A stretch of DNA of 31,309 bases from Acidimicrobiia bacterium (GTDB lineage: Bacteria > Actinomycetota > Acidimicrobiia > Spongiisociales > ZC4RG35), in assembly GCA_036446715.1 (NCBI GenBank), contig JAZFTN010000196.1, positions 1 to 31,309 on the forward strand, given 5' to 3'. The notes below the pieces were generated by a model. It did no database searches. It saw nothing but the letters and a program-made list of their open reading frames with translations, and was not told where the DNA came from. The position numbers and the translations under genes are program-made. Shown here piece by piece: positions 1-31,309 of the stretch; the first letter of the stretch is position 1; every line of letters starts with the position of its first letter.

Positions 1-19
1 ACCTTGGCGGAGGCGCCTG

Positions 20-307
20 ATGGATTGTGCCTTCTGCGACTACGAGGGCCCTCGCCCCGAGGTTCACGCCCACCTCACCGATACCCACGGCGACGAGGTG
101 CGCACATGGCAGACCGAAGGCTCGGGCCGGCGCTACTTCGAGTTGGCCTGCCCCGATTGTGATGATTCCTTTCGGCACCAGGTAAAGCCGCGATCACGTG
201 ATCCCAACTTCTTGGATGAATACTCTCGGGAGATCAGGATCGTGGCCTTTGACCAGTTCCTGTATCACCGTCAAATAGAGCACGAGGAGGAGTCGGAAAG
301 TGGCTGA
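20..307 (+). CDS. Small protein with two C2H2-like zinc-binding sites, coupled to the lipoyl-carrier operon
   Basis: CAFC-x11-H-x4-H and CPDC...H-x4-H. GGAGG at 9-13, 6 nt before the ATG. A TGA at 18-20 overlaps the ATG (TGATG), suggesting coupling to an upstream gene outside the window. Overlaps the next start by 8 nt. Confidence 0.75.
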   Translation: MDCAFCDYEGPRPEVHAHLTDTHGDEVRTWQTEGSGRRYFELACPDCDDSFRHQVKPRSRDPNFLDEYSREIRIVAFDQFLYHRQIEHEEESESG

Positions 308-740
308 AGTCAATGGGTGCAACATCCCCGAAGATAGGTACTACTGGCCGGAGAAACATGTCTGGGTGTCTGTCGACGAGGGCGGTGTGGCCACCGTAGG
401 CGTTACCGACGTCGCTCAGTTCCTGGCGAAGAAGATCATCTCGGCTCTGCCCAAGAAGGCCGGACGCGCCACCAAGAAGGGGAGAAGCCTGGGGACGATC
501 GAAAGCGGAAAGTGGGTCGGCCCTGTGACGTCACCTCTGACCGGGGAGATCATCGAGACCAACCCCGCTCTCAGCTCCGACCCGAGCATCATCAACCAGG
601 ACCCTTACGGAGATGGCTGGTTCGTCCGGCTTCAGCCCTCTGATTGGGAGGGTGAATCGGTGGATCTGGCCACCGGCTCGGAAGGCGTTGAGGCTTATCG
701 GGCCTTTCTCGATGAGGAGGGGATTTCCTGTCTGGACTGA
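300..740 (+). CDS. lbpA: Lipoate-binding protein LbpA (GcvH-like)
   Basis: GcvH fold with lipoyl-Lys motif TIESGKWVGPVTSPLTGEI. N-terminal GC (GCNIPEDRYY) and C-terminal Cys (GISC) are typical of sulfur-oxidiser LbpA rather than GcvH. Confidence 0.85.
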   Translation: MAEVNGCNIPEDRYYWPEKHVWVSVDEGGVATVGVTDVAQFLAKKIISALPKKAGRATKKGRSLGTIESGKWVGPVTSPLTGEIIETNPALSSDPSIINQDPYGDGWFVRLQPSDWEGESVDLATGSEGVEAYRAFLDEEGISCLD

Positions 741-1183
741 GCTATAGGGGTTGTCATGTGCCCCCCGACCGCTGGTATGACCTCGAGGGTGACCTTTGGG
801 TCAAGTTCGAGGATGAACTGGTGCGTCTGGGCATGACCGACGTCGCCCAGACCAGGATGGGGCGAATGGTCTCGATACTGATCAAAAAGCCCGGTCGGCA
901 TGTCAAGACCGGAGGCTCGGTTGCCACCGTCGAGAGTGCAAAATGGGTCGGCCCCATACACACACCCTTCTCGGGCGAGGTGGTCGAGACCAATACGGCA
1001 ACCTTCTCTGAGGACATCCTCATCGCCAATCGCGATCCCTACGAAGCGGGATGGATCACATTGATCCGACCCGACGACCCCACCTCTCCTCATCGCCCGC
1101 TTCTTCAGGGCGAGGAAGCTTTCGACGCCTACATGGCGCGAATCGATGAGCTCGATGTCAGCTGTTTTCGGTGTGAGGACTGA
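728..1183 (+). CDS. lbpA: Second LbpA-type lipoate-binding protein; start probably a CTG (728 or 737) upstream of the ORF-track GTG at 758
   Basis: Motif TVESAKWVGPIHTPFSGEVV; C-terminus VSCFRCED. The frame is open from 716 and encodes ...SYRGCHVPPDRWYD, restoring the conserved GC. GAGGAGG at 714-720 lies 7 nt before CTG 728. Confidence 0.8.
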   Translation: MSGLSYRGCHVPPDRWYDLEGDLWVKFEDELVRLGMTDVAQTRMGRMVSILIKKPGRHVKTGGSVATVESAKWVGPIHTPFSGEVVETNTATFSEDILIANRDPYEAGWITLIRPDDPTSPHRPLLQGEEAFDAYMARIDELDVSCFRCED

Positions 1184-1184
1184 C

Positions 1185-2108
1185 ATGACTGGTGAGTCGA
1201 CGCTCCGAGTCATCGACTTCGGTCGGGTGAGCGGTTTGCGTTCTCAGACGCTGTGGCACGCCATTGCCCATGGTGTGTCGTCAGGCGCCCCACCCACACT
1301 GTCCTTCATGCAGCCCGGCGACCCCTACGTCTCCATCGGCTATCACCGAAGCATCAGCGAGCTCAACCCCCACAACGAGCTGCCGGTATATCGCCGTATG
1401 GTCGGCGGCGGCCCCGTATATGTCGACGATGGCCAATACTTCTTCCAGATCGTGGTCCCGTTGGCAATGGCCCCCGCACGCCGGGGCGATGCGATCAGGG
1501 CTCTTCTCGAGCCGGCAGTCGAAGCCTTCAACGATGTCGGCATATCTGCCTCGCTCGACGAGAGAAATGAGGTCGTTCTAGGCGATCGCAAGATCTGTGG
1601 CCACGCTGCCGGCCAGATTTCCGGGTCGGTGGTTGTCGTCGGCAATCTGATCACCCGTTTCGATCACGGTGCGGCAGCGTCGATCGTCAGGGCGCCAAGT
1701 GATGTGGCCCGTGACGAGTTTCTCGCCCAGATGAAACGCTATGTCCTGGCCACGCCTGCCGATCCGGGGCTCTTTCTCGAAGCTGCCGGCCGCCGGTATG
1801 GCGAGAAGTTGGGGCTTGCCCCTGAGCCGGGGACGCTCACGGATGAGGAACAGGCTCAACTCAACATTTTCGACACCCTTTTTGTCGATCCAGAATGGGT
1901 CGATGCGTCGCCGGCACGTGAGAACGGGATGTGGAGAGCCAAGGTCAAGTCCGGGGTCTGGGTGGGCTCGGCCGCATCCGACGGCCACCGGGTGACCGCA
2001 AGTTTTTACGACGACGAAATCAAAGAGGTTCGGGTCGAGGGCCCCGACGAGACCTTCGAGGAGATGGACCAATTGCTGGCTGCTCTAGCAGCCGACCCGC
2101 CGATCTAG
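1185..2108 (+). CDS. Lipoate-protein ligase family protein (sLpl(AB)-like, short C-terminal domain)
   Basis: SIGYHR, RRMVGGGPVYVDDGQYFFQ, RKICGHAAG. ATG at 1185 lies just after the lbpA stop and fits better than 1146. Confidence 0.85.
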   Translation: MTGESTLRVIDFGRVSGLRSQTLWHAIAHGVSSGAPPTLSFMQPGDPYVSIGYHRSISELNPHNELPVYRRMVGGGPVYVDDGQYFFQIVVPLAMAPARRGDAIRALLEPAVEAFNDVGISASLDERNEVVLGDRKICGHAAGQISGSVVVVGNLITRFDHGAAASIVRAPSDVARDEFLAQMKRYVLATPADPGLFLEAAGRRYGEKLGLAPEPGTLTDEEQAQLNIFDTLFVDPEWVDASPARENGMWRAKVKSGVWVGSAASDGHRVTASFYDDEIKEVRVEGPDETFEEMDQLLAALAADPPI

Positions 2109-2124
2109 TGTCGAGAGGAACGAG

Positions 2125-2580
2125 ATGACTTCACAGATGATCAAAGGCTTCGAGGTCCGCATGGATCGTCTTTATGACCTCGTGCACCACATGTGGATAG
2201 ACCTCCTTGCTGACGAGCGTGTTCGCATCGGGATGGATTCCCTGGGTGTGGAGACCTCGGGGACGCTCGCCCATCTTTCAGCAGTTGGCGTCGGGACCGT
2301 CGTCTCCCAGGGAGAGCCCTTCGGGTCATTGGAGGCAGAGAAATATGTGGGGCCTCTGGTGGCTCCACTCTCGGGGACGATCGTCGCAGTGAACGATGAG
2401 GTGTTCTCCGACCCGGGGAGAGTGGAGTCCGATCCTTACGAATCGGGCTGGATGATCGAGATGGAGACAACCGACCTGGCAGCAGAACGGGGAGGGCTGA
2501 TCGAGGGCGAGGATGTCATCGCCACACGATTTGCCCAAAAGGTGACCGAGTACAGACTCGAGGGGGTGCTCGCCGAGTGA
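2125..2580 (+). CDS. Third GcvH-like lipoyl carrier, lacking Cys
   Basis: HHMWI, RVRIGMD, FGSLEAEKYVGPLVAPLSGTIVAVN, DPYESGWMIEM. GAGAGGA RBS upstream. Confidence 0.85.
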   Translation: MTSQMIKGFEVRMDRLYDLVHHMWIDLLADERVRIGMDSLGVETSGTLAHLSAVGVGTVVSQGEPFGSLEAEKYVGPLVAPLSGTIVAVNDEVFSDPGRVESDPYESGWMIEMETTDLAAERGGLIEGEDVIATRFAQKVTEYRLEGVLAE

Positions 2581-3551
2581 CCCTCACACCGACCCGCGAC
2601 TCGTTCGAGATTCGTCGTGAGAATTTCGATGACGTTATCGAATTCTATGCGCCCGGGCTCAAGCGATGGGAGACGAGCGAATGGAAGCCGACCAACGCCC
2701 GCAGATTCCTCCCCATCTCGGTAACCGGCGACGCTTGCGCTCTTCAGTGCGACCACTGTCAGGCCAATGTGCTCAAAGGGATGATCTCGGCCAAGGCAGG
2801 AAAGGATCTGTATGAGATCGCCCATCGGCTTTGGGAAAGTGGGACCGACGGAATTCTGGTCTCGGGTGGCTCCAAAAGAGACGGTGGCGTACCCCTGAAC
2901 AAGCACATGGAGGCCATCGCCCGGATCAAACGGGACCTCCCCATGCGGATCATCGTCCACACCGGGGTTGTCTACCCCGATGTCGCCGAGGGTCTCGCCG
3001 CTGCGGGGGTCGACGGTGTGATGCTCGACATCATGGGTGCCGATGAGACCATCCGCGACGTTTACCACCTCGATCTGACCACCGCCGACTTCGACCGATC
3101 CCTGGCACTACTTGCCGCGCAGGACCTGACGATCATCCCCCACATCGTCATCGGTCTCCACTTTGGGAAGTTTCTCGGTGAGCACACCGCGCTGGAGATG
3201 ATCGCCAAGTACCCGGTTTCGACTCTGATCCTGGTGGTGCTGATGCCGCTCACAGGAACGCCGATGGCAGGTGTCGCTCCGCCACCGGTCTCCGAGGTCA
3301 CCGAGTTCTTCGCTCTTTCTCGAGAGACGATGCCTGACACCAAGATCAACCTCGGCTGTGGTCGGCCCATGGGGGAGATGAAGAAGGAGCTCGACTGGGG
3401 AGCAATCGACAACGGGTTCAACGGCATCGCCTACCCGGCCGAAGGAGCCATCACCTACGCCCAATCCCGGGGCTTGACCCCGAAGTTGTACGAGTACTGC
3501 TGCTCACTCACATGGGCCGGAGATGGGTACCAGGAGGTCTCGATCGCATGA
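2577..3551 (+). CDS. lipS1: Radical SAM lipoyl synthase component LipS1
   Basis: CALQCDHC (Cx3Cx2C), plus NLGCGRP and C-terminal YCCS, matching the GCxR and CC motifs I recall for Thermococcus LipS1. GTGA overlap with the previous gene. Confidence 0.8.
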   Translation: MTLTPTRDSFEIRRENFDDVIEFYAPGLKRWETSEWKPTNARRFLPISVTGDACALQCDHCQANVLKGMISAKAGKDLYEIAHRLWESGTDGILVSGGSKRDGGVPLNKHMEAIARIKRDLPMRIIVHTGVVYPDVAEGLAAAGVDGVMLDIMGADETIRDVYHLDLTTADFDRSLALLAAQDLTIIPHIVIGLHFGKFLGEHTALEMIAKYPVSTLILVVLMPLTGTPMAGVAPPPVSEVTEFFALSRETMPDTKINLGCGRPMGEMKKELDWGAIDNGFNGIAYPAEGAITYAQSRGLTPKLYEYCCSLTWAGDGYQEVSIA

Positions 3552-4675
3552 GCTGGCGATATCTGATGGATGACTCGGTGGGTGGCGCCGAAGGTCTTGC
3601 TTTGGATGAAGCCCTGGCGGCGAGTCACACCCGCGATGGGGATCCGACTCCAATCACGCTGCGGCTCTACACCTACCGCGATCATGTCGCCCTTTGCGGT
3701 CGTTTCCAGCATCTCGAAGCCGAGATCGATGTCAATGCCTGTCGGCAAACGGGGACCGAGTTCAATCGTCGCCCCACCGGGGGTGGCGCCATCGTCATGG
3801 GCGAGGGTCAGTTGGGTGTTGCCCTGTGCGCACCTGCGCCGGTCGAGCAGAGCCCGAAGGCGATCCTCCTCGAATACTCCGAGGGAATCGTTGCCGGCCT
3901 CGCCCGAATCGGAGTCGAAGCGTCGTTCGGCGGCAAGAACGACCTGAAGGTCGATGGTCGCAAGATCGCCGGTCTCGGTCTCTTTCTCGACGGGAACGGC
4001 GGGCTCCTCTTTCACTCCAGCATTCTCGCCGACCTCGATACGCGGTTCATGCTCGACGTTCTCGATATCCCCGTTGCCAAGCTGGGCGACGCCGCCGTTG
4101 ACGCCGTAGAGCGCCGTGTCACAACTGTGACCCGGGAGACCGGTCGGGAGTGGACCGGTAAGTCGCTTCGTGACGTGATAGTAGAGGGTTTCGCCGAGGC
4201 GATGGGAGTTGAGATGGCCGACCGCCAGCCCACCGATTTGGAGTCGGAGCGAGCCGCCGGGCTCCTCGAGTCGAAGTACCAGACCGATGATTGGATTTTC
4301 CAGCGAAGCCCGACGTCCGATTCCACCGGGAGCGCCATGATCAAGACTCCCGGGGGTTTGGTCAGGGTCTATCTGGCCATGAGTGGAGACACCGTCAAGA
4401 GCGCCCTTTTCGCGGGGGATTTCAACCAACTTCCAGCGGCTCTGTCGGAGTTCGAGAGCCGGCTCAAGTGGTCACGTCTCGATGAGCAGGCGCTGGATCG
4501 TCTGGCCGCCGACGCGATGCCTGACGGTTCCGGTCTCGGTGTGGACAACGCAGATCTCGTGAAGGTGGTCCTTGATGCCGGGCGTCGGGCGAAGGCGGTA
4601 GCGGTTGCCGCTCTGTCCCGTAGCGGGTCGTGCTATTTCCCCGAATCAAGAGACGGAGGAGAGGAATCTCGATGA
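3548..4675 (+). CDS. lplA: Lipoate-protein ligase A with C-terminal domain
   Basis: LRLYTY, RRPTGGGAI, KNDLKVDGRKIAGLG, FHSSIL, then a KTPGGLVRV-type C-terminal domain. ATGA overlaps at both ends. Confidence 0.88.
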   Translation: MSWRYLMDDSVGGAEGLALDEALAASHTRDGDPTPITLRLYTYRDHVALCGRFQHLEAEIDVNACRQTGTEFNRRPTGGGAIVMGEGQLGVALCAPAPVEQSPKAILLEYSEGIVAGLARIGVEASFGGKNDLKVDGRKIAGLGLFLDGNGGLLFHSSILADLDTRFMLDVLDIPVAKLGDAAVDAVERRVTTVTRETGREWTGKSLRDVIVEGFAEAMGVEMADRQPTDLESERAAGLLESKYQTDDWIFQRSPTSDSTGSAMIKTPGGLVRVYLAMSGDTVKSALFAGDFNQLPAALSEFESRLKWSRLDEQALDRLAADAMPDGSGLGVDNADLVKVVLDAGRRAKAVAVAALSRSGSCYFPESRDGGEESR

Positions 4676-5781
4676 CCACCCTCGAACAAAGAAACCTCCT
4701 TCCTCTCGCGGAGGCCGAGGAGAAGCGCGTAAGCCCCGACTGGGTCCGGATTTCAATGGCCAGTGCCTTTGCTCTGAGGATGAAGTCCGGCAAGTTCACC
4801 CGCCCATTCGACTTCGGCGGGATCAATCTCCTGCTCAATTACACGTCGGGTTGTCGCTCGGACTGCTCTTACTGTGGTCTGGCCAGGACCAGGCCCGGTG
4901 ACTACGAGGACAAATCCTTCATCAGAGTGGAATGGCCTCTGGTCGAGACAGATGAGTTGATCGACCGGATGGCCCGGTATGAGGACAAGCTCACCCGCCT
5001 GTGCATCTCCATGGTCACTCACGGTCGGGCGTTCCCCGACACCGTGGAGATCACCAAGCGGATAAGGGCAAAGGTGGACACACCACTGTCGATTCTGGTG
5101 GCGCCTCCGACTCTGAACAGGGGTCGTCTCGAGGCGTTCAAAGATGCAGGGGTGGACATGATCGGCATCGGGCTCGACGCGGTCACCGAGGACTTGTTCC
5201 GCACCCACCGCACCGACGTTCCTTCGGGGGGCGGGTTGAGTTGGGAGAAGTATTGGGAAGTCGTGAACGACTCCCGCGACTTGTTTGGGCCGTGGAAGGT
5301 GAACTGCCACACACTGGTCGGGCTGGGGGAGACCGACGAGGACATGATCGACATGTTCACCCGTCTCACCGAGCGACAGGTCTTCTCCTACCTGTTCTGC
5401 TTCAACCCCGAGCCCGATTCACGTCTTGGTGACCGGGAAAAGGCCCCCTTGCATCGATGGCGTCGCATCCAGCTGGCCCGGTTCCTGATCGAAGACGAGG
5501 GTTTCGTCAGAGACCGTTTCGAGTTCGATTTGGAAGGGAGCATGACCCGCATCCACGGGATTGAGTCCGTGGACGAAGATCTCGTGGAGAAGGCCATCGG
5601 CACTGGCATCCCGTTCATGACCAACGGGTGTCCCGGCCCGGAGGGTGAGCCCGGATGCACCAGGCCTTTTGGCTCTTACTCCCCGTCCGAGCCGATACGG
5701 GACTATCCATGGCTCCCGACGGAGAGCGATCTGACCCAGATCCGTGACGAGATGCGGCTCTGGGAGGTGTACTCCACATAG
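4672..5781 (+). CDS. lipS2: Radical SAM lipoyl synthase component LipS2
   Basis: GCRSDCSYCGL (Cx3Cx2C) and C-terminal TNGCPGPEGEPGCTRP, matching the TxGCP...C.RP motif I recall for LipS2. ATG 4672 overlaps the previous stop. Confidence 0.8.
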   Translation: MTTLEQRNLLPLAEAEEKRVSPDWVRISMASAFALRMKSGKFTRPFDFGGINLLLNYTSGCRSDCSYCGLARTRPGDYEDKSFIRVEWPLVETDELIDRMARYEDKLTRLCISMVTHGRAFPDTVEITKRIRAKVDTPLSILVAPPTLNRGRLEAFKDAGVDMIGIGLDAVTEDLFRTHRTDVPSGGGLSWEKYWEVVNDSRDLFGPWKVNCHTLVGLGETDEDMIDMFTRLTERQVFSYLFCFNPEPDSRLGDREKAPLHRWRRIQLARFLIEDEGFVRDRFEFDLEGSMTRIHGIESVDEDLVEKAIGTGIPFMTNGCPGPEGEPGCTRPFGSYSPSEPIRDYPWLPTESDLTQIRDEMRLWEVYST

Positions 5782-5789
5782 GAGCAGTC

Positions 5790-6647
5790 ATGAGCAGTGA
5801 GTTCATCGATGTCAACGGGATCAGTCTGCACTACATCGATCATGGTGGTAGAGGACCGATCCTCGTGATGACCCATGGGTTGACTGCCAACGCTCACAGC
5901 TTCGACGGATTGGCGAAGGCACTCGGCGACGACGTCCGGCTCATCGCGGTGGATCTGCGGGGACGCGGGCTGAGTGACAAGCCGGATACCGGTTATTCAA
6001 TGGAGGGCCACGCAGCCGACGTCCTCGGGCTCCTTGATCATTTGGGGCTTGACCGGGCGTTCATCGGCGGACACTCGTTCGGCGGGCTTCTCACCTATCA
6101 CATAGCCGCCCATCACCCGGAGCGTGTCAGGCGCTGCGTTGTCATGGATGCGCCGATCGACGTGGATGAGGCGATCCTGGAGCAGATCAAGCCGGCGCTG
6201 GATCGACTCGGTCGGGTTCTTCCGTCATGGGATGCCTATCTGGCCGCGGTCAAAGAGCAGCCGTATTACGACGGCTGGTGGGATCCCCAGATCGAGAGCT
6301 ACTACCGCGCCGACATCCAGGAGAACAAAGACGGGACGGTCCAGTCACGCTCCAATCCGGCTCACATCACCGAAGCCATCACGAGGGCGATCGGGATCCC
6401 CTGGAGCGAGTATCTCGGCCGTATCGAGGTCCCGTTGCTGTTGATACGCGCGACACGGCCGTACGGGCCACCTGGATATCCGCCACTGCTTTCCGCCCAC
6501 CAGGCTCAGATCGTGCTGGCGGCTCTTCCCGATGGGAGATTGATCGAGATCGATGGGAACCACATGACCTTTCTCTTCGGCGAGGAGATAAGACAGTCAG
6601 CCAGGGAAATAGTGAAGTTTCTCAACGAGGCGCCATCTCTGAACTGA
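5790..6647 (+). CDS. Alpha/beta hydrolase
   Basis: HGLTAN oxyanion motif, DLRGRGLSDKP, nucleophile elbow GHSFGG, catalytic His in GNHM. AGGAG RBS. Confidence 0.9.
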   Translation: MSSEFIDVNGISLHYIDHGGRGPILVMTHGLTANAHSFDGLAKALGDDVRLIAVDLRGRGLSDKPDTGYSMEGHAADVLGLLDHLGLDRAFIGGHSFGGLLTYHIAAHHPERVRRCVVMDAPIDVDEAILEQIKPALDRLGRVLPSWDAYLAAVKEQPYYDGWWDPQIESYYRADIQENKDGTVQSRSNPAHITEAITRAIGIPWSEYLGRIEVPLLLIRATRPYGPPGYPPLLSAHQAQIVLAALPDGRLIEIDGNHMTFLFGEEIRQSAREIVKFLNEAPSLN

Positions 6648-6682
6648 AGGCATTTTCGGCGGTCATCCATCGATGAACCGAA

Positions 6683-7267
6683 TCAGGGTTGTTCGCCTGG
6701 CCGGTCGGCTAACCGTGCGTTGCTTGCTGCCGCTTCCAGATTGGCTTTGATCCACTCAGGGTCTAGAGGCACGGGCTCGAAGGTGTCTTTGGTCCACATG
6801 ATCCTCGGTGTGGTGAAGAACTCGCCTCCGTATACATGAATCGTGCCGGTCCAATCCCGGGTCGGGTTTCTCACCGAATGGACCACTTCCGAGCCGAGAG
6901 CGACCACGTCGTTCTCGAGAAGGGTCTTGCCGGTATGGGGCTCGATGCGTCCATCCTGAAGATGGCGGTAGAACTGGTTGTCTTCCGGTCCGCCGTAGAC
7001 GCCGATGATCGCCCACATGTTGTGGTCGTGGGCGAACAAGTCCGCGTTGGGCGGCCACACGATATGAAGGACGGTGAGTTCGTCCGACCGATGCCAGATC
7101 GTCATCATCGGACTCTCAGACCACGGGCGAACCTCGGCTTCTATTGCCGCAGGTGTTGAGGCAGCAAGGTCAACGATGTCTCGAACCGCACTATGTGCCC
7201 CTTCCCCGGACCGCACCGCAGCCAGGCAGTCGGCAACCAACAGATCCTTGGCGAACGTGACCCTCAC
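6683..7267 (-). CDS. Cysteine/thiol dioxygenase-like cupin
   Basis: AHDHNMWAIIGVYGGPEDNQFY, VHSVRNP, IHVYGG give a 3-His cupin site. GAGGAGA RBS 6 nt before GTG 7267. Confidence 0.75.
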   Translation of the reverse strand: MRVTFAKDLLVADCLAAVRSGEGAHSAVRDIVDLAASTPAAIEAEVRPWSESPMMTIWHRSDELTVLHIVWPPNADLFAHDHNMWAIIGVYGGPEDNQFYRHLQDGRIEPHTGKTLLENDVVALGSEVVHSVRNPTRDWTGTIHVYGGEFFTTPRIMWTKDTFEPVPLDPEWIKANLEAAASNARLADRPGEQP

Positions 7268-7372
7268 AAGTTGTCTCCTCGCACAGGACAACGGTTGGGC
7301 ATGTACCGCCTACATCCGCTTCGGAGAGCGTCAGTGGCGGCTAGGAAATCAGTGAATGTCCGGTCTCGGCGG

Positions 7373-7402
7373 TTGACGGAATTACCACTACCGAAATAGG
7401 GT
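7373..7402 (+). promoter_or_regulatory. Candidate housekeeping sigma promoter for the ATP-grasp gene
   Basis: TTGACG-N18-TAGGGT ending 33 nt before ATG 7436. Confidence 0.45.
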
Positions 7403-7435
7403 TGTTTCATTGACCGAGCTCGGAAAGGCCTCCCT

Positions 7436-8362
7436 ATGTCAATTGCCATCTTCCACGAGCACCCCAAATGGAACGCGCCGCTGTTTGGCGAATTGGATCG
7501 ACGTGGTCTCAAATGGTCCTCGATCGACGCATCCGGCCTCGACTTCGATCCAACGCTGGTTGATGATTGGGAGGTCTTGGTCAATCGCATGAGTCCTTCG
7601 GCGTGGACGAGGGGTCACCTTGCTGCGATGCTCCAGACCCCGGAGTTTCTGCATAACGTCGAGTCGGCCGGAATTCCTGTCATCAACGGCTCGAAGTCAT
7701 TTGAGTTCGAGCTGTCGAAGAGGAAGCAGTTGGACTTGCTCAGATGTGAACGGGTGCGTCATCCCGAGGGGCGCCCTGTCTTGAACACAGGCGAGATCCT
7801 CGGGGCAGCCATCGACCTGACTTTCCCGGTTTTGGTTAAGCCCAACGTTGGTGGCAGCGGTGCTGGGATCACCGAGCATCAGACGATGCAGGAGCTATCC
7901 GCAGCGGTGGAGGCAGGGCTGCTCGATGATCTCGGCCCCGATGGCACGGGCCTGGTACAGGAGAAGCTCCCAGCCCGAGCTGACTCGATAGTGAGAGTCG
8001 AGATCCTCGGAGGGAAGTTCCTTTACGCGATAAAGCTGCAATTGCAACCCGGCTCGTTCAACCTGTGTCCGGCCGACTACTGCGATCCAGCCCAGAGCAA
8101 CGCCGATGTGAGCGACCTGGTTAGCGGCTACGTGCCGCCGGCTCACCTTATCGAAGAGGCCGCCCGCATAATCGGGGCGACCGACGCCGATCTGGGTGGC
8201 GTGGAGTATCTGGTGAACGACCTCGATGGCGAGGCGTACTTCTACGACATCAACGCTCTATCGAACTTCGTGGCGGATGCGCCCAATGTGGTCGGTTTCG
8301 ACCCGTTTGTTCACTTGGTTGATTTCATTGAAGATCGTGCAAGGCGGCAAGTCCTGGTCTGA
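7436..8362 (+). CDS. ATP-grasp ligase (RimK/glutathione synthetase-like)
   Basis: VLVKPNVGGSGAGI, LVQEKLP, GGVEYL, FYDINALSNF; also FNLCPADYC. Confidence 0.85.
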   Translation: MSIAIFHEHPKWNAPLFGELDRRGLKWSSIDASGLDFDPTLVDDWEVLVNRMSPSAWTRGHLAAMLQTPEFLHNVESAGIPVINGSKSFEFELSKRKQLDLLRCERVRHPEGRPVLNTGEILGAAIDLTFPVLVKPNVGGSGAGITEHQTMQELSAAVEAGLLDDLGPDGTGLVQEKLPARADSIVRVEILGGKFLYAIKLQLQPGSFNLCPADYCDPAQSNADVSDLVSGYVPPAHLIEEAARIIGATDADLGGVEYLVNDLDGEAYFYDINALSNFVADAPNVVGFDPFVHLVDFIEDRARRQVLV

Positions 8363-8625
8363 TCCCCGCGTGCTGAATTCACCCGGGCCGGACTCTCTTC
8401 AGTTCCTGCCAACGGACCACCAACGCTGAGTGCCAGGCGGTCTCAGTCATAAATGACTGCTGAGTTGCGTCCACGGACGTGGTGTATGGGGGCTCCCATT
8501 TGAGGATGTTTCCCGTTAGGTAATCACCGCGTCAGCCTTACAGGTATGTGTAAGCGACCGTAAGGAGAACACGGTGATCAACCGGAGCATGGACGCATTG
8601 GTGTGGCCTCGCTTAGGGGTTTGGG

Positions 8626-9864
8626 TTATTGGAGGATCGAACTCCAGGTGCCGGAAGGAGCGACGAGGGCGTTCATGATGGTGTTGTTCCACTGGCCCCG
8701 CGGATAGCGCTCGTTCAGTCCGAACCAGTAGGCAAACTCGTCGCGTGTTTTGTCGAGGCGAGGCTCGTAGTGGCTATCGACCCATTCGAGGAGACCTTCG
8801 AAACGGCTATCGTCTCCGACCTCGCGAGCCAGCCACGTTCCTCGACATGTCGAGGGAATGTCTTCGAAGTCGGTCTCCGGTGTGAGACCGACGTGTATCC
8901 CGTTTGGGCCTTCGATCAGAAACCGGTCTATGAACTCGTTCCAGACCTCATGGGCAGTGTCGGGGTCAAAGGGCAGCAGATACTGGACCATCAGCGTCCA
9001 AGGCGCAGCAACGTGTGGGGCGTGGTCGATCATCAAGCCGATGTCGCGGTACATGAGGATTCGATCGACTCGATCATCGACACGCACCACAGCATCCGGA
9101 AGAAAAGACTGGTACCACTCGGCGAACACTGGCCATGAGTCCGATCCGTAGACCTTGTCGTGGAGTCTCAGACCGAGACCCGTCTCAGCCAGTCACAGAG
9201 GCCAAAGCTTGTGGATCTCACAACACAGACCTTGGGGTCGTCCTTCGAGAGCAGACGAGAAGTCCTCGGTCACGATCGTGTTGATCTCGCTGTGGCTGTA
9301 CCGAAACCTCAACTCGTCGTCGTAGACGATGTCGATCGGCTGGGTCGGGTCCCGCTGTGGATCAAGGAGCGCCCGTAGGCCCAGCACGAAGTTGAAGAAC
9401 CCCTTGTAGTAGATGGCACCCTGGGCATCGATTGGGTTCGACTCGAACCCAACCCCCTGCGCTCCGTTGGATGCCCATCCCGGAGTGTCGTACGACCCCC
9501 ACACCTCGCCAGGAATCAGCAGGCCCCGCCATCCTCTCGGATAGTCTGCCCGCTGCGGATCGGGGCCCTTCTGCTCTACCCACTCATTGAAACCGTGGTA
9601 CAGGCGGAGACGGTCACAAGCACCGTCCAGGGCGTCCACGCCACCGACCAGGTCGAGAGTTCCAGAACGGGTCGCCAGGACAACGGTTATCGCCATTCCG
9701 ATGGCGTCGAACCGATACCAGTTGTTGGTCGGCACCCCCGACATGTTGTCCCAAGCGGCAGCGGGAACACCCGAACTCGACCAATCATCGTCATCAAGAG
9801 CAAGTTTCCGCTCCAGATAGCGGATCCAACCCCTTCCCCGTTCCTCCAATGACGGCAGGCCCAT
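8626..9864 (-). CDS. Linalool dehydratase/isomerase-family protein, 412 aa, with in-frame TGA at 9195-9193 (putative selenocysteine, residue 224)
   Basis: The two track ORFs share a frame and are joined by 21 sense codons. NPIDAQGAIYYKGFFNFVLGLRAL resembles LDI [53 protein letters not shown] resembles LDI [31 protein letters not shown] (LDI sequence recalled from memory). Confidence 0.8.
9163..9181 (-). promoter_or_regulatory. Putative bacterial SECIS element
   Basis: mRNA reads UGA-CUGGCUGAGAC (11 nt)-GGGUCUC-GGUCU-GAGACUC: a 7-bp stem (one G-U) with a GGUCU loop. Confidence 0.7.
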
Positions 9865-9999
9865 TACCCACGAACCCTACTCACAGGGCGAAACCCGACA
9901 CGCCGCTGCGATCGTTGACGAGTCTCTTGGTCGGGTCTGATGGACCCCGAACTTCATCTCTGAGGGGAAGCGGAGGTTGCTGACCAACTCCTTCGGCGA

Positions 10000-10257
10000 T
10001 CAGTCGGATGTGACCAGGAGAACCTGATCGTGCACGCGTGCGCGTTCGTCTACTTTGATCGCGATGGGGTCGCCCGCCTTTGCCGACTCGACCGTCTCAT
10101 GCTCGATTTGGATCGAGTTGACGGCCTGAGTGAAGTCCGACGTGTGCCCGAGGATGTGAACTGTGTCGCCTAATTTGAGCTCGCCGGACAATTCGATGCC
10201 TGCAACTTCCAGCTTTCCGTAGTAGTGGGTGACAGTTCCGACAGGGTGCTCGGCCAT
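10000..10257 (-). CDS. Small beta-barrel protein, 85 aa (translation-elongation-factor-like / peptidase U32 C-terminal-like)
   Basis: MAEHPVGTVTHYYGKLEVAGIEL...LKLGDTVHILG...SIQIEHETVESAKAGDPIAIKV. AGAGG RBS. The rest of track ORF 10000-10818 looks non-coding. Confidence 0.8.
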   Translation of the reverse strand: MAEHPVGTVTHYYGKLEVAGIELSGELKLGDTVHILGHTSDFTQAVNSIQIEHETVESAKAGDPIAIKVDERARVHDQVLLVTSD

Positions 10258-10502
10258 AGTTGCCTCTTCTCGCTGTGGAGGATTCCAAGTATTGCAGCTC
10301 GTATGTGATCTGTCGTTGAGAGCCGTGGCTGGCCCACCTAGATCCTGCGACTTGAACGCCGTGTCTGGCGGCCGTGATTTCGGATTGTTGCTGCCGATGC
10401 CATTACCAAGACAAATCAACTCTTCGAGTCTTCGACCCGGCTTTCCAACGGCAGTCCTCGGCGCCCAGAAGTCGCTGACAACGGGCCCCCTACCTGTGTC
10501 GT

Positions 10503-11006
10503 CTATCTGGATTCTGGGTTGATGATGAGGCAGGTGGCTGTTGCTCGTGCGAGAGCTTTGTCTGAGGGGTCGAGAAGGGTGGCCTCGGAGACGGCAACCG
10601 TTCTTCCAATAGACACGACCCGTCCAACGCAGCGAACTTCGCCGGTTCTGGCGGTGAGGGGGCGCAGGTAACTGACTGCAAGATTGAGTGTGGCGTAGCC
10701 AACCCCGGCCGGGAGCTGTGACTGGACAGCGCAGCCGGTCGCCGAGTCCAACAGGGTGGCGGCGAGTCCTCCGTGAGCTGTTCCGTATGGGTTGTAGTGG
10801 AATCCGTCCGGCGTGCAACTGATCTCAACAAATCCCTCGCCGAAGTCGGTGAGCCTGAAGGCGAGCGTTGACGCCATCGGCGGGGCCAATTCCCCATTAG
10901 CCCATGCTTCTAGATACTGCTGACCGGACAAAGATCTCGCCGATTCGGCGAGTTGCCCGGGCTCTAACCATTCGTGTGATCTCGCAACAGAACTCATCTC
11001 CGCCAC
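10503..11006 (-). CDS. PaaI family hotdog-fold thioesterase
   Basis: HYNPYGTAHGGLAATLLDSATGCAV, TLNLAVSYLRP. AAGGAG 5 nt before GTG 11006. Confidence 0.9.
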   Translation of the reverse strand: MAEMSSVARSHEWLEPGQLAESARSLSGQQYLEAWANGELAPPMASTLAFRLTDFGEGFVEISCTPDGFHYNPYGTAHGGLAATLLDSATGCAVQSQLPAGVGYATLNLAVSYLRPLTARTGEVRCVGRVVSIGRTVAVSEATLLDPSDKALARATATCLIINPESR

Positions 11007-11086
11007 AGGTACTCCTTCGCCCAAGGTGGTGTAGGAGGATTTCTACACGATCCGACCAACACAAGAGTCGGGTCACACGGGACAGT

Positions 11087-12568
11087 TCAGACCGTCGCTG
11101 CCAATGCCATAGCTTGCTCAGTGGTCATGCGCCGCCCGGCTTCGATCGCTTCTTGGATGCCTGTCCGTGAGTCGTTCATCAGCGTCGTCACATCCTCGTA
11201 TTGGTTCTGCTCCACGTCAGCGATCGTGGCCCCGGTGCGTAGCTTCAGCGTTTTAGCGGCCCCAAGCATCAAGGCCGCGCGGTTCTCGTCCCCTTCGGAG
11301 ATTGTGATCGCAACGTTGAGGTAGAGACTCAGGACCACTGCAGCCAGATCTCGGGTGGTGACAAAAAGCGGTATGGCCATGTCGACGTACTGTCGGGCTC
11401 CGTCAGAGTTTCCAAGCAGGTAGTGCGTCTGAGCAAGCATGAATCGTGTCCAACCGAGGTCGAACGGAGAATCGAGAAGTTCGAATTCAGCGGCAGCGCG
11501 CTCCGCATGGGGAATCGTGTCCTCATAGTCCTTCGCCATCGTGGCGACGAAACAAAAACCCCAATACGCTCTCCCAATTCCTAGTCGATCGTCGATATCT
11601 TCTGCGATCGAAGGGGACTCGGTCAGATAGTCGATTGCCTGGCCAGTAGCTCCCATGTATGTGACTGGAAAAGAGAGGTTGTAAAGGGCATTGGCTATCT
11701 GAGTTGGGTCGCCATGCATTCGCAGCAGCACCAGCGCCTCTTGGTACGGCCCTCTCGCCGCTCCCCAGTCTCCCTTCCAATATGCGACGCCGCCTTGAGC
11801 CTCCAGGGCCATGGCCCGGGACCAGGGTTCGCCGCCCTCGAGGGTAAGCACCTTGCCGATGCGCCCCTCGGCGTCGACGAGGTGACCTCGGGCTTGCCAG
11901 AAGCGCCAGAGATTCCCCACCATCTCGAGAGCCAGGTCGGCGTTCTCATTGTCAATCGCCCATTCCAGGGCAGCCGTCATGTTGTCGTGTTCTATTGCCA
12001 ACACATCGAGCAGTGACGCCCCTTCACTCGTGAGCAGATTGGGGGGCGAAGCCCCTGGCTAGTCCTGCGAACACCGAACTGTGACGTCGGCGGATCTCTG
12101 TTTCCGTACCACGGGCCCTCAGAGCCTCGTGAACGAACTCACGAACCACCACGAGCATCTGGTACCGAGGCTCGCCTCCGGTAGAGGTGGGACGCATGAG
12201 GCTGCTGTCGACGAGCGTCCCCAGAGCGTCCAGAATTCCGGCGCCGAGATCGTCGGAGGGTCCGCAGATTTCTTCTATGTGGTTAAGGGTTGCTCCGCCC
12301 ATGAACACCGAGCAACGCTCGAAGAGAATCCGGGCGAGCTCGTCGAGAGGTCGTAGCTCCATCCGATGGCGTTGGACATGGTCTGTTGTCGCGTCGGAAG
12401 ATCAGTCGCTGTGCTGGCGAGGAGTCGGTTGTTGAGACGCTCCAGGATGGCCTCGGGTGTGAGCAGTTTGACACGTGATGCCGCTAGTTCGATCGCGAGA
12501 GGCAGGCCCTCCAGTCGCCTTGTCAGTTCCGTGATCGCTTGAGCGTTTTCTGGCGAGCCGCAGCACAC
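11087..12568 (-). pseudogene. 5'-truncated, doubly frameshifted STAND/NB-ARC ATPase-TPR regulator remnant
   Basis: LEGLPLAIELAA, IGWSYDL / LDELARILFERCSVF, YQMLVVVREF, EHDNMTAALEW and TPR-like repeats are spread over three ORFs. Frameshifts near 12345 and in the G6 run at 12041-12046. No Walker A region is present. Confidence 0.8.
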
Positions 12569-12586
12569 ACCGCTGCGTATGAGCGG

Positions 12587-13138
12587 CTAGCCGGCGGAAG
12601 GTCGACCGAGCGCCCCCGCGGCGAGTGTGACCCATCCGATAACGGTTGCGAGGAGGCCTATTTCCAATAGACGTTCATCAATCCCTGAAAGCACAGCTCC
12701 CAGAGGAATAGAAACGATGAACAGCCATGCCAGCAGTCCTGGGGCGAAGCTGTACTTGGGCAAAAGCTGATTCCGGCGAACGTCACCTCCGACGAGGAAG
12801 AGCAGAACCACTATCGAGAGCATGGTGACAAGGGCTGCGGGTCCGAAAAGCCCGTCGTCGCCTTCCATGACGTAAGCCACTCCGGCGGTCCCGCCTCCAA
12901 TGAGAGCCACCCACCCAAGAACGACGAGAACTCGAGCGAACCTGTTGACCCGACCCTTCAGGGCGTAGACGAGCAGGAGAATCGATAGGCCGAACCAGAC
13001 GAGAGCAAATTCGAACCAGTAGTCAGGCTGGTCGCCTGTGACCAGAATCACCACACTCTTGTAGGCCCACATTGCTGCACCGACAAGTGCCGTCAATCCA
13101 CCCCACAGAAGTAGGCGCTTGCTGCGATGAGATGACAC
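12587..13138 (-). CDS. Hypothetical multi-pass membrane protein
   Basis: 183 aa with about six hydrophobic segments; GGAAAGG upstream of the ATG. Confidence 0.7.
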   Translation of the reverse strand: MSSHRSKRLLLWGGLTALVGAAMWAYKSVVILVTGDQPDYWFEFALVWFGLSILLLVYALKGRVNRFARVLVVLGWVALIGGGTAGVAYVMEGDDGLFGPAALVTMLSIVVLLFLVGGDVRRNQLLPKYSFAPGLLAWLFIVSIPLGAVLSGIDERLLEIGLLATVIGWVTLAAGALGRPSAG

Positions 13139-13186
13139 CTTTCCACCGTACCGATCCGAGGGGTGGTCTGTCCGTTCGACCGTCTG

Positions 13187-14635
13187 TCAGATCGGAGCCT
13201 CGAGAAACCAGGTGCTCATTTCACCTTTTCCCTTGATGTCGATCGTGCCCCGAGGTTCGAGCACATACTTGCCTCGAAGTCTGGAGAAGGTCCCTTCGGC
13301 CACCTGAATCCGCCCCGGTTCTCCCGAGGACTCCATTCTCGATGCCACGTTTATGGTGTCTCCCCAGAGGTCGTAGGAGAACTTGGTGGTGCCGATGACG
13401 GCACCAACTGCGCTCCCCGAGTTGACTCCGATCCTGACACGCAGCTTGATGCCGACGTCGGAGACCCGACTGTTCATCCAGTCCCGCATCTCTAGCGCCG
13501 TTTGGGCAATCGCATCGCAGTGGTCGTCACGGGGAATGGGTGCCCCGGCGACGGCCATGTACCCATCGCCCATGGTCTTGATCTTCTCGACACCGTGGCT
13601 GGCGGCGATGCGATCGAAGGCGGTGAAGACCTCGTTGAGGATGTCAACTGCGTCGGCCGGATCGATACGCGCCGACAGCGGAGTGAAACCGACGATATCG
13701 GCGAAGAGGGCAGTGATCTGGTCAAACTTTTGGGCGATGGTCTTACCAGGCTGGGCCTTCAATTGCTTGGCGATCTCAGCCGGCAGGACGTTGAGAAGAA
13801 GTCGCTCGGCTCTAGCGTTCTCGTTGCGAAGCTGAGTCTCCAGCCGCCGTCGTTCGGTGATGTCTATGAAGGTGAGCACGGAGCCGATAGGTTCTCCATC
13901 TTGTTCCATCGGGTATGACCAGTACTCGGCCTGGAAACTGGACCCATCGGCTCTCCACATCACCTCGTTGTCGACGTGGACCCCTTTTCCCTCTCTGAAT
14001 GCCAGATAGATCTGGCATTCCTCCATTGGGTAGGGGTCACCGTTGGGGAGGGTGTGATGGACCAGCTCGTGCATGATCCGTCCGAGCAGGTCGGTGTCGC
14101 TGTCGAACCCGAGGATGCGCAGAGAGGCGGGGTTGGCGAAGGTGCAGTTGCCGTCGAGATCAACCCCGTATATGCCCTCACCGGTCGAGTTCAACAGCAG
14201 CCTGGTGCGCTCTTCACTCTCACGGAGACGCTTTTCCGCCCTTCTTCGTTTGGTGATGTCGATGAAGGTGAGGACGGAGCCGACCAGTTCCCCATCTTGT
14301 TCCATCGGGTACGACCAGTACTCGGCCTGGAAACTGGACCCATCGGCTCTCCACATCACTTCGTTATCGACATGGACGCCTTTCCCCTCTCTGAAAGCCA
14401 AATAGATCTGGCATTCGGCCATCGGGTAGGGGTCACCGTTGGGGAGAGTGTGGTGGACCAGCTCGTGCATTTTCCGGCCGAGCAGGTCGGTGTCGCTGTC
14501 GAACCCGAGGATGCGCAGAGAGGCGGGGTTGGCAAAAGTACAGTTGCCATCGAGATCCACCCCGTAGATCCCCTCCCCGGTCGAATTCAGCAACAGCTGG
14601 GCAACTTTGCCAGGATCATCTAGAGGTCTGGTCAA
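13187..14635 (-). CDS. PAS-PAS class III adenylate cyclase
   Basis: Two PAS/PAC domains, then FADIVGFT, KIKTMGDGYM, YDLWGDTINVASRMES. The Lys/Asp specificity residues indicate ATP. AAGGA RBS before TTG. Confidence 0.92.
   Translation of the reverse strand: MTRPLDDPGKVAQLLLNSTGEGIYGVDLDGNCTFANPASLRILGFDSDTDLLGRKMHELVHHTLPNGDPYPMAECQIYLAFREGKGVHVDNEVMWRADGSSFQAEYWSYPMEQDGELVGSVLTFIDITKRRRAEKRLRESEERTRLLLNSTGEGIYGVDLDGNCTFANPASLRILGFDSDTDLLGRIMHELVHHTLPNGDPYPMEECQIYLAFREGKGVHVDNEVMWRADGSSFQAEYWSYPMEQDGEPIGSVLTFIDITERRRLETQLRNENARAERLLLNVLPAEIAKQLKAQPGKTIAQKFDQITALFADIVGFTPLSARIDPADAVDILNEVFTAFDRIAASHGVEKIKTMGDGYMAVAGAPIPRDDHCDAIAQTALEMRDWMNSRVSDVGIKLRVRIGVNSGSAVGAVIGTTKFSYDLWGDTINVASRMESSGEPGRIQVAEGTFSRLRGKYVLEPRGTIDIKGKGEMSTWFLEAPI
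13844..14596 (-). repeat. Intragenic tandem duplication of the PAS domain (period 396 nt)
   Basis: Copies at 14240-14596 and 13844-14200; 114 of 119 aligned residues identical by manual count. Confidence 0.92.
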
Positions 14636-14719
14636 TTCGGTCCTTTTGGGCGAACGATTCTAACTGTCCTTGCAGGCCGAAAAAACCGGCGATTCAGATG
14701 CATACCCCGGCGCAGCGGC

Positions 14720-15367
14720 TCAGATCAAGGCGGCGGTCGCTTCATCGGTTGTCATCACGCCGCTGGCGATGTAGCCGAAGTTCACCAGGGCGGCCTGATA
14801 GCCGTCCCCGAGTTCGGGATGCCGGGCCGCCGCGGTGGCGTCCTTGACCACGACAACTTCGAAGCCATCTTCCGTTAGCTGGCGCAGGTGCGCTTCGACG
14901 CACAAATTGGCCGACATGCCGGCAAGGACTACCCGATCTACTCTTCTCTTTCGAAGCTGGAGCGCAAGATCGTTCGTCTCCGGTCCGTACACCTTGTGGG
15001 GGCTTGTCACGATCGTCTCGCCATCGGCGATGTACTTTCCCAGCGGATCCACCCAATCGGCTCCCGAGCCTTCGAATCCTTCCAACGAGAGTGCATCGGT
15101 GCGGTCGAACATGTTGATCTCATGCATCAGGTTCTCGAGCGTCCCACCGAACTGCCAGCCGTGGTCCGTCGGGAAGTAGTAGTGCGGTGACACAAAGACC
15201 GGGTAGCCGGATGCCTTTGCTGCCTGAAACAACCGCTCCAGGTTCTCCACCGTCCGATTCTCTGTGACGCTGTCGCCGACCAACCCCCAGGTAACCCCAT
15301 CAGGGCTCAAGAAGTCGTTCTGCGGATCGGTTATCACAACCGCGGTGTTGTTGGTGTTGAAGTCCAT
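14720..15367 (-). CDS. Isochorismatase/cysteine hydrolase family protein
   Basis: VVITDPQNDFL, HKVYG, LAGMSANLCVEAH, VVVKDATAA give a D-K-C triad. AAGGAG RBS. Confidence 0.9.
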   Translation of the reverse strand: MDFNTNNTAVVITDPQNDFLSPDGVTWGLVGDSVTENRTVENLERLFQAAKASGYPVFVSPHYYFPTDHGWQFGGTLENLMHEINMFDRTDALSLEGFEGSGADWVDPLGKYIADGETIVTSPHKVYGPETNDLALQLRKRRVDRVVLAGMSANLCVEAHLRQLTEDGFEVVVVKDATAAARHPELGDGYQAALVNFGYIASGVMTTDEATAALI

Positions 15368-15550
15368 CTCATCTCCTTGTTCGGCCCATTTCGGGCATCA
15401 CCTTCGACGTGTCACTTCGGCCAAGCCGAGGATAGGCCGGCTATCCGTGAATGACCCACCAAATGTCACTGAACCGTCGATTCGCGATCGTCGGTGTGGA
15501 ACAGCCGATTTGAAGGCAGGCTTCGGGTTCGCTCGATACGAGATCAGGAG

Positions 15551-15838
15551 CTATCGCCCATAAGAAAGGGCCACGGTGCCGGCGTGGGTATGAGGCGCCG
15601 AAGTCAAGAAGGAGCCCATCTCGCCTAGAACTTCTGCAACCGTGTCCGCTGCAGCCTGGTAGTCCGCTTCGCTGTCGTAGGCAGCGACCACCATTCCTTC
15701 CCCTTCCCCCGTGCGAACAAGGTCGGCGAACATGAATCCGTCTATCGCCTCGACACGCTGCCTCACCGATTCGGCCCAATTCACCAAGTCGTCAAATCTG
15801 CCTTCGTCGAAGTGAATGCGAGTCATTCGATAAAACAC
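15551..15838 (-). CDS. Small ABM-like dimeric alpha-beta barrel protein
   Basis: 95 aa with an ABM-like pattern (AIDGFMFADLV...VAAYDSEADYQAA). Strong AAGGAGG RBS before GTG. Confidence 0.7.
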   Translation of the reverse strand: MFYRMTRIHFDEGRFDDLVNWAESVRQRVEAIDGFMFADLVRTGEGEGMVVAAYDSEADYQAAADTVAEVLGEMGSFLTSAPHTHAGTVALSYGR

Positions 15839-16029
15839 TGTTCCTCCTTGTGTGCTAGCCCCGGCCTCGATTCGACCCTACGCCACAGCGGATCAGCGCG
15901 CGACCGCTCAAAGCTGTGGTTGCCTCACATCGAGACTCTTGTCCTGTGAAAGGGATCTCCCATACGCACGAGCTGCAGACGCAATATTCAGCAGTGCCAA
16001 GAGGGTTCATTCCGAATCCAAGGAGATGT

Positions 16030-16146
16030 ATGCCACGCCGGAACCGGGTTGATCCGTGGGGCGACATCCACGCTGTCTCACCACGTGGGCTATTCACCGG
16101 GAACCGTGGCTGTCTGGTTGATGACGCCGGTTCAAACCTCCGGTAG
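16030..16146 (+). pseudogene. N-terminal remnant (38 codons) of a conserved hypothetical protein, cut at a palindrome
   Basis: AAGGAG RBS, then MPRRNRVDPWGDIHAVSPRGLFTGNRGCLVDD. This resembles the NRVxPxG...RGxxxGNRG start of a roughly 200-aa uncharacterised family I recall. The stop codon lies inside the palindrome. Confidence 0.55.
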
Positions 16147-16173
16147 TTCCGCCCATATATGGGCGGAACTACC
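16142..16173. repeat. Perfect 32-bp palindrome
   Basis: GGTAGTTCCGCCCATATATGGGCGGAACTACC equals its own reverse complement. Confidence 0.95.
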
Positions 16174-16402
16174 TCGAGAAGAATGGATCGCCATCAGAAA
16201 GAGCAACGTCCGTTTTGTCGTCGACATCGGCGTCAGGTTATCGGCGATAGTGCTCGATTCATCGCCGAAAGACTCCCTGTCGGCCACCGAAAGTCCTGCG
16301 GACAATGGCCATTCTGCCCTGTCGCCAGCGGACAGATCGACCGAGGATAGGGAAGAGCGGCGAGCCAGTTGCCGCGAAGATTCTCAACCAAGGAAAAGAA
16401 AC

Positions 16403-17641
16403 ATGAAGCGTCTATTGGTGCTGGGAGCCGGCACCGCTGGGACGATGGTCGTCAACAAGCTCCGCCCCCTTCTCTCCGAAGAGGAATGGGCTTTGACCGT
16501 GGTCGACCAGGAGGCCACCCACCATTATCAGCCCGGATTCCTATTCATCCCGTTTGGCACCTACACCCCCGACGAGGTGACAAAGCCAAAAGAGAGGTTC
16601 ATCCCCGAGGGGGTCGACCTGGTCATGGGCGAGATCGACAAGATCGAGGCCGAGGCCAACCAAGTGCGTTTGGTGGACGGAACCGTTCTCCCATACGACT
16701 ACCTGGTGATCGCCACCGGAACAACACCGAGACCCGATCAGACCCCGGGCATGGATGGCGATGAGTGGAGAGAGAGCGTCTTCGATTTCTACTCGTACGA
16801 AGGCGCCACGGCCCTCGCCGACAAGCTTCGGGATTGGGACGGTGGGCGTCTCGTGGTGCACATCACCGAAATGCCGATCAAGTGCCCCGTTGCACCACTC
16901 GAGTTCGTTTTTCTCGCCGATTCCTTCTTCAAGGACAAGGAGATGCGGGACCGGGTGGAGATCACATATGTGACTCCTCTCGACGGAGCGTTCACCAAGC
17001 CGGTGGCCTCACGGCACCTGGGCGGGATGCTCGACGAGCGCAAGATCGAAGTTGAGACCGACTTCTACATCGAGAGCGTCGACAACGAGAACAAGACAAT
17101 TGTCTCCTACGACGAGAGGGAGATCCCCTTTGACCTGCTGGTGACGGTGCCCCTGAACATGGGCGCCGACTTCGTCGCTCGCAGTGGTCTCGGCGACGAG
17201 CTCAACTATGTGCCCGTCGACCACGGCACTTTCCTCTCCAGGAAGTTTGACAACATCTTCGCCCTCGGTGACGCAGCAGACCTGCCCACGTCGAAGGCGG
17301 GGTCGGTGGCCCATTTTGCGGTGGACATGTTCGCCAAGAACTTCCTCCAGCACATAAGAGGCCTGGAGATGACCCACCTATTCGATGGGCATGCCAACTG
17401 CTTCATCGAGTCCGGAGACGGCAAGGCGCTGCTTATCGACTTCAACTACGACACTCAGCCACTCCCCGGCAAGTACCCGATTCCGGGAATTGGCCCCTTC
17501 TCACTATTGGAGGAGACCGAGATCAACCACTTCGGGAAGCTGATGTTCAAGTGGGTCTACTGGAACGCCTTGCTGCCGGGTCGTGAGATCCCACTGCCGG
17601 CTCTCATGTCGATGGCCGGGAAGAAGGAGGTGGAGGGATGA
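16403..17641 (+). CDS. sqr: Sulfide:quinone oxidoreductase (type III-like)
   Basis: VLGAGTAG FAD motif, HHYQPGFL, IKCPVAPLEF, FALGDA, DGHANCF. AAGGA RBS before ATG 16403. Confidence 0.85.
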   Translation: MKRLLVLGAGTAGTMVVNKLRPLLSEEEWALTVVDQEATHHYQPGFLFIPFGTYTPDEVTKPKERFIPEGVDLVMGEIDKIEAEANQVRLVDGTVLPYDYLVIATGTTPRPDQTPGMDGDEWRESVFDFYSYEGATALADKLRDWDGGRLVVHITEMPIKCPVAPLEFVFLADSFFKDKEMRDRVEITYVTPLDGAFTKPVASRHLGGMLDERKIEVETDFYIESVDNENKTIVSYDEREIPFDLLVTVPLNMGADFVARSGLGDELNYVPVDHGTFLSRKFDNIFALGDAADLPTSKAGSVAHFAVDMFAKNFLQHIRGLEMTHLFDGHANCFIESGDGKALLIDFNYDTQPLPGKYPIPGIGPFSLLEETEINHFGKLMFKWVYWNALLPGREIPLPALMSMAGKKEVEG

Positions 17642-18171
17642 CCGTTTTAGCAACACCCGACGTAGAGCGGAGGCTCGACCAACTGACAGACCTCGTTGAG
17701 TATCTGGTGGAGGAATCAGAGGAGAGACGCCGGTTCAAGGAGAGCTACTCCGACCTGCTGAGCGACCTGACACCGATCGCCTCCCAGGGCATGGAGTCGG
17801 TGACCAGGGCCATGGTCGAAGCCGAGGAGCGTGGCTATATCGACTTCGCCAGGAGCGGTCTTGGCATCGTCGATCGGGTGGTCACGTCGTTCTCCGATGA
17901 GGACATCGAAGCTCTCGGCGACAACATCGTGTTGATCCTCGAAACGGTCAAGGAGATGACCCAGCCCGAGGTCATGCAGATGATGCAGTCGACTTTCCAC
18001 AGCGTCCAGAACGGCGATCGGGAGACAGCAGAGCCACCGGGGATGCTCGCTCTTCTCAGGCAGATGCGAGATCCAGAAGTGCGGCGCGGTCTCGCCAAGA
18101 TGATCGCCGCACTGCGGTCAATGGGACAGATTTCGGAAAACACACAAGAAAGAGAGGAGGCCCGGCCATGA
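17638..18171 (+). CDS. DUF1641-like helical protein (SQR-associated)
   Basis: C-terminal PPGMLALLRQMRDPEVRRGL motif; ATGA-coupled to sqr. Confidence 0.8.
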   Translation: MTVLATPDVERRLDQLTDLVEYLVEESEERRRFKESYSDLLSDLTPIASQGMESVTRAMVEAEERGYIDFARSGLGIVDRVVTSFSDEDIEALGDNIVLILETVKEMTQPEVMQMMQSTFHSVQNGDRETAEPPGMLALLRQMRDPEVRRGLAKMIAALRSMGQISENTQEREEARP

Positions 18172-18482
18172 GCCTGGCAACCATTGGAAGTCACGAAGTC
18201 CACGTAGATGACGAGGGATTCATGACCGACTACGACGAGTGGAGTGAGGAGCTGGGCAAGACCCTGGCCAACAACATCGGTATCGACATGAGCGATCAGC
18301 ATTGGACAGCGGTGCGGTTCCTTCGCGACGACTTCAAGGTCGAGGGTGAGACTCCGACCCTGAGACGAGTTTCAACAGTCGGTGGCGTCTCCACCAAGGA
18401 GCTCTTCCAGCTTTTTCCGAAGAAGCCGGCCAAGAAGATGGCCTACATCGCAGGGCTGCCCAAGCCGGCAGGCTGCGTCTGA
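18168..18482 (+). CDS. tusE: TusE/DsrC family sulfur relay protein with a single C-terminal Cys
   Basis: VDDEGFM, WSEELG, HWTAVRFLR, LFQLFP, AGLPKPAGCV. Confidence 0.88.
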   Translation: MSLATIGSHEVHVDDEGFMTDYDEWSEELGKTLANNIGIDMSDQHWTAVRFLRDDFKVEGETPTLRRVSTVGGVSTKELFQLFPKKPAKKMAYIAGLPKPAGCV

Positions 18483-18496
18483 TTGGAGGTTTGACA

Positions 18497-19030
18497 ATGA
18501 CAACCACACAAACTGCACCGGCAATCGTGCCCGACTTCGGTGACGATTCCGAAGTGCGAAAGATCTGCTTCATTTGCTCCAAGGGCAACCTTGATATGGC
18601 ATACCCAGCTCTGATCATGGCCAATGGCGCCCTCAACGAGGGCGTGGAGGTTGACATCTTCTTCACGTTCTGGGGCATGGACATGCTCAACAAGGGGACA
18701 TGGAACGACCTCCAGTTCTCGATGCTCGGCAACACAGCGATGCACATGCCAGGCTCGACCAAACACCTTCCCCAAGGACTCGGCGGGCTGCCGGGTATGA
18801 CCGGGTTTGCCACGCACATGCTGAAGAAGCAGATTGGCGATCTCGACGTGCCTGAGATTCCCGAGTTCCTCGAGATGCTCCATGAGATGGGTGCCCGGCT
18901 CTGGGCATGCCAGCTGTCCGTAGACATGATGGGCCTCACCAAAGACGATTTGTATGAGGGTGTCGAGGACATCATCAACGTCGGTGAGTTCGTCGAACTC
19001 TCGGAAGGCGCTCAAACGCTGTTCATCTGA
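18497..19030 (+). CDS. DsrE/DsrF-like sulfurtransferase (DsrE2-type)
   Basis: ICSKGNLDMAYPALIMA, IFFTFWGM, LWACQLSVDMM, TLFI end. GGAGGT 6 nt before ATG 18497. Confidence 0.85.
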   Translation: MTTTQTAPAIVPDFGDDSEVRKICFICSKGNLDMAYPALIMANGALNEGVEVDIFFTFWGMDMLNKGTWNDLQFSMLGNTAMHMPGSTKHLPQGLGGLPGMTGFATHMLKKQIGDLDVPEIPEFLEMLHEMGARLWACQLSVDMMGLTKDDLYEGVEDIINVGEFVELSEGAQTLFI

Positions 19031-19059
19031 GTTTCAGACCCCTTGGTCTGAGAATCCGG

Positions 19060-19092
19060 GTAGGTCTCGCCCCGCTAAGGGGCGGGGCCTAC
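19060..19092 (+). terminator. Intrinsic terminator after the sqr operon
   Basis: GTAGGTCTCGCCCC-GCTAA-GGGGCGGGGCCTAC followed by TTGTT. A second small hairpin, TCAGACC-CCTT-GGTCTGA, sits at 19034-19051. Confidence 0.75.
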
Positions 19093-19124
19093 TTGTTGCG
19101 TGTGCCACATCGGGGCGACCGAGG

Positions 19125-19162
19125 GCAACCTGCTCTTCACGGATCCGAAACAGCCTCGAAAC
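19125..19162 (+). promoter_or_regulatory. GlnR-type box upstream of amt
   Basis: GCAAC-N6-TTCAC-N6-GAAAC-N6-GAAAC matches the actinobacterial gTnAc-N6-GaAAc arrangement with 11-bp periodicity. Confidence 0.7.
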
Positions 19163-19208
19163 GAATATGGGCCATCTTCTCCCACTTCCAAGACGGAAAG
19201 GGAGACTC

Positions 19209-20432
19209 ATGGACAGCGGCGATACTGCCTGGGTTCTGATCAGCTCGGCTCTGGTTCTATTCATGACGCCAGGGCTGGCGTTCTTCTACGGCGGCATGGT
19301 TCGGGCGAAGAACGTTCTCAACATGCTGATGATGAACTTCTTCACGATCTCGATCGTGACCGTCATCTGGGTTCTGGTCGGCTGGACGATCGCCTTCGGT
19401 GGAGAGGGCGGTGGGATCATCGGCGACTTCAGCGAGATGGGCTTCGAGGGGTTGTCGGGAGATGGTCTTCTCATCGCGATGTTTCAAATGACGTTCGCCA
19501 TCATCACACCTGCTCTCATCGCCGGGGCGGTAGCCGGCAGGATGAAGTTCAAGGCGTGGGTGCTCTTCGTCTCGCTGTGGGCGCTTCTTGTATACCCGGT
19601 GGTCGCCCACTGGACCTGGGAAGGTTGGCTTCTGGACCTCGGCGCCATTGACTTCGCCGGAGGTCTCGTCGTGCACATAAACGCCGGCGTCGCCGCACTG
19701 GCACTGGTTCTCGTTTTGGGTGTCAGGAAGGGGTTTGGGAAGGAAGCACCCAGAGCCCACTTTCTGCCGCTGACCTTGATAGGAACCGGCATCCTTTGGT
19801 TTGGCTGGTTTGGCTTCAACGCCGGCTCGGCCTTGGGTGCCAACGATGGAGCGATCAACGCGATGGTTACGACTCAGATCGGCGCGGCTCTCGGAGCATT
19901 GGGATGGGTCGTTGCGGAATGGCGCAAGAGGGGCGCGCCAACCACGCTCGGGGCGGCTTGTGGGGCTATTGCCGGTCTTGTCGCCATTACTCCGGCCGCG
20001 GGTTTTGTCGGTCCCCTTGTAGCGTTCGTTTTTGGAGGGCTGGCCGGTGTGGTCTGCTACGCGGCAGTATCACTGAAGTTCCGATTCGGATACGACGACT
20101 CACTGGACGTCGTCGGTGTCCACCTTGTCGGCGGTATTGTCGGTTCCCTGCTCGTTGGTGTGCTTGCCCAGGCCTCGGTCGGTGGTGTCGACGGAGCGTT
20201 GTTCGGCAATTTCGCTCAGATCTGGTACCAACTCGTGGGAGTAATCGCCGTAATCGGCTACAGCTTCGTTGCCACCTGGCTCATAGCGATTCTGGTGAAT
20301 GCGGTTGTCGGGCTCAGGGCAGAAGACGGTGAGGAGGACGAAGGGCTCGATATCTCGCTCCATGAGGAGCGCGCCTACGTGCTCGCCGATTGGGTGCCTG
20401 ACCCCTTGGCGATTCGGAGTACGGAGGTTTAG
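19209..20432 (+). CDS. amt: Ammonium transporter
   Basis: MDSGDTAW, FMTPGLAFFYGG, FQMTFAIITPALIAG, DFAGGLVVH, WFGWFGFNAGS, DDSLDVVGVH. Both conserved His residues are present; AAGGGAG RBS. Confidence 0.96.
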   Translation: MDSGDTAWVLISSALVLFMTPGLAFFYGGMVRAKNVLNMLMMNFFTISIVTVIWVLVGWTIAFGGEGGGIIGDFSEMGFEGLSGDGLLIAMFQMTFAIITPALIAGAVAGRMKFKAWVLFVSLWALLVYPVVAHWTWEGWLLDLGAIDFAGGLVVHINAGVAALALVLVLGVRKGFGKEAPRAHFLPLTLIGTGILWFGWFGFNAGSALGANDGAINAMVTTQIGAALGALGWVVAEWRKRGAPTTLGAACGAIAGLVAITPAAGFVGPLVAFVFGGLAGVVCYAAVSLKFRFGYDDSLDVVGVHLVGGIVGSLLVGVLAQASVGGVDGALFGNFAQIWYQLVGVIAVIGYSFVATWLIAILVNAVVGLRAEDGEEDEGLDISLHEERAYVLADWVPDPLAIRSTEV

Positions 20433-21238
20433 GGGGCGAACACCCGGATTTCGATGGCGCCGGTGTTGCCACCGGTCGAGTTGACGATGTCGAAACGGAG
20501 GATCTTGCCGGTCGTCACCAGCTCGGTGAATCTTGTGTCGGCGAGGTTGCCCGCAGGGAACGGCCCGAGCACGTCGCCCGAATCGACCGTCACCGTGTAC
20601 TCGGTGGTCGTCGCCGTCCCGTCAGCCATCGAGCGTGTCAGGAACTCGACCCCGGCGATGTCTTCTGCCGAGCCGAGGTCGATGACGATGAATGCGTCGT
20701 CGCCATCTCCTGACGTGGCCCACTCGGTGGTGGTGTCACCGTCGATCGCGTTTGGCCCTGCCCAGGCGTCGGAAAACTCCGAGCTTGTCTCGACGACGGT
20801 CCCCATCAGTGACAGGTTGTCGCCATGTTCCATGTCCTCGTTCCCACCCTCGGGGGCGTCGGACTCAGGAATGACGAAGGTCGCCAGCTCACTCTCGTAG
20901 AGGGTTCCGTCCGCAGTGGAGCCCTGCACCTTGTAGAAGTACGTCACTCCGGGTTCGGCACCTGGGAGAAACACATCGTGTCTGACTATGCCGGTGCCGT
21001 TCATTGCCAGGGAGTTGTTGAAGTTTCCCAGCGATTCTGTTTCGCCCCAGACGATGGCACAGATCATTGGCTCGGTTGTCTCCATCCGAAAGATGGCCCG
21101 ACTCGGGTTGGTGGGGTCCGCCTCGAAGACGAACTCCGTCGCCTGGACCTCACTGAATGGCCGAACTGCACTAGCGGAGCCACCGCATGCAGCTATCAGG
21201 AGGCCAAGACCAAGAGCCATGAAGGCGAGTCGTCTCAT
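20429..21238 (-). CDS. Lipoprotein with FN3-like and discoidin (F5/8 type C) domains
   Basis: Signal peptide MRRLAFMALGLGLLIAAC (lipobox). HDVFLPGAEPGVTYFYKV, AIDGDTTTEW, IVIDLG, EIRVF. Confidence 0.8.
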   Translation of the reverse strand: MRRLAFMALGLGLLIAACGGSASAVRPFSEVQATEFVFEADPTNPSRAIFRMETTEPMICAIVWGETESLGNFNNSLAMNGTGIVRHDVFLPGAEPGVTYFYKVQGSTADGTLYESELATFVIPESDAPEGGNEDMEHGDNLSLMGTVVETSSEFSDAWAGPNAIDGDTTTEWATSGDGDDAFIVIDLGSAEDIAGVEFLTRSMADGTATTTEYTVTVDSGDVLGPFPAGNLADTRFTELVTTGKILRFDIVNSTGGNTGAIEIRVFAP

Positions 21239-22059
21239 GTTGTTGCCCCATTCTGGTCCGGTGTGGCTGCTGTGACCTGACCTCCGTATGACGTCCAGCC
21301 GCGAATACCGCCCTTGATGTCGCGGACCTGAGCGACGTCGTTCCTTCTCAGGGCGCGGACGGCCCGACGACTCCGAGCACCGGTGGCGCAATAGAGGAGA
21401 TATCGGGTGTCGGTGTCAAGCGCCTCGATGTTCGATTCGAAGTTGGCGTCGAGGGGAACGTGAAGGCTTCCCGGAATCATCTCGGAGTCACGTTCGTCCG
21501 CCGATCGGATGTCGAGGAGAACCGGGGCATCGTCTGAATCCATGAGACGCATGGCATCGTTGGCCCGGACCCACGTCGAATCGCCAGTGCTCGGTCTGAG
21601 GTCGTAGACAGCGGCACCCAAGAGGGCGGCGGCCACTCCCAGCAGCCACCAGGTGCCAGAGGCAAAGCCCACCGCTCCGGTGATTGCCGCGGCAAGAAGT
21701 CGGATGCGACGCTCCCCACTCGAGATTCGATGAGATGTCTTGGCCTGCCCGTCCTCGGCGGCGCTGAACAGTCTTCGGATGTCGGATTCGGCACCCGACC
21801 CCACATGTCGGCTCACCTCTCCTCCGTTCGACATTGCGATCAGGGTTGGCGTGGCTTTCGCCTTGAGGTCTCTGGCGATATCGGGTTGAGCAGCTGCGTC
21901 GATCTCGATCACACCGACCTTTCCCTGGTACTCATCGGCAAGGGTGCCGACATGAGGTCTCACCGCTCTACAAGCGTGACATCCGGGAGACGTGATGAAA
22001 ACGACGGAAGGAGACGAGGGTCGTCTCCATTCCGTCGTCTTGTTGTCGTCGGTTTCCAT
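21235..22059 (-). CDS. Thioredoxin - membrane hairpin - rhodanese fusion protein
   Basis: N-terminal SPGCHAC and ATPTL, central hydrophobic hairpin, C-terminal LLDIRS...IPGSLHVP...LLYCATGARS...DIKGGIRGW. Confidence 0.85.
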   Translation of the reverse strand: METDDNKTTEWRRPSSPSVVFITSPGCHACRAVRPHVGTLADEYQGKVGVIEIDAAAQPDIARDLKAKATPTLIAMSNGGEVSRHVGSGAESDIRRLFSAAEDGQAKTSHRISSGERRIRLLAAAITGAVGFASGTWWLLGVAAALLGAAVYDLRPSTGDSTWVRANDAMRLMDSDDAPVLLDIRSADERDSEMIPGSLHVPLDANFESNIEALDTDTRYLLYCATGARSRRAVRALRRNDVAQVRDIKGGIRGWTSYGGQVTAATPDQNGATT

Positions 22060-22263
22060 TCAGAAAACGGGATCTGCGTTCTTGGTTCCCGTGCGGAAGA
22101 TGGCATAGATCGGGCAGAAACCGACGGCTGCGGTCCCTACGAGGATGACACCGACTGCAATCGCGGCGATTGCTCCGGCGCCGGAAAGTGTGAAGGCTCC
22201 GACAGCCAGCAGGCCTCCGCCGACGACTACTCGTGCGATCCTGTCCCAGTTTGACTCGTTCAT
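22060..22263 (-). CDS. DUF2892 (YgaP-like) membrane protein
   Basis: MNESNWDRIARVVVG...GFCPIYAIF; AGGAG and AGGGA upstream. Confidence 0.88.
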   Translation of the reverse strand: MNESNWDRIARVVVGGGLLAVGAFTLSGAGAIAAIAVGVILVGTAAVGFCPIYAIFRTGTKNADPVF

Positions 22264-22326
22264 TGTTCCCTGCTCCTGTTTCGGGGGTGTACACCGGGTA
22301 CGACGCAGTAATCTCAGATCGGTCAC

Positions 22327-22839
22327 ATGACTTCTGCGACTGTTTCCACGATTCAGCTGTTCGAGCGGTACGCCGACGGGATCTACACCCTCGGTGTCCG
22401 CATGCTGCGAGATCGTCATCTCGCCGAGGACCTGGTCCAGGACACATTCCTCAAGATCCTCAGAGGGTCGGCGCCATACACGGGCGACGGCTCGTTGGCC
22501 GGGTGGGTTTACCGGATCGGCTACAACGGGGCGTTGGATCTGATTCGTCGGCGTCGGGAGATCCCGCACGACGCCACCACACCCGAGACCTGGACGGTGG
22601 CCACGGAGGCCAGCGCGGAGTCTGCGGTCATGGCGAGGGCGCTCGGAGAAGCGTTGGACGCCGCCATCCAGGAATTGCCCGAGACGCTCCGGGCCGCTTT
22701 TGTTCTCAGGGATGTGGAGGAGCTCTCCACGTCGGAAGTCGCCCAGGTGCTGGGAATCGGTGAGTCGGCCGTCAAGATGCGGCTGGCGCGAGCACGTGAG
22801 CAGATGCGAGTCTCGTTGGGAGATCGACTATGGAACTGA
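22327..22839 (+). CDS. ECF RNA polymerase sigma factor
   Basis: Region 2 (LAEDLVQDTFL, WVYRI) and region 4 (LPETLRAAFVLR...EVAQVLG...VKMRLARAR). Confidence 0.92.
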   Translation: MTSATVSTIQLFERYADGIYTLGVRMLRDRHLAEDLVQDTFLKILRGSAPYTGDGSLAGWVYRIGYNGALDLIRRRREIPHDATTPETWTVATEASAESAVMARALGEALDAAIQELPETLRAAFVLRDVEELSTSEVAQVLGIGESAVKMRLARAREQMRVSLGDRLWN

Positions 22840-23069
22840 CATGCGAGAGCCTCGAAGCCCTCCTTCCCGAGATGATGGATGGTCGACTCGGCAAGGAAGA
22901 GGAGATGGGAGCGGCCACACACCTGGCCACCTGCGAGAGCTGCCGGCTGATCGTTGATGAGACCAATCAGGTGCGAATCGCTGCACGGGAACATGGGCGC
23001 ATCGAGATGCCGGACGACGTGCGCGCCCGCATTCGTGGATCCCTCGAAGAGGAGCAGGCCTCGGGCTAG
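22830..23069 (+). CDS. Soluble zf-HC2 (ZAS) anti-sigma factor
   Basis: MELTC...HLATCESC (Hx3Cx2C); no transmembrane segment; overlaps the sigma gene. Confidence 0.88.
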   Translation: MELTCESLEALLPEMMDGRLGKEEEMGAATHLATCESCRLIVDETNQVRIAAREHGRIEMPDDVRARIRGSLEEEQASG

Positions 23070-24238
23070 TGCAGGTCTCCATTGACTCTCTAACCCGCAT
23101 TGGAACACCGCGCTCCAGTGACCCTCGGCTGCTCAATCGTCTGTTCGGGTCGTCGGAGGGAATCCTTCCGTTGTGGATCGCAGAGCCTTATGTCCCCCTT
23201 TCGCCCACTGTTGTCGATGCGGTGAAGGAGCGGGCGTCTGAAGGTTGGTATGGCTACGAGACGCGCCCACGGGAAGTGTTGGACACCTTCTGGAGCTGGA
23301 TGGATCGACGTCATGGCTGGGACGGGTCGGGGCTCAGCACGTCGATTAGCCCGAGCATCGGCACATCGATCGGCGTTCTGATCGGATTGCTCACCGAAGA
23401 GAATGACGGCGTGATTCTGCAACCTCCGGTGTTCACCGATTTCAAGCCTCTGATCAAAAGGGCCGGGCGGGAGCCCACCCGAAACTCGCTCCGGCTTGAG
23501 AATGGCTTATACACGATGGACCTCGAGGACCTGGCGGCGAGGGCGTCGAAGCCCGAGAACAAAGTTCTGATTCTCTGCAATCCGCACAACCCCGTTGGGA
23601 GAGTGTGGACAGCGGAAGAACTCAAAGCCGTGGCAGAGATCTGTAGCGCCGAGGGCGTGACGGTCATCTCCGACGAGATCCATGCCGATCTTGCTCTTTC
23701 CTCGAATCACTTCGTGCCATTTGCCACAGCGGCAGAAGGATCAGGTGTCCGCTGGGCCGCGACTCACGGCCCCATCAAGACGTTTGGGGTTGCCGGGATC
23801 GCCGATACGCTTCTCATCACCGACGACGAAGAGCTGTCAGCAGGCTTCAGGTCTATGACGGAACGTCTTCACTTGACGCGTAACAACGTGTTCGCGCTCG
23901 CTGTCGCCAAGGCCGGCTTTCTGGCCGGCGATGATTGGGTCGACGGGTTGCTGGCACTTGTGGCCGACAATGTCGAAACGCTCGAAGGGGGTCTGCCCGA
24001 CGGAATTGATCTCATCAAACCCGAAGGGACCTATCTGGCTTGGCTGGACTTCAGACAACTCCAGATGGATGTCCAAGAGTTGGCGAAATGGCTCGTTGGG
24101 GAGGCTCGCCTCGCCCTGAGTCCGGGGCACTGGTTTGGGAGAGAAGGCGCCGGATTCGCCCGAATGACGATCGCGGTCGACCCGGTCATCATTGACGAAG
24201 CAGTGGGGCGTTTGCAGACTGCCGTGGCGAAGAGGTAG
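23069..24238 (+). CDS. MalY/PatB family PLP-dependent C-S lyase / aminotransferase class I/II
   Basis: LPLWIAE, GWYGY, LCNPHNPVGRVW, ISDEIHADL, PIKTFGVAG, PEGTYLAWLD. Confidence 0.88.
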   Translation: MQVSIDSLTRIGTPRSSDPRLLNRLFGSSEGILPLWIAEPYVPLSPTVVDAVKERASEGWYGYETRPREVLDTFWSWMDRRHGWDGSGLSTSISPSIGTSIGVLIGLLTEENDGVILQPPVFTDFKPLIKRAGREPTRNSLRLENGLYTMDLEDLAARASKPENKVLILCNPHNPVGRVWTAEELKAVAEICSAEGVTVISDEIHADLALSSNHFVPFATAAEGSGVRWAATHGPIKTFGVAGIADTLLITDDEELSAGFRSMTERLHLTRNNVFALAVAKAGFLAGDDWVDGLLALVADNVETLEGGLPDGIDLIKPEGTYLAWLDFRQLQMDVQELAKWLVGEARLALSPGHWFGREGAGFARMTIAVDPVIIDEAVGRLQTAVAKR

Positions 24239-24269
24239 CTACGGCGATGGCTAACGGCGCCAAGCCGAG

Positions 24270-25349
24270 ATGAGGTTTCTCAGACGTATCACTCCGGACC
24301 TTCCCCTGGAAACGGTCGCGGATGTGCTTGCCGAGGAGTACGGGCTCGACGGTGATTTGACCCCCTTCGAGAGTGAGCGGGACCAGAACGTGCGGGTCGA
24401 TACCGCTGAGCGCTCGTATCTCTTCAAGATCTTCAACGCAAACGAGGACCAAGCGGTAATCGACTTTCAAATCGAAGGGCTGCGACACATCCAGCGGGTC
24501 GACCCCGCCGTTCCCGTGCCTCGGACACTCCCCACCCTCACCGGAGCGGCCACCGGCAGGGTCGTGAGGCCGGACGGCACCAGCCACACCGTGTGTCTCA
24601 TGTCATTCCTGGAAGGCGTTATCGCGGGCACTCGACCCGAATTCGATACCCCGGCCTTCCGGCGAAACACGGGGGCGATGTTGGCCCGTCTCGATAGGGC
24701 TCTTCGTGGTTTCTTCCATCCCGCTTCCGGTCAGGATCACCCGTGGGACATGTCTCGTCTGCCTCGCCTGTTGGAGTACACCCGGTACATCGAGAACGAC
24801 TCGGCTCGCCGCAGCGTGGTTTCGATACTGTGCCAGATCCGCGATCACACCCTTCCGGCGTGTGTCTCATTGCGTCACCAGGTAATCCATCAGGACGGAC
24901 ACACATGGAATCTGGTTGTTGATCCCGAGGATCCGGCCGAGATTTCGGGGATCATCGATTTTGGGGACATGGTCTACGGTCCGCTGATAAACGAACTAGC
25001 GGTCGCTGCCTATCTCTCAGGACGTGCCGATCCGTCACCGGAGACCTTGGTCGATATCGCGGTTGGGTACGACTCCGTGATGTCTCTGGAGAGGGGCGAC
25101 GTTGAGGTGTTGTTCGACCTCGTATTGGGACGGATGGCGATGAACCTGATCATCTCCGAATCTCGTGCCGCACTGTTTTCCGACGAGCCTTCTCACGAAT
25201 CGGATCGTGAGGTGCTTTGGGAGCGGATTGAGGGCGCTCTCGAGGTGGCATCGGACGTCGAGGACTCAATTCGGCGAACTCTGGGATTCCCGTCACCGGC
25301 CTACGGTGAATCGACTTCCGAACTGCGCTCACGTCGCGTCGCTGGGTAG
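24270..25349 (+). CDS. Aminoglycoside/homoserine kinase type II-like phosphotransferase (hydroxylysine-kinase-like)
   Basis: SERDQN, YLFKI, QVIHQDGHTWNLV, GIIDFGD. Confidence 0.85.
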   Translation: MRFLRRITPDLPLETVADVLAEEYGLDGDLTPFESERDQNVRVDTAERSYLFKIFNANEDQAVIDFQIEGLRHIQRVDPAVPVPRTLPTLTGAATGRVVRPDGTSHTVCLMSFLEGVIAGTRPEFDTPAFRRNTGAMLARLDRALRGFFHPASGQDHPWDMSRLPRLLEYTRYIENDSARRSVVSILCQIRDHTLPACVSLRHQVIHQDGHTWNLVVDPEDPAEISGIIDFGDMVYGPLINELAVAAYLSGRADPSPETLVDIAVGYDSVMSLERGDVEVLFDLVLGRMAMNLIISESRAALFSDEPSHESDREVLWERIEGALEVASDVEDSIRRTLGFPSPAYGESTSELRSRRVAG

Positions 25350-25481
25350 CCATTCACCTCACTTTCCGTCTCGTGTGCCCCAGGCCTGGCTGTGCTGGAT
25401 GTGATCGAGAACGAGAGGCTTGGCGGCAACTGGCCGCTTTTTGGCCAACATCTCAAAGATTCGCTCATCCAGTTGGCACAA
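25350..25481 (+). pseudogene. Remnant of a class III aminotransferase domain formerly fused to the kinase
   Basis: In frame beyond the TAG: SLSVSCAPGLAVLDVIENERL...GQHLKDSLIQLAQ, resembling the PVSCAAGLAVLDVI segment of AGXT2L-type enzymes. Confidence 0.6.
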
Positions 25482-25718
25482 ACCAAGTGCTGGAGGGTTG
25501 ACCATCACGAGAAGAGCGAGTTCGGCAGACTAGGTGCCCCCCAACACAAATACGATGACGTTTCGACGGACAGATGACCCCGCTCGCGGCGTCCTCGTCC
25601 TCGACGCACCACTGCGGGTGCGCCTTTGTCCTGCGTCCTGGCGAGGCGACGCCCCTGTCTCGCCGAAACATGCGACCGTACTTATGTTGGAGAGCACTAA
25701 GAGTCCGGTGGACGCGTG

Positions 25719-26435
25719 TCATCGGGTGCGCAGAAATTGGGAAGTCCTCGCGGCTCGCTCCGAGAGGTCAACCCATAGTTGAGCCGACCCTGGATGGTCC
25801 GAGGCGAGTTGGGGCCACCGGTTGGCGGCATCTTCGAACAAGCCGACCAGATCGGACGATGAATCGGCCGTCGACACAATCGCCCCTGACCAGACAGACC
25901 GTATCCAATCCCGCAGGTTTCGTTGATTGTGGTCGAGAGGTCCGAAAGAGTCCTCACCCTCGACGTGAAGACCCTCCCGCCCCGGCGTCAGGGGCGCAAC
26001 TCTCATTTCGTCGCCGAACGCCAAGAGAGTGTCGCGATCAGAATGGGCTGTTTCTCTGTGGCTGTCGTTGTTACGGCCGACGGTGTCGAGCCAGGGGACC
26101 GCCCAATGGACGATGCGATTTGCGAGCAGAAACCTTCTCGCCTCATAGGCCCGTGTCGCGATGTCACGAGCCCCTGTTTCCCATCCATTTGCCTCTGCCG
26201 TTGCCAGCCCTGCGGCAAACGACGCCAACGAAGACAGATCGTGACCCGGTAGTTCGTGACCCCACTCGCCTGCTCTTCGGTTCAGATCGTCGGCAGGGTC
26301 GTAGAACACAACGATGTCGACCTCGGTGGGCGACCGGTCGGCCCACAGTTTGGGAATGGCCTCGTGGCTCCAGTGGTCAGCAAGACCGGCCCAGAGTTCC
26401 TTCTCGGCCAGGGCTCTCTCAGTAGCGGTAGGCAT
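25719..26435 (-). CDS. Putative TorD/DmsD-like molybdoenzyme maturation protein (divergent)
   Basis: EARRFLLANRIVHWAVPWLD resembles the TorD C-terminal helix. The gene overlaps the end of the Mo-enzyme gene. Confidence 0.55.
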   Translation of the reverse strand: MPTATERALAEKELWAGLADHWSHEAIPKLWADRSPTEVDIVVFYDPADDLNRRAGEWGHELPGHDLSSLASFAAGLATAEANGWETGARDIATRAYEARRFLLANRIVHWAVPWLDTVGRNNDSHRETAHSDRDTLLAFGDEMRVAPLTPGREGLHVEGEDSFGPLDHNQRNLRDWIRSVWSGAIVSTADSSSDLVGLFEDAANRWPQLASDHPGSAQLWVDLSERAARTSQFLRTR

Positions 26436-29148
26436 CCGGCGTCGGCTTCACCGGTCGGTCCAACCACAGGGGTCTTCGGTTCCCGTCAGGGCCGGGGCCG
26501 GGCCTGGTCATCTCGAGCCACTTTTCGAAGACTTGGGTGCTCTTGGCGGTGTCGACGACCACGTCCCCGTATTGGTCGCCCTCTTGAGCCGTGGTCAGGG
26601 TGACACGCTGGTGCCAGGCGTGCATTCCCGACACCGGATCCGGATGGACCGGGAATGCCAGGTTCTGATTCACGCCCGGGTCCCTCCACCAGATCCTCGA
26701 CGAGTCGGGGTCGTCAGACTCGAAAGGCTCGATGCCCTTCAACTGGCGGAGTCTCCATTTGCCATCCCCGAGTTGGTCGATGTCGACCAGCGCCGAGCTC
26801 CAACGCTCGTTCCCGGTCTTATCCTGCTGCCGCCATCGGCCCATGTGATGGGAAGCCGCCACCACGCCGGGTCGGATGCCCTCGGTCCGCCAGGCGCGCA
26901 TGACGAACCATCCAATGTCGGTGGTGATCCGAACCATCTCGCCGGTCTCGAAGCCGAGGGCATCAGCGTCGACGGGATTGACCCAGAGGGGATGCCCATG
27001 GCTGATCTCGTACAGATATTTGGCGTTGCCCGACCGAGTGTGAATCAGGGTCGGCAGACGAAAGATCGGTAGCAAGATGCGCTCATTTCCTCCGAGATCC
27101 AGGTCACGCCAGTTGACGTGCGACTTGAGATACGTGGGAATCGCCTCCTCGCCCCATCCCCAGTCGTCCATCGTCTCGGAATACCACTCGAGCTTCTGGG
27201 AAGGCGTCTTGAAACCCGTCTTCAGCTCACCGTCGATGCTGACTCCGTTCCTCGGGTCGGCAGGCGGGCGCTCGTGCACCTCGTAGATGTCGCGTTCCAC
27301 CTCAAATGCGCCGTACTTCCGCATGAAACCGAGCGGGTCAAGACCTTCCTTCTGAGCTGCCTCGGGGAGACCGGGAACACTGTTCTCGAACATCCAGCCG
27401 TAGTACTCGTCGACCGAAACCGGTCGGCTCGAGTCGTTGGGCGATTCGAACCATTTCCTGATCCCAAGCGATCCGTCAGGGTCGATGTGAAAAGAGAGAT
27501 CGAACCAGAACTCGGTCTCCTCCCACACCTCTCCCGGGTTGGCTTCGTATGTCCGGTTGAAGGTCTTGCCGTCACGCTCGCCGGCCACACGGAGCACCGG
27601 CTGACGGAAACCAAGCCATTGGGCGGCGTGAGTTTCGTAGGAATGGGTGTCGTGACGCTCAGCCGATACACCCATCGGCAGCACATAGTCGGCGTACCAG
27701 GCGGTCTCCGACCAGGTCGGGGTGAGCGCCACATGAAGACCAACCATCTCCTCGTTGGTGAGTACCTCTAGCCACGAGAAGCCGTCGGGGTTGGTCCAGA
27801 TCGGGTTGTAGACCCTGGTGAAGTAGACGTCTAGTTTTCCACGACCCTGTTTGAGAAAATGAGGAAGCAGGAAGCTCATCTCATGATGGGCGAGGGGGTA
27901 CTCGATCGGCCATAGAAGCTCGTTCCACCGGCTGTGGGGTGGTGGCGTGTTCCAGTGCTCCGGCTTGAACTTTCCCCAGGCGCTTGGCGAAAGCCCGCCC
28001 TTGGTGCCCACCGACCCGGTGAGCACATGGAGAAACTGAAGCGTGCGGGCAGCCTGCCAGCCTCCGAGATTCCCCGATCCTGTCGAGCGCCACGTGTGAG
28101 AGGCAAACCGGTGCCCCGCGTCGGCGATCTCTCTCGCCACCTCAACGATCTGGTCGACGGACACGCCGCACTCCTCGGCGGCCCACTCGGGTGTGTAGCC
28201 GGCGTAGGTCTCCTTCAAGCCCTCGATGAATGACTCGTAGGTGCGGTCCTTGTCCGGGAATCTCTTTTCCAGCGACGTCTCCCAGTTGACCCAGCGGCGA
28301 ACAAATTGGTGATCGATGGTGTCCCACTCGAGGAGAAGCCGGGCGATGGCCAGGAAGAGCCCGGCTTCTGTTCCCGGCCATGTCGAGAGCCAGTAATCGG
28401 ACATCGAGGCGGTGTTGGAGAGTCTCGGGTCGATGGTGCAGAGCTTGGCGCCCGACCTCTTCGCCTCCATTATCCGCTGAGCGTGCGGGTTGAAATAGTG
28501 ACCGGTTTCCAGGTGGGAAGACAGCAAGAGGATGAATCGGGCGTTGGCGAAATCGGGAGAGGGCCGGTCATGCCCGGACCACATCGCGTATCCCAGCCTT
28601 GCGCCGGAAGAGCAGATGTTGGTGTGGGAATTGTGGCCATCGACACCCCAGGCTTTCAGGGTTCGATCCATGAACCCGTCCTCGCCGGGTCGGCCGACGT
28701 GGTACATGATCTCGTCGTGGCGGTTCTCGCGGATGGCCTTCCCGATGCGTCCTCCGATGTCGGTGAGAGCGTCTTCCCAGGTCACCCGTTCCCACTCGCC
28801 TGACCCCCTTTTCCCTTTGCGTCGCATGGGGTAGAGGATGCGCTCGGGGTCGTTGACTTGATTGATGGTGGCCGGCCCCTTGGCACAATTGCGCCCACGA
28901 GAGCCGGGGTGGGCGGGGTTGCCCTCGAACCTCTTGATTTCACCGGTGTCCCTGTCGACGTAGGCAAGAAGGCCACAAGCCGATTCGCAGTTGAAACAGG
29001 TCGTCGGCACCAACCTGTAACGGTTCGCCTTGCGCTCGGGCCAGGCCTTGGCATCCCATTCGACCCAGTCGTCCCACAAGTCCGGAGGCGGGTAGTTGGT
29101 GAGGCCCCCTCCCGGGACCAGCCGTGGTATTTCGCGACTTGTTGTCAT
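26419..29148 (-). CDS. DMSO-reductase-family molybdopterin oxidoreductase catalytic subunit (no Tat signal)
   Basis: TTCFNCESACG...GRNCAKG [4Fe-4S] site, ERILYPMRR, NICSSG (probable Cys ligand), DPRLSNTA, ADYVLP, LIHTRS, LWVNPVDA. Confidence 0.93.
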   Translation of the reverse strand: MTTSREIPRLVPGGGLTNYPPPDLWDDWVEWDAKAWPERKANRYRLVPTTCFNCESACGLLAYVDRDTGEIKRFEGNPAHPGSRGRNCAKGPATINQVNDPERILYPMRRKGKRGSGEWERVTWEDALTDIGGRIGKAIRENRHDEIMYHVGRPGEDGFMDRTLKAWGVDGHNSHTNICSSGARLGYAMWSGHDRPSPDFANARFILLLSSHLETGHYFNPHAQRIMEAKRSGAKLCTIDPRLSNTASMSDYWLSTWPGTEAGLFLAIARLLLEWDTIDHQFVRRWVNWETSLEKRFPDKDRTYESFIEGLKETYAGYTPEWAAEECGVSVDQIVEVAREIADAGHRFASHTWRSTGSGNLGGWQAARTLQFLHVLTGSVGTKGGLSPSAWGKFKPEHWNTPPPHSRWNELLWPIEYPLAHHEMSFLLPHFLKQGRGKLDVYFTRVYNPIWTNPDGFSWLEVLTNEEMVGLHVALTPTWSETAWYADYVLPMGVSAERHDTHSYETHAAQWLGFRQPVLRVAGERDGKTFNRTYEANPGEVWEETEFWFDLSFHIDPDGSLGIRKWFESPNDSSRPVSVDEYYGWMFENSVPGLPEAAQKEGLDPLGFMRKYGAFEVERDIYEVHERPPADPRNGVSIDGELKTGFKTPSQKLEWYSETMDDWGWGEEAIPTYLKSHVNWRDLDLGGNERILLPIFRLPTLIHTRSGNAKYLYEISHGHPLWVNPVDADALGFETGEMVRITTDIGWFVMRAWRTEGIRPGVVAASHHMGRWRQQDKTGNERWSSALVDIDQLGDGKWRLRQLKGIEPFESDDPDSSRIWWRDPGVNQNLAFPVHPDPVSGMHAWHQRVTLTTAQEGDQYGDVVVDTAKSTQVFEKWLEMTRPGPGPDGNRRPLWLDRPVKPTPDAYRY

Positions 29149-29161
29149 TTCATCCTGCCCA

Positions 29162-30835
29162 TCAACTCAGTGGAACACTCTGGCCGGCCTTGACGAAGGC
29201 ATCGTCCGCGAGAAAGACACCTGTCATTGCACTCAACGCGCCAAGAGCGCCGACCCATGTGAAGACACCGGTCAGCACCGCTAACGCCGCAGCGATCGGC
29301 ACGACCACCACGAGAAACTGACCGAGCCACCATTGTGTGGCGAACTCCCCCTTGGTCATATGGTGCATGGCGGCCTTGGCGTTGCTGGTGGTGTGCGATC
29401 CGGAGAGCTCGGTCAGGGACATCAACCCCACCAAAGCCGCGCCGATCAGCATCGCCCAGGAAAAGGGTTCGATCGCGTCGGAAAGCTCCCGGTATCCCAG
29501 GGCCACCATCAGTGAGACCCCACCGCCAACGGCCATTGACCCCCCGATCATGTGCCACAACAACACCGGTGTTTGCCAGAGATCTCGTCCTTCGGCCTGT
29601 CCGAACAGGTAGGCGGTGTACCCGGCCACTCCGAGTCCGACCACAGCAGAGGCCCAGATCACCGGTTCGAGAAACCCGATATCGAAGATGCCTAGCAAGA
29701 ACCAGACGCCCATCAATGCGGCAAACCCCCCGAGGATCCAGGACCCACGGACCAGCCAGGAACCGGGATTTCCCCTGGTCAGCAGATAGAAGAATCGATC
29801 AGGCCGCTTTAGATCCCAGACCAGCAACACCCCTGTCAACAGGAGGAAGATCCCGGCCCAGAGCGGCGCCTGCCATTGCATCCAGTCCGAGTCCGTTCCC
29901 GATCCGGCGACGAGCGCGATTGCCGCTGAGATGGCAATACCGGCTGAGATCCCCTTGGTGAGAAAATAGGAGCTCACCTTCCATCCCCATGGCATCGGAT
30001 GATCGATGTTGTAGACGACACGCGGTGGCCTGTCGGAGCGATCCCGATCGATGCTCACCGGCGGAGAAGGCGACGTCTCCACTCCGAAGTTGCCGACCGC
30101 CGTCTCCACGGCTCTGGGAGTCAGATCCACAGACATCCAAGAGTTGCCGGTCGCTTCAGCATCGCGCCAAACGCCGGAGTCACCCAGTGAACCGGATCGA
30201 GCCGGGTCGAGAATCGACGATTCGACGCCCTTGTAGAAGACATTTGGCCCGGTCCCTTGCTCGGGAGCCCGAACCGTCAGCTTCTCGGTCGCCACCATCC
30301 GGCCGATCTTCGAGGTTGGGTCGTCGATGTCCCCGGCGATGATCGCCTGCTCGGGGCAGACAATGACACAGGCCGGTTCAAGGCCGACGTCGACCCGGTG
30401 AGCGCAGTAGTTGCACTTCTGCGCGGTGTTCTCCATCGGATCGATGTAAAGAGCATCGTAAGGACAGGCCTGCATGCACGACTTGCAGCCGATGCAGAGG
30501 TCGGTGTCGAAGTCGACGATCCCGTCGTCACGTTTGAACAAAGCCTTGGTCGGGCAGATCGCCACGCATGGCGCATCGGTGCAGTGGTTGCAACGGAGAA
30601 CAGAGAAGAACCGCCTGGTGTCGGGCCAGGTCCCTTTTTCGATGTATTTGACCCATGTCCGGTTGACACCGAGCGGAACTTCATGCTCGGTCTTGCAGGC
30701 GACCGTGCAAGCGTGACATCCGATGCAAACGTCCTGGTCGATTACAAAGCCGTACTTCAGGACGCGCTCCAGTCGGTGGTGATTCAGCCCTTCTCGGAGG
30801 CGAGTGTAGTTCTCTACTCTTTTCGGCCGAGGCAT
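29162..30835 (-). CDS. Fused 4x[4Fe-4S] ferredoxin (DmsB/NrfC-like) + NrfD/PsrC membrane anchor; start may be CTG 30760
   Basis: CIGCHACTVAC, CNHCTDAPCVAICP, CIGCKSCMQACPY, KCNYC...PACVIVCP, then PWGWKVSSY, DLKRPDRF, SWLVRGSW and about eight hydrophobic helices. Confidence 0.92.
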   Translation of the reverse strand: MPRPKRVENYTRLREGLNHHRLERVLKYGFVIDQDVCIGCHACTVACKTEHEVPLGVNRTWVKYIEKGTWPDTRRFFSVLRCNHCTDAPCVAICPTKALFKRDDGIVDFDTDLCIGCKSCMQACPYDALYIDPMENTAQKCNYCAHRVDVGLEPACVIVCPEQAIIAGDIDDPTSKIGRMVATEKLTVRAPEQGTGPNVFYKGVESSILDPARSGSLGDSGVWRDAEATGNSWMSVDLTPRAVETAVGNFGVETSPSPPVSIDRDRSDRPPRVVYNIDHPMPWGWKVSSYFLTKGISAGIAISAAIALVAGSGTDSDWMQWQAPLWAGIFLLLTGVLLVWDLKRPDRFFYLLTRGNPGSWLVRGSWILGGFAALMGVWFLLGIFDIGFLEPVIWASAVVGLGVAGYTAYLFGQAEGRDLWQTPVLLWHMIGGSMAVGGGVSLMVALGYRELSDAIEPFSWAMLIGAALVGLMSLTELSGSHTTSNAKAAMHHMTKGEFATQWWLGQFLVVVVPIAAALAVLTGVFTWVGALGALSAMTGVFLADDAFVKAGQSVPLS

Positions 30836-30892
30836 GGGTCATCGACTCGGCCAGGTGGTTTGCCAGGGCAGCACACTCGATAGAATCGGCGT

Positions 30893-31309
30893 TTGCCAGA
30901 CCCGGGCCACCGCCAGTTCTCGACGGCCGACATCGTCGCCGGTATCAGTGTTGCGCTGATCCTCATCCCTCAATCCCTCGCCTATGCAGGGATTGCCGGA
31001 GTCCCGGCCCATGTCGGGCTTTTTGCGGCGGCCTTGCCGACTATTGCCGCGGCCATCTTTGCTTCCAGCCCATATCTGCAGACCGGGCCGGTTGCCATGA
31101 CCGCCTTGCTCACGTTCGGGGCGCTCTCGGTGGTGGCCACACCGTTCAGCCCCGAGTACGTCGCGTTAGCCGCCCTGCTGGCACTCGTGGTGGGCGTGAT
31201 GCGTGTTGTCATCGGGATGACGCGATTTGGCGTGATTGCCTACTTCATGTCGCGCCCGGTGATGATCGGATTCATGACCGGGGCGACGATACTGATCGCG
31301 GCATCCCAG
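30893..31309 (+). CDS. sulP: SulP family anion permease, 5' part (runs off the window; absent from the ORF track)
   Basis: ADIVAGISVALILIPQSLAYAGIAGVPAHVGL...SSPYLQTGPVAM...FMSRPVMIGFMTG. The frame opens after TAG 30881-30883, and TTG 30893 is the only ATG/GTG/TTG before the conserved motif. Confidence 0.9.
   Translation, partial: MPDPGHRQFSTADIVAGISVALILIPQSLAYAGIAGVPAHVGLFAAALPTIAAAIFASSPYLQTGPVAMTALLTFGALSVVATPFSPEYVALAALLALVVGVMRVVIGMTRFGVIAYFMSRPVMIGFMTGATILIAASQ

Follow-up and report, generated by a model that had tools for sequence, protein, structure and literature searches.

The minimal SECIS of the fdhF type combines an 11-nt spacing from the UGA, a GGUC loop whose G and U are exposed and, in the upper stem, a bulged U, which the SelB of E. 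coli needs. In fdhF of E. coli MG1655 (formate dehydrogenase H, UGA-140), 11 nt separate the UGA from the stem-loop GGUUGCA-GGUC-UGCACC. Bacterial elements more generally are described by the constraints of bSECISearch, given in the legend of Figure 2 of PMC13188914 as a loop of 3–9 nt, an upper stem of 4–16 bp, a UGA-to-loop distance of 16–37 nt and a folding energy of −7.5 kcal/mol or lower; according to the same source, the loop has at least one G in its first two positions, which most often read GG or GU. On the protein side, the closest described system is the linalool dehydratase/isomerase Ldi/LinD of Castellaniella defragrans (PF18566; PDB: 5G1U, 5HSS, 7AD2), which belongs to the fold family of the protein considered here and in which a pair of Cys residues, numbered 170/179 in that study, performs acid/base catalysis, their Ala or Ser mutants being inactive (PMC6600392). 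Ldi has Cys at both catalytic positions and therefore has no SECIS.

Here, we describe a hairpin (9181 to 9163, minus strand) in a window of 31,309 nucleotides, that is, the whole stretch of DNA analyzed, and propose, with a probability of roughly 85%, that it is a bacterial SECIS that makes the UGA at 9195 to 9193 (minus strand) read as selenocysteine (Sec) in an Ldi-like enzyme. The element is very probably a SECIS of ordinary, canonical design in a family that is absent from selenoprotein catalogues: PF18566 does not appear in the part available to us of the 2026 catalogue of 119 prokaryotic selenoprotein families (PMC13188914), and our literature search returned no open paper that couples linalool dehydratase with selenocysteine. 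The hairpin is the evidence for merging two fragments annotated as hypothetical into one selenoprotein, in which Sec would replace the acid/base or nucleophilic Cys of a hydratase/isomerase-type fold and not a residue of a classical redox motif.

The in-frame UGA and the hairpin behind it

The host gene (8626 to 9864, minus strand) comprises 412 codons, with one in-frame TGA read through and a terminal TAA stop, and its product matches the Ldi family (PF18566) in a Pfam search with E = 1.2e-10. Codon 224, the UGA at which we predict selenocysteine, is aligned with an invariant Cys, present in 13 of 13 full-length homologues in the protein alignment. When the Ldi-like protein was used for a single-sequence search of the PDB, no match was obtained; Ldi was reached by the family profile only, at low identity and with a profile E-value of 4e-16 over about 220 residues. 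In the resulting profile-to-PDB alignment, UGA 224 falls on Cys180 of C. defragrans Ldi and C215 on Cys171, Cys180 being nine residues past Cys171 in that enzyme; these two are the catalytic residues numbered 170/179 in PMC6600392.

The simplest reading of such a codon is that it is a true stop, left by a pseudogene, a split gene or a sequencing error, with the hairpin either irrelevant or a remnant. Gene callers do split the Ldi-like gene, the annotation holds two hypothetical fragments, and the nearest database proteins, namely the public entries for the four closest homologues, all terminate right at the UGA, with ...KLWPL as their last residues; one TGA homologue (L023) has an additional 3-nt deletion nearby. 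Against a true stop, the same TGA occupies the codon-224 column in 23 homologues from independent samples that share 33–75% protein identity. It is carried by 19 of 20 loci of the short type, which come from a Gaiellaceae MAG and independent metagenomes, and by four long-type genes, from three genomic genera or families. The downstream half of the gene is in frame and conserved, the frame continuing past the TGA in four sequences at 50–75% identity, and the Ldi-like gene is free of further stops or frameshifts, so that we regard a genuine stop as extremely improbable. Genome-wide, TGA still serves as a stop codon, being the commonest ORF terminator (285 of 478 long ORFs), which we count in favor of the SECIS reading.

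The first-pass annotation had described the hairpin GGGUCUC-GGUCU-GAGACUC as starting 11 nt after the UGA and matching E. coli fdhF in spacing and GGUC loop, and both statements agree with what we find on the minus strand and in MG1655. The 11-nt spacer (CUGGCUGAGAC, 9192 to 9182), read directly from the sequence, leads into the 5′ arm GGGUCUC (9181 to 9175), formed by the last base of a Thr codon and the following Gly and Leu codons; the apical loop GGUCU (9174 to 9170) consists of the Gly codon GGU and the first two bases of the Leu codon CUG, and the 3′ arm GAGACUC (9169 to 9163) of the last base of that CUG, the Arg codon AGA and the Leu codon CUC, all on the minus strand. The stem thus has seven pairs, one of them G-U. 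The spacer is 11 nt long in 23/23 TGA homologues and variable in sequence (Ala-Glu is replaced by Gly-Leu in one clade), and the distance from UGA to loop is 18 nt in all of them (11 nt of spacer plus 7 nt of stem).

With its 5-nt loop starting with GG, its 7-bp stem, the 18-nt distance and a folding energy of −9.6 kcal/mol, the hairpin lies within every range of the bacterial SECIS constraints as quoted above from PMC13188914. With fdhF it shares the 11-nt spacer, the 18-nt UGA-to-loop distance, the position in coding sequence right after the UGA, a similar size of the upper stem-loop and GGUCU at the start of the loop, encoded in both cases by the Gly-Leu codons GGU CUG. It differs in having a perfect 7-bp stem, whose continuous pairing leaves no bulged U, and we found no extended lower helix that is conserved; the gene itself encodes another host protein in another phylum. 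The Rfam model SECIS_2 (RF01988) finds no match in the window at E-values up to 10 (the fdhF control scores 87.1 bits, with a gathering threshold of 70 bits), and no Rfam SECIS family matches the other SECIS regions of the genome. Genome-wide, RF01988 scores best on contig C62 (23 bits), a false positive within a gene for an SDR dehydrogenase that has no UGA.

A possible lower helix was proposed by RNAalifold between UGUG (9197 to 9194, including the UG of the UGA) and CACG (9162 to 9159, minus strand) and is listed here as tentative. All of its bases are fixed by conserved codons, and the long-type TGA clade, which has Phe or Tyr just before the UGA, does not keep it; for these two reasons we leave it uncounted.

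Single-sequence folding carries no signal for the 61-nt and 41-nt fragments (z = 0.10 and 0.17). In the 41-nt fragment, the lowest energy belongs to a competing hairpin (−10.1 kcal/mol versus −9.6 kcal/mol for the SECIS hairpin; ViennaRNA). When the first 11 nt are excluded, the SECIS hairpin becomes the minimum-energy fold, at −9.4 kcal/mol. The alternative structure (CUGAGA-CGGG-UCUCGG, 9188 to 9173, minus strand) had been suggested in the first-pass annotation as a possible means of tuning read-through. It does exist in this sequence, where ViennaRNA lengthens it to 8 bp, but the proposed tuning is not borne out: pairing across 13 homologues reaches only 60.3% of cells, no pair shows compensatory change and the structure is destroyed in a clade where Glu-Thr is replaced by Leu-Thr, so that it is not a conserved element. 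Its position within the 11 nt beside the UGA would moreover place it inside the decoding ribosome.

Conservation in TGA and Cys homologues

The SECIS stem pairs in 96.7% of cells over 13 distinct sequences, slid controls pair in 18–59%, and none of 500 shuffles reaches the observed covariation score; RNAalifold selects the same helix. Two of the pairs vary on both sides, one from G-C to C-G and the other from U-A to C-G, in 5 of 13 distinct rows; the compensatory changes are all at synonymous third positions, and the third base of the Arg codon covaries with that of the Gly codon (U-A or C-G). Pair 1 is mismatched in two clades, and the constant stem is therefore 6 bp long. The loop is GGUCU in 21 of the 23 TGA homologues and GGGUU or GGGCU in the other two, with the initial GG in 23/23. 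Every one of the 22 TGA homologues with Arg retained at this position writes it as AGA or AGG, AGR making up ∼20% of Arg codons genome-wide; in L023, the Arg codon is lost through the 3-nt deletion, which falls in the 3′ arm. This gene and L021 (an A·A mismatch plus a G-U pair) are the two TGA genes with a weak or broken hairpin.

The hairpin lies inside the conserved peptide GLGLRL and is therefore encoded by synonymous positions together with the choice of AGR for Arg. The first-pass annotation had held that the hairpin is evidence independent of the protein alignment; given that it is built from GLGLRL, this is correct for the synonymous positions and the AGR choice and for nothing else. 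The hairpin could accordingly be a by-product, kept by descent, of the conserved peptide and local codon habits, with Sec insertion, if any, directed by another signal. In keeping with this, the stem and loop bases all fall in codons of a peptide conserved throughout the family, in its Cys members as well, four of the seven pairs are invariant, synonymous constraint over the seven hairpin codons is modest and not decisive (0.36 versus 0.48 gene-wide; rank 32 of 156 windows of the gene) and the folding z-scores are null. When codons are drawn according to genome usage with TGLGLRL held fixed, however, all seven pairs form in only 1.6% of samples and at least six contiguous pairs in only 3.9%, and the two pairs that change on both sides do so synonymously next to Gly and Ser codons that are saturated (30/36 and 28/36 pairs differ).

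The comparison with Cys homologues bears on the same question. At least six contiguous pairs are present in 21/23 TGA genes and in 1/19 Cys genes, so the hairpin is neither equally present in Cys-encoding homologues nor missing from those with TGA. Two Cys genes (L040 and L049) encode the identical GLGLRL and form no such hairpin: their Arg codon is CGG, or their loop-closing Leu is written CUC, so that the top of the stem is lost. The Cys clade that is sister to the long-type TGA genes likewise has no hairpin. The sole Cys gene with an intact hairpin, L020, could be cited in favor of a by-product; it is a recent Cys revertant nested in a TGA clade. Moreover, the hairpin is carried by both of two non-sister TGA clades, a single TGA clade being rejected (AU test, p = 0.005). 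The tree offers three independent Sec/Cys contrasts, in two of which the hairpin tracks TGA and in one of which it is unchanged; because there are only three, a sign test cannot reach significance. Taken with the recurrence of the same design in unrelated selenoprotein genes of this genome, over different peptides (see below), these data make a by-product unlikely. The reading of the hairpin as a SECIS, as the first-pass annotation had it, is well supported by a covarying structure kept in TGA homologues and lying within the bSECIS ranges quoted above.

Selenoprotein genes and Sec machinery of the same genome

A genome-wide scan for the GGUC-loop motif with at least 80 open codons on each side returned exactly three sites, in the Ldi-like gene, an AhpD-like gene and a GrdB/PrdB-like gene. 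A looser scan for a UGA followed by any hairpin gave 143 candidates, most of them spurious in this GC-rich genome, and only the ORF-filtered GGUC-loop scan is informative. In the AhpD-like gene (TIGR01926, 134 bits, CxxU), an 11-nt spacer separates the UGA from a 7-bp stem capped by a GGUCU loop; the GrdB/PrdB-like gene (UxxC) has a 10-nt spacer after its UGA, likewise a stem of 7 bp, and the loop GGUCG. Both families are included in the published selenoprotein catalogue (PMC13188914). The three elements thus have one design (a spacer of 10–11 nt, a 7-bp stem and a 5-nt GGUC(U/G) loop), whereas their stem sequences and encoded peptides are unrelated, and they are presumably read by the same SelB.

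The SECIS of selD in the same genome (contig C42) also lies directly after the Sec UGA in coding sequence and differs in its structure: it is stable (−20.8 kcal/mol, z = −2.0), its apical stem of 8 bp carries a CCC loop in place of a GGUC loop, and the UGA itself takes part in a lower helix. One SelB therefore apparently serves two styles of hairpin. The fdhF-like spacing and loop in three genes of a Gaiellales-like actinobacterium, next to another hairpin in selD, help to define what SelB recognizes, and the contrast between the three genes and selD should be useful for improving bacterial SECIS predictors.

SelA (436 bits), SelB (contigs C99 and C155; 251 bits, with SelB-wing_3 at 66 bits) and SelD (384 bits) are all found above cut-off, SelD with Sec at its classical site. 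A tRNA-Sec was not found by ARAGORN in the whole assembly or by Rfam beside selA/selB; the assembly is 54% complete and contains 26 tRNAs. An RF01852 match above cut-off is tRNA-Ser(UGA).

Downstream structures can promote stop-codon read-through in other systems, and the hairpin might be functional without SelB, through a ribosome pause, near-cognate read-through of the UGA (e.g., by Trp-tRNA) or regulation of translation of the downstream half. That no tRNA-Sec was found in the assembly and that the stem does not have the bulged U of E. coli would fit this explanation. On the other side, all homologues without TGA have Cys at the UGA column, a catalytic position, which is the signature of Sec and not of Trp; the genome encodes SelA, a SelB that includes the RNA-binding wing domain and a SelD that itself contains Sec; and the loop and spacing equal those of fdhF and of the two catalogued selenoprotein families of this genome. 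A role that bypasses SelB therefore appears very unlikely.

Proposed decoding and origin of the signal

On the SECIS reading, with the UGA in the A site, the 11-nt spacer would lie in the mRNA channel and the 6–7-bp stem with its GGUCU loop would stand at the mRNA entrance. With the spacer thus occluded, the competing upstream hairpin could not form. SelB carrying GTP and Sec-tRNA(Sec) would then bind the apical loop through its C-terminal winged-helix domain and bring the Sec-tRNA to the UGA, competing there with release factor 2. The predicted product is a 412-residue protein with Sec at the second catalytic Cys position of Ldi.

How two non-sister TGA clades came to carry the same hairpin allows for two accounts. 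It is conceivable, and we suggest it tentatively, that the GLGL(R)L peptide is pre-adapted as a SECIS, in that an AGR codon for Arg and two or three synonymous choices would be enough to produce an fdhF-like hairpin 11 nt past the catalytic Cys codon, which would explain its presence in both clades. The alternative is an ancestral Sec form that was lost several times, with decay of the hairpin. Were the peptide indeed pre-adapted, the Ldi-like family would switch between Cys and Sec repeatedly, and the RNA signal would constrain the enzyme, fixing Arg at a position where the Cys forms tolerate Gln or Lys.

The in-frame UGA and its downstream hairpin

On the minus strand of the window, a 223-codon ORF (9864..9196) runs up to a TGA at 9195..9193, and a second ORF continues in the same frame to TAA at 8628..8626. 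The read-through product has 412 residues and belongs to the linalool dehydratase/isomerase (Ldi) family (PF18566, E = 1.2e-10). The UGA column is Cys in 13 of 13 full-length database homologues (...K-x-W-P-x-C-L...), and the four closest database proteins (59–73% identity) end precisely at the UGA position; their DNA has TGA at the matching codon and in-frame homology beyond it. In a comparison of the family profile with solved Ldi structures (E = 4e-16), U224 aligns with Cys180 and C215 with Cys171, a Cys pair (numbered 170/179 in PMC6600392) that assists acid/base catalysis and whose Ala and Ser variants are inactive. General reassignment of TGA is excluded, because it is the commonest terminator in the window's own assembly (G000), where it ends 285 of 478 long ORFs. 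The window's clade (8626-9864, ∼412 aa) is without the C-terminal ∼150-residue domain of the long-type homologues (L040–L050; 500–580 aa), many of which carry a Cys-rich tail at the end (CC or CxxC).

An 11-nt spacer (CUGGCUGAGAC, 9192..9182, minus strand) separates the UGA from the base of a hairpin with 5′ arm GGGUCUC (9181..9175), loop GGUCU (9174..9170), and 3′ arm GAGACUC (9169..9163), exactly as described in the first-pass annotation when read on the minus strand. The stem is 7 bp long and includes a single G-U pair, and the hairpin is encoded wholly within the codons of T-G-L-G-L-R-L. The annotation had likened it to the E. coli fdhF SECIS in spacing and loop, and the MG1655 record (UGA, 11 nt, GGUUGCA-GGUC-UGCACC) bears this out: both the loop letters GGUCU and the 18-nt distance from UGA to loop are identical in the window hairpin, although the window stem is without the bulged U. 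The window element would work like the fdhF SECIS. The published model of bacterial SECIS elements specifies a loop of 3–9 nt on a stem of 4–16 bp, G in loop positions 1–2, a UGA 16–37 nt away, and a free energy no higher than −7.5 kcal/mol (PMC13188914), and the window hairpin falls within all four of these published constraints. Membership of Rfam SECIS_2 is ruled out, with no match in the window as against 87 bits for the E. coli fdhF control. Neither PF18566 nor "dehydratase" appears in the 119-family table of the 2026 catalogue of prokaryotic selenoproteins (PMC13188914) or in the text of two recent selenoprotein resources, and no paper in the open literature combines "linalool dehydratase" with "selenocysteine"; the newer part is the host family, the SECIS element itself being of a known kind.

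Folding of the single sequence and the competing hairpin

Taken on its own, the single window sequence does not lift the hairpin beyond chance. Folding with ViennaRNA gave no signal (z = 0.10 for 61 nt and 0.17 for 41 nt), the minimum-energy fold being a competitor, GGCUGAGA/UCUCGGUC, at −10.1 kcal/mol versus −9.6 kcal/mol for the proposed hairpin, and the 60% G+C background of G000 contains 124 GGUCN-loop hairpins of 6 bp or more. Because the hairpin lies within peptide codons, a suitable null fixes the peptide and varies the codons; under the genome's codon usage, 1.6% of samples then have all seven pairs, and 3.9% have six or more in an unbroken run from the loop. What the stem chiefly needs is AGA or AGG for Arg (∼20% of Arg codons) and CUC...CUG for the loop-closing Leu codons.

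The competing hairpin occupies bases 3–22 after the UGA. The first-pass annotation had proposed that it tunes read-through, an idea that is left unsupported because this alternative fails across the homologues (60% pairing, no covariation). When folding starts at base +12, the SECIS hairpin comes out as the minimum-energy structure, in the window as well as in the tested homologues. The 11-nt spacer is constant in length and variable in sequence. This fits the picture, drawn from the E. coli system, of a spacer that would only set how far the A site is from a hairpin held at the mRNA entrance; bases 3–22, which would lie inside the ribosome or at its mouth during decoding, would lose the competing hairpin through the same geometry. 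The best reading of the window hairpin is a SelB-dependent SECIS.

Conservation of the hairpin across homologues

Metagenome and genome collections yielded a short-type set of 20 loci spanning the UGA site (one from a Gaiellaceae MAG), with TGA in 19 and TGC in one (L020). Across the 13 distinct short-type sequences, the stem is paired in 96.7% of cells, and the covariation sought in TGA homologues is present as compensatory changes at two pairs: at pair 4, seven rows carry U-A and five carry C-G (GGU/AGA versus GGC/AGG, both synonymous), and at pair 1, ten rows carry G-C and one carries C-G (ACG/CUC versus ACC/CUG, both synonymous). None of 500 shuffles scored as high in covariation as the real alignment, a shift of the partner by 1–3 columns lowered pairing to 18–59%, RNAalifold recovered the SECIS helix without a hint, and the states of pair 4 require at least two double changes on the tree. 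A mismatch at pair 1, found in the long-type genes and in the group of homologue L003, leaves a constant stem of 6 bp. The loop deviates in two sequences (GGGUU and GGGCU).

The long-type group (33–38% identity), drawn from 400 genomes of the same class and a further family-level search, contains four genes with TGA at the same column, their relatives having TGC. All four write GGC CUC GGU CUG AGG CUC, which forms the same hairpin with six pairs. This hairpin is not formed by the Cys gene L040, in which the identical GLGLRL peptide is written GGU CUC GGA CUC CGG CUC, by the Mycobacterium Cys gene L049 (the same peptide as GGU CUC GGU CUG CGG UUG), or by the remaining Cys genes, in which Gln or Lys replaces Arg; nothing like it was found in nine more distant Cys homologues of the phylum. 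Overall, at least six contiguous pairs are formed in 21 of 23 TGA genes versus 1 of 19 Cys genes. Three Sec/Cys changes are all that the tree requires, and with three independent contrasts (two in which the hairpin goes with TGA and one in which it does not change) significance is unattainable.

The exceptions fall on both sides. L020 (1875-1910, Ga0214472_10063990; 73% identity) has TGC in place of TGA with the hairpin kept letter for letter and is nested within a TGA clade beside L038; judged from sequence, it looks like a recent Sec-to-Cys change with the old signal retained as a "fossil" SECIS. Among TGA genes, L021 has an A·A mismatch (GGA...AGA) together with UUC, and in L023 (2169-2230, Ga0214471_10063955) a 3-nt deletion changes GLGLRLHD to GLGLIYD and takes away part of the 3′ arm, so that the arm is broken; the gene may be decaying, the assembly may be in error, or the signal may be of another kind. 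Synonymous variability of the seven hairpin codons is 0.36 versus 0.48 gene-wide (rank 32 of 156 windows), much of it accounted for by the compensated pair. It should be noted that the nearby codons Gly (+16) and Ser (+19) differ in 30/36 and 28/36 sequence pairs, so synonymous sites are near saturation.

The two TGA clades do not form a sister pair: any tree that joins them is poorer by at least 26.7 log-likelihood units (AU test, p = 0.005), with the provisos that the grouping was defined only once the tree was known and that it involves long branches. Sec and the hairpin may have arisen twice on the same peptide, or they may go back to the ancestor of much of the family, with several Cys replacements accompanied by hairpin decay. 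Under either origin, the residue at +9 suggests a constraint of the RNA element on the protein: Arg is invariant there in the TGA forms that keep the codon, whereas Cys forms have R, Q, or K.

Selenocysteine machinery and other selenoprotein genes

G000, a 1.85-Mb MAG that is 54% complete, encodes SelA (436 bits), SelB (251 bits; C-terminal SelB-wing_3, 66 bits), and SelD (384 bits). On contig C99 (1-1610), selA is followed directly by the 5′ end of selB at the contig edge, and the rest of selB lies on C155 (7-1599), so the selAB operon was split by assembly. No selC was found upstream of selA in the assembled part of C99, nor any tRNA-Sec among the 26 tRNAs recovered from this 54% complete genome. 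The sole RF01852 match above the cut-off (53 bits) was rejected as a tRNA-Ser(UGA); lying above the Rfam gathering threshold for tRNA-Sec, this gene of contig C96 could be mis-annotated as selC. Four tRNA-Ser genes are clustered on that small contig (C96:97-1828).

SelD has its own Sec at the classical G-S-G-U-A-C-K site, and the hairpin of its gene (L010:1531-1565, from contig C42) is of another style, in which a CCC loop tops an 8-bp stem and the UGA lies within a lower helix (−20.8 kcal/mol, z = −2.0). Both hairpin types are apparently recognised by one SelB in this genome.

Two further genes, both on minus strands, emerged from a scan for hairpins downstream of an in-frame UGA. The AhpD-like peroxidase-related gene (TIGR01926, 134 bits, C-H-Y-U; C25:4257-4817 = L051:458-1018) reads UGA, 11 nt, UCGGCGU-GGUCU-ACGCCGG, that is, the same 11-nt spacer, 7-bp stem, and GGUCU loop as in the Ldi-like gene. 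The GrdB/PrdB-family gene (motif U-P-V-C; C113:4397-5311 = L052:398-1312), at a contig end, reads UGA, 10 nt, AUGUGUC-GGUCG-GACACAU, also with a 7-bp stem. The published catalogue includes both families with precisely those Sec motifs (PMC13188914), and the comparison with other selenoprotein genes of the same genome suggested in the first-pass annotation reveals a common GGUC(U/G)-loop design. Three features were required across the assembly: a GGUCN pentaloop whose stem has 6 bp or more, a TGA lying 15–21 nt before the loop, and 80 or more open codons in both directions. Exactly three sites in G000 pass this filter, those of the AhpD-like, GrdB/PrdB-family, and Ldi-like genes.
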